A DNA stretch of 39,598 nucleotides from Candidatus Aenigmatarchaeota archaeon (GTDB lineage: Archaea; Aenigmatarchaeota; Aenigmatarchaeia; QMZP01), in assembly GCA_015520105.1 (NCBI GenBank), contig WAQT01000033.1, forward strand, positions 1-39,598. The letters run 5' to 3'. How positions within the stretch are numbered: the first letter of the stretch is position 1; each line of letters opens with the position of its first letter. The translations under genes were made by a program, and so were the position numbers. This document shows positions 1 through 39,598 of the stretch, piece by piece. The notes beneath the pieces are model-generated. The model searched no databases. It saw only the letters and a list, made by a program, of their open reading frames with translations, and was not told the origin of the DNA.

Positions 1-308
1 ATCACAAATCTCGCAGGCCTGCCTGGAGAATAGAGTTTCCATGTCCTTGGGTGTGGTCCGATAGGCGGGACGCTCTCAAAGACGTCAACCACCCTGAATC
101 CAGAGTCCGCAAACACAACGTCAATCGGAAACCGCATGAACGGCATCCATATGCCGTGCCTTCCCTCCTTCTCGAATTCCATGAGGAGGGACGCTCCTTT
201 TGGGAGGGATTTCCTGAACATGAGGCCCAGAGCCCTCCTGAACGGCGTGTCCGCAACCTCAACCGAATCGGAAAGCACGGACTTTCTTGTCTTGTTGAAT
301 ATAATCAT
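1..308 (-). CDS. DUF192 family protein (3'-truncated by window edge)
   Basis: Not in the ORF track. Manual translation from ATG at 308: MIIFNKTRKSVLSDSVEVADTPFRRALGLMFRKSLP...IWMPFMRFPIDVVFAD; the ADT..R..GLMFR and IWM..MRFPID motifs are typical of DUF192. Confidence 0.85.
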   Translation of the reverse strand, partial: MIIFNKTRKSVLSDSVEVADTPFRRALGLMFRKSLPKGASLLMEFEKEGRHGIWMPFMRFPIDVVFADSGFRVVDVFESVPPIGPHPRTWKLYSPGRPARFV

Positions 309-349
309 GGAAATAATTTGGCATGTGCGGTTTTTATTTCCTTCCGGGG

Positions 350-2353
350 CTACACCTTCTGGACATAGCCCGGGCTCGGCTCGAAAAGCAGGCCCTGCGT
401 CTTCAGCCTCTCCACTATCTCGTCCACCTCCTCGATGCCTTCCTGCTGGGCCATCTTCCTTATGTCGTCTATGTGTATCTCCTTCTTCTTCAGGGAAAGC
501 TCGTTGACTATGTCAAGCACCACTCTTATCTTCGACCTTTCTGAGGAGGATGTTCCTCCCTCGCTCCTGTCCACGTCTATCTGTCCTGTCTCCGGGTCGA
601 AACCGAGCTGGCGGAGGGAGAAGCGCATGAGCTTTATCGCCCTCTGGGCATCCTCCTTTCTAACCTTGTCCTGAAGCTGGACCTTTGCCGAGGCTTCGGA
701 AAGCCTTATCAGAGCCTCAAACTGCCTGAGTGTTATGGGTATCGCGCCGCCTCCTTCCGCTCCCTTCCTCATCTTCAGGTAGAAGTTCTTGAGTATCCTT
801 CCTGCCTCCTCGGTGAGTTGCGGAACGCATCTCTCCTTTGCATACGCTATGTACTTCCTTATGAGCTGGGCGTCAAGCTTGGGTCTCGAGCCTTCAAAAT
901 CCGGTTCCTGCCTTGTTCTCAGCATGTGGTCCACGACAAGCTTGTCGGTCTCGTGCTTCGGCTCGTCCTTGAGGGCGAACTTGAGGTCGAAACGGGAGAG
1001 AAGGGTGTCCGGTATCGTTATCTGCTTGGCTATCGGAAGATAGGGGTCGAATCTGGAGAATTTGGGATTGCCTCCGGCAAGGACAGATGTTTTTGCCGGA
1101 AGCGTTGCGACTATGGAAGCCTTTGCGATGGATATGGTTCCCTGCTCGAGCGCCTCGTGCATCGCGACCTGGTCCTCCTGGCTCATCTTCTCAAACTCAT
1201 CGACTGAAAGAAGGCCTTTGTTCGCCAGCACGAGAGCCCCTGCCTCGAGCACCCAGCCTCCCATGAACTGCTCGTCCTTGGAGACCGTGGCGGTGAGGCC
1301 CGCTCCGGTCACTCCCTTTCCTGACACGTACCTTCCTCGGGGAACTATCTCCGGTACGAGCTTTAGGAGCTGCGACTTTCCTGCCGAGGGGTCTCCTATC
1401 AGGAGGATGTGGATGTCGCCCCTCACGTAAGTGCCGTCGTTCAGAGACCTGGGGACGCCTCCGAACAGCTGGAGGATTATGGACTCCTTTATCTCCCTCA
1501 TTCCGTAGAGGGACGGCGCAAGCGAGTCCACGAAATACTCGTAAATCTTCGGGTCCTTCGCGAGCATTCTTATGGTCTCCTCGTCCTCCTTGGTTATCTC
1601 TATGCTCTGCCATTCCGTTTCAGTAGGCTCGACGTGGTTCGCCTCCACATAGAAATCGAGCTTGGCTGAGTATATCTTTCCTCTCGGAACGTCCTTGAGA
1701 ATGCCTGTTATCTTCAGCCTGTTTCCCGGGTCGGTCATCCTCCTTCCCTCGGGAGAGACAAGGTCTTCTGTGAGGAGGACGTTGACCTGGGACGGCCTGT
1801 CGCCCTCCGTGAGCTCGAAAGGCTCCTCCACAGTAATCCATCTCGTGTCTATGAGCTTTCTCTCTGCTTCAACGAAACCCTTCCTGTTCCCGCAGTCGCA
1901 CATGAACGGCCTGCTGATGTTCGTGCCCTGTTTTTCTTTCTCTATATACACTCCGCACTCCGGGCACTTCCATATCACCTTCTCTATCTCAGGCCTTATT
2001 TCGGAAGCCTTCCTGACAATGCCTTCTATATATACCAGCCTTCCTATATGGCTGGAACGCAAGTCCCTTATGTTCGTGAGTTCCGGGAGGTTGAAGAACC
2101 TTATCCTTACCTCTGATGGAAGGTCTATCTGGGACGAGGCCTCATTAGCGACGTCCATGAGAAACTCGGGCTCGTTCAGGAGGGTCTCTCCAAGCTCCCA
2201 GCTGAACTTCTCCATCACCTGAAAGTCCACAGCAAGAGACCTCTCCTCGTTGGCGGCCTTCACAAGCTCCTTGTAATACTTCTTTCTGAGAAACTCCTTG
2301 AACCTTGACACAAGCTCGTTCTTCCTCTCCTCAGGGTTCTGCTTCTTCTCCAT
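350..2353 (-). CDS. mcm: Replicative helicase MCM
   Basis: 667 aa; C4 zinc finger (CPECG...CDCG), Walker A GDPSAGKS, Walker B SVDEFEKM, arginine finger SRFD, ITLRQFEALIRL, C-terminal winged helix; no intein. Confidence 0.97.
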   Translation of the reverse strand: MEKKQNPEERKNELVSRFKEFLRKKYYKELVKAANEERSLAVDFQVMEKFSWELGETLLNEPEFLMDVANEASSQIDLPSEVRIRFFNLPELTNIRDLRSSHIGRLVYIEGIVRKASEIRPEIEKVIWKCPECGVYIEKEKQGTNISRPFMCDCGNRKGFVEAERKLIDTRWITVEEPFELTEGDRPSQVNVLLTEDLVSPEGRRMTDPGNRLKITGILKDVPRGKIYSAKLDFYVEANHVEPTETEWQSIEITKEDEETIRMLAKDPKIYEYFVDSLAPSLYGMREIKESIILQLFGGVPRSLNDGTYVRGDIHILLIGDPSAGKSQLLKLVPEIVPRGRYVSGKGVTGAGLTATVSKDEQFMGGWVLEAGALVLANKGLLSVDEFEKMSQEDQVAMHEALEQGTISIAKASIVATLPAKTSVLAGGNPKFSRFDPYLPIAKQITIPDTLLSRFDLKFALKDEPKHETDKLVVDHMLRTRQEPDFEGSRPKLDAQLIRKYIAYAKERCVPQLTEEAGRILKNFYLKMRKGAEGGGAIPITLRQFEALIRLSEASAKVQLQDKVRKEDAQRAIKLMRFSLRQLGFDPETGQIDVDRSEGGTSSSERSKIRVVLDIVNELSLKKKEIHIDDIRKMAQQEGIEEVDEIVERLKTQGLLFEPSPGYVQKV

Positions 2354-2399
2354 GGACGCTCCTCCGGCGGGATATTAAATTGGAAGCGTGTTTTAAATA

Positions 2400-3389
2400 T
2401 TACTTGCCCGGCTCTCGGATGCAGGAGTCGTACAATTCTTTGATAATTTCTTCGGTGTCGCAAAAACCTAACACTATTCTTTTCCTGTTCTTCATTAGTT
2501 TCTCAAAAAGCTTCTGCGTAAACTCCTTCTTCTTATTATAGTGTTTTTTGCCATGCTTGTACGCCTCTGCTACAGGCTTTATCACACTCTCTTTTTCCCT
2601 TTCCTTTATAGCGTCTGACAAAAGAACATTCTTTTTGAGATAGTTTGCTATATATCCGGCAGCGTGAGCATCAGAGAGTTCCTTGCCTGTCTTTATGAAC
2701 CTGTACGGCAGGTTGAAAGCTTCCAGTATCGCATCAGACACTATGTCATCTGAACCGATGCCGTATTTCTTCAGAATTGAAGCCACCTGAGGGTCGGTCT
2801 TTTTTGCTACTGTCTTCGTGATATCGCGCACGCTGTAGATGTTGTTTTTCTTGAGAGCCTTGCAGAACGGGTGCTCTTCCGCAGGGAAAATTCCGTGTCT
2901 GCTTATGGCAGTTTTTATTCTCTCAAGGCTTCTTTTTGGAAGCCGGAAAGCGTCTTTGAACTCGCTGTAGAAATACTCGTCGATATCCTCATAGAAAAGT
3001 TCGAGGGGCTTAACGTTTTCTGCGGAAGGTTCTGTGTGCAGCTCTCTATCTGGCGCGGTTTCATCCAGCTTCCGCGTTCTTCTCCTTTGTCTGCGGCCAT
3101 GAGCATGTCCATGAACCCTGTCGCATATTCTCCCCTCTTTTATAATTCCCGCGGCTTCCATTGCTTTGTAGAGCTCCGGGTTTGTCTCGAGCAGTTCATC
3201 AGCTGTCGCGATTCCGGATTCCTCGAATTCCATGAGCATGTCATGGGGAGACCAGCCCCTGTAATAGTTTCTCTCAAATTCTTCAATCTCATAAATGTCA
3301 GGCACTGTAGCAGGCATGTAAGAAATAGAAATGCCTCTCGCCCTCTCCGGAAAGACGAGAATGCTTTCCGCAATTGTTTTAGGGAGCAT
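2400..3389 (-). CDS. Hypothetical protein
   Basis: 329-aa ORF co-oriented upstream of mcm; no recognised motif; start codon uncertain. Confidence 0.6.
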   Translation of the reverse strand: MLPKTIAESILVFPERARGISISYMPATVPDIYEIEEFERNYYRGWSPHDMLMEFEESGIATADELLETNPELYKAMEAAGIIKEGRICDRVHGHAHGRRQRRRTRKLDETAPDRELHTEPSAENVKPLELFYEDIDEYFYSEFKDAFRLPKRSLERIKTAISRHGIFPAEEHPFCKALKKNNIYSVRDITKTVAKKTDPQVASILKKYGIGSDDIVSDAILEAFNLPYRFIKTGKELSDAHAAGYIANYLKKNVLLSDAIKEREKESVIKPVAEAYKHGKKHYNKKKEFTQKLFEKLMKNRKRIVLGFCDTEEIIKELYDSCIREPGK

Positions 3390-3398
3390 GATTTACCT

Positions 3399-4271
3399 TC
3401 ATATATCGTGATTATACAACTCGAGGTTTTTCCTGATTCTATTGAGTCTGTTGAGGGAGGGCTCAAGAACGTCTGCCACAACCCCAAGGGATATGTGCTT
3501 TGCTGCCTCAAGGGCGCCTCTCTTTGCGGGGTCATTGCCGCCCAACTCCCTGACAAGGGATTCGAGAGAGTCCCTGTATTCCTTCGTAGACCTTCCAGTG
3601 ATATTCAGTGCTTCGGCGTATATCCGTATTATATCATTTCTGTAACCCGGATAAGCGGAGATGAGAGATTCCATAGGTTCTGGTATACCGTTTTTTCTTG
3701 CCGGCGCAGTGCGTCCGGCATTCTGCCTGTCGGATAACGCAGCGCCCTGGCCTGCCGAATCTTCCATGAGGTATTCAGGCTCTTTCAGAGCCAATATGAA
3801 ATTTCTTATTTCTTCATATTTCATCGTTCTCCCGTGCACAATCATGACATTAAAAAATTTTTCGAGTGAGACGTTTCCATCTTCTGTGAGCACCGAAGGG
3901 TTTTTTCTGATGAGCCTGTGCACAATAAAATAGTAAGATTTCTCTTTCGCAGCAGCCTCCATGACCCGCTTCTTTGGTACGGATGAGTTAGTTATTTCGC
4001 TTTTGGTGCGCAGATAGTCGCTAATCACGGAAAGCGCGTCTTCTCGCTTTTTTGGTCCGCTGACATACTCCGCATACTTTCCGATATCAACCATTCCGCT
4101 GCTGTCAATCGCATTCTCGGTGACATATCTGGTGTGATTATTCGCTGTGGAAGGAGAAACCGATGATTTTCTGAGGAGCGCCCGGAACACGTCCTCTTCG
4201 ATTCTGATGTTGCTGTCAATCATCTGTCTGTAATCATCTACCTGACCAGCTGTCCAGAAAGAATGGGTCAT
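3399..4271 (-). CDS. Hypothetical protein
   Basis: 290-aa ORF, 9 nt from the next ORF, AT-rich TATA-like sequence upstream; no confident family. Confidence 0.65.
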   Translation of the reverse strand: MTHSFWTAGQVDDYRQMIDSNIRIEEDVFRALLRKSSVSPSTANNHTRYVTENAIDSSGMVDIGKYAEYVSGPKKREDALSVISDYLRTKSEITNSSVPKKRVMEAAAKEKSYYFIVHRLIRKNPSVLTEDGNVSLEKFFNVMIVHGRTMKYEEIRNFILALKEPEYLMEDSAGQGAALSDRQNAGRTAPARKNGIPEPMESLISAYPGYRNDIIRIYAEALNITGRSTKEYRDSLESLVRELGGNDPAKRGALEAAKHISLGVVADVLEPSLNRLNRIRKNLELYNHDI

Positions 4272-4352
4272 GGTTTATTGTATAGAAAAAGTTTTAAATT
4301 GCTTCATCGCTCTGTTCTCTGCTATTCAAAGCAATGAGAGCGGCAGCCGCAG

Positions 4353-4775
4353 TTACTTTATCCTCTCGTTCAGTATGGCCGGGCACACCCTGGTGACGCC
4401 CTCCACAGATTCGAGCTTCCTTATGAACCCGGAAAGTCTTCCTGAATCCGCGAGCCAGCATTCTGCAAGTATCATGTGGTCTCCGCTCGAGGAGTAGAGC
4501 GAAACAACCTCCTTCATGCTCCTGAGACTCTCAATCACGAATATGTATCTCTCGGGAAGCGTGTCTATTCCCACAACAGCCTGCGCGCCGAAACCGAGCT
4601 TCTTGGGGTCGGCGTCTATGGTGTATCTCTTTATAGCCCCGGACCTCTCCAGCGCTTTCATCCTCTTTCTCACAGCTGTCTCGCTCACCCCGAGAGCAGA
4701 AGCAAGCTCCACATAGGGGGTTCTGGAATTCCTCATTAGAAGCTCTATGAGTTTTTGGTTTGATATTCGAACCAT
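4353..4775 (-). CDS. lrpA: Lrp/AsnC family regulator, LrpA type
   Basis: HTH LGVSETAVRKRMKALE and C-terminal RAM domain with SSGDHMI and GVTRVCPAIL, as in Pyrococcus LrpA; start moved to ATG at 4775 (MVRISN) to avoid overlap with the divergent gene. Confidence 0.88.
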   Translation of the reverse strand: MVRISNQKLIELLMRNSRTPYVELASALGVSETAVRKRMKALERSGAIKRYTIDADPKKLGFGAQAVVGIDTLPERYIFVIESLRSMKEVVSLYSSSGDHMILAECWLADSGRLSGFIRKLESVEGVTRVCPAILNERIK

Positions 4776-4793
4776 AACTTTATATATTCGGAT

Positions 4794-4810
4794 ATAACTT
4801 ATAAAGTTAT
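4794..4810. promoter_or_regulatory. Inverted repeat in the divergent lrpA/rubrerythrin promoter, candidate operator
   Basis: ATAACTT-ata-AAGTTAT, flanked by TTCG and CGAA, in a 55-nt intergenic region. Confidence 0.45.
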
Positions 4811-4830
4811 CGAAATAGGAGGTGATTTTC

Positions 4831-5412
4831 ATGGAAAAGACAATAGAGAATCTTGCAAAGGCTTTCGTCGGAGAGAGTCAGGCAAGGAACCGCTACACGT
4901 TTTACGCAAAGATAGCGCAGAAGGAGGGATTTGAACAGATAGCGGAGATATTCCTCGCCACAGCGGACAACGAGAGGGAGCACGCAAAGTGGCTCATGAG
5001 ACTGATAAATGAGCTGAAGAAGAAATCGGGGAACGATATCGAGATAAGTGTTGACGCTCCTGTTCCCACAGTGCTTGGAGACACAAGAGAAAACCTGAAA
5101 GCGGCAATCGAGGGAGAGAATTACGAGAACACGAAGATGTATCCCGAATTCGCTGATATCGCTGAAAAGGAAGGGTTTCCCGAAATAGCGAAGAGGCTCA
5201 GGGCGATAGCTGTTGCCGAAAAGCATCACGAGGAGAGGTATCAGAAGCTTCTTAATGAGGTTGAAGGGAACACGGTGTTCAAGAAGGGAGAGAAAACCGT
5301 ATGGGTGTGCAGGAAGTGCGGATATGCGCACGAGGGCGAGGAGCCTCCGGAGAACTGTCCGTCCTGCAGCCATCCGAAGAACTACTTTGAAGTGAAGTGC
5401 GAGATGTACTGA
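4831..5412 (+). CDS. rbr: Rubrerythrin
   Basis: [22 protein letters not shown] di-iron ligands; C-terminal rubredoxin-like CRKCG...CPSC; SD GGAGGTGA before ATG 4831. Confidence 0.95.
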
Positions 5413-5422
5413 GGCGATAAGA

Positions 5423-5797
5423 ATGGCCGAGGTAAAAGAGGTGTACAGGTGCAACATATGCGGGAACGTGGTTGAACTCATGCATGCCGGCGGAGGCCAG
5501 CTCGTGTGCTGCGGCCAGCCCATGGAGCTTCTCGAGGAGAAGAAAGAAGAAGAGGGGAAAGAGAAGCACGTTCCTGTAATAGAGAGGAACGGAAATATCG
5601 TAAAGGTGAAGGTCGGTTCAGTTCCCCATCCCATGGAGGAGAAGCATTACATAGCATGGATAGAGCTGGTCGCTGACGGGGTTTCCATGAGAAGCTTCTT
5701 GAGGCCGGGAGAAAAACCGGAAGCGGAGTTCGAGACAGGCGCAAAGAGTCTATCAGCGAGGGAGTACTGCAATCTCCACGGCCTCTGGAAGTCATAG
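5423..5797 (+). CDS. dfx: Desulfoferrodoxin (2Fe superoxide reductase)
   Basis: CNICGN...CCGQPM desulforedoxin domain; [21 protein letters not shown]. Confidence 0.95.
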
Positions 5798-5838
5798 CCT
5801 GCGCGATACCCATTTAAGAAGGCTCGGACATAATTAAA

Positions 5839-6651
5839 ATGATGTTCGAGTCCTTTGTTGATTTTTCCGAGATAAAAAGGAAACCGTGGCTCATGCTTGT
5901 CTGGGCAGTCGTGATTTCAAGCATTGCTATTCTCGTGAGCGCCCAGATATCGTACAGAATGGCCGCGGGGTCATACATCATAAACCTTTCCGGAATATTT
6001 GCTGTGCTCTTCACCATAATACCGGCATCATACTTTCTGACACTCATAATAAAGAAGGAGGAGAAGCTTGAGGAGAAGGAGATTGTAGAGTATCATAAAA
6101 AGAGCTTCTGGGACAAGCACGAGCTTTACGTAAAGTGGACCGGCCTGTTCTTCATCGGGCTCACGCTCAGCTTCTCGGTATGGTCATTCCTCCTTCCACA
6201 GGACTTCTTTCAGGTCCAGAACCACAAGATAGACCAGATACAGGGAAGGTTCGTGACAGGGAACTATGTGAGAGGCGACTTCGGAAGTTTTGTGAAGATA
6301 GTCCAGAACAACCTTCAGGTGATGCTCTTTGCCTTTGTGTTCTCCCTGGTGTTCGGCGCAGGCGCTGTCTTCATAATAACATGGAATGCATCCATACTCG
6401 GGGTCGCGATAGCCAGAGTGGCAGGCCACCCCCTGAATATACCGGTCACGGCCCTGCGTTATGTGCCTCACGGCGTTCCTGAAATAGCTGCTTATCTTCT
6501 GGCCGGGCTTGCCGGAGGCATACTCTCCGCGGCAGTGATAAGGGAGCACGACAGCAGAGTTCTCAGGGTCATCGCGATGGACAGCGCAAAGGTAATGCTT
6601 CTCGCTCTGGCGCTGGTCATAGTTGCGGGCGCGATAGAGGTTTACCTCTGA
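5839..6651 (+). CDS. SpoIIM-like (DUF95) membrane protein
   Basis: Multi-pass hydrophobic protein with NNLQV, WNASILG and PHGVPEIAAY motifs. Confidence 0.8.
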   Translation: MMFESFVDFSEIKRKPWLMLVWAVVISSIAILVSAQISYRMAAGSYIINLSGIFAVLFTIIPASYFLTLIIKKEEKLEEKEIVEYHKKSFWDKHELYVKWTGLFFIGLTLSFSVWSFLLPQDFFQVQNHKIDQIQGRFVTGNYVRGDFGSFVKIVQNNLQVMLFAFVFSLVFGAGAVFIITWNASILGVAIARVAGHPLNIPVTALRYVPHGVPEIAAYLLAGLAGGILSAAVIREHDSRVLRVIAMDSAKVMLLALALVIVAGAIEVYL

Positions 6652-6662
6652 CTCAGCCGGCT

Positions 6663-7226
6663 CTATTTGTTCGGGATTATAGGAACCATCGCTGTAACGT
6701 TCCGGCCCGCATAGGACGGTTCGAATATTCCGAGCATCCAGGCCATGCCGTAGTAGCCGGCCCAGGCGAGCGCCCAGCCCGCTATTATCTTTCCTATGAG
6801 CGTCGCGAGAAAGAACCTTCTGAAGTCGTACTTTATCATCCCGGCAAGCACTCCTATAATATCAAAGGGAAGGGGCGTCGCCGCGAAGAGAATAATCACC
6901 GGAAACACTCCGTGTTTCTCTGCCCATTCATGCGCCCTTCTGAGATTCCTGCCGTATTTCCTTTTCACAGCCTCCCTTCCGCCTCTTCCCAGAGCATAGG
7001 AGGTCATCTCCCCTATGGCCGAACCCGCTCCGGCAACAACCCCCACAATCCAGGGATTGAATCCGGGCGTTCCTCCGAGAATGAAGTTTATTATAAACGC
7101 GGGCGCTGGAAAGATTATGCTCATAGAGCCAACAATCTCGACGAGGAAGAGACCGAGGTATCCCCATGCGACAATCATGCTGTTGGCCCATTCAAAGAAA
7201 CCAAACAGGATGTAAGAGGGTTCCAT
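6663..7226 (-). CDS. VTT/DedA (SNARE-associated) membrane protein
   Basis: GSAIGEMTSYALGR, FAATPLPFDIIGVLAG, FFLATLIGK. Confidence 0.85.
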   Translation of the reverse strand: MEPSYILFGFFEWANSMIVAWGYLGLFLVEIVGSMSIIFPAPAFIINFILGGTPGFNPWIVGVVAGAGSAIGEMTSYALGRGGREAVKRKYGRNLRRAHEWAEKHGVFPVIILFAATPLPFDIIGVLAGMIKYDFRRFFLATLIGKIIAGWALAWAGYYGMAWMLGIFEPSYAGRNVTAMVPIIPNK

Positions 7227-7259
7227 GCTAATTATTAAAACAGCCGGATAAATAATGTT

Positions 7260-7679
7260 ATGGTCGTGGAGACAAGATTCATAGAGGTTCAGTCCGGCCC
7301 TGACATTGACATAATAGACATAACGGGCATGGTTTCAGAGGAGGTGAAGAAGTCTTCTGCCTCCTCAGGCATCGTGACGGTGTTTGTTTCAGGCTCAACC
7401 GCCTCTGTCACCACCACGGAGTTCGAGCCTAACCTGAACTCCGACCTTAAGGATGCGATTGAGAGGCTGGTTCCTTCGGATATACGGTATAAGCACAAGG
7501 AGACCTGGGGGGACGACAACGGAAAGAGCCATGTGAGGGCAAGCCTTTTCAAGCCGGAACTAACGATTCCCTTCAAAGACAGGGAGCTTCTGCTCGGAAC
7601 GTGGCAGCAGATTGTTCTCATAGACTTCGATGTTCCTGCGAGGACGCGAAGGATTGTTCTTCAGATTATGGGGGAATAG
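7260..7679 (+). CDS. yjbQ: YjbQ/UPF0047 family protein
   Basis: DIT, GSTASVTTTEFEP, DNGKSHVRASL, LGTWQQIVLIDFD. Confidence 0.92.
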   Translation: MVVETRFIEVQSGPDIDIIDITGMVSEEVKKSSASSGIVTVFVSGSTASVTTTEFEPNLNSDLKDAIERLVPSDIRYKHKETWGDDNGKSHVRASLFKPELTIPFKDRELLLGTWQQIVLIDFDVPARTRRIVLQIMGE

Positions 7680-7682
7680 ACA

Positions 7683-9335
7683 ATGAGAGACAGGATTCTC
7701 AAGTACGTCCTTCAGAACGCTGTCTTTTACGGAGGCAGGGCAAGCGTAAAGGCTGTTATGGGAAAGGTTATGTCCTCGGAGCCTGAACTCAGAAGGAAGC
7801 CGGAGCAGGTGAGGATAGAGGTGGAGAACCTTGTCAGGAGCATAAACGAGATGGGTCTGGAGAAGCAGAGGGAGATGCTGGAGAGCATCGCTCCAGAGCT
7901 TCTTGAGAGGAAGGAGAAGAAGCAGGAAGGCCTTCCTGAGCTTCCGAACGCGGTCGAAGGGAAGGTCGTGACGCGCTTCGCCCCGGCGCCGACCGGGCCT
8001 CTCAACATCAGCCAGGTTCTGAGGGCCGCTATGCTCAGCTACCTTTATGCGGAGAAGTACAGAGGGAAGTTCATACTGAGATTCGAGGACACGGACGCAA
8101 GGAGGATTGAAAAGAGGTTCTACAGGATGATAGAGGAGGACCTGAAGGCCTGCGGCATCACGTGGAACAGGAAGTTTATAGAGTCTGAGGACATGGAATC
8201 CTTCTACAGTCATGCCAAGAAGCTCCTGAAGGAAGGCAAGGCGTACATGTGCTCGTGCAACCAGGACGAGTTCAGGAAACTCAAGCTCAAGAAGCTTCCC
8301 TGCCCGTGCAGGGACAGGAGCCCAGGAGAGAATCTTGCGATGTGGGAGAGGGCGCTGAACAGGGAGTGCAGGGAAGGTGAAGTGGTGATGAGGTTCAAAA
8401 CCTCCATGAGCGACCCGAACCCCGCGCTGAGGGACCCTCCTATAATGAGGATATTGAAGGCAAGGCACCCCCTCCAGGGAAGGAAATACGATGTCTGGCC
8501 CCTCTATAATTTCGCTAACGTGATAGAGGACCATTCTCAGGGAGTGACCCACGTGTTCAGGGGAAAGGAGCATGAGCACAACACAGAGATTCAGAGAAGG
8601 ATTTACGAGGCGTTCGGCTGGAAAGCCCCAGAGGCCGTGAACTTCGGAATGATATACCTGCCGGGAGAGAAGCTCCACACGAGGGATATAAAGGAGGGGA
8701 TACGGAAAGGCCTTTATTCCGGCTGGGACGACCCGAGGCTTCACACTGTCAGGGCGCTGATGAGAAGGGGGTTCGTGGCCGAGGCTTTCAGGAAATACGC
8801 GGAACACTGCAGCCTGACGAAGACCGATATACGCCTCGACTGGGAGATATTCGAATCCTACAACAGGAAGGCGATAGACCGCATAGCGGACAGGTGCATG
8901 GTGGTCATGAATCCTGTCAGGATAGACATAAGGAAGACAGGCCTCGCGGGCAGGAGCGTGAGGCTCAGGAACCATCCGGAAAGGATAGACACGAGGGAGA
9001 TAAGGCTCGGCACGCACGTACTTGTTTCAGGGGACGATTTCAGAGAGTTTGAAGGGAAGGAAGTGAGGCTCAAGGGAATCTCTGCAGGAACTCTCAAGAA
9101 AAGATTTGAGCCGGACAAGGGAGAGCCGGAGCATGCTCAGATAATACAGTGGGTGCCGGCAGAGAGCGCTGTCGATGTTGAGATTGTGAAACCGGAAGGG
9201 AAACTGAAAGGTTTCGGCGAGCCGCTCATGAAGAAGCTTTCTATCGGAAAGATAATACAGATGGAAAGGATAGGTTTCGGAAGGGTGGACAGAAGAACAA
9301 GGGACGGCGTTGTGATTTTCTTCGCCCACAGATAG
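7683..9335 (+). CDS. gltX: Glutamate--tRNA ligase, archaeal type, with degenerate HIGH motif
   Basis: VVTRFAP, LRFEDTD, YMCSC, WPLYNFA..IEDH, THVFRGKEH, GWDDPRL, QMERIGFGRVD. Confidence 0.9.
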   Translation: MRDRILKYVLQNAVFYGGRASVKAVMGKVMSSEPELRRKPEQVRIEVENLVRSINEMGLEKQREMLESIAPELLERKEKKQEGLPELPNAVEGKVVTRFAPAPTGPLNISQVLRAAMLSYLYAEKYRGKFILRFEDTDARRIEKRFYRMIEEDLKACGITWNRKFIESEDMESFYSHAKKLLKEGKAYMCSCNQDEFRKLKLKKLPCPCRDRSPGENLAMWERALNRECREGEVVMRFKTSMSDPNPALRDPPIMRILKARHPLQGRKYDVWPLYNFANVIEDHSQGVTHVFRGKEHEHNTEIQRRIYEAFGWKAPEAVNFGMIYLPGEKLHTRDIKEGIRKGLYSGWDDPRLHTVRALMRRGFVAEAFRKYAEHCSLTKTDIRLDWEIFESYNRKAIDRIADRCMVVMNPVRIDIRKTGLAGRSVRLRNHPERIDTREIRLGTHVLVSGDDFREFEGKEVRLKGISAGTLKKRFEPDKGEPEHAQIIQWVPAESAVDVEIVKPEGKLKGFGEPLMKKLSIGKIIQMERIGFGRVDRRTRDGVVIFFAHR

Positions 9336-9346
9336 ATGTAATCCGG

Positions 9347-11839
9347 TTATTTTACAACGCCTTTTATCCTTAACAAGACGAATGCAGACAAGAGGAACAG
9401 CACACCGAAAGATATGAGAACCCATCCCGTTATATCAGGCTCGCAACTCACAGGGCACTCCGGTCCGCAATCAATTCCGTTCTCGTTGAGGTCAAGCATT
9501 CCGTTGCTGCAGGTTATTGACGGGTTGCATTCATCCTCCTCGTCTGCCTGGCCGTCGCAGTCATTGTCAAGCTTGTCGTAGCATATCTCCTTTACAGGCT
9601 CAATTCCGCCTTTGCATTCGGACCATCTTCCTTCCACGCACCTCTGAACGCCCTTTCTGCACACCCCCACATCGGTTCCGCAGTATCTCGTGTCTCCGCT
9701 GCTGCAACACGATATCCCGTCGTCAATCTTTCCGTTGCAGTCATCGTCTATTTCATTGCATACCTCTGATGAAGCGCCAGCACCATTGTAACATGCGCAT
9801 CCTGTCTCCTCGACGGATTCTCCGCCTCCTATATTGTCTACAACACCGTCGCAGTCGTCATCCTTCCCGTTGCACACCTCTTCTCGCGGATAAACTGCGT
9901 TTTTGCATTCTCCCCATGTGCCATTTACGCATACCGAATAGCCCTGCCTGCATATTCCTGTCCTGTTTCCAGGGCCGCATGGCCTGTTATCTCCGTTTCT
10001 GCAGAACTTCCCCGGAGGAGGTTCTTTTACGCATTCGTCTCCGGGATAGTTCTCATCCCAGTCGCCATCGCAATCATCATCTATATGATTGCCGCATATC
10101 TCCTTCAGTTCTCCCGGATACACTCCGGAAGAGCATGTGACATTCAGTCCATCCTTTGAGCACACCCATGTACCGCTGCACGCGTTCTTCCATCCCTTTG
10201 AGTTTGTGAACGAGAAGCAGCCTTCCCCAAGAATTCCGGGAATCTTTCCGGAAATGCGGTTCTCTCGGTCTTTGAAATCCTCGTCTATCTCCCCGTCGCA
10301 GTCGTCATCCCTGCCGTTGCACAACTCTTGTTTCCCGGGATGCTGCTCTGGGTCAAGGTCGCTGCATGTTCCAGACTCCTCGCAATATCCGTCTTTATCC
10401 CTGTCCTTGCATACGCGAAACCCGGATTCTGTGAAGTTCAGGACGACGCCTGAGGGGCCAAGAAGCTCCACCCTGAGCACATGGCTCTCATTGGGGTCTA
10501 GATAGGAGAGAGGTATGTTCATGTCAGCAAGATTGACTTCATCCTCCATGAATGAGTTGAAAATGAGTTCCGTAACCACAGCCTCGACCGCCATGCCTTG
10601 CGCATCGAACGAAAGGCTGACCACTCCGTCAGGGTCGCTGGTCTTCTCCACTCCCATGTTCAGGAGAGTTATATTGCATATATCGCCGGAAGGGCAAGCC
10701 GGAGCAAGCGACTCGAAATCATCCGTTGACAGTTTTCTTGTATATTTCTCCCCGAATTTTATGCTGGCGTGCGTCTCTCCTCCGCTCGAGGACCACTGAT
10801 TCTCTTTATGAACAGATTTGCTGGTGTACGCGCAGAAATGGGTGCTGGATTCGTGTTCGCTGCCGTTGGGAGGAAGCGCGAATATCACGTACGTATTGTC
10901 AAAGTCGAAATAACGGAAGTTTATTATTCCGTTCTTTCCGTCCACAGAACTTATTTCGTCATTAAGCGCATCTCCTCCTATACTCTGATATATATACTCT
11001 CCGTTTTCCCTGCCCACAATATAGACACCGCCTGAATTCACTTCTCCGTTCGGGCCGCCCAAAGGACCTCCGTATCTTGAATATCCCTTAGAGACGCTTT
11101 CCTCATCAAACGGGTCCACAAGGCACGTCGCCCCTGTGCCTGCCTGTGTGCACCGGCTCTTGTTTATAATCCTTCCAAGAGACCCGTACCAGCCGTTTCT
11201 GTCAAGCGGAGTGCCCATATAGCTCTCCCCGCCGCATGCAGGACGCATAGTCCCCTCAACATCGCTGTTCCCGAGAATATCGACTGACCATTTAGTAGTT
11301 ATTGCATCAGGAGGCGGGGATATGAGAGAGGTCGCGTCTTTTATAAAAAGAAGACCGTCGGAAGCAGAGACGCTCGACTCATACAACTGGGACTGGATTT
11401 CGTATGGGCAGCCGTTCGCGGAGTCGCAAAGCCCGGGCTGAGTGGAATATTCCACGCAGACCTGTGAAGGGCTCGAAGAGCCTCCGCAGAATCCGTATGC
11501 AACTATTCTGTAGGAGAAGGTTTGAACAGGATGTTCCTCCCACTCAATGGTTCCTGAGGCTGTGAGGTTGTAGGAGAATGCATGAGTCTTCGGTTCATAA
11601 CTCTGGTTCTGAACCATGTAGTCAAGAGCTTTCGCGGCTTCCTTTTTTCCATCGATATATACAACAAGCTTCGAACCCGATGTTATGTTCTCGTCATGGA
11701 ATATCCTGACCACCGCATCCAATGGATAATACACGGAGTAGTTCTTGGTGGTCACATTAAGATATACCATCCCTGATGCAAACGAAGAGGAAAGAACCAC
11801 CAGAGAGAGCGTCAGCAATGCTGCAATAAACGAGCGCAT
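9347..11839 (-). CDS. Secreted, membrane-anchored Cys/Asp-rich protein with MopE-like putative metal-binding repeats
   Basis: N-terminal signal peptide, five E-x-C...D-D/N-D-C-D/N-G repeats, C-terminal TM helix followed by basic tail. Confidence 0.85.
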   Translation of the reverse strand: MRSFIAALLTLSLVVLSSSFASGMVYLNVTTKNYSVYYPLDAVVRIFHDENITSGSKLVVYIDGKKEAAKALDYMVQNQSYEPKTHAFSYNLTASGTIEWEEHPVQTFSYRIVAYGFCGGSSSPSQVCVEYSTQPGLCDSANGCPYEIQSQLYESSVSASDGLLFIKDATSLISPPPDAITTKWSVDILGNSDVEGTMRPACGGESYMGTPLDRNGWYGSLGRIINKSRCTQAGTGATCLVDPFDEESVSKGYSRYGGPLGGPNGEVNSGGVYIVGRENGEYIYQSIGGDALNDEISSVDGKNGIINFRYFDFDNTYVIFALPPNGSEHESSTHFCAYTSKSVHKENQWSSSGGETHASIKFGEKYTRKLSTDDFESLAPACPSGDICNITLLNMGVEKTSDPDGVVSLSFDAQGMAVEAVVTELIFNSFMEDEVNLADMNIPLSYLDPNESHVLRVELLGPSGVVLNFTESGFRVCKDRDKDGYCEESGTCSDLDPEQHPGKQELCNGRDDDCDGEIDEDFKDRENRISGKIPGILGEGCFSFTNSKGWKNACSGTWVCSKDGLNVTCSSGVYPGELKEICGNHIDDDCDGDWDENYPGDECVKEPPPGKFCRNGDNRPCGPGNRTGICRQGYSVCVNGTWGECKNAVYPREEVCNGKDDDCDGVVDNIGGGESVEETGCACYNGAGASSEVCNEIDDDCNGKIDDGISCCSSGDTRYCGTDVGVCRKGVQRCVEGRWSECKGGIEPVKEICYDKLDNDCDGQADEEDECNPSITCSNGMLDLNENGIDCGPECPVSCEPDITGWVLISFGVLFLLSAFVLLRIKGVVK

Positions 11840-11892
11840 ATAAATATTTATGCCGCATGCCTATATATTTCACCCCCAACTCTGGCATGCTT

Positions 11893-14739
11893 ATGACTCG
11901 GAACGTCTTTGACCTGCTGGAAGGAGAGTTAAGGAAAGCGGTAGCCGAAAGGTTCTCGAAACCCACGCCTATACAGGAGGGCGTCATACCCGAGATTCTC
12001 AGGGGCCACAACATTCTGACCATATCCGAGACAGGTTCGGGAAAAACAGAGGCCGCGATGCTTCCTGTCTTTGACATGTGGGTCAGGGAGAAGCCCGAGC
12101 CCGTGTCCATCCTTTATATAACTCCTCTGAGGAGCCTCAACAGGGACCTTCTGAAAAGGATAGAGTGGTGGTCAGAGAGGCTGGGATTCTCTGTCGGAGT
12201 GAGGCACGGAGACACCACGCAGTCCGAAAGGGCGAAGCAGGCAAGGAAGCCCCCTGACATGCTGATATCCACCCCGGAGACGCTTCAGGCAATGCTGACA
12301 GGAAGCCAGATGAGAAAGGCCCTGAAGGGCGTAAGATACGTCGCGATAGACGAGGTGCACGAGCTTGTCCCGAGCAAGAGAGGCCTCCAGCTCACCGTCG
12401 GGCTTGAAAGGCTCAGGGAGGTTACGGGAAAGGATTTCCAGATTCTCTGCATGTCAGCCACTGTCGGGACTCCTGAGGAGATTGTGAAGTTCTTTTCGAT
12501 AGACAGGAAGAGGCACAGGATAGTGAATGTCTCCTCTCTCAAGAGCAGGAAGATAAGGGTGGAGTCGCCAAGACCGGGGAAGGAGGATTCCCTCTCATCT
12601 GACAAGCTTTCGGTGAGCATGGAGGTGGCAGCGAGGCTGAGAAGGATAAGGGACCTTATAAGGGAGAGGAACTCGGTTCTTGTGTTCACCAACACCAGGG
12701 AGTTTTCAGAGATTCTCTCTTCAAGGCTCAAGTCTCTCGACAAAGGCCTTTGGATTGAGACGCACCATTCCTCCCTGTCCAAGGAGGTCAGGACTGATGC
12801 AGAGAAGGACTTCAGGGAAGGAAGGATAAAGGCCCTGGTGTGCACATCAAGCCTTGAGTTGGGAATAGACATAGGCTCGATAGACCTTGTGATACAGTAC
12901 ATGTCTCCGAGGCAGGTCTCCAAGCTTCTTCAGAGGATAGGCAGGTCAGGCCACTCTCTTGAGAGGGTTTCAGAGGGCGTGATAATCGCTTCCGACCCGG
13001 ACGACTGCTTCGAGTCCGCTGCTATCGCGTCCCTTGCTGAAAAGGGATGGACCGAGCCGACGAAGCCCTACAACGGAGCGCTCGATGTTCTCGGCCACCA
13101 GATTCTCGGGCTGAGTCTTGACGAGTACAGGATACCGGCGAAGAAGGCCTTCTCCATAGTGAAGAGAGCGCATCCATACAGGAACCTCTCCTTTGAGGAG
13201 TTCATGGAGGTCGGCAGGATTCTCCAGAAGCTCGGCCTTATATGGACGGATTCCAAGTTCGACAAGGAGCCGGCGCTCCGGAGAAGGAGAAGGACGTTCC
13301 TCCATTATTACGGCAACCTTTCTACCATACCCGACACAAAAACGTACAGGGTGCACGATGTTGTATCTGACAGGCCGGTCGGAACCCTCGATGCGGAATT
13401 CATAGCCCTGCACGGGAATCCCGGCACGTCGTTTATAGTGAAGGGCCAGGCATGGAGGATACTTGATGTCCGCAGGGACAAGGTTCTTGTGGAGCCTCTC
13501 AGCGGCATAGAGGCGGCGATACCTGCATGGGAGGGAGAGCTCATACCCGTTCCCTTCGAGGTCGCTCAGGAGGTCGGCAGGATGAGAAGAAGGATAAAGG
13601 GAATGCTTGCGAAGAAGAAAAGAAAGGACGCTGTGAGGGAGCTTATGAAAGAGCTTCCTGTTTCAAGGGATGTTGCGGAAAAGATGGTTGGTCTGGTCAG
13701 GAGGCAGATGGAATGGGGTTTCGTTCCTGACGACAGGAACGTTCTTCTTGAATACTACAGCGACGGCGACGAGTCATGGGTTGTCATCCACACCTGCTGG
13801 GGTTCGCTTGTGAACGATACCATAGGAAGGGTTCTTTCCGCAGTGGTTATGAGAAGGGTTGGTTCCGTGGGCCTTCAGACAGACCCCTGCAGGATAATGA
13901 TGAAGCTTCAGCACATGTCTGACTGGAAGAGCGTGGAGGAGGCGTTCCGAAACCTCAGGGCAAAGGACATCAAAAGCGTCCTGGAGGACGTTGTTCCGGA
14001 CACAGAGCTTTTCGCGTGGAGGTTCATACACGTGGCGAAGAGGTTCGGGATAATATCGAGGGATGCGGAGTTCGGGAAGGGATATATAAGGAAGATAATA
14101 GAGGTTTACAGGAACACCCCTCCATACAGGGAAGCCCTTAACGAAGTGTTCCAGGAGAAGCTGGACGTGGAGGCGTCCGAGAGAATCGCGGAAAGGCTTG
14201 GTTCCGGAAGAATCAGGATAGAGGCGAGGCCGGGCATATCGCCTATGGGAACGTCTGGGATACAGAAGAAATACGAGATAGTCGCTCCGGAGAGGCCTGA
14301 AAGGGAGATATTCCAGACCTTCAAAAAAAGGATTCTCGACACCAAGGTCGGTCTCGTGTGCATGCAGTGCTGCGACTACGCGACCATAAGCAGCGTCCGG
14401 GAGCTTCCGGAGGAGATAGGCTGTCCGCTCTGTTCCGCAAGGCTTGTTGCGGTCGTGCCTGCCAGATACCTCCTCGAGGCGCAGGAACTTGCGAGAAAGG
14501 CAAAGGCCGGAAAGAAGCTCAGCGCTGAGGAGCGTAAATACCACAACCAGATGGCGGACAGCGCAAGCCTTGTGATGTCATCCGGAAAGAATGCCGCAAT
14601 CGCTCTCGCAGGAAGAGGGGTGGGGGTTAGAACTGCTTCGCGCATACTCTCCAGACTTGTTTCCGGAGATGATATTTTCAGGCTTGTTCTCGAAGCGGAG
14701 AAACAGTATGCAAAGACCAAAAGGTTCTGGAAATCGTGA
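11893..14739 (+). CDS. lhr: Lhr family DEAD/DEAH-box helicase
   Basis: TGSGKT, YITPLRSLNRD, DEVH, SAT, HHSSLS, TSSLELGIDIG, QRIGRSGH, C-terminal Cys pairs; start may be 11857, 11887 or 11893. Confidence 0.93.
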   Translation: MTRNVFDLLEGELRKAVAERFSKPTPIQEGVIPEILRGHNILTISETGSGKTEAAMLPVFDMWVREKPEPVSILYITPLRSLNRDLLKRIEWWSERLGFSVGVRHGDTTQSERAKQARKPPDMLISTPETLQAMLTGSQMRKALKGVRYVAIDEVHELVPSKRGLQLTVGLERLREVTGKDFQILCMSATVGTPEEIVKFFSIDRKRHRIVNVSSLKSRKIRVESPRPGKEDSLSSDKLSVSMEVAARLRRIRDLIRERNSVLVFTNTREFSEILSSRLKSLDKGLWIETHHSSLSKEVRTDAEKDFREGRIKALVCTSSLELGIDIGSIDLVIQYMSPRQVSKLLQRIGRSGHSLERVSEGVIIASDPDDCFESAAIASLAEKGWTEPTKPYNGALDVLGHQILGLSLDEYRIPAKKAFSIVKRAHPYRNLSFEEFMEVGRILQKLGLIWTDSKFDKEPALRRRRRTFLHYYGNLSTIPDTKTYRVHDVVSDRPVGTLDAEFIALHGNPGTSFIVKGQAWRILDVRRDKVLVEPLSGIEAAIPAWEGELIPVPFEVAQEVGRMRRRIKGMLAKKKRKDAVRELMKELPVSRDVAEKMVGLVRRQMEWGFVPDDRNVLLEYYSDGDESWVVIHTCWGSLVNDTIGRVLSAVVMRRVGSVGLQTDPCRIMMKLQHMSDWKSVEEAFRNLRAKDIKSVLEDVVPDTELFAWRFIHVAKRFGIISRDAEFGKGYIRKIIEVYRNTPPYREALNEVFQEKLDVEASERIAERLGSGRIRIEARPGISPMGTSGIQKKYEIVAPERPEREIFQTFKKRILDTKVGLVCMQCCDYATISSVRELPEEIGCPLCSARLVAVVPARYLLEAQELARKAKAGKKLSAEERKYHNQMADSASLVMSSGKNAAIALAGRGVGVRTASRILSRLVSGDDIFRLVLEAEKQYAKTKRFWKS

Positions 14740-14776
14740 CGATCCGTTTTTTAATATAGTGCGAAAATTATAAACA

Positions 14777-15130
14777 ATGAAAGAATGCATCTACGGAGTG
14801 GACACAAGCAAGAAGGTCACGCCCATAATGGTGAGGGATGCAATTATAGATTGTTTCAAGCAGGCGCATGATGAGATACTTCAGACCATGAAGGAATACT
14901 ACGAGTTCAAATCCGAAAAGGAGTTTGAAGAGCTGAAACACCTGAATGTTAAATTTCTTGTGGAATCGAAATTCGAGGAGGTCGGAGGGGATTTCGAGAA
15001 TCCGAGCAAGAGGGACCTGATAAAGGTCATTGACAAACTCGCTGAATACGCTTCGCATTTCAGAAGACCGGAGATTATAAAGAAACATTATGACGAGATA
15101 ATGAAGCTTATCCGTCTGCTCAAGGACTGA
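14777..15130 (+). CDS. Hypothetical protein
   Basis: 117-aa helical-looking ORF with AT-rich TATA-like sequence upstream. Confidence 0.7.
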   Translation: MKECIYGVDTSKKVTPIMVRDAIIDCFKQAHDEILQTMKEYYEFKSEKEFEELKHLNVKFLVESKFEEVGGDFENPSKRDLIKVIDKLAEYASHFRRPEIIKKHYDEIMKLIRLLKD

Positions 15131-15133
15131 TAG

Positions 15134-15886
15134 TCATTTCCCGAGATTCCCGAGTTCTCCGAGGAACGTGCCATCGAGGAGGTATATTTTTGCCTTTTTC
15201 ATGTTGCACAGTTTTGTGAGAGGGCTTGCGAACTCCCTCTTTCTGTCCGGCTTCTCTTTCCTGTTGAGCGGAAAACCGCCTGAGAAGCGATTAAACGCCG
15301 GAACTATCACGAGTTCCGAAGGTCCTGAAGAACCGTATTCTTTCCTCAGCATCCTCTCGCTGAACGGAGCAATGCACCACACCCTCTCGGTCCATCTGTA
15401 TCCGAGGGAGTCGCTGAACTCTATCAGCGGTTGCGTATGACCCATCACTACATACCTTGCTTTCAGGAACGATATATCAGGCTTCGCGTGACCGTGGCAG
15501 AAGAAATATTCTCCGTCGAGAAACCCTTTCGGGTTCCTGACAGACACGCTGTCCGGAACGAGTCTCCCTATTCCCGGGTCGTGATTTCCCGGAACTATCT
15601 CAACATCATAGCTTGAGAGTCCGGAGAAGAATTCGGGAATCTCCCTCTCCTCCTGGAAACTCGTTCCCGGAACCCTGTGTTTTACATCCCCAAGGATTAT
15701 TATCCTCTTCACGTTGTTGTCTTTCGCTATCCTCTCTATCCTTGCCAGCATCTCCCCGGACTGCGAGGGAAGGTTTATTCCCGAGACCCTCGCTTCATGC
15801 TCTATGCCTATATGGAGGTCCGAGACCACAAGAGTTCTCCCGGAGAGCATCGCCGCCTCGCCTGTTACGAAAACATGGCCTGCCAT
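15134..15886 (-). CDS. Metallophosphoesterase (calcineurin-like, Lhr-associated type)
   Basis: SDLHIG, LGDVKH, GNHD, HGH, GHTQP, VPAFN. Confidence 0.9.
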   Translation of the reverse strand: MAGHVFVTGEAAMLSGRTLVVSDLHIGIEHEARVSGINLPSQSGEMLARIERIAKDNNVKRIIILGDVKHRVPGTSFQEEREIPEFFSGLSSYDVEIVPGNHDPGIGRLVPDSVSVRNPKGFLDGEYFFCHGHAKPDISFLKARYVVMGHTQPLIEFSDSLGYRWTERVWCIAPFSERMLRKEYGSSGPSELVIVPAFNRFSGGFPLNRKEKPDRKREFASPLTKLCNMKKAKIYLLDGTFLGELGNLGK

Positions 15887-15940
15887 GTTGAGAATGAGCG
15901 CCGGGGATTAAATGTTTTGTCTTATTATCAGGCTGATATT

Positions 15941-16102
15941 TCACTGCGGACCGAGCGAGTGCTTCGTTATCTCGATGTTGCAACTGTGTTTCTCCCTGCA
16001 CCACTTCTCGCACTTCTCTGCCCACTCCCTTTCGGCGTACCTGAACCCGCACTCCTCGCACACAAAGAGCGTCCGTTCCCCTTCCTGAATCTCCCTGACC
16101 AT
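15941..16102 (-). CDS. Small Cys/His zinc-binding protein (53 aa)
   Basis: Below the ORF-track cutoff; manual translation MVREIQEGERTLFVCEECGFRYAEREWAEKCEKWCREKHSCNIEITKHSLGPQ; TTTAAA upstream. Confidence 0.8.
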   Translation of the reverse strand: MVREIQEGERTLFVCEECGFRYAEREWAEKCEKWCREKHSCNIEITKHSLGPQ

Positions 16103-16221
16103 GAGAATGGTTCGCGAGAGGGTTTAAATTCATTCCGTTGTGAGCGACGATGCATCTGGCCCGCTGTGGGCATGGCCCAAGCGTTTATAAGAATTGAAAA
16201 CAACTCTTATCCGGTGTTCTG

Positions 16222-17712
16222 ATGAAGATGGGAGTTGTGGTGTCCACGATGGACGGGCCCTCCACGAGGAAGTTCTCCTTCGTGATAGACAAGGGAAGGA
16301 GCGTTAAGAGGGGACAGTTCGTGGAGCTGAAGGGAGAGCAGGGAAAGGTGATAGCGCGGGTGGACGACGTGATAAAGACCAACCGCTACTTCACGAGGCC
16401 GGAGTCTGTCAAGGAATACGAGAGTTCGGGAAAGCAGATGAGGGAGATATTCCCTGTGCATGACTGGGAGTACTTGGTCGCAGAGGCAAGCATACTCGGC
16501 ATCTATCGTGCTGGCGGGTTCGCGGACTCCCTCGTTCCTCCCTCTCCGGGAGAGGGCGTGTTCGAACCCTCCGAAGAGGTTCTCGTGAAGTTCTTCGGCC
16601 TCGACAAGGACGGCATAAACATAGGAAAGCTGAGCCATCATGATATAGACGTGAAGCTGAACGCGACCCGGCTTCTCCAGAAGCACCTCGCAATCCTCGC
16701 GATAAGCGGAGCCGGGAAATCGTTCCTGACTTCTGTCATGATAGAGGAGCTTCTTTCTAGGAAACCCGAACAGGGACAGCTTGCTGTGATAGTGATAGAC
16801 ACCCACGGGGAGTATACATCATTCGCTGACGACCCGAAGTTCTCGGAGAGGACGAGCGTGTTCCCTGTGTCTGAGATTCAGATAGGCCTCTCCAACCTCT
16901 CTCCAAGGGAACTCACCCGCTTCCTTGGAAAGCCGTCTGACGCTCAGGTGAGGGAGCTGGTGAAGATAATGAGGAGGATGGGCGGAAAGGGGTACGGAGT
17001 GAAGGACCTCATTGAGAAGGTCGAGGCGAGCGAGATGCCGGCCAAGACCAAGGAGGTTCTGGTATCCAGCCTTGAGGACCTTCTCTACACAGGAGTGTTC
17101 GGCGCGGCGGACTACCCCTCTCTTGATGATGTCGCGAAACAGGGAAAGCTCTCTGTGATAGACCTCTCCGAGACCACGAGTTTGAGGAAGAAGCAGATGA
17201 TAGTCTCCTATCTGGCAGCGAAGCTCTTTCACGCGAGGAGGCATGGCATGATACCGCCCTTCGTCCTCGTCCTCGAGGAGGCGCACCAGTACATTCCCGA
17301 GGGATCGAAGAAAGAGGAGGCCCTCGCAAGGGGGATAATGCAGACCATAGCGAGGGAGGGAAGGAAGTTCGGAGCGTCGTTATGTCTTGTCTCGCAAAGG
17401 CCGATACAGCTTTCCACCACTGTCCTCTCCCAGTGCAACACCCACATAATCCTGAGGATAACAAACCCCTACGACCTCGACCACATAGGAAGGTCTTCGG
17501 AGGGGCTGAACAGGGCAGTTCTGGACCAGATATCCTCCCTGCGCGTGGGGACTGCTCTCATAGTCGGCGAGGCGGTGAACCATCCCCTCTTCGTGAGCAT
17601 AAGAAAGAGGAAGTCAAAGGAGAGCGACAAGAACCTTCCTCTCGAGAAGGCCGCGGTGGAGTATTACAGGAAGATAACGCAGAAGCAGAAGGACGCCAAG
17701 GAGTTTATGTAG
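16222..17712 (+). CDS. herA: HerA family helicase/ATPase
   Basis: N-terminal HAS-barrel-like region, HLAILAISGAGKS, DTHGEY, EEAH, IAREGRKFG, SQRP, SQCNT. Confidence 0.9.
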   Translation: MKMGVVVSTMDGPSTRKFSFVIDKGRSVKRGQFVELKGEQGKVIARVDDVIKTNRYFTRPESVKEYESSGKQMREIFPVHDWEYLVAEASILGIYRAGGFADSLVPPSPGEGVFEPSEEVLVKFFGLDKDGINIGKLSHHDIDVKLNATRLLQKHLAILAISGAGKSFLTSVMIEELLSRKPEQGQLAVIVIDTHGEYTSFADDPKFSERTSVFPVSEIQIGLSNLSPRELTRFLGKPSDAQVRELVKIMRRMGGKGYGVKDLIEKVEASEMPAKTKEVLVSSLEDLLYTGVFGAADYPSLDDVAKQGKLSVIDLSETTSLRKKQMIVSYLAAKLFHARRHGMIPPFVLVLEEAHQYIPEGSKKEEALARGIMQTIAREGRKFGASLCLVSQRPIQLSTTVLSQCNTHIILRITNPYDLDHIGRSSEGLNRAVLDQISSLRVGTALIVGEAVNHPLFVSIRKRKSKESDKNLPLEKAAVEYYRKITQKQKDAKEFM

Positions 17713-18597
17713 CTATCTTATCCTCTTTCTCGGGACGCCAGTCTTCAGTTCTGCTATAATGTTGGCGAGGAGTATCAGACCGCCGCCGAGGAATATCCCT
17801 GAAGGGACGCTCTCTCCCAGTATCAGAAAAGCGAGGAGGATTGAGGAAGCCGGCTCCACAAGCGTATCCAATATAGCGGCCCTTCCGGCGAAAACTGACT
17901 TCAGGCCCTTCGCATAGAACAGATAGCCGCCGAAGGTGAAGAGAACCACGCCGGAGACTCCTGCAAGCGTCCGGGCGTCCGGAGAGAGGCTCGCGCCCTC
18001 ATAGAGCAGGAAGGGAACAAGCATTAATGAGCCAAGGGCTAGCGGCCAGAACACGACATCCCAGAAATCCCTTCCATTTCTCTCAAAATGCCTCATGGAG
18101 ACAACGAATACCGAGTATCCCGCGGCCGAGAGAAGCGCGAACATGCTTCCCAGCGCCGCGTTCGGACCGAGGCCGGTTCCGGCTCCATATATGACATAGA
18201 CTCCGCACACAGCGAGAACAAGGGACAGCGCTCCGGCAGGACGAAGATTTTCCTTCAGGAAGACGTGCGCGAGAACTGCTGTGAACATCGAGTATGTGAA
18301 CACGAGGAATATCGCGGCGCCCACCGGCATCATGGCCATCGCCTTGATAAAGAAGCCCATTCCCACCGCAACCCCGAAGAATCCGGAAAGCGCGAGCAGG
18401 ATGAAGTCCCTCTTTCCGTGGGAAAGAATGCTCTCCTTTCCCCTTGCAGAGAGAACAAGAAGTATGAGAAGGGAGGATGCGCCTGTCCTTATCAGAGCGA
18501 GAAGAAACGGAGACGCCCCAGGAGTCGCGAATTTCACGGACACCGAAACAGCGCTCAGAAGAACATCCGCGATGACAAGAAGAACAAGGCCTCTCAT
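17713..18597 (-). CDS. EamA/DMT family transporter
   Basis: About ten TM segments in two repeats; LAHVFLKE and EP...LAFLILGE motifs. Confidence 0.9.
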   Translation of the reverse strand: MRGLVLLVIADVLLSAVSVSVKFATPGASPFLLALIRTGASSLLILLVLSARGKESILSHGKRDFILLALSGFFGVAVGMGFFIKAMAMMPVGAAIFLVFTYSMFTAVLAHVFLKENLRPAGALSLVLAVCGVYVIYGAGTGLGPNAALGSMFALLSAAGYSVFVVSMRHFERNGRDFWDVVFWPLALGSLMLVPFLLYEGASLSPDARTLAGVSGVVLFTFGGYLFYAKGLKSVFAGRAAILDTLVEPASSILLAFLILGESVPSGIFLGGGLILLANIIAELKTGVPRKRIR

Positions 18598-18633
18598 GCA
18601 CTTTTATTAGTTGAGGAAATTAATAATCCTATC

Positions 18634-18746
18634 GGGCCCGTAGCTCAATCGGATGCCTGCCGGCGTATTTGGCGGTGCCGGTTTTCCGGGAATAGAGCGC
18701 TCGGCTTCGGACCGAGAGGTTGGGGGTTCGAGTCCTCCCGGGCTCA
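18634..18746 (+). tRNA. tRNA-Arg(UCG) with a ~39-nt D-loop intron (approx. 18655-18693)
   Basis: Acceptor GGGCCCG/CGGGCTC, D stem GCTC/GAGC interrupted by an insert, anticodon arm CTCGG-CT-TCG-GA-CCGAG, T arm GGGGG-TTCGAGT-CCTCC; CCA not encoded. Confidence 0.92.
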
Positions 18747-18972
18747 TGAAGTTACTTCGAGGACTTGAGGTTAATTAGAGAGGAAAGGAGCGTGAAGGCA
18801 AAAATATACAGGATGGAAGAAGGCGATGAAGTTTCGATTGTGAGATTCAGGTTTTCATAGGTTTCAAGGGTTCCGAGGCATGTCTCGTCGAGAAGGTATA
18901 TTTTACACAAGACAAGGGACCTTATGAACTTATATTGAAAGGTTTTAATTTTTGCTGTCTAACATTTTGTTT

Positions 18973-19683
18973 ATGAAATATGTAGGAAGTATAGAAAAAT
19001 TCAGGGAAGAGCTAAAACAGAGAATTGGAGATAAATTAACAGCTTTGATAGTTTATGGTTCATGTGCAAATGGAACACCAGACGAATTCAGTGATATTGA
19101 TCTATGTGTTATTGTTAAAGATAAGAATGCAAAAACACTTGATGAAATAAGAAAATCATCCAAGACTGTGGAAAAGAGACCTTTCGTGGTTGTAATCGAC
19201 GAGAAGGAATTCGAGAGGAATATAAGAGCGGGAGACGTCTTCTACAAACACGAAGTTCTGCAAAAAGGAAAAATATCTTATGAAAGGGATGAGTATGTGT
19301 CACGGTTGCAAGATTGTATGAAATCAATGGAAGCTGATTTTGAATTGAACCAAGAGATTCAAAAAGAGCGGTACAATTATGAGAAGATTGGTTTTATGTG
19401 CGAGATGGAAAACGCTTTGGAAAGGCTTGTGTGGTGTTTCAGCGACCTTGTATACTTTAGACTTGCACAGACTCAAAAGGAACCTCAAGGGGTGGAAGAG
19501 GTGCCTTTCCTTATGGAGAGTGACGAAATTCTCATGGAATATGCCACGGACTTCATAAGAATTCGGGATCTATATAAAACATTTCGACACAGAAGAGGTG
19601 AATTTCCTTTCGAGGAATTAGGACGTTTCGTTAAACGGTTGCAGCAAATGGAAGACGAGATATTCAGGAGCGTGTCTAATTAA
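18973..19683 (+). CDS. Nucleotidyltransferase (MNT) domain protein with C-terminal helical, possibly HEPN-like, domain
   Basis: IVYGSCANG...SDIDLCVIV pol-beta motif; helical C-terminus with RDLYKTFRH. Confidence 0.8.
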   Translation: MKYVGSIEKFREELKQRIGDKLTALIVYGSCANGTPDEFSDIDLCVIVKDKNAKTLDEIRKSSKTVEKRPFVVVIDEKEFERNIRAGDVFYKHEVLQKGKISYERDEYVSRLQDCMKSMEADFELNQEIQKERYNYEKIGFMCEMENALERLVWCFSDLVYFRLAQTQKEPQGVEEVPFLMESDEILMEYATDFIRIRDLYKTFRHRRGEFPFEELGRFVKRLQQMEDEIFRSVSN

Positions 19684-19779
19684 TCTCTCCAAACCCATAT
19701 TATAAAGAGGGGTGATGCGAATCCGTACGGGCTGGATACCCACTTGTTTTGTTGAAAAATCTTTGTAAGGAGGTCAGCC

Positions 19780-19992
19780 ATGAGTGTACCTGTAAAACCA
19801 TTTGAACGTATTAACGGTCCTCTCAACGGCCCTGGCTACTCTTACGAATCTTGTGATGGGTATATGATTGATCGTTTCCGTTTCGATCCCGGACACCCAG
19901 GTTACCCAGATCCGCACATCAATTTTGAGCAGTTTGTCCAGAGCGGTGGCAGGTTCGATAGGATTGTGAACAGGCACATCCCTCACAAGTAA
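19780..19992 (+). CDS. Small hypothetical protein (70 aa), His-containing motif
   Basis: Strong SD AAGGAGGT before ATG, followed by a terminator-like hairpin. Confidence 0.7.
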   Translation: MSVPVKPFERINGPLNGPGYSYESCDGYMIDRFRFDPGHPGYPDPHINFEQFVQSGGRFDRIVNRHIPHK

Positions 19993-19998
19993 TGCCCA

Positions 19999-20050
19999 GG
20001 GGTGGGGTGTTTCGTCATCCCCACCCCCAAATTTTTAAGTTTTAAGTTTT
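19999..20050 (+). terminator. GC-rich hairpin followed by T tracts
   Basis: GGGGTGGGG (19999-20007) / CCCCACCCC (20019-20027), then TTTTTAAGTTTTAAGTTTT. Confidence 0.55.
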
Positions 20051-20061
20051 CAATTTGAAAC

Positions 20062-20409
20062 ATGGAAAAGATGGTTGCAGAGTCTCTGATTAAGAAGGGT
20101 GGTGCTGTTAGAATCAGGGTAAGGATGATGGATGGCGTACATCGATATCTCATAGGTTTTCTCTATGATATGGAGAAATGGGATGAAAAAAATCTAGAGA
20201 TTATTAGAAACGATCTGGACATGGATTTTGAGAATATCGAACCCTTCGAGGATTACTATCATATAAAAGGAAAGAAATACGATATACATATCATAGTGAT
20301 TGGGGGTAAGCGGGGTGATATTGAGATGGTAATATCTCCTCTGGACTCAGAGGCAATGTCTTCTTTGCTTGAACGAATTAAAGAGTATTTTGTGGTAAAA
20401 TCATATTAA
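20062..20409 (+). CDS. Hypothetical protein
   Basis: 115-aa ORF inside the mini-island; no recognised motif. Confidence 0.65.
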   Translation: MEKMVAESLIKKGGAVRIRVRMMDGVHRYLIGFLYDMEKWDEKNLEIIRNDLDMDFENIEPFEDYYHIKGKKYDIHIIVIGGKRGDIEMVISPLDSEAMSSLLERIKEYFVVKSY

Positions 20410-20458
20410 GAAAGTTCATTTTATTTTGTTTTGTCAAATTTACGGGATACAAGGCTCA

Positions 20459-20475
20459 AGTCCTCCCGGGCTCAT
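20459..20475 (+). repeat. attR-like duplicate of the tRNA-Arg 3' end
   Basis: Identical to 18731-18747. Confidence 0.8.
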
Positions 20476-20548
20476 TGCAGTCTCACAAGAGAGGCCTGCA
20501 GACGTAACGTTTTTTATATCTGCCGGACAACAGATAACCGGTGCTGGC

Positions 20549-22015
20549 ATGAGCGAGCAGAGAGAGGACATAGGCATTTCCCACAGCAAGAGCGAGTTCT
20601 CGGAATGGTTTTCGGAGGTGATAGCGAAGGCCGAGCTTTCGGACCTGCGCTACAACGTCAAGGGATTCGTGGTGTTCAGGCCGTGGTCAGTCCTCGCGAT
20701 GGAGGAGATGTACAGGCTCCTTGAGAAGGAGCTTAGAAGGAAAGGACATCTCCCGGTCTGGTTCCCTGCGGTTATACCCGAGGAGAACTTCGAGAAGGAG
20801 GCGGAGCACGTGGAGGGTTTCACCCCGGAGGTGTTCTGGGTCACGCATGCCGGAAACAAAAAACTGGAGAAGCGCCTTGCTCTTAGGCCGACCTCAGAGA
20901 CTGCGATGTACAGCATGTATTCTATATGGATAAGGTCGTGGAGGGATCTTCCCCTCAAACTATATCAAAGGGCTCAGGTGTGGAGGTACGAAACCAAGGC
21001 GACGAGGCCTTTCATACGCTCCAGGGAGTTTCACTGGATAGAGGCGCACGACGCTTTCGCGACTCTCGAGGAGGCCGAGGCGCAGGTCAGGGAGGACATG
21101 GACACCACCGAAAAGGTGATGCACCAGCAGTTCGGAGTGCCGTTCATATTCATGAAGAGGCCGGAATGGGACAAGTTCGCAGGAGCTGTTTATACCTACG
21201 CTGCTGACAGCCTGATGCCGGACGGAAGAATAATACAGCAGCCTTCTACGCACCTTCTTGGCCAGAACTTCTCCAAGCCCTTCGGAGTGAAGTTCAGGGA
21301 CAAGGAGGGAAAAGAAAGGTTTGCGTGGCAGACCTGCTACGGCCCCGCTGTCTCCAGGATATTCGCTTCGGTGATAGCGCTGCACGGAGACGACCGGGGT
21401 TTGAGGTTCCCGTTCTCCATAGCTCCCGTGCAGGTTGTGATAGTTCCTATAGCTTCCGACAGAAGCAAGGAGGTTATGAAGGCTTGCAGGAAGGTCATGG
21501 AACTCCTTCTTGAGAAGGATGTGAGGGTTCTCCTTGACGACTCCGAGAACACACCGGGCTGGAAGTTCAACCAGTGGGAGATGAAGGGAGTCCCGATACG
21601 CTTGGAGATAGGCCCGAAGGAGGCTGAAGGAGGATTCGCCACGCTGGTCAGGAGGGATAGCGGAGAAAAAAAGAAGGTTTCTCTGGAGAAGCTGGTTGAA
21701 ACGGTTAAGAAAGAGGGAGAGAGCATCACATCGAACCTTGTCAATGAGGCCGATGCGTTCTTCAGGAGGAACATGAGGAAGGCGTCAAACTGGGAGGAGC
21801 TTGAGAAGGAGATATCGAAAGGCGGGTTTGTGCGCGCGCCGTTCTGCTCAACAGGAATAGAGGGCGTGCCCTGCGCAGAAAAAATAAAGGAGAAGCTTCA
21901 CGGAGACGTGAGGGGCGAGAGGGCCGACAGGAAGGAAAGGCCCTCAAAAGGAGAGAGATGCGTCTCCTGCGGAAAGCCTGCCGGAGCGATAGTCTACATC
22001 GGAAGGCAGTATTGA
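20549..22015 (+). CDS. proS: Proline--tRNA ligase (archaeal/eukaryotic type)
   Basis: FSEWF, LRPTSET, WRYETKATRPFIRSREF, EKF-like DKFAGA, HLLGQNFS, PGWKFNQWEMKGVP, C-terminal zinc site and terminal Tyr; start set to ATG 20549. Confidence 0.96.
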   Translation: MSEQREDIGISHSKSEFSEWFSEVIAKAELSDLRYNVKGFVVFRPWSVLAMEEMYRLLEKELRRKGHLPVWFPAVIPEENFEKEAEHVEGFTPEVFWVTHAGNKKLEKRLALRPTSETAMYSMYSIWIRSWRDLPLKLYQRAQVWRYETKATRPFIRSREFHWIEAHDAFATLEEAEAQVREDMDTTEKVMHQQFGVPFIFMKRPEWDKFAGAVYTYAADSLMPDGRIIQQPSTHLLGQNFSKPFGVKFRDKEGKERFAWQTCYGPAVSRIFASVIALHGDDRGLRFPFSIAPVQVVIVPIASDRSKEVMKACRKVMELLLEKDVRVLLDDSENTPGWKFNQWEMKGVPIRLEIGPKEAEGGFATLVRRDSGEKKKVSLEKLVETVKKEGESITSNLVNEADAFFRRNMRKASNWEELEKEISKGGFVRAPFCSTGIEGVPCAEKIKEKLHGDVRGERADRKERPSKGERCVSCGKPAGAIVYIGRQY

Positions 22016-22381
22016 TTCATCCTTTGTTTCTACATACTCTATGGGAATGCCCCATTCATCGGCTATCCGGGACAGCATCTCCGAGACGTCATGCACATTA
22101 TGGCAGCACTCAAGCTTTCCTGTGGTTATCATCCTGGCCGGGACGCTCCTTTTCCTCGACAGGACAAGCGTGCCCACGGATTCCGCAGACTCAAGCCTTG
22201 AATAGTCGGTTGTCCCGAAGAACTTCTCCCAGAAACCGTAAACGCTCCTGCAGTGGACAGTCCCGGTTCCCGGCAGTATGTCCTTTAAGCTCTCGTAATC
22301 CTCCCGGGTGCCGACAAAAAGCACCCTGTCGGAAGTGTAGGCGCTTCCAACGTCCGGGTCTTCGTATATGCTCTTTCTCAT
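21944..22381 (-). CDS. Hypothetical protein
   Basis: SD GAGGTGA upstream of ATG; overlaps the proS 3' end by 72 nt tail-to-tail. Confidence 0.6.
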   Translation of the reverse strand: MRKSIYEDPDVGSAYTSDRVLFVGTREDYESLKDILPGTGTVHCRSVYGFWEKFFGTTDYSRLESAESVGTLVLSRKRSVPARMITTGKLECCHNVHDVSEMLSRIADEWGIPIEYVETKDESILPSDVDYRSGRLSAGDASLSF

Positions 22382-22502
22382 GAAATCACCTCATAAATAG
22401 TGGCATTAAACTTTTAAGTGTATATCTCTCCGGAATCGCACTGCGGGAGATTTATAAATACAGCCTTCACAATATACTAAAACCGTTTCAAGAGGGTTTC
22501 TG

Positions 22503-23144
22503 ATGGTAGTGAGGCATTTCAGGGTGATGAAGAACAGGATAGGTTCTTTGATACGCTCCCTGTTCAGGAAGAGGAAGGAGATAAAGATAGGCCTCTACGG
22601 CCCTGTGAACTCAGGGAAGACCACGCTCGCGAACAGGATATGCATGGACTGGCTCGGGGAGGAGCTTGGAGTCGCTTCCGTCGTTCCCCATGAGACCAGG
22701 GAGATACAGATGAAGGAGAGCGTGACCATAGAGGAGGACGGAAAGAAGCTCACGTTCAACCTCGTGGACACTCCCGGAATAGCGACGAAGATAGACTTCG
22801 AGGACTTCGTAAAGGCCGGCCTCAAGAAGAAAGAGGCAAAGGAGAGAGCGAGAGAAGCGACAAAGGGCGTGATAGAGGCCATAAAGTGGCTGGACAAGAT
22901 GGACCTCGTGCTTGTCGTGCTAGACTCCACCAAGGACCCGGTCAATCAGGTTAACATAACCATTCTAGGAAACCTGGATGCAAGGGACATACCAGTCATA
23001 ATCGTCGGGAACAAGATAGACCTGAAAAACTCCAACCTTGCGCTGATAAGGAACGCATTCCCGAAGTACAAGATAGTCGGCATAAGCGCGAAGACAGGAG
23101 AGAACATAAAGGAATTGTATAAAGCTCTGCTGAGGGAACTATGA
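22503..23144 (+). CDS. oapA: Era-like small GTPase, OapA type
   Basis: G1 GPVNSGKT, PHETRE, G3 DTPG, G4 NKID, G5 SAK, AREATKGVIEAIKWL; followed by a DUF2073 gene. Confidence 0.85.
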   Translation: MVVRHFRVMKNRIGSLIRSLFRKRKEIKIGLYGPVNSGKTTLANRICMDWLGEELGVASVVPHETREIQMKESVTIEEDGKKLTFNLVDTPGIATKIDFEDFVKAGLKKKEAKERAREATKGVIEAIKWLDKMDLVLVVLDSTKDPVNQVNITILGNLDARDIPVIIVGNKIDLKNSNLALIRNAFPKYKIVGISAKTGENIKELYKALLREL

Positions 23145-23503
23145 AGGAGAAGAACCTTAGGATAAAGTTCGTGCCGTACGAGAAGCTCAAGGAGCAGAAG
23201 TTCAACGGCATAATAAGGGACCTGAAACACAACACGATAATAATGGTGGATGCCAAGCTCAATGCCAAGGAGGAGGCGCAGATAATAGCCGAGACCATGA
23301 GGAACGTCTCCGAGGACTTCTCGGGAATAGAGTTCGGCTCCATAGACCTGGGAGCAGAGAGCGGAAAAGGGAACCTCTCGAAGATAAAGGGCGCGCTTAT
23401 AGAGAGGATAATAGGAAGAAAGAGGGGAGTGACGATAATAGGCCCCGCCAACGTGGTCAGAAAGATAAAGAAAAACCCCAAGGAGCTGCTTTTGCATTTG
23501 TAA
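23141..23503 (+). CDS. oapB: DUF2073 protein, OapB type
   Basis: EEAQIIAETM, FSGIE, GVTIIGPANVVRKIKK; ATGA overlap with the GTPase. Confidence 0.8.
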   Translation: MKEKNLRIKFVPYEKLKEQKFNGIIRDLKHNTIIMVDAKLNAKEEAQIIAETMRNVSEDFSGIEFGSIDLGAESGKGNLSKIKGALIERIIGRKRGVTIIGPANVVRKIKKNPKELLLHL

Positions 23504-23559
23504 CCACAGCGCCCGCCTCAGGGCCAACTAATAAATTCCGCCTTTGAGAATAAGATTAT

Positions 23560-24468
23560 ATGACCATGATTCCGGAGATAGAGAGGATTGTCAGGGACAT
23601 AAAGAACCTCAAGGTTCAGGGCTCCACCGATGTCTCTGCTGCGGGAGTGGAGTGCCTGAGGATAGCCGCATCAAAAAGCAGGGCGAAGAACAAGGGAGAG
23701 TTCATAAACCAGCTGAGGGACCTTGCAGAGAGAATATCTAAAGTGAGGGTCACGGAGCCCGCGCTGAGGAATGCCCTGAAATACGTCATAATGAAGGCAT
23801 CCCTGCATGAAGATTTTGGAAGCATAAAGGAGTACACAGTCCAGGTGTGCAAGAATTACATTCACCAGATAAGGGATTTCATAAAGGAGATATCCGAGAT
23901 AGGGTCGGAGATGATAGAGGACGGCGACGTCATACTCACGCACTGCCACTCAGACAATGTAACCGGAATTCTTATCGAGGCTAAGAGGAAGGGAAAGAGA
24001 TTCAGGGCGATAGTGACAGAGACCAGGCCGATGTATCAGGGATTGATGACTGTCAAAGACCTGATGAATGCCGGGATAGAGGTCACGCTCTGCGTGGACG
24101 CCGCTATAGGGTATGTGATGAAGGAGGTTACGAAAGTCCTTGTGGGAGTGGACGCAATCCTTGCGGACGGCTCGATAGTGAACAAGATCGGAACGTTTCC
24201 GATCGCGGTGATGGCGAAGGAGTTCGGAGTCCCTTTCTACGTTGCCGGCGGGACGTACAAATTCGACCCGGACACAGTGCATGGAAAGAAAGAACCGATA
24301 GAGAACAGGGATCCGTCAGAGGTTGCGGACCCGAAGAAGTTCCCGGGAGTGAAAATAATAAATCCTGCGTTTGATGTCACGCCATCGAAATTCGTGACAG
24401 GCCTCATTACAGAAAGGGGCATGACAAAACCGGAATGGATAAGGGAGATAGCCGAGGACATGGTGTGA
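23560..24468 (+). CDS. Ribose-1,5-bisphosphate isomerase (eIF2B-alpha-like family)
   Basis: VQGS, RVTEPALRN, THCHS (catalytic Cys), ETRP, GVDAI (catalytic Asp), NKIGT, NPAFDVTP. Confidence 0.85.
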   Translation: MTMIPEIERIVRDIKNLKVQGSTDVSAAGVECLRIAASKSRAKNKGEFINQLRDLAERISKVRVTEPALRNALKYVIMKASLHEDFGSIKEYTVQVCKNYIHQIRDFIKEISEIGSEMIEDGDVILTHCHSDNVTGILIEAKRKGKRFRAIVTETRPMYQGLMTVKDLMNAGIEVTLCVDAAIGYVMKEVTKVLVGVDAILADGSIVNKIGTFPIAVMAKEFGVPFYVAGGTYKFDPDTVHGKKEPIENRDPSEVADPKKFPGVKIINPAFDVTPSKFVTGLITERGMTKPEWIREIAEDMV

Positions 24469-24523
24469 GCGTTATACGATCACAACTCCATGGCTTTGGT
24501 TTAGAGATTATTCGTCCATGCAG

Positions 24524-24748
24524 TCACTGTTCTTGCATCCGTCTGCCGCGATATTCCAGAATTCTTTCATGAGCCTTTCTGAATGAGAGAATGGGAACGT
24601 AATCCGTGATTCTGGAGTCCTTAAACAGGTTGGCAACTTCATTATAATATATATCCCTTATCTCGCCTTCCTCTAACACCTCTCCGAACTTCTCTACAAG
24701 CCTTGCTATATTGGCGGTATGATGTCTTTCCAAGCTTTTGTATGACAT
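24524..24748 (-). CDS. Small three-helix-bundle protein (DUF3562-like)
   Basis: F..SRITDYVPIL...A..RI pattern. Confidence 0.6.
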   Translation of the reverse strand: MSYKSLERHHTANIARLVEKFGEVLEEGEIRDIYYNEVANLFKDSRITDYVPILSFRKAHERILEYRGRRMQEQ

Positions 24749-24779
24749 CGTATCTGATTATCTTATATCATCAAGATAT

Positions 24780-26009
24780 TTATTTCTTGTTTTCTCCTGC
24801 CTTCTTACCGCTCTCTGATTTGGTCTTTGTTTTCCCCTTCTTTGCGGCTGAGGCTGTTCCGGCCTTCTTCTTCGTCTTCTTCTCTCCGGAAGCCTTCTGG
24901 CCCGCAAGCTCCGGTATCCTTCCGACAAGTTCGAACGCCCCCGTCCCTATAGGAGCGACCTGATTCATCATTATGTTCTCTATCGTACCCCTCAGCTCAT
25001 CCTTCTCGCCCCTTACGGAGGCCCCGACAAGGTGTTTCTTGGTCTCCTCGAAAGACGCCCTGACAAGAACCGAAGCCTTCTGCCCGGATATTCCGTATCT
25101 TCCTATAGCCTTTATCTCACCGTCCACGGTCATCAGGTCCGCAAGAAGCATAATGTAGCGTATGTCTATTCCGAGACCCTGTTCCTCTATAGTGTATTTC
25201 GACTGGTTCATGATGGCGTTTCTCGCTGCCTCAACTCCGAGAACGTCGTATATTTCGAATATGTTGTTGCTCACTGTCCTTGTGTAATCAACCCCCTCTA
25301 TTGCAAACACCTTCGCGAGGTTCGAGCCGAGAGTGGTTATTATCCACTCGTCGCCCTCCTTAGTGACCACGACCTGCGATATGCCCTTTATTCCCTTTAT
25401 GTGGCTCTCAAGAACCGAATACTTGAACTTGTGTATGGTCTTGAGGTCAGCGTTTTTGGGTTTCACTACAAGCTCGTCCCCCTCGAGAGAGGTTTCAACG
25501 TTCCTCAGTTTTATAATCTTGTGCGCCTTCTCTCTCGGTATGCCAAGCTCTTCGAGTTTCTCGAAGTTCAGCCTGCATCTTATGAAGAGGTCTGTGAGGT
25601 CAACCACTGTTGAGAGGATTGCATCCTTTGCCTTGACCTCCCTTATCTGTTCAGCTATCTTCCTGACCTTCTCTATATCCTGATAGTCCTTCTCCAGCCT
25701 TATCGTCATTGTCGGGGTCTTCGGCTCCTTCCTGGCATCGAATATCTCAAGAAGCCGCGGAAGGCCGAGTGTGACCTGGATACCAGCGGTTCCTGCAAAG
25801 TGGTAGGTACGCATGGTCATCTGAGTCGCGGGTTCCGAGAGAGACTGGGCAGCCACCACGCCGACAGGCTCCTCTGCATCATAAAGGGATTTTGAATAGA
25901 GTTCCCTTGCTGTCTCCATAATCTTCTGTCTCTTCTGTTCGCTGAGCTTCTTCCTTTCAGCGTATTCCTCTATCTCCCTGACTATTTTTGGAGGCAGTCC
26001 TGTCATATC
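24780..26009 (-). CDS. rpoA2: RNA polymerase subunit A'' (Rpo1C)
   Basis: AAQSLSEPATQMTMRTYHFAG, TLGLPRL, RASFE; Lys-rich tail; SD GGTGA precedes ATG 26009. Confidence 0.96.
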   Translation of the reverse strand, partial: DMTGLPPKIVREIEEYAERKKLSEQKRQKIMETARELYSKSLYDAEEPVGVVAAQSLSEPATQMTMRTYHFAGTAGIQVTLGLPRLLEIFDARKEPKTPTMTIRLEKDYQDIEKVRKIAEQIREVKAKDAILSTVVDLTDLFIRCRLNFEKLEELGIPREKAHKIIKLRNVETSLEGDELVVKPKNADLKTIHKFKYSVLESHIKGIKGISQVVVTKEGDEWIITTLGSNLAKVFAIEGVDYTRTVSNNIFEIYDVLGVEAARNAIMNQSKYTIEEQGLGIDIRYIMLLADLMTVDGEIKAIGRYGISGQKASVLVRASFEETKKHLVGASVRGEKDELRGTIENIMMNQVAPIGTGAFELVGRIPELAGQKASGEKKTKKKAGTASAAKKGKTKTKSESGKKAGENKK

Positions 26010-28521
26010 AATCACCCATGTACTCCTTCCATCTTATCTCTCCCCAGTCCGACTTTGTGGGGTCCACCCCGTCCTCTCCTGCAGTGAATTGCACTATCTG
26101 GTTGTAGGCATTCCTGACGCTTCTGTCCTCAAACACCTTGAGGTCCTGAAGAGCGTTAACGAGCCTTCTCTGCATGTATCCTGACTTTCTCGTTCTCAGG
26201 GACTTGTCCATAAGACCTTCCCGGCCGTTCATTATGTTCCAGAACACCTCGAAAGGCGTGAGGCCTTCCTTGAATCCCCTTGAGACGAAACCGTGAGACA
26301 TTGGGGAAAGGTCGTTTCTGGTGAAGTGAGGAAGGGTTCTTCCGAGATATCCTCCCATTATCCTCTTTCCGAGCACTGTCTCCTGCCCGACCACAGCTGT
26401 CATCTGCGTGGTGTTTATGAGCGACCCTTTCGCTCCGGACTCGAACATCACTATTATATCGGAATACTTTATGTTCTCGGAAACTATATCGCTCACTCCG
26501 CTCACTGCAGACGCAAGTGTGTTTAGTATCTGCGCCTCAAGAGACTCCTTCTTCGTCATTCCGGGAAGTATGTTCAGGGTTCCCTCATTGTACTGCTCGA
26601 TAAGGCTGTTGGAATCCTCTTCCGCCTTCTTTATCATCTTCTGGATGTCCTTGTGTATTCCTTCCGGAAGGTCGAGGTCTGAGAGGCCTATGGAGAAGCC
26701 CCTTCTCATGAGATAAGCCACACCAAGCCTTCCGTACTGGTCAATGAGATCCTTCAGTGTTTCGTTGTCCAGCTCCCTTCGCAGCCTGACGAGAAGCTTT
26801 CCCTTGAACGCCCCCACAGCCTTCGTGTCAATCCTTCCTGACACAACCTCTCCGTTCCTTATCCTGACCCAGCCATCGTTTGGGCACTCATGAGGGCCTT
26901 TCTCGTCGCACTTGCAGCAGTTTGCCCTGAACTCGAGGTTGACTGCCTTGGGGAGAAGAAGGCTGAATATCTCCTTTCCTGTGAACCTCTCCTTCTGCGG
27001 AAGTTCTATATCTATCGACGCATCTGCAAGAAGCTGGGCAGCCTCCTCTCTCGAGAAGGAGACATCGTCTCCTGTCAGGAGGTAGATGCCTGATATCTGG
27101 TCAAGGTCGAGTCCTATGATAGGACCTCCGAACTTGGGTGATATTAGGTTGTTCTTCACGTCCATCAGCATCTTCGCCTCAACCCTTGCCTCCTCGGTCT
27201 GCATGACATGCAGGTTCATCTCGTCTCCGTCAAAATCCGCGTTGTAGGGAGGACATACGCTTGGATTGAGCCTGAACGTCTTGTGGGGCATGACTTTCGC
27301 ATAATGCCCCATTATGGATATCCTGTGAAGGGAGGGTTGCCTGTTGAATATAGTTACGTCTCCATCCCTCAGCTGCCTCTCCACCTGCCAGCCCGGGCCT
27401 ATGTTGGCCACTATGTCCTTCTTGTTGTCGGGAGTGACCTTTATCCTCCTGCCGTCCGGCCTCACGACATAGTTCACAAGGTCGTTGTCAAACAGGGATT
27501 TTATGTATTTCCTGTTCATCTCAGTGACATACTCCGGAATCGTGAGTTCCTTCGCAACACTCTCCGGAACCCCGACCTCGTTTATGGAGAGCCTCGGGTC
27601 AGGGGATATCACAGTTCTTGCAGAGAAATTCACCCTCTTTCCGAGGAGGTTTCCCCTTATCCTTCCCTCTTTCGCCTTCAGCCTCTGGACAAGGCCTTTG
27701 AGAGGCCTTCCAGACCTGTGCCTCGCCAGTGGGACGCCTGTGAGCTCATTGTCGAAGTATGTGGAGATGTGGTACTGCACAAGCTCCCAGAGGTCGCTTA
27801 TTATGAAATCCGGAGCGCCTATGTCTATGTTCTCCTTCAGGCTCTGGTTTATCCTGACTATATCAACAAGCTTATGGGTGAGGTCGTCCTCCGATCTCTC
27901 TCCGCTCTCAAGCGTTATGCTCGGCCTCATTGTCACAGGCGGTATGGGGAAGAGCGTGATGAGCAGCCATTCCGGCCTTCCTCCCCGGAACTTCACCTTC
28001 TTCAGGTCTGAATCCGGTATCTTCTCGAACCTCTCCCTTATCTCTATGGGGTCGAGTTCCTTCTTGTCCTCATAATAAACATAGGGCTTCACGAACGTTA
28101 TCTTCTTCTGGTCTGCTCCGCAGTGCGGGCACTTCGACGGGATGGTTATGCTCTTCTCGAGCGACTTCTTCATCCTCTTCTTTGACTTCTCGTCCTTCTC
28201 CTCCGTGACTATCATTATCCTGCTGCATTTCCGGCACGTCATCTTAAGAAGCTGATAGATTGTCTTGGTATAGAGAACGTGAACAACCGGTTTTGCAAGC
28301 TCGAGGTATCCGAAGTGGCCAGTACATTCCCCTATTCCCCCGCCGCATGTCCTGCAGTAGAGACCGGGGTCTATCACTCCCATCCTCGGGTCCATCACTC
28401 CGCCTTCCACGGGATAGCCGTCGGCATCGTAGAGGTCTGATGTCACGACCCTGACCCTCGCTATAGACCTGACCACATCAGGCGAGAGTATCCCGAACAG
28501 TATGCTTTTTATCCTGTACAT
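26008..28521 (-). CDS. rpoA1: RNA polymerase subunit A' (Rpo1N)
   Basis: GHFG, RGNLLGKRVNFSAR, NRQPSLH, catalytic NADFDGD, SGYMQRRL. Confidence 0.97.
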   Translation of the reverse strand: MYRIKSILFGILSPDVVRSIARVRVVTSDLYDADGYPVEGGVMDPRMGVIDPGLYCRTCGGGIGECTGHFGYLELAKPVVHVLYTKTIYQLLKMTCRKCSRIMIVTEEKDEKSKKRMKKSLEKSITIPSKCPHCGADQKKITFVKPYVYYEDKKELDPIEIRERFEKIPDSDLKKVKFRGGRPEWLLITLFPIPPVTMRPSITLESGERSEDDLTHKLVDIVRINQSLKENIDIGAPDFIISDLWELVQYHISTYFDNELTGVPLARHRSGRPLKGLVQRLKAKEGRIRGNLLGKRVNFSARTVISPDPRLSINEVGVPESVAKELTIPEYVTEMNRKYIKSLFDNDLVNYVVRPDGRRIKVTPDNKKDIVANIGPGWQVERQLRDGDVTIFNRQPSLHRISIMGHYAKVMPHKTFRLNPSVCPPYNADFDGDEMNLHVMQTEEARVEAKMLMDVKNNLISPKFGGPIIGLDLDQISGIYLLTGDDVSFSREEAAQLLADASIDIELPQKERFTGKEIFSLLLPKAVNLEFRANCCKCDEKGPHECPNDGWVRIRNGEVVSGRIDTKAVGAFKGKLLVRLRRELDNETLKDLIDQYGRLGVAYLMRRGFSIGLSDLDLPEGIHKDIQKMIKKAEEDSNSLIEQYNEGTLNILPGMTKKESLEAQILNTLASAVSGVSDIVSENIKYSDIIVMFESGAKGSLINTTQMTAVVGQETVLGKRIMGGYLGRTLPHFTRNDLSPMSHGFVSRGFKEGLTPFEVFWNIMNGREGLMDKSLRTRKSGYMQRRLVNALQDLKVFEDRSVRNAYNQIVQFTAGEDGVDPTKSDWGEIRWKEYMGD

Positions 28522-28522
28522 G

Positions 28523-30352
28523 CTACACTTCCTCCACTTCAAGGTTTGTCATCACTCCCATTGACATCATCTCGTCAAGCGTGAGTTTGAATGCATAAGC
28601 AGTCTCAACCCATGCGACCTCTGTAGACTTGCAGTGAGCGCATGTGCTCTTGTTCTTGACCACGTCGTGTATCGCCATCATCCCGCACTTCTTGCATATC
28701 GGTATCATCGTCTTGTCCGAATCGAACCTCTCCTTGAGAACGAGGGCTGCGCCATGACCAACAAGGCATTGCTGCTCCATCTCTCCAAGACGCAGGCCTC
28801 CCCTCTTCGCGCGCCCCTCTGTCGGCTGCCTCGTGAGGAGGGTAACAGGCCCCCTTGACCTTGCGTGTATCTTGTCAGCGACCATGTGGTCAAGCTTCAT
28901 GTAGTAGGAGAGTCCTGTGAAAATCATAACCTCGTATTTCTTTCCTGTCCTGCCGTCATAGAGCGTTTGCTTCCCGTCGTCTCGGAAACCGAGACTCTTC
29001 ATCAGCTTCCTTATTTCAGGTTCCTTCATGTGATTGAAAGCGGACGCATCAATGTCCTTTCCGGAAAGCGCGCGAGCCTTTCCTGCAAGGAGTTCAAGAA
29101 GCTGGCCCACTGTCATCCTCGAGGGTATGGCGTGCGGATTGAATATCAGGTCCGGTATCACGCCGTCGGATGTGAAGGGCATGTCCTCCTGTGGAACGAG
29201 AAGGCTTATTATTCCCTTCTGGCCGTGGCGGGATGCAAGCTTGTCCCCTATCTCGGGTATCCTCTGGTCCCTTATCCTTATCTTCAGGAGCTGGTAGGCG
29301 TCGGTGGTTTCTGTTATGAAGACCTCGTCCACTATTCCCGACTCTCCGTATCTGACAGTCATGGAAGTCTCTCTCTTGTTCTCTATTCCCGTTGCAAAGT
29401 CCTCTCCCGAAAGGAATCTTAGAGGCGATGTCTTTCCGACAAGAACAGAGTCCGAACTCACTGGAGTCTCGGGGTTTATTATGCCGTCCTCAGCAAGCTC
29501 CCTGTAGGCATCCTCCCCCCTGTGGCCCCTTATTCCCGGCTCGGGTATCGCTATCTCGTCCTCCTGTCCTCCCCAGTATTTCTTCTTCACGGTTTCGTAT
29601 GTCCTGAAGTAGTATGACCTGAACAGGCCCCTGTCCACAGAGGACTTGTTGAGAACTATGGCATCGTTCATATTGTAGCCGTCGTAGCACATCACTGCAA
29701 TAACGATGTTCTGGCCTCCCGGATACTCGTCCATTATCGTGCTTATGTCCGCCTGTATGAGAGGGAGCTGGGGATAAACCATGGCGTTGTATTTGGTGTC
29801 CGTCCGCGCAAGGAAATTCTTCATGGGAATTCCTATCGCCTGACCCACCATCTTGGCCCCGTAGTTTATCCTGTCTCCCCTGTTGTATTCCATGTAAGGT
29901 ATGAGGGACGCGGATATTCCGAGAATCACTACAGGGTCAAGCTCGACATGGGTGTGGTCTTTTGTGATGTCCTCCTCCCTGAGGGCTATGTAAGCGTTCT
30001 CTTCCTCCTCTGCGTCAAGATACTCCACGATGCCCTGCTGTATCAGATAGTTCCAGTTTATCTTTCCTGAAGCAAGCTTGTCCTTGAGTTCCTGGGTGAA
30101 TTTCGACTTTCCGTTCTCAACGATGACAAGGGGCCTTCTGGCCCTTCCGTGCACTGTGTTTATCACAACATCCTCAAATTCCGGGAAGTATGCGATATTG
30201 ACCTCGTGTGATATGAGATTATTTCTTCTCTTCTTTCTAATTGCCTCCACAAACTTCTCAGGCTCCTTTATGCGGGCCACGAGCTTTCCGTTCAGGTAGA
30301 CGCTCGCTTCCCGCGGTTTCTGAACTTCCTTTCTGGTTCTTTTCCCGTTCAT
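28523..30352 (-). CDS. rpoB1: RNA polymerase subunit B' (Rpo2C)
   Basis: GYNMNDA, GDKLASRHGQKG, NPHAIPSRMT, LTRQPTEGR, GGLRLGEME, C-terminal zinc ribbon. Confidence 0.97.
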   Translation of the reverse strand: MNGKRTRKEVQKPREASVYLNGKLVARIKEPEKFVEAIRKKRRNNLISHEVNIAYFPEFEDVVINTVHGRARRPLVIVENGKSKFTQELKDKLASGKINWNYLIQQGIVEYLDAEEEENAYIALREEDITKDHTHVELDPVVILGISASLIPYMEYNRGDRINYGAKMVGQAIGIPMKNFLARTDTKYNAMVYPQLPLIQADISTIMDEYPGGQNIVIAVMCYDGYNMNDAIVLNKSSVDRGLFRSYYFRTYETVKKKYWGGQEDEIAIPEPGIRGHRGEDAYRELAEDGIINPETPVSSDSVLVGKTSPLRFLSGEDFATGIENKRETSMTVRYGESGIVDEVFITETTDAYQLLKIRIRDQRIPEIGDKLASRHGQKGIISLLVPQEDMPFTSDGVIPDLIFNPHAIPSRMTVGQLLELLAGKARALSGKDIDASAFNHMKEPEIRKLMKSLGFRDDGKQTLYDGRTGKKYEVMIFTGLSYYMKLDHMVADKIHARSRGPVTLLTRQPTEGRAKRGGLRLGEMEQQCLVGHGAALVLKERFDSDKTMIPICKKCGMMAIHDVVKNKSTCAHCKSTEVAWVETAYAFKLTLDEMMSMGVMTNLEVEEV

Positions 30353-30353
30353 T

Positions 30354-31814
30354 CTATCCCTTGCTTATCATGGACTCTATCTTGGCGTTCTCGGCCGGGC
30401 TGAGGCCTGTTGTTATCTCAACCATCATTGAGAGATGCTTTCTGAGACCTATGCTTGACCCCTCGGGCGTCTCCGCCGGGCAGAGCCTTCCCCACTCCGT
30501 GGGGTGTATCTGCCTTGCCTTGAAATGCTCCTGCGTCGATGTCAGCGGAGAAACTATCGACCTTAAGTGGGAGACGGTCTTTATGTAAGACGACCTGTCA
30601 AGCCTCTGCGAGACCCCTGACCTCCCTCCTATCCAGTTCCCTGTCGCAAGGCTCGAGACTATCTGCTTTGTGACTGCATTCGCCTCTATTATGCCCTGGA
30701 TTGAGGGCGTCTTTCCCCTCTTCACTATCTTCTGGTAATTGTAGTTCATTTTCGCTATGAGACCCCATCTTCCAAGCAGTATGGACCTGAAAAGCTGTCC
30801 GAGAAGCTCCCCCGACATCAGGAGTCGCTTGTTTCCGTAATGGTCTATGTCGTCCTCTGGTATCATTCCGAGCGAGAGTTTTATAATGTTCCTGACGATT
30901 TTCGCTATCATATCCGCCTTTTCCCTCCTGTCGCTCGTCTCCTGTCCTATGTGAGGAAGAAGGTATTTGTCAAGAATCTGGTTCACCCTTTCTGTCCTGT
31001 AGTCTTCGGAAAGCCTGAGCTTCTTTCCTATGTTCTCTATCGCTTCTTCAGCTGTCAGCACAGTGGACTGGTAGAGGTTTATGTAGAGTTCGTTCAGTAT
31101 TCTGGGATTCTGTGAAATCCTGTCGCATATCTCCTTGTCAGTCTCAAGGCCGAGGGCCTTCATTATCGTTATCACGGAGAGCTTCTTGATGTTCGCAAAG
31201 GATATCGTAATCTCTCCGTCCGGTTTTCTCTCGAACACATGCCTCTGCTTGAATCCTGATCTCTCTGAGTTCAGCCTCACGCTTATGCTGCCGTCCTCCT
31301 GCTTCTCGAATATCGGTTTATTAGATGCAATCTCCTCAACGAGAACAAGAACCCTCTCGGTTCCGTTCACTATGAAATACCCTCCCGGGTCGTCCGGGTC
31401 TTCGCCTTTCTCTATGAGTTCCTTTTTTGAGAGGCCGTACGTGGAGCATATTGATGAACCTACCATCACAGGAAGGTTTCCTATGTGAACGTTCTCGGTC
31501 TTCTCCTCGACTCCGTTCTGTATAGAAGTTGCCTCAATATAGATAGGGGCCGCATAGGTGAGGTTTCTTATTCTTGCCTCATTGGGAAATATCTGCCTCG
31601 TAGAACCGTCCGCTTCCTTTATTATGGGCTTCCCGATGCTCACCTTTCCGAACTTCAGGCGGTAGTCGCCTATCTCCGGATTCATCTCTATGGTCTCTAT
31701 TTCGTTTATAATGTTCTGAAGCCCGTAATCCACGAACTGGTTGAACGAGTTGATCTGGAAGTCAACCCATCCTCTTTCTCTTTCTATTGCCCTGAATACG
31801 GATTTGAACCCCAT
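30354..31814 (-). CDS. rpoB2: RNA polymerase subunit B'' (Rpo2N)
   Basis: EARIRNLTY, DPGGYFIVNG, DDIDHYGNKR, GRLCPAETPEG; SD GGTGA. Confidence 0.97.
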   Translation of the reverse strand: MGFKSVFRAIERERGWVDFQINSFNQFVDYGLQNIINEIETIEMNPEIGDYRLKFGKVSIGKPIIKEADGSTRQIFPNEARIRNLTYAAPIYIEATSIQNGVEEKTENVHIGNLPVMVGSSICSTYGLSKKELIEKGEDPDDPGGYFIVNGTERVLVLVEEIASNKPIFEKQEDGSISVRLNSERSGFKQRHVFERKPDGEITISFANIKKLSVITIMKALGLETDKEICDRISQNPRILNELYINLYQSTVLTAEEAIENIGKKLRLSEDYRTERVNQILDKYLLPHIGQETSDRREKADMIAKIVRNIIKLSLGMIPEDDIDHYGNKRLLMSGELLGQLFRSILLGRWGLIAKMNYNYQKIVKRGKTPSIQGIIEANAVTKQIVSSLATGNWIGGRSGVSQRLDRSSYIKTVSHLRSIVSPLTSTQEHFKARQIHPTEWGRLCPAETPEGSSIGLRKHLSMMVEITTGLSPAENAKIESMISKG

Positions 31815-31827
31815 TCTTCACCTGCAG

Positions 31828-32064
31828 CTATTCCACAACAACCCTGTAGTATACAGATTCCCCGGCTGTCGGGGAGTTTCTTGTTATCTTTATGATATCG
31901 CCCTTCTTTGCATCCAGATGCCTTATCGCCGGGTCGTTAAGAAATATCTTAGGGAGATGTTTTTCAGTGACTCCGAGTCTTTCAAGAAGCTTCTCCTTCT
32001 CCTCCTTTGAGAGAAGTTCGTGTTTCGGAACAAGCTCGTGTTTTGTGATGTCTATATCCTTTAT
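31828..32064 (-). CDS. rpoH: RNA polymerase subunit H (Rpo5), putative ATA start
   Basis: Absent from the ORF track; manual translation (I/M)KDIDITKHELVPKHELLS...LPKIFLNDPA...GDIIKITRNSPTAGESVYYRVVVE; first gene of the rpo operon. Confidence 0.93.
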   Translation of the reverse strand: MKDIDITKHELVPKHELLSKEEKEKLLERLGVTEKHLPKIFLNDPAIRHLDAKKGDIIKITRNSPTAGESVYYRVVVE

Positions 32065-32245
32065 GATATCACCCGGGGTGAGTGTTTAACAGATGCCCGC
32101 AGCCGAAGGGCAGGTAAAATGACCATTCAAATATGTTACATGTATTTAAATAATTATCCCAAGACACAAGCATTATTTTGAGTTTCATATATATAAATCT
32201 TACTTTTAACTCGTTCATTAGGGTTAAATTATAATATGTGGAAAC

Positions 32246-33235
32246 ATGGGAGATTCTGCTTACCTTCAAAACGGGAGGCCGAACGGGTTTCCCATATTCT
32301 TCAGCGCCGCAGGAAAAAAAGCAAAGAAGGAGATTCCTGTCTACATGTCCGGTGAGATAGAATCAATCGACCCGGAGTTCTTTGATAAGGCAAGCGAGAT
32401 CAGCAGGAAGGTTATAGAGGACCAGAACTCCAGATGGGAATATGCAGTGAAGAATCCTGCTCACATGTTCGACCACGACGCAAGAAGCTTTGTGAACGGA
32501 GTCGTTGTCTCGCTTGGAAGGAACGGGTTCAGCAGGAACTCTGTCGAGACAGCAAAAAGGGTATCGTACGCTCTTCTGCTCCATGACTGCAGAAAAGGTT
32601 CGTACGATGAGGAAGGAAGGGATGTTCATGGAAAGAAGGCGGCTGAGTTTGCTGATAAGATTCTCTCAGGCTATGCTATTGAAGACGAGATAAGGGATGG
32701 AATAATATCGCTCGTGTCCAGGCACGAGTCGTTCAAGCTAGAGTCCGGGATGTGGAAAAGGCTTCTCATGAGGACAGGCATTCTCAGAAAGGATGAGGAG
32801 CTTTTTGCCACAGCTGACGTCCTTGACAGGATTTACAGGGACAGGATATTCATCGCTGCGTACAATGCAATAAGGAAGAGGAGAGAACGCAACAAAGGCT
32901 ATGGCATAGAAGATTTCATGAAGGAAAAATGGTTCTTCGGTCACGGGCCGGAAGATGATATATTCATCGATAAGGAAGGCGATAAGAGAAGCGAGCTTCT
33001 TACAGTGTTCGATGACGATGTCAGGGAAACAATTCGCATATATAAGAACATGGAAGAGCTGGGAGAAGATGTTCTTGGGAAGGAGGTTGATGAATGCGTC
33101 AACCGCATACTTTCTGAGAACATGAATTACGACCCTGAAGGTTTTGATATGAAAGGGTTCTACGACTCCATGGTATCAGACCATTTCCTGAGGTATCCGC
33201 TGTTCGTCAGGGGCAGGGATCGGAAACAGCCCTGA
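32246..33235 (+). CDS. HD-domain protein
   Basis: H...LLLHDCRK...HGKKAA...RH...ADVLD; true start may be ATG 32345. Confidence 0.75.
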   Translation: MGDSAYLQNGRPNGFPIFFSAAGKKAKKEIPVYMSGEIESIDPEFFDKASEISRKVIEDQNSRWEYAVKNPAHMFDHDARSFVNGVVVSLGRNGFSRNSVETAKRVSYALLLHDCRKGSYDEEGRDVHGKKAAEFADKILSGYAIEDEIRDGIISLVSRHESFKLESGMWKRLLMRTGILRKDEELFATADVLDRIYRDRIFIAAYNAIRKRRERNKGYGIEDFMKEKWFFGHGPEDDIFIDKEGDKRSELLTVFDDDVRETIRIYKNMEELGEDVLGKEVDECVNRILSENMNYDPEGFDMKGFYDSMVSDHFLRYPLFVRGRDRKQP

Positions 33236-33623
33236 ACTTTATGAAGGACTCGTCGTTCCTGAGTTCGTCAAACCCGGAGTCATGCTCCTTAAGATATCTT
33301 TCGGCGCTCCTTATCATAGAGACAAGAGGCTTTATATAATCGCTCTTCAGTTTAGCGTTGAGCCATGCAAGGTTCCTGAATTCATCGCTCTCATAATCAA
33401 GCGAGCATATTTTCTTGTTAACCCTTCCTTTCAGAAGCTCAAAACGGACGCATGCGTTGCTTGCTATGAGGAAGACGTGACCGTAATACTGAGTTGCGCT
33501 GTCATGCACGCCTTCCTTCTCGCTCCTTATGGCCCTGTCAAAAAGGCAGTGGCTCTCGTCATAGAGATTTCTGGCGTCAAGAAATTCCTTCCTGTATTCC
33601 TCGAAATCCGTCAGAATGTCCAT
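33207..33623 (-). CDS. Hypothetical protein
   Basis: 138-aa helical ORF downstream of the TrmB gene; overlaps the HD gene 3' end by 29 nt. Confidence 0.55.
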   Translation of the reverse strand: MDILTDFEEYRKEFLDARNLYDESHCLFDRAIRSEKEGVHDSATQYYGHVFLIASNACVRFELLKGRVNKKICSLDYESDEFRNLAWLNAKLKSDYIKPLVSMIRSAERYLKEHDSGFDELRNDESFIKFRAVSDPCP

Positions 33624-33653
33624 TATTAGAATCTCGGAGAAAGGTTTTTATTC

Positions 33654-34475
33654 CTATTTCAGCGTCTTTTCGGGGTTCTCTCCCCTCCACCAGAAGCTGT
33701 CGTAATAAGAGCGGAACATCCTGACGAGTATCGGGTTTCCTGTGACGAGGCACTGATAGGAGAAAAGCTCATCGCTCCCCGGTTTTCCGTAGTAATCCTT
33801 CTCGTTCACTCCCGGCTTCGGTATCTTGGAGACCAGATAGAGGAGCTTTCCGTCTATCATCGCTCCCATCAGCCCTTTCATCTCCCAGCCGCGGACCTTT
33901 ATTCCAGAGGAGAGGGCCTTTTTTGCCGTGTTCATGGTGTGCTCGTTCAGGTTTATCAGTATCTTCACAGTCCTTCCGCTCCTGCATGTGAGCGATTTCT
34001 CTATCCTGTCGTACCAGCTCAGGTCGTCGCTGAACACCAGTATCTCCCTTTTTGCCTTTCTCATGACCTCGTTTATTTTGGCCAGTATGTTCTCCCTTCC
34101 ATTCAGAATCCACACGGTCTCGGTCTCCTCCTCAAGCGGGTTGTCTGGCGGCGCAGGAACGGAATCCTTTATCCTTTTGATTATCTCCGACGACTTCTCG
34201 AGCTCCCTCTCCATCTTCCTTCTCTTCTCATCGAGAATGTTCCTCAGGGAATCAACAGATATTATGCTGTATTTCTTCGGCCTGCTTTTCTGGACTATCA
34301 CGAGACCTCTCTTCTCAAGGCTGTCCAGCGTCTCGTAAACCCGTGTCACGGGTATGCCTGATAACTTGCTCACCGCATCGGCAGTGCTTGTCCCGTTCTT
34401 CAGGAGCGTCAGCCATGCCTTTGCTTCATACTCCTTCATTCCGATTTCCCTGAGAAGCGGCTCTATGTCTTTCAT
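33654..34475 (-). CDS. TrmB family transcriptional regulator
   Basis: IGMKEYEAKAWLTLL...SGIPVTRVYETLDSLEKRGLV...SRPKKY wHTH, coiled coil and C-terminal PLD-like sensing domain. Confidence 0.9.
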   Translation of the reverse strand: MKDIEPLLREIGMKEYEAKAWLTLLKNGTSTADAVSKLSGIPVTRVYETLDSLEKRGLVIVQKSRPKKYSIISVDSLRNILDEKRRKMERELEKSSEIIKRIKDSVPAPPDNPLEEETETVWILNGRENILAKINEVMRKAKREILVFSDDLSWYDRIEKSLTCRSGRTVKILINLNEHTMNTAKKALSSGIKVRGWEMKGLMGAMIDGKLLYLVSKIPKPGVNEKDYYGKPGSDELFSYQCLVTGNPILVRMFRSYYDSFWWRGENPEKTLK

Positions 34476-34501
34476 ACAATCCGCCGTTAATCCGTTGGTT
34501 A

Positions 34502-34804
34502 TGAGCCCGGAGGGATTCCCGTTTCATGGTTTAACCCGTTTATAGGTTAACCATGCCGCATGTCCATTTGCTGCATGTTTTTGCTCCACCGCTTTTTGAA
34601 GAAGGCGGAAGCCTCTCGTAAAAAGCGGTGTTTCGAACCCTCGACACCCGGGTTTCTTCTGTCATCGAGCCCTTTGCGGGACTTTCCCTGCGGAAGCGTC
34701 TCTCCGAAAGGCTCTTCACACGCTTTTAATGACATTAAAAGCTTCACCCGGCGGCTTCGCTCGAAGCCCTGTCCGGTGCTCTAACCAGACTGAGCTACGG
34801 GCCC
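34502..34804 (-). tRNA. tRNA-Lys(UUU) with three introns (30/31, 37/38, 59/60)
   Basis: Exons 34804-34773, 34742-34736, 34653-34632 and 34515-34502 join into a 75-nt cloverleaf GGGCCCGTAGCTCAGTCTGGTTAGAGCACCGGGCTTTTAACCCGGGTGTCGAGGGTTCGAATCCCTCCGGGCTCA; BHB-like junctions. Confidence 0.88.
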
Positions 34805-34835
34805 ATAAAGACGCATGACCGCGGCACAGCCGGCA

Positions 34836-35068
34836 CGCCCTGGGCGGGATTTCCCTCTACACTATCCGGTAACCGGTGTCCGGTTAACCTCAATTAAAGG
34901 GGATGATAGTGCGGTAAGAAGGGGAAATGTGTTCCCCTTCTTGCGCTTCGAACCCGCGTCCTGGGAGTTCAGCAAACCTTTCGGAAGGCGGAAGCCTCCT
35001 TTTTGATGAAACTTTTTTCCAAAAAGTTTCTGACAGTCCCAGATGCTAGGCCACTACACTACCAGAGC
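34836..35068 (-). tRNA. tRNA-Asp(GUC) with two introns (37/38, ~59/60)
   Basis: Exons 35068-35031, 34967-34947 and 34849-34836 join into a 73-nt cloverleaf: acceptor GCTCTGG/CCAGGGC, anticodon arm TGGGA-CT-GTC-AC-TCCCA, T arm GCGGG-TTCGAAT-CCCGC. Confidence 0.88.
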
Positions 35069-35234
35069 TTTCGCGGTCCGCGGCCCGCGTCGCCTATTAA
35101 TAGGCGTTCCGGTATTTAAAGGTATCCGGCGTATTTATAAAATTAACTGGGCTAACCGGTTACCGGTTAATTCATTCTGCATCAGGTTTGCCTGCCGGAG
35201 CCAAACCATTTATTAACAGGCCCGAATTATATTC

Positions 35235-36089
35235 ATGCTGTTCTGGATTCTTCTCTCCATCGGCATTGCGGGCTTCGGTCTTGCGGCCTACTGGGACCTG
35301 AAGACCACGGAATTCCCGGACTGGCTTCCGTACTCCATGATAGGCCTTGGCCTCGGAGCAAGAGTCGTCTTCTCCCTCCTGACAGGAGAGTGGCGGTTTC
35401 TTGTCAACTCCATGGTGTTCGGCCTCGCGTTCCTGGGAATGGGCCTTGCGATGTATTTCATGAGGCAGTGGGGAGACGGGGACGCGTGGCTTCTCGGAGC
35501 GCTCGGGTTTTTGTTCCCGGACAGCGCCGGCTATTCCATCCCGCACGCCGGGCTGACAGCGCAATTTCCCTTCCCTCTAGTTCTGCTCTTCAACTTCTTC
35601 ATCACAGCGTTCTGCTACCTGATAGCTTATTCCATCGCTCTCGGAGCGAAGAACCGAAAAAAGACAAGAAAATTCCTCTCTGAACTCAGGAGCGGTCTCA
35701 AAGGAATACTATCCATAGTTGCCCTGTTCACAGTCGCCTCCACGGTTGTTGTCCTCTACCTCTCTCTCTTCCTTCGCGCAGGCCTGAATGCAACGCTCCC
35801 CATTCTCCTGTTTCCCGGGCTTGTGTTTTTCATGACAGTGTTCATGCGCTACGGAAGGTTCGTGGAGGCCAACCTGTTCAGAAAGAGGATTCCGGTCGGA
35901 AGGCTCAGGCCCGGCGACGTCCTCGTATCGGACAGGTGGAGGGGAATCACGGAGAAGGAGATCGAGAAGCTCAGGAGGAAGGGAGGCCACGTCTGGATAA
36001 AGGAGGGAGTCCGGTTCGCTCCGGTCTTCCTGATAACGATTCTGGTAACGCTGTTTTACGGAAACCTGATGGGGATGTTTCTGATATAG
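35235..36089 (+). CDS. A24 family prepilin/prearchaellin peptidase
   Basis: AYWDLKTTEFPD (first catalytic Asp), WGDGDAWLL (second Asp), C-terminal VRFAPVFL. Confidence 0.88.
   Translation: MLFWILLSIGIAGFGLAAYWDLKTTEFPDWLPYSMIGLGLGARVVFSLLTGEWRFLVNSMVFGLAFLGMGLAMYFMRQWGDGDAWLLGALGFLFPDSAGYSIPHAGLTAQFPFPLVLLFNFFITAFCYLIAYSIALGAKNRKKTRKFLSELRSGLKGILSIVALFTVASTVVVLYLSLFLRAGLNATLPILLFPGLVFFMTVFMRYGRFVEANLFRKRIPVGRLRPGDVLVSDRWRGITEKEIEKLRRKGGHVWIKEGVRFAPVFLITILVTLFYGNLMGMFLI
36025..36074 (+). repeat. 50-bp direct repeat, copy 1 (inside the peptidase 3' end)
   Basis: TCTTCCTGATAACGATTCTGGTAACGCTGTTTTACGGAAACCTGATGGGG, identical to 36848-36897. Confidence 0.92.
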
Positions 36090-36132
36090 TTGTCATGGTG
36101 TATTGCAGTCTGATTGCATACATGTACCCAGA

Positions 36133-36459
36133 TTACGTCAAAACCAGGCCGTCTTTAAGTGCCTGGCTGACAATTGATACCTGTCTGCTTTTTCTTGAGA
36201 ACTCTTCCGGAGTGAGGCAGATAAAATCTACAGGATAATCCAGATTCCAGTTTTTGTGCAGACCTATACCCCTTTTGAACATTTTCTTTCCCCTAAAGGA
36301 ATCGCTCACCACTATCAGGTCTATATCGCTGTCCTTTCCGAAATCGCCTGAAACAAGGGAGCCGAACACTATTATTTTATCTATTTTCAATTCCTTTGAG
36401 GTTTTTTCTCTGAACTCCTTTATTTTCTCTATTATTTCTCTAGTTTTTTCCTTACCCAT
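36133..36459 (-). CDS. Minimal nucleotidyltransferase (MNT antitoxin)
   Basis: IIVFGSLVSG...SDIDLIVVS...PVDFICLTPEEF. Confidence 0.9.
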   Translation of the reverse strand: MGKEKTREIIEKIKEFREKTSKELKIDKIIVFGSLVSGDFGKDSDIDLIVVSDSFRGKKMFKRGIGLHKNWNLDYPVDFICLTPEEFSRKSRQVSIVSQALKDGLVLT

Positions 36460-36797
36460 TCGATTACCCCTCTGCTGTCAGACACGGCTTCTTTTGCGTC
36501 TTCCTCCGAATATTCATCTTCTACATCTACAGGATATCTTGTTGCAACATAGTGTTGTGTTAATCTGTCGCACATGTCAATAACATTCTTTGGTGCAGAT
36601 AGTTTCTGGGAAAGCTTCACAAGGTCATGGGTTCTCCACAACTCTTTGAATCTGAGAATGTAAAGCGCCTTTAGAGCCTTCTCTGCGGCCTGCTGTGAGA
36701 GGAAAGCAGCAACATCAAATCTTTTTCCCTTAAGATTATAGACCGCCGACTCTATATCGCTTTCAGCCTTCCTCATCCATGCATTGATTTCTTCCAT
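36432..36797 (-). CDS. HEPN domain protein (COG2250 type)
   Basis: W..KAESD, AAFLSQQAAEKALKA, THDL, YVATRYP; overlaps the MNT start. Confidence 0.9.
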   Translation of the reverse strand: MEEINAWMRKAESDIESAVYNLKGKRFDVAAFLSQQAAEKALKALYILRFKELWRTHDLVKLSQKLSAPKNVIDMCDRLTQHYVATRYPVDVEDEYSEEDAKEAVSDSRGVIEWVRKKLEK

Positions 36798-36847
36798 GCA
36801 GATTAATTCTTTTTTATTTATTAAATATCTAGTCGGGGTTCGCCCGA

Positions 36848-36897
36848 TCTTCCTGATAACGATTCTGGTAACGCTGTTTTACGGAAACCTGATGGGG
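36848..36897 (+). repeat. 50-bp direct repeat, copy 2 (displaced peptidase 3' end)
   Basis: Identical to 36025-36074; continues with an alternative end (GLFVV-stop vs GMFLI-stop). Confidence 0.92.
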
Positions 36898-36956
36898 CTG
36901 TTTGTGGTGTGAAGAGATGGTATATTTTTATATAATATGAGATAAAAATATATCAT

Positions 36957-37502
36957 ATGATACAAAATTATAGCACATGGAGAGTGTTGAGGGTGTTTTT
37001 TGATGACCCTCTTCCAGAAGAGGGGTTCACGGAAAGGTGGATATCCAGACAGGCAGGCCTATCGCTTCCGTCTGTAAGGCTCCACCTTAAGAAACTCTGT
37101 GATGAAGGAAAAGAGGGATTCCCGTTGGTGAAGAAATATCCGGGAATTTCCTATCCTGTGTACAGAGCAAACAGGGACAACGAACTGTTCAGGTTTTATA
37201 AAAAAATGGACATGCTGTTCAGGTTGAAAGAATGCGGACTTGCAGAATTCCTGTGGGAAGAATGTTCCCCTCATGTTGTTGTGCTCTTCGGGTCTGCATC
37301 AAGGGGTGAAGATATAAAAGGAAGCGATGCGGATATCTTTGTTGCTGGAAAGGAGAAAGAACTCGACCTGAAAAGGTTCGAGGATGCGCTGAAGAGAAAA
37401 ATAAATCTGCATTTCTGCAGGGATATAAACAGGCTTCCGAAAGAACTGAGAAATAACATAATCAATGGCATCGTGCTTATGGGATATCTGAAGGTGTTCT
37501 GA
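36957..37502 (+). CDS. wHTH plus nucleotidyltransferase domain protein
   Basis: N-terminal HTH (ERWISRQAGLSLPSVRLHLKKL) and VLFGSASRGED..SDADIFV. Confidence 0.85.
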   Translation: MIQNYSTWRVLRVFFDDPLPEEGFTERWISRQAGLSLPSVRLHLKKLCDEGKEGFPLVKKYPGISYPVYRANRDNELFRFYKKMDMLFRLKECGLAEFLWEECSPHVVVLFGSASRGEDIKGSDADIFVAGKEKELDLKRFEDALKRKINLHFCRDINRLPKELRNNIINGIVLMGYLKVF

Positions 37503-37915
37503 TGGGTGGGGTTATCTCATGCACGCCGGACAGAGAGAGGGCAAGAAGCCTTCTTGAAATGGCGGATCTGAGAATGGAAACAATAAACCTTATGAAAGAG
37601 AATCCCGACAGGTTTGCCTCAAAGATAGTAGAAGAGTATTATGAAGCGGTTCTTGAATTGATAACCGCGATTATGTGCATGGACGGATTTAAGGTGAAAA
37701 GCGATTCTCCGGGTTCCCATATTGCAAGCATAGAATATATGAGAAGATATCCTGAAATTGGAGAAAGCGAAATCCATCTCATCAATGACCTGAGAAAGAA
37801 GAGAATAGGAATAAAGTACTACGGGCGTCATGTGAGCAGGGACTATCTTGAGGCAAAGGAGAAAATGATAACAGATGTGATAGAGAAGCTGAAAAAGATG
37901 TGCAAGAAGAACTAA
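37502..37915 (+). CDS. HEPN-like protein, partner of the upstream MNT
   Basis: Translationally coupled (TGATG); YYEAVLE, SH, LRKKRIGIKYYG pattern. Confidence 0.65.
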   Translation: MGGVISCTPDRERARSLLEMADLRMETINLMKENPDRFASKIVEEYYEAVLELITAIMCMDGFKVKSDSPGSHIASIEYMRRYPEIGESEIHLINDLRKKRIGIKYYGRHVSRDYLEAKEKMITDVIEKLKKMCKKN

Positions 37916-37947
37916 GTTGGATTGTTGTGGCGTGAGTGCTGTGTCAA

Positions 37948-38310
37948 TCAGAGCTTCCGGGTTTCCGTCTCTTTCTCGGAGGCGCTCTCCTTCTCAGGAT
38001 ATAACCATACACCCTCCCTCTGCAGGTTGAGCAGTATTCCTCGGCTGTTTCTCAGCCTTTCCCATTCCGCGGGTGTGTAGCACAGAACATCGAGGCCTTC
38101 CGGCCTGTCCCACCACTCAAGGACCCTCGATGCTCTTGCAGGAAACCTGACTCCAGAAAACTCTTCTGAGACAATAACAAAGTCGAAATCGCTTGCGACG
38201 AAGTTATCGCCTCTCGCCCGGCTGCCGAAGAGTATGATGTTTTTTGCATTTATTCTTCTTCTCACTTTCTCCGCGAATCGTTTCGCAATCACAGATGTTT
38301 GCCTATCCAT
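37948..38310 (-). CDS. Minimal nucleotidyltransferase (orphan MNT)
   Basis: IILFGSRARGD...SDFDFVIVS...LDVLCYTPAEW. Confidence 0.88.
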   Translation of the reverse strand: MDRQTSVIAKRFAEKVRRRINAKNIILFGSRARGDNFVASDFDFVIVSEEFSGVRFPARASRVLEWWDRPEGLDVLCYTPAEWERLRNSRGILLNLQREGVWLYPEKESASEKETETRKL

Positions 38311-38436
38311 TCTATCATTGAGCTCCGCCTTTGCCTATCTCTTGGTTCAGATGCTTAAAAAACATTGCGCAACGCTCATGCGGCATCCCTCGTGATGTTC
38401 CTGCGTTGCTCAATTATACGCGATCTTTCGTTTATG

Positions 38437-39171
38437 TCAGATTCTTCCTGTAAGCGAGCGGTAAAGGTCCTTTCTTCGCGGGCCGAACGGGTCGTGGCAC
38501 AGCTCGTATCGAACCCAGAACGTGTCCACAGATTCGGCCACCTTTCCGTATCCGTCCCTTATGGCATCAAGTACAGGATCTGTTTCTCCCTTTCCCAGCT
38601 CTCTCGCCAGCGAGAAGACAGAAAGCCATTCCAGGTCCCAGAGGTCGAGCTTCTGTTTCTCCCGCTTTTCGTTCTCCTTGAAATCGTGCTCAAGGTCGAA
38701 CACATAAATATCGCCGCTGTATGAGAGTCCGAAGTTCTGGGGCCCCGGGCATCCGTGAGAGTCTATCTCCTCATGGACTGCTCTCAGCACATAGGCGCAG
38801 TCCCTCACGAGGCCAAGCTTTTCTTCTCTGTCTCTAGAAGGGTCCTCGAGAATATCCCTTACGTTCTCCATATCGATTCTCTCAAATATGTTGTATCTTG
38901 AGTGCTCGTCATGAACGAGTATTCTTGGCGTTCTGACCGAACCGGAGCTGTAAAGCACGTCAGATTTTTCTTTCTCCCTTCTGCATCTCTCGGAGACAGA
39001 GGCAAGATCGTTTGTATGAAGAAGGTACGTTATTGCCGGAGACCACAACACTCTGTTTCTCGGGTCTATCTTAAGCTGTTTGTATCTCTTGGTCACGATG
39101 CCCTTTCCAAACTCTATGCTGTTCGTGTAAGAGTGTCTCGGGACAGCGTCATCCGGAATTTCATTATTCAT
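38437..39171 (-). CDS. Protein-kinase-like fold protein (RIO/Bud32/Kdo-like)
   Basis: VTKRY, RREKE, VRTPRIL, LRAVH...HGCPGPQNF, YVFDLE, DLWDL; start set to ATG 39171. Confidence 0.65.
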   Translation of the reverse strand: MNNEIPDDAVPRHSYTNSIEFGKGIVTKRYKQLKIDPRNRVLWSPAITYLLHTNDLASVSERCRREKEKSDVLYSSGSVRTPRILVHDEHSRYNIFERIDMENVRDILEDPSRDREEKLGLVRDCAYVLRAVHEEIDSHGCPGPQNFGLSYSGDIYVFDLEHDFKENEKREKQKLDLWDLEWLSVFSLARELGKGETDPVLDAIRDGYGKVAESVDTFWVRYELCHDPFGPRRKDLYRSLTGRI

Positions 39172-39303
39172 ATTCACTAATTGGTAGTCATATATAAATA
39201 CTTTTAACTGTTCCAGATTCGGTAATTTCGCATCACAAACAACGCGCGGCCGCAAGCGGCAAGATGTTATTTATTTGGCCGGGAATAATTATAAACGGTG
39301 AGA

Positions 39304-39598
39304 ATGGCTGATGCGGATTTTAACGACTCTATTGGTATCATTGACGAGGAACACGATTATAAAGCAACTGTTGAGAAGCGTTTCAGATTCTCTCCAAGAA
39401 AGAATACTCTGAGAATACTACTGCTCACTATACCACTGAGCATTCCGGCAGGCGCAGCGATAATGCCACAGAGACTGTTTTTTGGGCTCTTAAGAAAGGG
39501 GTTTGATGTAAAAGTGATAACGCATTGGTGGGATTGTGGTTTTGAGCCACTTGTCCGTTATTCTGTAATCGGCAAGGAAGGGTATAAAACATTCTTTG
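39304..39598 (+). CDS. Hypothetical protein (3'-truncated by window edge)
   Basis: SD GGTGA before ATG; open to the window end (MADADFNDSIGIIDEEHDYK...). Confidence 0.6.
   Translation, partial: MADADFNDSIGIIDEEHDYKATVEKRFRFSPRKNTLRILLLTIPLSIPAGAAIMPQRLFFGLLRKGFDVKVITHWWDCGFEPLVRYSVIGKEGYKTFF

What the first reader, a model, noticed from the sequence alone, without database searches (positions are those of the whole stretch)
34502..34804. tRNA-Lys(UUU) split by three introns, with the anticodon on a 7-nt micro-exon
Seen: a 303-nt gene yields a 75-nt tRNA. Introns are 30 nt (34772-34743, site 30/31, helix CACC/GGTG with GGA and AAG bulges), 82 nt (34735-34654, site 37/38, helix CTTT/GAAG) and 116 nt (34631-34516, site 59/60, helix TTCG/CGGG). 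The CTTT of the micro-exon is needed both for the outer helix of intron 1 and the central helix of intron 2, which implies ordered splicing. Triple-intron tRNAs are known in Thermoproteales, but about 75% intron content with long multi-hairpin introns looks unusual, and standard annotation would probably miss it.
Basis: partly seen in the sequence, partly recalled or inferred. Interest (0 to 1): 0.85.

Follow-up and report, generated by a model that had tools for sequence, protein, structure and literature searches.

The report
Three-intron lysine tRNA gene, real
This is a genuine lysine tRNA gene cut into four pieces by three introns, one piece being only seven letters long and carrying the anticodon; it is typical of its small-genome archaeal lineage rather than a one-off oddity.

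Summary
On the minus strand, 34804-34502, four exons (32, 7, 22 and 14 nt) join into a perfect 75-nt tRNA-Lys(UUU). The three introns (30, 82 and 116 nt, at 30/31, 37/38 and 59/60) each have a 3-4-3 bulge-helix-bulge motif. An independent search found the same boundaries as its only solution, and a reversed-genome control gave no perfect hit. ARAGORN and Rfam miss the gene. The 797-kb genome encodes an ARMAN-2-type (epsilon2) splicing endonuclease and RtcB. I found no other tRNA-Lys(UUU), and AAA is 30% of Lys codons.

The gene is not exceptional for its lineage.
- 20 of 33 parsed relatives have an internal exon of 7-9 nt carrying the anticodon.
- 3 relatives have four introns, and gene lengths reach 334 nt.
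- In this genome, tRNA-Tyr has the same 7-nt exon and tRNA-Glu has introns of 241 and 193 nt.

New details:
- The two anticodon-arm motifs exclude each other, and folding favours removing intron 1 before intron 2.
- Intron 2 carries a conserved 8-nt antisense to the micro-exon beside a K-turn-like motif, which may be a methylation guide.
- Intron 3 belongs to an intron family shared with two other tRNA genes.
- tRNA-Asp lies 31 nt upstream.

No RNA data exist.

The parts
34502..34804 (-). tRNA-Lys(UUU) gene, 303 nt, giving a 75-nt mature tRNA (no encoded CCA)
34773..34804 (-). exon 1 (tRNA positions 1-30; 32 nt)
   Evidence: Contigs of other organisms in four DNA runs match this exon and diverge at 34773 and 34804.
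34743..34772 (-). intron 1, 30 nt, at 30/31. Central helix CACC/GGTG, bulges GGA and AAG. On the intron side there is an internal loop plus a 6-bp hairpin (relaxed, hBH-like motif).
   Evidence: The helix varies with compensating changes in orthologues.
34736..34742 (-). micro-exon GCTTTTA (positions 31-37, including anticodon UUU)
34654..34735 (-). intron 2, 82 nt, at the canonical site 37/38. Strict hBHBh' motif: anticodon stem, CTTT/GAAG, and a 6-bp inner helix TGTCAT/ATGACA.
   Evidence: The inner helix changes on both sides in two relatives.
34722..34729 (-). conserved TTAAAAGC in intron 2, a perfect antisense of the micro-exon plus the first intron base (8-bp hairpin with a 5-nt loop)
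34715..34718 (-). D'-box-like tetranucleotide TGAA, 3 nt after the antisense element and directly before a hairpin stem (34707-34714 pairs with 34667-34674)
   Evidence: The box is degenerate in this gene.
34662..34666 (-). GATGA, the C'-box-like / K-turn bulged strand directly after the hairpin stem; it overlaps the inner helix of the intron 2 BHB
34632..34653 (-). exon 3 (positions 38-59; 22 nt)
34516..34631 (-). intron 3, 116 nt, in the T-loop at 59/60. T-stem plus TTCG/CGGG (two G-U pairs); the intron side is a multi-hairpin loop (relaxed motif).
34587..34630 (-). 44-nt hairpin module of intron 3, also found in other tRNA introns and at non-tRNA loci of the genome
34502..34515 (-). exon 4 (positions 60-73; 14 nt)
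34836..35068 (-). neighbouring tRNA-Asp(GUC) gene with two introns (35030-34968, 63 nt, at 37/38; 34946-34850, 97 nt, at 59/60). It lies 31 nt upstream of tRNA-Lys and is probably in the same transcript.
   Evidence: Boundaries were set by hand; ARAGORN calls the joined exons tRNA-Asp(gtc).

Best explanation
The locus is the working gene for tRNA-Lys(UUU) of a small-genome (DPANN-type) archaeon, interrupted by three protein-spliced (bulge-helix-bulge) introns at 30/31, 37/38 and 59/60. The anticodon sits on a 7-nt exon.

Inferred pathway. The gene is probably transcribed together with the tRNA-Asp gene 31 nt upstream, because no TATA-like box precedes tRNA-Lys. The genome's three-unit epsilon2-type splicing endonuclease cuts in the two 3-nt bulges of each motif, and RtcB joins the exons.

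Order of removal (shown in part, modelled in part). The T-loop intron can be removed at any time. The two anticodon-arm motifs use the same nucleotides, so they need two successive conformations (this follows from the sequence). Folding energies favour intron 1 first, after which the canonical motif of intron 2 is the lowest-energy fold (model only).

Role of the antisense element (inferred). In the full precursor the micro-exon is held in an 8-bp hairpin with a conserved intron 2 element. This hairpin can serve as the outer helix of the intron 1 motif.

Both the architecture and the antisense element are inherited across the order, not a peculiarity of this gene.
For: Gene and introns. The joined exons give a perfect cloverleaf that ARAGORN calls tRNA-Lys(ttt). 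An independent BHB-plus-cloverleaf search gave the same boundaries as its only solution. The reversed-genome control gave 0 of 17 starts at 21/21 stem pairs, against 10 of 26 in the real genome.

Orthologues. All 8 relatives' loci that I aligned (picked by eye from the hits among the 11 relatives' loci) carry a spliced tRNA-Lys(UUU). Seven have introns at 30/31 and 37/38, and six have one near 59/60 or in the T-arm. Of 33 orthologues parsed, 20 have an internal exon of 7-9 nt. The intron 1 central helix appears as CACC/GGTG, CATC/GATG, CAAC/GTTG, CGGC/GCCG and CGCC/GGCG. With boundaries fixed by tRNA positions, 30 of 63 rows pair 4/4 in register, against at most 2 of 63 in shifted registers.

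Splicing enzymes. The endonuclease is a 420-aa protein that aligns over residues 35-420 to ARMAN-2 EndA, PDB 4fz2 (E 7.9e-98), with the Tyr-Lys of the ARMAN-specific loop kept. RtcB is present.

Need for the gene. AAA accounts for 2727 of 9097 Lys codons. No second UUU-anticodon gene was found. tRNA-Lys(CUU) is a separate gene.

Order of removal. After removal of intron 1, the minimum-energy fold is the cloverleaf with both remaining motifs.

Exon boundary. Contigs of other organisms in four DNA runs match exon 1 and leave it at 34773. By my reading of the loose-end consensus, they continue with an uninterrupted anticodon loop.
Against: - There is no RNA evidence of any kind. No RNA run holds the locus (see Tried and rejected), so splicing, its order and co-transcription are all inferred.
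- The motifs of introns 1 and 3 are relaxed, with no inner helix stacked on the bulge.
- Energies were computed at 37 C with standard parameters, although the DNA occurs in hydrothermal-vent metagenomes.
- My orthologue parser required 4/4 central-helix pairs, so 'always paired' is partly circular. addresses this only crudely; its 63 rows include wrong-strand rows because the search pattern is a palindrome.
- The genome is 87.8% complete, so a second tRNA-Lys(UUU) cannot be excluded.
Confidence: 0.9

Rival explanations
1. The conserved intron 2 element is half of a box C/D guide RNA. The 8-nt antisense pairs with the anticodon loop. The adjacent D'-like box, hairpin and GAUGA form a K-turn that binds L7Ae, Nop5 and fibrillarin. 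These would 2'-O-methylate C32 (where the spacer is 3 nt, as here) or U34 (1-nt spacer) before the RNA switches to the splicing conformation, as in the tRNA-Trp intron of Euryarchaeota. This adds to the main explanation and rivals only the reading of what the element is for.
For: - All 9 loci found with the whole gene, not with the motif, carry TTAAAAGC behind loops of differing length and sequence.
- The hairpin pattern occurs in 71 of 371 genomes of the phylum sample, against 2 of 371 for the reversed control.
- In 26 of 32 distinct introns a parser found this layout: antisense, a spacer (3 nt in 19, 1 nt in 5, 0 in 2 likely mis-parsed), a 4-nt box, a hairpin stem of 3-9 bp with differing sequences, three bulge bases and GA. 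The base next to the stem is A in 24 of 26. The free last base of the bulged strand is A in 26 of 26.
- 12 of the 32 have a YTGA box: 7 from the parser and 5 more by eye.
- A record titled Nitrososphaeria has the antisense, CTGA, a 6-nt loop and GATGA in its tRNA-Lys(UUU) intron.
- Fibrillarin, Nop5 and L7Ae genes are present in this genome.
- Cm32 occurs in both tRNA-Lys of Haloferax volcanii (PMC2584109, passage read).
- C/D guides target position 34 of several tRNAs (PMC7994747 and PMC6009581, passages read).
Against: - In this gene the box reads TGAA, and in much of its family CTTA, TTTA or TATA. The second sheared pair of a K-turn is therefore lost (G at that place in only 12 of 26).
- I saw no terminal C and D boxes, so at best this is a half-mer.
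- GATGA overlaps the inner helix of the intron 2 BHB. Two relatives changed it to GATGG with a compensating change on the other strand, which favours the helix over a K-turn.
- The two spacer classes would aim at different nucleotides.
- The parser forces part of the motif (NNTG plus A or G) and picks complementary stems, so it is partly circular.
- In H. volcanii, Cm32 is ascribed to a protein enzyme (same passage of PMC2584109).
- There are no modification data.
Confidence: 0.25
2. The antisense element is purely a folding device for splicing. It keeps the A/U-rich 7-nt exon in a stable helix, supplies the outer helix of the intron 1 motif, and so sets the order of cuts. No modification is guided.
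For: When only the intron 1 central helix and bulges are enforced, the fold places the micro-exon hairpin next to them. The unconstrained fold of the whole precursor contains the hairpin, and it disappears in favour of the intron 2 motif once intron 1 is removed.
Against: The element is equally conserved in orthologues without an intron at 30/31: 13 of the 33 parsed, 8 of which have the canonical intron only. This reading does not explain the conserved A next to the hairpin stem or the GA after it. tRNA-Tyr of this genome has the same micro-exon layout but no antisense element.
Confidence: 0.35
3. The locus is a decaying pseudogene or a chance assembly of tRNA-like pieces, and AAA codons are read by another tRNA.
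For: There is no expression data. The genome is incomplete (87.8%).
Against: All 21 stem pairs are intact, and no hit of this quality occurs in the reversed genome. Exons are conserved while introns diverge in length and sequence across families. Compensating changes occur in the splice-motif helices. No other UUU anticodon arm in a tRNA context was found.
Confidence: 0.03

Closest known systems
Disrupted tRNA genes of Candidatus Micrarchaeum (ARMAN-2) and its epsilon2 splicing endonuclease (PMC3239211, abstract, passages and section 13 read; PMC12397907 and PMC5829648, passages read)
   Same: The endonuclease is of the same kind, full-length similar to PDB 4fz2. ARMAN-2 also has many interrupted tRNA genes, introns at 59/60 and 53/54, and relaxed motifs. 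A tiny internal exon is already known there: tRNA-Pro(GGG) has introns at 53/54 and 59/60, which leaves a 6-nt exon.
   Different: Here the tiny exon carries the anticodon, there are three introns, and the architecture is conserved over an order. Related public records are titled Aenigmatarchaeota rather than Micrarchaeota.
Multi-intron tRNA genes and intron transposition in Thermoproteales (review PMC4090602 and PMC8450103, passages read; the original papers by Sugahara 2007/2008 and Fujishima 2010 were not seen)
   Same: They have up to three BHB introns per gene, at canonical and non-canonical sites. Neighbouring motifs can form only after another intron is removed. Related intron sequences recur in different tRNA genes.
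   Different: The phylum and the endonuclease type differ: (alpha-beta)2 there, epsilon2 here. In this genome the shared intron family sits at the same site (59/60) in three different tRNA genes.
Intron-encoded box C/D guide of archaeal pre-tRNA-Trp (known to me from passages in PMC7994747 and PMC2584109; the original papers were not read)
   Same: It is a canonical intron carrying an antisense to the anticodon loop next to K-turn boxes. The guide conformation and the splicing conformation exclude each other.
   Different: tRNA-Trp introns have all four boxes and two guides. Here there is at most one internal box pair, and it is degenerate in this gene. Function is untested.
Heavily interrupted tRNA genes of Asgard archaea (bioRxiv 10.64898/2026.10.13.758758, passages read)
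   Same: Most tRNA genes are interrupted, with up to five intervening sequences in one gene, and standard annotation misses many of them.
   Different: It is a different superphylum. That text holds none of the words DPANN, Micrarchaeota or micro-exon.
tRNA-Ile(UAU) of the red alga Cyanidioschyzon merolae, with three introns (PMC9602550, abstract in search listing only)
   Same: [quoted passage not shown]
   Different: It is a eukaryote, and the sites and enzyme differ.

Membership tests
Archaeal bulge-helix-bulge (BHB) tRNA introns | [quoted passage not shown] | tested here: met
   All three introns meet it. Helices are CACC/GGTG, CTTT/GAAG (one G-U) and TTCG/CGGG (two G-U).
Archaeal bulge-helix-bulge (BHB) tRNA introns | At least one flanking helix (exon-side h or intron-side h') of 2 bp or more | tested here: met
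   Intron 2 has both (5 bp and 6 bp). Intron 3 has the T-stem only. Intron 1 has an outer helix only, either AGAG/CUUU or the micro-exon hairpin.
Archaeal bulge-helix-bulge (BHB) tRNA introns | Removal restores a canonical cloverleaf tRNA | tested here: met
   The product is a 75-nt cloverleaf with 21 of 21 stem pairs, which ARAGORN calls tRNA-Lys(ttt).
Archaeal bulge-helix-bulge (BHB) tRNA introns | Cleavage by the splicing endonuclease and ligation in the cell | not testable with these tools
   No RNA run holds the locus. The enzymes are encoded.
epsilon2 (three-unit) splicing endonuclease, ARMAN-2 type | A single chain of about 390-420 aa similar over its whole length to ARMAN-2 EndA, with one catalytic C-terminal-type domain | tested here: met
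   E 7.9e-98 to 4fz2, query residues 35-420 against chain residues 14-387. Pfam finds tRNA_int_endo at 236-320 and the N-terminal domain at 39-71.
epsilon2 (three-unit) splicing endonuclease, ARMAN-2 type | ARMAN-specific loop with Tyr160/Lys161, needed for efficient cleavage (PMC12397907, passages) | tested here: met
   The alignment puts a query Tyr-Lys opposite Y160-K161. The position count is mine.
epsilon2 (three-unit) splicing endonuclease, ARMAN-2 type | Homodimer that cuts both strict and relaxed motifs | not tested
   No fold or assay was run.
Intron-encoded box C/D guide RNA (pre-tRNA-Trp type) | Terminal box C (RUGAUGA) and box D (CUGA) | tested here: not met
   I saw none in intron 2 or its flanks, by eye, on the sequences.
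Intron-encoded box C/D guide RNA (pre-tRNA-Trp type) | An internal D'/C' pair able to form a K-turn or K-loop | tested here: inconclusive
   This gene has TGAA ... GATGA around an 8-bp stem. A is next to the stem in 24 of 26 parsed orthologues, but G at the second sheared pair in only 12 of 26.
Intron-encoded box C/D guide RNA (pre-tRNA-Trp type) | A guide of 8 nt or more complementary to the target, ending 1-3 nt before the D' box | tested here: met
   TTAAAAGC pairs with positions 31-37 plus the first intron base. The spacer is 3 nt here, so the fifth base upstream of the box pairs with C32.
Intron-encoded box C/D guide RNA (pre-tRNA-Trp type) | Fibrillarin, Nop5 and L7Ae present; the target nucleotide methylated | tested here: inconclusive
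   The three genes are present. Methylation cannot be tested here.

The most novel reading that the evidence does not exclude
The canonical intron of tRNA-Lys(UUU) is an ancient, cis-acting half box C/D guide: an 8-nt antisense beside a single K-turn. It would methylate the ribose of C32 or U34 in the precursor, then give way to the splicing fold. One RNA would thus time modification before splicing and intron 1 before intron 2. The element is kept from this DPANN order to at least one record labelled Nitrososphaeria.
Probability: 0.22. Interest if true: 0.75.

Novelty: new member of a known kind. Interest (0 to 1): 0.5.

Why it matters
- Annotation. In this genome ARAGORN finds 11 tRNA genes and Rfam's tRNA model 10 above its cut-off. 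Such MAGs would be scored as lacking tRNA-Lys(UUU), tRNA-Asp and others although the genes are there.
- Test system for intron order. The anticodon micro-exon, flanked by two mutually exclusive splice motifs and held by an intron-borne antisense, is conserved across an order, so it can be used to ask how order is imposed among several protein-spliced introns.
- Intron gain. The 59/60 intron shared by three tRNA genes is only 22 nt in a same-genus relative. This is a recent case for studying how tRNA introns are gained or exchanged.
- If the guide reading holds, it would be a second, independent case of a tRNA intron directing modification of its own tRNA.

Tried and rejected
Expression. The look-up of sequencing runs listed 5 holders, and none is on record as RNA: no RNA holder listed. 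Read laying on the four DNA runs gave contigs only. It showed other organisms' exon-1 matches and one X4 contig that joins 34654 to 34775 with 47 other letters in between. It gives nothing on splicing.

Searches that failed or fell short:
- A relaxed whole-genome version got no answer from the machine.
- I then ran the relaxed version on 20 chosen regions only, so there is no complete census of this genome's tRNA genes. Genes seen only by eye are not machine-checked: Arg(CCU) on C19, Arg(UCU) and Ile(GAU) on C10, and a Leu-like gene on C32.
- The finder did not recover tRNA-Asp, because its central helices pair only 3 of 4.

Rejected leads:
- A 15-nt match of the spliced sequence on C45 lies in coding-like sequence and is chance.
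- None of the 13 intact UUU anticodon arms in the genome is in a tRNA context.
- The tRNA-Lys(CUU) version of the hairpin, meant as a covariation test, was at chance level: 4 of 371 genomes against 3 of 371 for its control.
Of the 9 archaeal-titled loci I examined, 5 are clear tRNA-Lys genes (L090, L098, L125, L130, L164), L114 is unclear, and 3 are not tRNA genes.
- The bacterial promoter and terminator scan does not apply to an archaeon.
- An automatic search for the D-loop intron of tRNA-Arg gave a wrong answer. One search shows only that removing 35-41 nt inside the D-loop gives a full tRNA-Arg; the exact ends stay open.

Literature. I found nothing in print on a tRNA-Lys intron guide or on an anticodon micro-exon in DPANN in searches. 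tRNAscan-SE 2.0 and SPLITS are not available here, so 'standard annotation misses it' was tested only for ARAGORN and Rfam.
Full report
OBSERVATION. The three introns are 30, 82 and 116 nt. Joined by script, the exons give 75 nt whose minimum-energy fold is a cloverleaf (-34.2 kcal/mol) and which ARAGORN calls tRNA-Lys(ttt). Each intron end lies after the second base of a 3-nt bulge, and the two bulges of each intron are separated by a 4-bp helix: CACC/GGTG, CTTT/GAAG and TTCG/CGGG. Introns make up 228 of 303 nt. ARAGORN on the window sees only a tRNA-Arg elsewhere. Rfam at gathering threshold sees nothing in the window. With relaxed thresholds on 34300-35000 it gives only a chance CRISPR-repeat match (E 4.1).

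IS IT MORE THAN CHANCE? I wrote a search that lists every 3-4-3 bulge-helix-bulge (BHB) candidate of 11-260 (or 300) nt and then asks for a cloverleaf after removing up to three or four of them.
- On the whole genome (886,067 candidates, 7,386 T-arm modules) it gave 84 solutions at 26 distinct starts. Ten of these starts had all 21 stem pairs, this gene among them.
- On the reversed, uncomplemented genome it gave 70 solutions at 17 starts, none with 21 pairs.

THE GENOME AND ITS SPLICING ENZYMES.
- The assembly is 796,626 bases in 66 contigs, 87.8% complete.
- It encodes one splicing endonuclease, a 420-aa open frame. This aligns over residues 35-420 with the three-unit epsilon2 enzyme of ARMAN-2, PDB 4fz2, at E 7.9e-98, and has the Pfam catalytic and N-terminal domains.
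- By my count on that alignment, the Tyr-Lys of the ARMAN-specific loop is kept. A 2025 paper reports this pair as needed for efficient cutting of both BHB and bulge-helix-loop substrates (PMC12397907, passages).
- RtcB is present.
- ARMAN-2 is described as having 56% disrupted tRNA genes, introns at 59/60, and a tRNA-Pro with introns at both 53/54 and 59/60 (PMC3239211, abstract, passages, section 13).
- In this genome ARAGORN with introns allowed finds 11 tRNA genes, some of them wrong. Rfam's tRNA model finds 10 above its cut-off. Most tRNA genes here are therefore hidden in the same way.

IS THE GENE NEEDED?
- AAA is 2727 of 9097 Lys codons in 295 long ORFs.
- tRNA-Lys(CUU) is a separate gene on C22 with introns at 30/31 and 53/54.
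- BLAST of the spliced sequence against the genome found no second copy.
- Of the 13 intact 5-bp stems around a UUU loop, none lies in a tRNA context.
- My finder found no other TTT anticodon gene.
- Because the genome is incomplete, this is 'not found', not 'absent'.

RELATIVES.
- A DNA search of 40 relatives and a spliced alignment gave orthologous tRNA-Lys(UUU) genes in all 8 loci that I aligned (picked by eye from the hits). Intron lengths are: same genus 35/51/22 nt; others 37/82/33(+25?), 34/49/16, 29/49/39, 25/45/31, 36/104/none, 35/53/none and none/49/34. Exons are nearly identical, while introns differ in length and sequence.
- After fetching more loci, my parser resolved 33 genes at 20 or more of 21 stem pairs, out of 80 loci then held. 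The 80 include loci that are not Lys genes and chance hairpins. Duplicates L038 and L039 were set aside before the count; only L039 had been parsed.
- Among the 33: 8 have one intron, 10 two, 12 three and 3 four. Twenty have an internal exon of 7-9 nt. Gene length runs from 112 to 334 nt (median 177), and this gene is the fourth longest. The intron share has a median of 0.58 and a maximum of 0.78. Six of 76 introns are 100 nt or longer.
- Two four-intron genes (L046, L050) read cleanly as five exons of 17, 14-15, 7, 22 and 14 nt.
- In this genome, tRNA-Tyr(GUA) has the same layout: 30/31 (18 nt), a 7-nt exon, then 37/38 (48 nt). tRNA-Ile(UAU) has three introns. tRNA-Glu(CUC) has introns of 241 and 193 nt.
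- The gene is therefore a typical member of a lineage-wide pattern, not an extreme.

SUPPORT FOR THE SPLICE MOTIFS FROM VARIATION.
- In 20 distinct orthologues with a 30/31 intron, the central helix reads CACC/GGTG, CATC/GGTG, CATC/GATG, CACT/GGTG, CAAC/GTTG, CGGC/GCCG or CGCC/GGCG. The parser demanded four pairs, so only the variety of pair types counts as evidence.
- In a cruder test I fixed the boundaries by tRNA positions alone. Thirty of 63 rows paired 4/4 in register. The 63 rows include wrong-strand rows, because the pattern is a palindrome. In registers shifted by -1, 1, 2 or 3, only 0-2 of 63 paired 4/4.
- The inner helix of intron 2 (TGTCAT/ATGACA) becomes TGCCAT/ATGGCA or a close variant in two relatives.
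- Contigs of other organisms in four DNA runs match exon 1 and leave it at 34773 and 34804. By my reading of the loose-end consensus, they continue with an uninterrupted anticodon loop.

HOW IT PROBABLY WORKS.
- The intron 1 motif uses positions 25-28 (central helix).
- The intron 2 motif uses 27-31 paired with 39-43, and 32-35 paired with the intron. The two motifs cannot coexist.
- With intron 1 removed, the free fold is the cloverleaf carrying both remaining motifs.
- This favours the following order: intron 3 at any time, and intron 1 before intron 2.
- It is a model, computed at a temperature that may be wrong for a vent organism.
- That close introns must be removed in turn is already in print (PMC8450103, passages).

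A CONSERVED ELEMENT IN INTRON 2.
- All 9 loci found with the whole gene carry TTAAAAGC a few bases into intron 2, behind loops that differ in length and sequence. It is the exact antisense of the micro-exon plus the first intron base. The free fold of the precursor pairs the two.
- The hairpin pattern occurs in 71 of 371 genomes of the phylum sample, against 2 of 371 for the reversed control. It is in 29 of 46 genomes of the own family, and in 9/14, 7/23, 2/5, 1/1 and 0/1 of the other families of the order. Where I looked, it sits in tRNA-Lys(UUU) genes.
- It is kept in genes without the 30/31 intron.
- Behind it, 26 of 32 distinct introns show this layout: a spacer (3 nt in 19, 1 nt in 5, 0 in 2 likely mis-parsed), a 4-nt box, a hairpin stem of 3-9 bp with differing sequences, three bases, and GA. 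The box ends in A in 24 of 26. The base before that A is G in 12, U in 10, A in 3 and C in 1. The letter after the required UG is A in 26 of 26.
- This is the layout of an internal D'/C' box pair (a K-turn) with a guide in front of it. By the usual fifth-base rule, which I recall rather than took from a call, the target would be C32 with a 3-nt spacer, as here, or U34 with a 1-nt spacer.
- Points in favour: fibrillarin, Nop5 and L7Ae are encoded; Cm32 is found in both tRNA-Lys of Haloferax volcanii, though ascribed there to a protein enzyme (PMC2584109, passage); C/D guides aimed at position 34 of tRNAs and the tRNA-Trp intron guide are known (PMC7994747 and PMC6009581, passages).
- Points against: in this gene the box is TGAA and in much of its family CTTA, TTTA or TATA; no terminal C and D boxes were seen; GATGA overlaps the inner helix of the intron 2 motif, which covaries; the two spacer classes aim at different bases; and my parser is partly circular.
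- I put the guide reading at about one in four, and a purely structural role (holding the A/U-rich exon and serving as outer helix for intron 1) at about one in three.

INTRON 3. The same-genus relative has 22 nt at this site. Here the 116-nt intron aligns with two other T-loop (59/60) introns of this genome: that of tRNA-Ile(GAU) on C10 (81 identical columns of 117) and that of a Leu-like tRNA on C32 (65 of 117). Its first hairpin also recurs at non-tRNA loci on C47, C22, C56 and C26 and, in part, in the canonical intron of the neighbouring tRNA-Asp. This resembles the intron spread described for Thermoproteales (PMC4090602, passage).

SURROUNDINGS.
- A tRNA-Asp(GUC) gene with two introns lies at 35068-34836 on the same strand, 31 nt upstream. 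ARAGORN accepts its joined exons.
- TATA-like stretches precede tRNA-Asp but not tRNA-Lys (my reading), so one transcript is likely.
- Downstream lies a TrmB-family regulator gene (33654-34475, minus strand). Upstream on the other strand is a prepilin-peptidase-like gene.

KNOWN OR NEW?
- Already in print: multi-intron tRNA genes (up to three in Thermoproteales, up to five intervening sequences in Asgard), successive removal of close introns, tiny exons in ARMAN-2, and the epsilon2 enzyme (PMC8450103, bioRxiv 10.64898/2026.10.13.758758, PMC3239211; passages).
- My searches found no description of this tRNA-Lys architecture, of its antisense element, or of four-intron tRNA genes in DPANN. Supplements were closed, and the ARMAN-2 tRNA table may bear on this.

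VERDICT. The gene is a new member of a known kind. Interest is moderate, and rests mostly on the conserved antisense/K-turn-like element and on the shared 59/60 intron family.

Noticed in passing
window 34836-35068 (-): A tRNA-Asp(GUC) gene with two introns (63 nt at 37/38, 97 nt at 59/60) that no tool reported. It sits 31 nt upstream of tRNA-Lys. Both of its central helices pair only 3 of 4.
   Followed up: yes
window 18634-18746 (+): ARAGORN's tRNA-Arg(tcg) at 18675-18746 is mis-bounded. The gene starts at 18634 and has an insertion of about 38 nt in the D-loop (roughly 18653-18690). Removing 35-41 nt there gives a full-length tRNA-Arg. The exact ends are not settled.
   Followed up: partly
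G000 C4:2566-2704 (+): tRNA-Tyr(GUA) has the same layout as tRNA-Lys: an 18-nt intron at 30/31, a 7-nt anticodon exon, and a 48-nt intron at 37/38. Its intron 2 has no antisense to the micro-exon, but it does have TTGA, a short hairpin and GGTGA.
   Followed up: partly
G000 C10:26453-26960 (+); C22:4812-4643 (-); C19:15932-16310 (+): Other heavily interrupted genes. tRNA-Glu(CUC) has introns of 241 and 193 nt, so about 85% of the gene is intron. tRNA-Ile(UAU) has three introns of 30, 35 and 31 nt. By eye only, a three-intron tRNA-Arg(CCU) has a T-loop intron of about 220 nt.
   Followed up: partly
L046, L050 (relatives, whole tRNA-Lys genes): Two tRNA-Lys(UUU) genes read cleanly with four introns (D-loop, 30/31, 37/38, 59/60) and five exons of 17, 14-15, 7, 22 and 14 nt. 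The tRNAscan-SE 2.0 paper gives three as the archaeal maximum. A 2026 preprint reports up to five in Asgard.
   Followed up: partly
G000 C47:9500-10020, C22:24500-24800, C56:1-160, C26:4674-4699: The hairpin module of intron 3 (core GGCTTCCGCC) and neighbouring repeats occur in clusters outside tRNA genes. They could be a mobile or structured-RNA family that seeds introns. I did not analyse them.
   Followed up: no
L013:1198-2460 (-) = G000 C42: The endonuclease is of the epsilon2 type. A 2018 paper (PMC5829648, passages) says this type is known only from Ca. Micrarchaeum and Mancarchaeum. Titled public records holding this tRNA-Lys architecture (L125, L130, L164) are labelled Candidatus Aenigmatarchaeota. 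The enzyme type may therefore be more widespread in DPANN. I did not name the window's own genome.
   Followed up: partly
L090 (record titled uncultured Nitrososphaeria archaeon): A tRNA-Lys(UUU) gene whose only intron has the same antisense element followed by T, CTGA, a 6-nt loop and GATGA. This is the clearest D'/C'-like case, and it lies outside DPANN, unless the contig is mis-binned.
   Followed up: no

What the first reader, a model, noticed from the sequence alone, without database searches (positions are those of the whole stretch)
34581..35030. A shared sequence element across three introns of two tRNAs suggests a mobile intron or repeat family
Seen on the tRNA strand: GAGGCTTCCGCCTTC is identical in the Lys T-loop intron (34601-34615) and the Asp anticodon intron (34984-34998), and GAGACGCTTCCGC in the Lys anticodon intron (34690-34702) matches GAGAGGCTTCCGC at 12/13. 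The first two introns also carry a CTTTTT/AAAAAG hairpin followed by CAAAAA, resembling short palindromic repeats I recall from archaeal intergenic DNA near IS200/IS605-type ends (unverified). A 15-nt match within about 430 nt of intron is unlikely by chance. Hypothesis: a miniature element spreads through tRNA introns as splice-neutral safe harbours, or the excised introns form an RNA family with a common protein-binding or guide motif. This is the best candidate here for an undescribed system.
Basis: partly seen in the sequence, partly recalled or inferred. Interest (0 to 1): 0.82.

Follow-up and report, generated by a model that had tools for sequence, protein, structure and literature searches.

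The report
Hairpin repeat family inside tRNA introns
The shared 15-base motif is real and forms the tip of a hairpin module that recurs in the many introns interrupting tRNA genes of this small-genome archaeon, so it belongs to a repeat family that spreads between introns and is not a chance match.

Summary
Observation confirmed. GAGGCTTCCGCCTTC occurs exactly twice in the window, both on the minus strand. One copy is in the T-loop (59/60) intron of tRNA-Lys(UUU), the other in the anticodon (37/38) intron of tRNA-Asp(GUC). Removing five introns in silico gives sequences that ARAGORN calls as these tRNAs.

The 15-mer is a 5-bp hairpin with a UUCC loop. It caps a larger module: a stem ending in U4-5/A4-5, then a GRGCARAAAC or ACGGAAA tail.

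- G000 holds 6 exact 15-mers, 8 type A modules, 19 type B modules and 11 copies of a ~300-nt composite.
- At least 14 of 27 modules lie in tRNA spans covering 0.84% of the genome, all on the tRNA strand.
- Stems covary.
- Type B occurs in 45 of 91 genomes of the order and in records from several other archaeal phyla. Rfam has no match.
- Orthologous introns of a same-genus genome lack the motif.

Best reading: a modular repeat family living in and spreading between bulge-helix-bulge introns, tolerated by an epsilon2-type splicing endonuclease. This is the known kind of Thermoproteales intron transposition, in a new variant. The IS200/IS605 link is not supported.

The parts
34836..35068 (-). 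tRNA-Asp(GTC) gene with two introns. Exons: 35068-35031, 34967-34947, 34849-34836 (the last base is the discriminator).
   Evidence: Split-tRNA finder. The in-silico spliced product is called tRNA-Asp gtc, 73 nt, by ARAGORN. The ortholog in G001 has the same exons.
34968..35030 (-). Asp anticodon-loop intron (37/38), 63 nt. It holds hairpin 1 (GAAACUUUUU/AAAAAGUUUC), then the 15-mer hairpin, then a 3' strand that can also pair with the 5' end.
   Evidence: BHB test: central helix 3/4, outer helix 5 bp, inner helix 8 bp. Fold. Introns of the same architecture sit at this site in G022 and G054; the G001 intron is only 21 nt; G057, G010 and G070 have none.
34984..34998 (-). 15-mer copy 2, GAGGCTTCCGCCTTC. 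Forms a 5-bp stem with a UUCC loop.
   Evidence: Exact match. Hairpin read directly from the sequence.
34850..34946 (-). Asp T-loop intron (59/60), 97 nt. Member of a multi-copy T-loop intron family.
   Evidence: BHB test: central helix 3/4, T-stem 5 bp. BLAST copies: C39 100% over 54 nt, C6 94% over 64 nt, plus C58, C10 (two), C32, C27 and C55. These sit in T-loop introns of tRNA genes with different acceptor stems. No T-loop intron in the G001 tRNA-Asp gene, nor in those of G057, G010, G070 and G022; G054 has a different T-loop intron carrying a type B-like module.
34502..34804 (-). tRNA-Lys(TTT) gene with three introns. Exons: 34804-34772, 34741-34736, 34653-34632, 34515-34502.
   Evidence: 3' exon found by pattern. 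Finder. Spliced product called tRNA-Lys ttt, 75 nt. G001 has the same three intron positions.
34516..34631 (-). Lys T-loop intron (59/60), 116 nt.
   Evidence: BHB test: central helix 4/4 (UUCG with CGGG), bulges AA|A and AA|U, T-stem 5 bp. The first 60 nt are 85% identical to the T-loop intron of another tRNA at C10:28522, and 82-83% identical to C22 and C32. The G001 ortholog is only 22 nt and unrelated in sequence.
34578..34630 (-). Type A hairpin module: an 11-bp stem (CACCGCUUUUU/AAAAAGCGGUG), apical 15-mer hairpin, tail GAGCAAAAA.
   Evidence: Pattern hit at G000:C33:34578-34626. Folded as a hairpin in the MFE structure, z = -4.1. Outer stem covaries across 18 copies.
34601..34615 (-). 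15-mer copy 1, at the tip of the type A module.
   Evidence: Exact match.
34654..34735 (-). Lys anticodon intron (37/38), 82 nt, holding the third, weaker motif.
   Evidence: BHB test: central helix 4/4, inner helix 7 bp. The ends are conserved in G001 and the middle is different.
34690..34702 (-). Third motif, GAGACGCTTCCGC (12/13 to part of the 15-mer).
   Evidence: Read. It shares GCTTCCGC only, and RNAfold puts it in a different local fold.
34742..34771 (-). Lys intron 1 (31/32 or 32/33), 30 nt, a small GGCUUCG/CGAAGCC hairpin.
   Evidence: Needed to restore the tRNA. Position conserved in G001. My simple BHB test fails here.

Best explanation
The 15-mer is the apical stem-loop (GAGGC-UUCC-GCCUU) of a modular hairpin cassette.

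What the cassettes are. They make up a repeat family that lives inside the bulge-helix-bulge (BHB) introns of stable-RNA genes in this DPANN-type archaeon. The phylum is probably Aenigmatarchaeota: titled records that carry the same module sequences bear that name.

Anatomy.
- Each cassette has a basal stem that ends in a U4-5/A4-5 tract.
- It has a variable apical hairpin, often GGAG...CUUCC.
- It has a short purine-rich tail: GRGCARAAAC in type A, ACGGAAA in type B.
- Cassettes are nested into one another, repeatedly at the apical GGCUUCCGC loop, to give introns of 37-389 nt.

How they are tolerated. The introns sit at sites where the flanks can form a BHB or a relaxed hBH motif. The genome's three-unit (epsilon2-like) splicing endonuclease and RtcB ligase should cut them out, so insertions there would cost the host little.

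What is shown:
- the family, its structure and its covariation;
- its enrichment in tRNA spans and its strand bias;
- sharing of the same introns between different tRNAs;
- turnover between close relatives;
- the presence of the enzymes.

What is inferred: how the cassettes spread. My preferred mechanism is DNA-level copying between introns by ectopic recombination or gene conversion. The homology would come from the near-invariant tRNA flanks (GGTTCGAA and TCCC around position 59/60) and from short shared motifs such as GCTTCCGC. No dedicated transposase would be needed.
For: Family and enrichment.
- 6 exact 15-mers and 10 copies of the 10-mer core in G000.
- 8 type A modules and 19 type B modules. 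14 of these 27 lie within 22 tRNA spans that make up 0.84% of the genome, all 14 on the tRNA strand. 8 of the 13 outside lie near contig ends, and one is in the 5S rRNA gene.

Structure.
- Type A outer stem: 99% of 195 cells paired, 3 pairs with compensatory change, covariation score reached by 0 of 500 shuffles, and slid controls 37-70% paired.
- Type B: the two bases before ACCC pair with the two variable bases after GCGU in 86/86 and 84/86 copies, using four pair types. Slid controls give 33/86 and 17/86 Watson-Crick pairs.

Same intron in different tRNAs.
- The Asp T-loop intron has 80-100% identical segments in eight other places, in T-loop introns of tRNAs with different acceptor stems.
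- 19 of 22 tRNA genes found by my finder carry a T-loop intron.

Recent amplification.
- A 23-mer of the composite element is identical in 10 copies in G000. It occurs 3 times in G001 with 2 mismatches, 3 times in G024 with 3 mismatches, and 0 times in the other 88 genomes of the order.
- Composite copies sit in anticodon-loop, variable-arm and T-loop introns, in a tRNA trailer, and in intergenic DNA.

Turnover.
- G001 lacks the 15-mer in both orthologous introns and has no Asp T-loop intron.
- tRNA-Asp has 0, 1 or 2 introns across seven genomes of the family.

Nesting. The composite is inserted at the apical GGCTTC(CGCC) hairpin in C47, C30 and C22, next to an intact copy of the host module or unit in the same locus.

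Splicing capacity.
- 4 of 5 window introns pass a BHB/hBH test, and the spliced products are called as tRNAs.
- There is a 420-aa EndA with PF01974 and PF02778. Its best solved relative is 4fz2_A at E = 8e-98 over residues 35-420. The search listing ties that PDB code to the structure paper on the fourth (epsilon2) type of EndA from Ca. Micrarchaeum acidiphilum.
- That enzyme cuts a relaxed hBH intron at 59/60 in vitro (PMC3239211, passages read).
- RtcB is present.
Against: - No spliced or circular RNA was seen, because no RNA run was listed. Splicing is therefore inferred.
- Lys intron 1 fails my simple BHB test.
- No mobilising enzyme was found. This fits recombination, but it is also what an incomplete (87.8%) genome could give.
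- The basal part of type B is nearly identical across archaeal phyla while the tip varies. That looks more like a selected RNA motif than like a decaying repeat.
- Some copies lie outside introns: after tRNA 3' ends, after stop codons of unrelated ANME-1 genes, and in intergenic DNA.
- Covariation between the two stem strands could partly come from copying rather than from selection on pairing.
- My censuses use exact patterns, so they undercount and are shaped by the pattern.
- The gene-conversion mechanism was not tested.
Confidence: 0.6

Rival explanations
1. The module is a selected, functional RNA motif rather than a selfish repeat. It could be a fold or protein-binding site that helps the long introns fold for cleavage, or that gives the excised and circularised intron a role of its own. 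Its recurrence would then reflect function plus descent. This can coexist with spread between introns.
For: - The type B base (NNACCCUUU...AAAGCGUNN + ACGGAAA) is kept almost letter for letter, including a never-compensated C.C mismatch, in records titled Micrarchaeota, Aenigmatarchaeota, Nanoarchaeota, Altiarchaeota, Iainarchaeum, Thermoplasmata and ANME-1, while the tip varies.
- Covariation holds at the two free base pairs.
- Orientation is biased: next to T-loops, 14 copies are sense and 2 antisense, and all 14 in-span modules of G000 are sense.
- Copy numbers outside DPANN are low, at 1-7 per genome.
- The same 5S rRNA loop-C site carries a module in several genera.
- The GGAG/CUUCC tip keeps its pairing through C-G to U-A changes (sequences).
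Against: - Introns of the same genes in close relatives do without it.
- 46 of 91 genomes of the order have no exact copy.
- Copies occur in unrelated contexts, including three antisense copies in Lys introns.
- There is no match to any Rfam family, C/D or H/ACA included. By inspection there are no C/D boxes, and the internal loop is too small for a pseudouridylation pocket.
- No partner was identified.
Confidence: 0.25
2. The modules are miniature DNA transposons (MITE- or REP-like, for example IS200/IS605-derived palindromic elements). A transposase supplied in trans would mobilise them, and tRNA introns would simply be the places where insertions survive.
For: - The architecture is a hairpin plus a short conserved tail.
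- Some copies are flanked by direct repeats: 33 bp at C47 covering the 3' end of a coding sequence, 23 nt in L064, and 12-13 nt in L078.
- There is a lineage-specific burst of identical copies.
- Some copies are intergenic.
Against: - No Y1 transposase, TnpB-type domain or reverse transcriptase was found in G000, although the positive controls rang.
- The flanking repeats vary in length and are absent from most copies.
- There is a strong sense-strand bias.
- The tips differ between copies within one genome, unlike MITE copies.
- No match in 50,697 phage records, 72,556 plasmid records or the viral contig collection.
Confidence: 0.08
3. Spread at the RNA level. An excised intron would pair with a new site (the ACGGAAA tail can pair with UUCG of the T-loop, and the GAGC tail with GCUC of the D-stem). 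It would then be inserted by reversal of the endonuclease/ligase steps and fixed through reverse transcription.
For: - The tails are complementary to the most conserved tRNA segments, and true T-loop intron 3' ends look like the type B tail: ACGGAAA, ACGGGAA, ACGAGAA, each followed by U.
- Orientation is sense.
- The insertion sites in T-loops and in 5S loop C both follow UUCGAA.
Against: - No reverse transcriptase was found.
- In all 14 T-loop cases I read, 8-20 further bases separate the tail from the exon, so the tail is not the working splice site.
- Only 14 of 86 cross-phylum copies sit next to a T-loop.
- Reverse splicing by this enzyme pair is not established, to my knowledge.
Confidence: 0.05
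4. The 15-mer identity is a chance match or a low-complexity artefact.
For: Both copies sit in T/A-rich, hairpin-rich sequence. The third motif is only 12/13, and it shares an 8-mer that is common in this genome.
Against: - There are 6 exact genome copies, and related copies in other genera always in the same structural place.
- The expected number of exact 15-mer pairs within about 390 nt of intron is about 7e-5 (my arithmetic).
Confidence: 0.01

Closest known systems
Intron transposition among tRNA genes of Thermoproteales (Sugahara 2008 and Fujishima 2010; cited in bioRxiv 10.64898/2026.10.13.758758, section 2.5 read, and in PMC3239211, passages read; the two original papers were recalled, not read)
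   Same: - Short BHB introns at non-canonical positions.
- Families of introns over 70-80% identical in different tRNA types within one genome.
- Gain and loss between relatives.
- A host with a broad-specificity endonuclease.
   Different: - The lineage here is a DPANN-type small genome with an epsilon2-like enzyme, not the (alpha-beta)2 enzyme of Crenarchaeota.
- Introns are long (up to 389 nt in the T-loop), modular and nested.
- One module base is conserved across phyla.
- The same modules also sit in 5S rRNA, in tRNA trailers and in intergenic DNA.
Disrupted tRNA genes of ARMAN-2 (Ca. Micrarchaeum acidiphilum) and its epsilon2 EndA (PMC3239211, abstract and passages read; PMC3488258, search listing only)
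   Same: - A three-unit endonuclease: the best solved relative of the G000 protein is 4fz2_A, E = 8e-98.
- Many introns at 59/60 with a relaxed hBH motif.
- More than half of the tRNA genes are interrupted.
   Different: The passages I read describe short introns (13 and 25 nt in the assays) and no repeat family or shared hairpin module. I did not read the whole paper or its supplements, which are closed.
[quoted passage not shown]
   Same: Many introns per tRNA are missed by standard callers and sit at BHB-compatible sites.
   Different: That study found almost no copying between tRNA types (1.5% of 1,062 introns in families of at least 80% identity). Here, shared families dominate.
MITEs, REP elements and IS200/IS605-derived palindromic elements
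   Same: Short hairpin-forming repeats in many copies, with lineage-specific bursts.
   Different: No cognate transposase was found. The tips are variable, there is a strong strand bias, and the elements are concentrated in spliced-out sequence.
Intron-encoded guide RNAs (C/D box sRNA in the archaeal tRNA-Trp intron; recalled, not read)
   Same: A structured RNA carried in a tRNA intron that could act after excision.
   Different: No C, D or ACA boxes in the required places by inspection, and no Rfam match.

Membership tests
Archaeal BHB-spliced tRNA introns | Removing the insert restores a canonical tRNA | tested here: met
   In-silico removal of 2 (Asp) and 3 (Lys) inserts gives sequences that ARAGORN calls tRNA-Asp gtc and tRNA-Lys ttt. 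The unspliced genes are missed.
Archaeal BHB-spliced tRNA introns | Two 3-nt bulges separated by a 4-bp helix at the exon-intron junctions (strict hBHBh' or relaxed hBH/HBh') | tested here: met
   4 of 5 introns pass: Asp 37/38 with H 3/4, h 5, h' 8; Lys 37/38 with H 4/4, h' 7; Asp 59/60 with H 3/4, h 5, h' 0; Lys 59/60 with H 4/4, h 5, h' 0. Lys intron 1 gives H 1/4, which is inconclusive for that intron.
Archaeal BHB-spliced tRNA introns | The host encodes a splicing endonuclease able to cut non-canonical sites, and a ligase | tested here: met
   A 420-aa EndA with PF01974 (E = 4e-26) and PF02778. Best solved relative is 4fz2_A, E = 8e-98. RtcB at E = 6e-162.
Archaeal BHB-spliced tRNA introns | The insert is actually excised from the RNA | not testable with these tools
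   No RNA run was listed for this sequence. Only DNA contigs could be laid.
Transposed or duplicated tRNA intron families (Thermoproteales type) | Introns over 70% identical in tRNA genes of different type within one genome | tested here: met
   The Asp T-loop intron has 80-100% identical segments in C39, C6, C58, C10, C32, C27 and C55. The Lys T-loop intron is 82-85% identical to C10:28522, C22 and C32. The hosts have different acceptor stems.
Transposed or duplicated tRNA intron families (Thermoproteales type) | Presence/absence differences at orthologous sites in relatives | tested here: met
   tRNA-Asp has no introns in G057, G010 and G070; an anticodon intron only in G001 and G022; and both introns in G054 and G000.
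   PF01797: 0 matches. PF07282: 0 matches in G000. The controls rang in 6 and 8 of 14 genomes. The genome is 87.8% complete.
   Each module has a single hairpin. The bases before the module vary (AA, GA, GC, AC) and pair with the 3' strand. No fixed target was seen.
C/D box or H/ACA guide RNAs | C (RUGAUGA) and D (CUGA) boxes at the ends, or an ACA box directly after a stem with a large internal pocket | tested here: not met
   No Rfam match at E up to 10 in the region or up to 1 in 20 repeat loci. By inspection only a lone CUGA lies at the Asp intron 3' end, and the internal loops are 1-4 nt.
Any Rfam 15 family | A covariance-model match | tested here: not met
   only tRNA and 5S rRNA hits, and none covers a module.

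The most novel reading that the evidence does not exclude
The type B base (NNACCCUUU - variable hairpin - AAAGCGUNN - ACGGAAA, with an invariant C.C mismatch) and its type A cousin would be an undescribed, cross-phylum archaeal RNA element. It would be a portable intron core that can be dropped into any BHB-competent site of a stable RNA: T-loop, D-loop, anticodon loop, or 5S rRNA loop C.

Its tail mimics the 3' splice-site half that pairs with UUCG of the T-loop or GCUC of the D-stem. That would make it the first mobile element whose neutrality depends on the host tRNA-splicing machinery, and a direct handle on how archaeal tRNA introns are gained.
Probability: 0.3. Interest if true: 0.85.

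Novelty: new variant of a known kind. Interest (0 to 1): 0.62.

Why it matters
How non-canonical tRNA introns arise is an open question. The one accepted example of copying between tRNA genes is in Thermoproteales, and a recent Asgard census found no general route.

This genome offers a much clearer case:
- a small genome in which most tRNA genes, and the 5S rRNA gene, are interrupted by a few recognisable cassettes;
- fresh, identical copies of some of them;
- nested insertions at a defined hairpin tip;
- close relatives that lack them.

That makes intron gain testable by comparing sister genomes and by assays with one endonuclease.

There is also a practical point. ARAGORN and Rfam miss both genes in the window, and Rfam misses the 5S rRNA gene of this genome. 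Such lineages may therefore look tRNA-poor when annotated with standard callers.

Tried and rejected
- Rfam scans gave no family for the modules: the window at gathering threshold; 34300-35300 at E up to 10; 20 repeat loci at E up to 1; and three 5S loci.
- C/D or H/ACA guide: rejected by inspection and by Rfam.
- S3 idea. I proposed a downstream strand, AAGGGU plus two bases, that pairs perfectly with the 5' strand of type B. My count does not support it as a general feature: the 8-mer is found downstream in 1 of 84 copies and upstream in 1 of 84; the 6-mer in 9 against 4. A second strand complementary to the 5' end does exist in the Asp anticodon introns of G000, G022 and G054 and in 5S introns.
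- The tail as the working 3' splice site: rejected. In the 14 T-loop cases I read, further bases always follow it.
- Phage, plasmid and viral origin: no match.
- Expression: no RNA holder was listed.
- Laying DNA contigs of four runs only confirmed the assembly on both sides of a repeat. It also showed one low-depth variant contig with changes inside the Asp 15-mer, and one joint in which 34655-34774 is replaced by 47 letters in another organism or strain. I draw nothing from either.
- Literature. Searches for the motif letters found nothing relevant. Searches on DPANN tRNA introns and on 5S rRNA introns listed no paper describing this family, but I read only listings there. Supplements are closed and could hold intron tables for ARMAN or Asgard genomes.
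- I built no covariance model. The censuses are by exact pattern.
Full report
**1. The observation**

On the minus strand the 15-mer GAGGCTTCCGCCTTC occurs exactly at 34601-34615 and at 34984-34998, and nowhere else in the window without mismatch.

ARAGORN finds only an uninterrupted tRNA-Arg in the window, and Rfam finds nothing in the region. I therefore annotated the genes by hand and with a split-tRNA finder.
- tRNA-Asp(GTC) runs from 35068 to 34836, with a 63-nt anticodon-loop intron and a 97-nt T-loop intron.
- tRNA-Lys(TTT) runs from 34804 to 34502, with three introns of 30, 82 and 116 nt.

After in-silico removal of the five inserts, ARAGORN calls both tRNAs. Four of the five inserts have a central 4-bp helix flanked by two bulges, with the expected outer helix. 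The two anticodon introns also have an inner helix of 7-8 bp. The two T-loop introns are of the relaxed hBH kind. Lys intron 1 does not pass my simple test.

**2. What the 15-mer is**

It folds into a 5-bp stem with a UUCC loop. In Lys it caps an 11-bp stem (CACCGCUUUUU/AAAAAGCGGUG) that begins one base after the 5' splice site and is followed by GAGCAAAAAC. The minimum-energy fold of this stretch shows exactly that hairpin (z = -4.1). In Asp it is the second hairpin of the anticodon intron, after GAAACUUUUU/AAAAAGUUUC.

**3. A genome-wide family**

The window's genome (G000) is 796,626 bases in 66 contigs, GC 0.50, and 87.8% complete. It holds 6 exact 15-mers and 10 copies of the core GGCTTCCGCC.

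Reading the flanks showed two module types.
- Type A: NNNNGCUUUU(U) - tip - (A)AAAAGCNNNN + GRGCARAAA(C).
- Type B: NNACCCUUU(U) - tip - (A)AAAGCGUNN + ACGGAAA. The middle C of ACCC always faces a C.

By exact pattern, G000 has 8 type A and 19 distinct type B copies. Fourteen of these 27 lie inside 22 tRNA spans that make up 0.84% of the genome, all on the tRNA strand. Eight of the other 13 lie near contig ends, where tRNA genes are cut off, and one is in the 5S rRNA gene.

A self-comparison shows some 40 loci of 200-600 bases with multi-copy repeats. Many of them end contigs.

**4. Structure is supported by covariation**

In an alignment of 18 type A copies from G000 and nine relatives:
- the 11-bp outer stem is paired in 99% of 195 cells;
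- three pairs change on both sides (CG/AU/UA/GC at the first pair, CG/AU/GC at the fourth);
- the covariation score is reached by 0 of 500 shuffles;
- slid controls pair at 37-70%.

For type B, in 86 copies from titled records of many archaea, the two bases before ACCC pair with the two variable bases after GCGU in 86/86 and 84/86 cases, using four pair types. Slid controls give 33/86 and 17/86 Watson-Crick pairs. These counts come from related and pattern-selected sequences, so they are not probabilities.

The tip also keeps its pairing. GGGAGC-UAAC-GCUUCC, GGGAGU-UUAC-ACUUCC and GGAGGC-UUCC-GCCUUCC all occur in G000. Type A copies in other genera carry GAGGCU(C/U)(C/A)CGCCUUC at the same place.

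**5. Whole introns are shared between different tRNAs**

Nineteen of the 22 tRNA genes my finder returns have a T-loop intron of 37-389 nt. ARAGORN adds about seven uninterrupted tRNAs.
- The Asp T-loop intron has 80-100% identical segments in eight other places, in T-loop introns of tRNA genes with different acceptor stems.
- The first 60 nt of the Lys T-loop intron are 85% identical to the T-loop intron of another tRNA on C10.

This is the signature that defined intron transposition in Thermoproteales. A recent preprint quantifies it there as 28.3% of 272 introns in families of at least 80% identity across tRNA types, against 1.5% in Asgard lineages (section 2.5).

**6. A composite element and nesting**

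A ~300-nt composite built of a type B module and three further units occurs 11 times in G000. It is found:
- in an anticodon-loop intron, a variable-arm intron and T-loop introns;
- in the trailer of tRNA-Ser;
- in intergenic DNA, once flanked by a 33-bp direct repeat that covers the last codons of a gene (C47).

A 23-mer from it is identical in 10 copies in G000. It is found three times in the same-genus genome G001 (2 mismatches), three times in G024 (3 mismatches), and in none of the other 88 genomes of the order. That indicates a recent, lineage-specific amplification.

In C47, C30 and C22 the composite sits inside the apical GGCUUC(CGCC) hairpin of another module or T-loop intron unit, with an intact copy of that host close by in the same locus. 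Its own 3' end repeats GCUUCCGC.

**7. Relatives**

Relatives have genomes of 0.5-1.9 Mb. I therefore read the organism as a DPANN archaeon of that phylum.
- Type B occurs in 45 of 91 genomes of the order, at 0-20 copies each. G000 has the most, and the reversed-pattern control gives 0 everywhere.
- Type A occurs in 11 of 91 genomes.
- In G001 the Asp-Lys pair is syntenic. Asp has a 21-nt anticodon intron and no T-loop intron. Lys has introns at the same three positions with conserved ends, but other interiors and a 22-nt T-loop intron. Neither gene has the 15-mer.
- Across the family, tRNA-Asp has no intron (G057, G010, G070), one (G001, G022) or two (G054, G000). The anticodon introns of G000, G022 and G054 share an architecture in which the 5' strand, the hairpin partner and a second downstream partner change together.

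**8. Beyond the order**

The records are titled Micrarchaeota, Aenigmatarchaeota, Nanoarchaeota, Altiarchaeota, Iainarchaeum, Thermoplasmata, ANME-1/Methanophagales and others.

Contexts differ:
- 14 of 86 copies are directly after a T-loop;
- 9 of 86 are just after a tRNA 3' end;
- the rest are in D-loop, anticodon and other introns, in arrays, in 5S rRNA, or, in ANME-1, directly after stop codons of unrelated genes.

Five non-DPANN genomes hold 1-7 exact copies each. I found nothing in phage, plasmid or viral collections, and no paper with the motif letters.

**9. Enzymes**

G000 encodes one splicing endonuclease, 420 aa, with the catalytic and N-terminal Pfam domains. Its best solved relative is 4fz2_A (E = 8e-98 over nearly the full length). 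The search listing ties that PDB code to the structure paper on the fourth, epsilon2, type of archaeal EndA from Ca. Micrarchaeum acidiphilum. That enzyme cuts strict and relaxed motifs, including a 59/60 intron, in vitro (passages read).

RtcB is present. No Y1 transposase, TnpB-type domain or reverse transcriptase was found, although the controls rang.

**10. Reading**

What is shown:
- a structured, modular repeat family concentrated in, and co-oriented with, BHB introns;
- sharing between different tRNAs and different intron positions;
- recent bursts and turnover between close relatives;
- a host enzyme set that should remove the introns.

What is inferred:
- that they are spliced, since I have no RNA data;
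- how they spread.

I favour copying between introns by ectopic recombination or gene conversion. The invariant T-arm flanks and short shared motifs would act as homology. This explains three things: why position 59/60 dominates, why orientation is kept, and why no transposase is seen. It is untested.

The main rival is that the module, above all the cross-phylum type B base with its fixed mismatch and tail, is a selected RNA motif. The two readings can both be true. The tails are complementary to UUCG of the T-loop (type B) and GCUC of the D-stem (type A), and they resemble true intron 3' ends. In every T-loop case I read, however, further bases separate the tail from the exon, so it is not the working splice site.

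**11. Verdict**

The IS200/IS605 association is not supported. Conservation in orthologous introns is not seen.

The kind is known (tRNA intron families in archaea with broad-specificity endonucleases). New here are the lineage, the modular nested build, the cross-phylum module base, and its presence in 5S rRNA.

Noticed in passing
G000:C22 about 7703-7455, minus strand (L181); L152 1459-1652; L112 5895-5719: The 5S rRNA gene appears interrupted in loop C by module-bearing inserts. In G000 there are two: one between CCCAU and UUCGAA, and one between UUCGAA and CACGGAAG. Rfam finds no 5S in G000. In G064 and G017 the 5S model matches above threshold only by skipping an 82-nt and a 62-nt insert at the same place. 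The insert carries type A in G064/G065 and type B in G000/G017. My one literature search listed no paper on 5S rRNA introns; I read the listing only.
   Followed up: partly
G000:C7:3886-4772, C6:10462-10650, C12:4065-4330: A second, unrelated repeat family: tandem units of about 90 nt (...CGCCTTATGACTTGAAACC...GACAGTTACGGAGAC - hairpin - GTCCAACTCAC), up to 22 self-matches, lying beside genes and directly upstream of a tRNA on C12. Not identified.
   Followed up: no
window 34865-34890, 34528-34555, 35141-35165; T-loop introns listed: GGTTAACC-type palindromes (GGTTAACCGATAGTGCAA, GTTAACCGGTAAC and similar) recur inside many T-loop introns and in the spacers around the Asp and Lys genes.
   Followed up: no
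L081, L091, L054: In copies that follow tRNA 3' ends, and in ANME-1 copies, the purine tract after the ACGG tail is a mirror image of the purine strand of the hairpin (for example AAAAGAAAG ... GAAAGAAAA). This arrangement is compatible with a triple helix on either strand. Seen by eye in a few asymmetric cases only.
   Followed up: partly
G000:C47:9560-9953: A composite element lies just after a coding sequence and is flanked by a 33-bp direct repeat that includes the last codons and the stop codon, so the reading frame stays intact. Shorter flanking repeats occur at L064 (23 nt) and L078 (12-13 nt).
   Followed up: partly
L043, L047, L050: In three relatives a type B module lies antisense inside the tRNA-Lys anticodon intron, next to the conserved UCGAUGACAGAA intron end. 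These three, plus two antisense copies next to T-loops counted (which I did not check for overlap with them), are the only antisense copies I saw.
   Followed up: no
window 18675-18746: ARAGORN calls an uninterrupted tRNA-Arg(tcg), yet the Rfam scan of the whole window at gathering threshold listed no tRNA. I did not look into why.
   Followed up: no
window 34907-34926: No single public contig of the best-holding run bridges this point inside the multi-copy Asp T-loop intron. Longer contigs stop on either side and only 52-67-base pieces cover it. Repeats of this family break assemblies, which fits the many contigs of G000 that end in them.
   Followed up: partly

Follow-up and report, generated by a model that had tools for sequence, protein, structure and literature searches.

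We report that an 823-bp unit holding only a HEPN-MNT gene pair is flanked by two copies of the 3' end of an A24 prepilin-type peptidase gene in an archaeon of the phylum Aenigmatarchaeota. The locus is one instance of a frequent, non-site-specific insertion-duplication in this phylum and is no peptidase switch. On balance we consider it probable that the layout arose by homology-driven insertion-duplication, that is, by a single crossover of host recombination with the incoming gene end of a relative and with no dedicated integrase. The window analysed here is the whole stretch of 39,598 nt; it comprises all of contig C33 of genome G000, whose assembly has 797 kb in 66 contigs, a completeness of 88% and a GC content of 0.50.

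Results

The target gene (35235-36089, plus strand) encodes an intact peptidase of 284 aa (PF01478, E 1.2e-8) that ends in MFLI-stop; A24 peptidases were matched in 59 of the 61 genomes searched. Its 3' end is present twice. The longest exact match covers 50 bp (36025-36074 and 36848-36897, spacing 823), a pair of 50-mers that simple arithmetic expects about 1e-21 times by chance in 40 kb, and the repeat stretches to 76 nt at 88% (36008-36083 and 36831-36906). The repeat alignment places copy 1 (36008-36083, plus strand) at the working gene end; copy 2 (36831-36912, plus strand) is an orphan with a decayed left part and the ancestral end LFVV-stop. The original prediction of a unit containing only HEPN and MNT inside an exact 50-bp repeat is confirmed by coordinates and Pfam matches, and read in frame the two copies differ at their ends as it had claimed (GMFLI-stop in copy 1, GLFVV-stop in copy 2). 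The last two codons and the stop of the working gene (36081-36089, plus strand) would stem from incoming DNA, judging from the relative G001 and the contig borders in run X1 described below. The 50-bp repeat is otherwise unique host sequence: a third copy is absent from G000, and none was found in 36913-39598, where 18 to 153 of 200 shuffles scored equally high. GC content is 0.40 in the cassette interior versus 0.55 in the peptidase gene and 0.50 in the window. ARAGORN and Rfam gave no match at the cassette locus, and no RNA holding the locus was found.

We checked the assembly against the Logan assembled contigs of run X1, which may be the source sample. One X1 contig ends at 36054, another spans 36051-36877 and a third restarts at 36874, so that the breaks fall exactly at the repeat; a separate 56-nt piece (36848-36903) of higher depth is common to both copies. 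Since the contigs break at the repeat and share a deeper piece, the misassembly that had been named as a possible undoing of the finding is judged unlikely. At 31-letter words these borders are the expectation for a true repeat ending at 36080. In the X1 strain the exact repeat is likely to measure 56 bp, with 36075-36080 shared and only the last three codons truly replaced. Depth was 18.8 in the cassette, 25.5 and 22.8 in the flanks and 32.7 in the shared piece; as contig depth gives no share of cells, we set it aside as a sign of cassette-free cells. Neither an empty allele nor a circle joint occurred among the assembled contigs, from which rare forms could escape. In X3, which belongs to another study, one 151-nt record of depth 2 joins the start region of MNT to a 35-nt repeat copy; the left part of this copy is less decayed and HEPN is mostly missing, a weak observation from a single record.

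Both cassette genes lie on the minus strand. The first encodes a HEPN-T protein of 121 aa (36432-36797; PF05168, E 2.2e-30), a predicted toxin, and overlaps the start of the second by 28 nt; the second encodes a minimal nucleotidyltransferase (MNT) of 108 aa (36133-36459; PF01909, E 1.5e-13; PF18765, E 1.6e-10), a predicted antitoxin. An AT-rich TATA-like box on the same strand (36818-36825), 21-28 nt ahead of the HEPN start as read from the sequence, is a putative cassette promoter. The MNT translation contains GSx10DxD, which we take to be the MNT motif. The HEPN-T protein has relatives in the PDB (1wol, 1ufb, 1o3u), and its residues H57, R87 and Y88 are kept in 49-50 of 50 homologues. The classical Rx4-6H RNase motif is absent from its translation; H57 and R87 are conserved instead, which fits the HEPN-T variant that lacks the His of Rx4-6H and has an alternative N-terminal His in the available text of Anantharaman et al. 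2013 (PMC3710099). As adjacent, overlapping genes in an operon-like unit the two fit the HEPN-MNT module (HEPN-T), and in their small size, overlap and alternative His they resemble the HEPN-T modules in the accessible parts of PMC3710099 and PMC2701414.

Beyond copy 2 the window holds further cargo: an HTH-MNT gene (36957-37502, plus strand, by Pfam), a 137-aa partner that is HEPN-like by context only and gave no Pfam match (37502-37915, plus strand), an orphan MNT gene (37948-38310, minus strand, by Pfam) and a kinase-like ORF (38437-39255, minus strand) with a weak APH match below the curated cut-off (PF01636, E 5e-4), the last being part of a lineage-specific insert. The HTH-MNT gene and its partner have two paralogous pairs, on contigs C7 and C55. 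No HEPN remnant was detected beside the orphan MNT. Together with the X3 record, in which HEPN is mostly missing, and with the broken HEPN genes of several relatives, the orphan MNT fits a decay that starts with the toxin.

Searches for related loci with single proteins returned one locus in genome contigs and four in metagenomes, with no close strain among them; the sequence of the nearest (L119, 71% identity) stops about 90 nt past the stop codon. A comparison was possible with G001, a genome of the same genus whose peptidase is 58% identical and ends in LFVV-stop. There, the homologue of the conserved downstream neighbour (39298-39597, plus strand; 66% identity over 90 aa) begins 84 nt past the peptidase stop. 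The segment 36090-39297 is missing, including all of the further cargo, and the whole insert relative to G001 amounts to 3.2 kb. The last 15 nt of the G001 peptidase gene match copy 2 at 14 positions and copy 1 at 9. Since the G001 end is closer to copy 2, the orphan copy appears to be the ancestral end and the working end the new one. The comparison is one-sided, as G001 is distant, its upstream genes differ and synteny holds downstream only. That the insertion restored its target with a replacement 3' end, as had been proposed, is supported by the empty site and by the ancestral end of the orphan. Two hydrophobic codons and a stop would arise from random sequence of cassette composition with P ~0.006 (~0.04 for any two codons and a stop), and at this low chance the new peptidase end looks like the end of an orthologue. 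The swap itself changes VV to LI plus one L/M change, that is 2-3 conservative hydrophobic residues at unchanged length. In the tails of 29 peptidase orthologues the length varies by 6 residues and hydrophobic residues interchange freely; since the swap falls inside this natural variation, it is probably neutral and of no functional weight.

Similar repeats recur across the phylum. After exclusion of two duplicates and one out-of-phylum locus, we surveyed 61 HEPN loci, of which 5 were dropped for flanks below 300 nt (n = 56), and scored direct repeats that are at least 25 bp long, at least 80% identical and no more than 450 nt away from either end of the pair. Flanking repeats were present at 14 of the 56 loci, in 9 of 36 genomes and 6 families, with 6 loci in G033 alone; the search for other HEPN-MNT pairs flanked by duplicated gene ends, proposed earlier as a check, thus returned further cases. 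These repeats are 26-132 bp long, lie 696-995 bp apart and nearly all sit at different targets, and the cassettes between them measure 0.7-1.0 kb and carry intact genes. No such repeat was found at the remaining 42 loci, which counts against the explanation that we favour. Under the same rule none of 26 peptidase loci (from 29 relatives, of which 3 were dropped) and none of 22 dCTP deaminase loci (from 23, 1 dropped) had a repeat, together 0 of 48 core-gene controls, as compared with 4 of 1066 tiled windows of G000 that had one. Counting one locus per genome and leaving out G000, 6 of 35 compares with 0 of 48 (Fisher P 0.004, with kin not independent).

Duplicated 3' ends belong to the genes for LeuRS, PPDK, an Lhr-like helicase and an M15 peptidase as well as to unnamed genes; other targets are the NrdR/NrdD start, a PRTase start, a NUDIX/POR junction and, twice, the end of MNT itself. 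AAA_14 ATPase loci had flanking repeats in 7 of 26 cases (30 taken of 49 matches, 4 dropped), and in G000 repeats surround NYN, LAGLIDADG, AAA_14, DUF2268/nitroreductase and ATPase_2 genes. With the same layout at so many genes, a special role of the peptidase as a target, as in the original prediction, is not supported, and the occurrence with cargo other than toxin-antitoxin pairs shows that the layout is not specific to HEPN-MNT; the C-terminal swap, also singled out there, lies within orthologue variation. Two further sites gave no polarity: PPDK orthologues were too distant to polarise L047, and the host gene on C63 of G000 had no match in G001.

That gene, membrane-protein-like, has a 116-bp duplicated 3' end around a convergent NYN gene (C63 1330-2308, L124), in the same geometry as at the peptidase. 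On C21 (8905-9663, L125) a free-standing LAGLIDADG gene lies between perfect 47-bp repeats behind a family B DNA polymerase gene, with its start within copy 1 and its stop within copy 2. Ahead of the EF-1-alpha gene (C32 8783-10152, L127), a repeat of 93 bp, 87 of them exact, encloses 1.2 kb of low-GC DNA with a 119-aa ORF that had no Pfam match. The perfect 131-bp repeat at the start of C66 (1-131 and 1317-1447) may be an assembly loop.

At several loci (L058, L077/L101, L087, L097 and C28 of G000) three or four repeat copies occur with differing cargo between them. At the nrdD start of G033 the order is copy, small ORF A, copy, HEPN-MNT, copy, nrdD; in G011, of the same genus, it is copy, other cargo, HEPN-MNT, copy, A, copy, nrdD. 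The same two cassettes are thus present in swapped order. At third positions of conserved codons the two genomes agree at 0.915 in MNT (n = 82) versus 0.746 in nrdD (n = 256); the greater likeness of MNT at synonymous sites suggests that MNT was exchanged after the split of the two species. The Lhr-like site is filled in G011 and empty in G033.

In the array on C28 of G000 (3973-7393, L126), an intergenic segment of 130-150 bp that lies upstream of the S12 gene region is present in triplicate, and the copies separate two low-GC cassettes, one with DUF2268 plus nitroreductase and one with AAA_14-DUF4143. At L097 (G033 C27 2500-10045), the terminal 26-36 bp of MNT are repeated in four copies that frame two HEPN-MNT pairs and a PIN-containing cassette. 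There, the landing site of toxin-antitoxin cassettes appears to be the end of their own gene. About 1.3 kb from the nrdD-start array two overlapping ORFs (L098 101-903, G033 C90) resemble, by eye, a split IS5-type transposase; they are the only transposase-like genes seen near any repeat case. Outside the phylum we searched the class to which a Woesearchaeota record belongs, and 5 of its 301 genomes had a HEPN match. One of the five, G311, has multi-copy repeats around tandem pairs; the other four had no spanning repeat. At L193/L194 (G311 C1, a Woesearchaeota record) the tandem HEPN-MNT pairs and a third small ORF lie between 3-4 copies of an 85-125-bp repeat.

Features of dedicated mobility systems were not found. 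The 22 repeats share no att motif (mean pairwise score 12.98 versus 12.64 shuffled, maximum 21 versus 22), the 22 cassettes have no terminal inverted repeats (end-to-end scores 8-14), and no attC-like hairpin is consistent among them (mean fold z -0.6, +0.6 at the peptidase locus), which together argues against site-specific recombination, transposition and integrons. The layout had been called a signature of integration; this stands as an insertion that brings a new end but not as site-specific integration, no att motif being shared. Cassette ends show a slight excess of similarity among themselves; it was rejected as a recombination motif because the signal of the top pair is MNT gene-end sequence. 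In keeping with the earlier statement that the unit lacks an integrase or transposase, no recombinase lies in or near it and no integrase on its contig. G000 encodes one tyrosine recombinase (PF00589, 269 aa), on contig C39, and a full-length Rad51/RadA-family match is present; PF00239 and PF01797 (resolvase and Y1 transposase) had no match in this 88% complete genome. The C39 recombinase (L133, 4746-5554 and beyond) consists of Phage_int_SAM_4 and Phage_integrase, borders low-GC DNA (0.31-0.45) at the contig end; a tRNA-like repeat region lies about 1.1 kb away, and the recombinase may belong to a separate island.

We further compared the copies of 17 coding repeats, leaving out L035, L056 and L151. 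They differ at 31 synonymous and 29 non-synonymous positions; 33-43% synonymous differences would be expected of a working copy and a neutrally decaying orphan (P 0.002-0.12, depending on assumptions), and the excess is not significant under strong transition bias (P 0.03-0.12 at kappa 4). This moderately supports that both copies were once working alleles. At the peptidase locus the scored stretch has 0 synonymous and 3 non-synonymous (conservative) differences, which counts against the explanation favoured here.

Discussion

According to the host-crossover explanation, a cassette of promoter, HEPN and MNT would have sat behind the peptidase gene in a donor, from which it would have departed either in circular form or on a fragment flanked by two copies of the gene end. 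A crossover in the shared 50-70 bp would then have placed the donor's last codons on the gene and orphaned the host's old end. Insertions whose repeat spans a start or stop would keep the gene intact and survive, later cassettes could reuse any copy, giving arrays and changed order, and the predicted toxin-antitoxin pair would disfavour cells in which the repeats recombine and the cassette is lost. We infer the circles, the excision, the dependence on RadA and the addiction. At the peptidase locus the same-length hydrophobic end, with its low chance, favours this crossover. It counts against this explanation that recombination of the RadA type would have to act on repeats as short as 26-50 bp. 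It also counts against it that the ATPase on C13 of G000 is 82.6% identical to a relative located elsewhere in G001, so that new sites arise without a donor at the same locus. To form the first duplication at such a site, one illegitimate join is probably needed.

Such new sites are accounted for by one-step break repair or template switching, in which a broken or stalled host end was copied twice over ~66-73 bp while a linear foreign fragment was captured. The copies would have drifted later, and the three new codons would be cassette flank kept by selection. Perfect or near-perfect, sharp-edged repeats at other loci (L053 30/30, L144 50/50, C21 47/47) look like fresh local duplications, which speaks for break repair and against a donor crossover, and both the 56-bp exact repeat implied by X1 and the less decayed copy 2 in the single X3 record (151 nt, depth 2) point in the same direction. 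However, break repair requires that a same-length hydrophobic end arose by chance, and L059 likewise has a same-length alternative end; it has to contend with the synonymous excess between copies, and alone it does not yield a swapped cassette order. We regard it as possible but unlikely; break repair may be the birth step and host crossover the spreading step.

We consider it improbable that homologous segments are recombined in trans by a tyrosine recombinase of relaxed specificity whose gene lies elsewhere. A precedent exists: in the available text of Cossu et al. 2017 (PMC5495485) the integrase of pTN3 carries out low-specificity recombination of arbitrary pairs of homologous segments in archaea. 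This activity was seen there at ~100 bp or more, whereas the median repeat length here is 55 bp. Besides G000 with its recombinase on C39, one or more tyrosine recombinases occur in 9 of the 10 other genomes in which such repeats were seen; but the family was also matched in 14 of 14 control genomes, so that its presence says little, and G073 (94% complete), with a repeat case of 68 bp, gave no recombinase match. Nothing observed links the G000 recombinase to these repeat sites.

The prophages e14 and phage 21 integrate into the coding gene icd and supply a replacement 3' end. As in these prophages, the working gene ends here in incoming sequence and the native end is orphaned at the far side, but the unit has no integrase and no fixed att site and measures 823 bp. 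A decayed remnant of a larger integrase-bearing element with its att site in the peptidase 3' end, the other objection raised in advance, would agree with this typical prophage layout and with the cargo past copy 2. The 3.2-kb insert relative to G001 nevertheless holds no match to an integrase, resolvase or Y1 transposase, a third repeat copy is absent downstream, and cassettes of 0.7-1.0 kb with intact genes occupy many unrelated targets; we regard this reading as largely refuted and highly improbable. A functional switch, in which excision alters the peptidase C-terminus and hence pilin processing, could appeal to the two different ends but is scarcely credible given their equal length, changes smaller than the variation among orthologues and the absence of the repeat at all 26 other peptidase loci. 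Equally hard to credit is an assembly artefact: the sequence is a metagenome assembly of 66 contigs and no single record spans the whole unit, but the copies differ on both sides of the core, the X1 contigs branch as a true repeat predicts and X3, from another study, weakly joins part of the cassette to a copy of the repeat.

Insertion with long target duplication was reportedly described for restriction-modification genes by Nobusato et al. in 2000. Furuta, Abe and Kobayashi 2010 (PMC2853133; the following refers to its available text) found target duplications, long and variable in size, that flank restriction genes without any mobility gene and in many cases cover start or stop codons, with no archaeal system surviving their selection and with release of such units being without experimental evidence. 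Our cases resemble theirs in the long, variable and imperfect direct repeats of unique host sequence, the lack of a mobility gene, the frequent spanning of a start or stop, the intact target and an empty site in a relative; a lower-GC insert is shared with one of their cases. The peptidase locus itself has a repeat above 30 bp, an insert below 20 kb without mobility gene and an empty site in G001, but HEPN-MNT in place of restriction and modification genes. In contrast to their systems (PMC2853133, as available), the cargo here is sub-kb HEPN-MNT, in other cases ATPase, NYN or LAGLIDADG genes, and since it is not a restriction system, breakage by restriction cannot be the general cause. Further differences are the archaeal host, the share of about a quarter of such loci affected, the multi-copy arrays and the swapped order. 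The release step is unproven both in their model and here.

In type VII toxin-antitoxin systems HEPN is toxic and is neutralised by NMPylation that MNT catalyses. The accessible text of PMC11586414 applies the type VII label to HEPN-MNT, and that of Makarova et al. 2009 (PMC2701414) notes recent insertions or deletions of HEPN-MNT between strains. In contrast to the present loci, the HEPN-MNT modules in the available parts of PMC3710099 and PMC2701414 come with neither an insertion mechanism nor a flanking duplication. The arrays resemble the neisserial tpsC 3'-end cassettes (PMC3848433, in the part available) in their small, repeat-separated units of variable order, but their cargo is no alternative protein tip. 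Across titles and abstract openings, mostly outside subscription journals, we found no report of this pattern for HEPN-MNT or DPANN archaea.

Integrons hold arrays of small, repeat-separated cassettes whose order can differ between genomes. The present arrays likewise have small cassettes between repeats in an order that varies between genomes, but what separates the cassettes are arbitrary ends of host genes, which lack an attC-like fold and have no integrase beside them. A tentative idea, to which we give less credence than to host crossover itself, is a recombinase-free, integron-like traffic in which sub-kilobase toxin-antitoxin and ATPase cassettes would move among strains and species as non-replicating microcircles, use any gene terminus of 30-130 bp for attachment, and stack into arrays and reshuffle. 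If this were true, no mobile unit of the traffic that stabilises itself would be smaller than the addictive HEPN-MNT pair.

HEPN-MNT is known in the accessible literature as highly mobile in archaea, and the duplicated gene end would be a readable scar of its route. The scar is present at about a quarter of the HEPN loci, in unrelated genes, within one phylum of small archaea. For reduced genomes that are poor in mobile elements it offers a concrete way of gaining genes that can be tested, and it would widen the range of insertion with long target duplication to archaea and to cargo other than restriction genes. The 823-bp unit is a small substrate for testing the unproven release step.

Upstream of the peptidase gene the window contains two tRNA-like genes on the minus strand (34860-35070 and 34560-34805) that ARAGORN missed, each interrupted by an insert filled with repeats. 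The first looks like a tRNA-Asp (GTC) whose insert lies directly 3' of the anticodon, and the insert modules recur on many contigs of G000.
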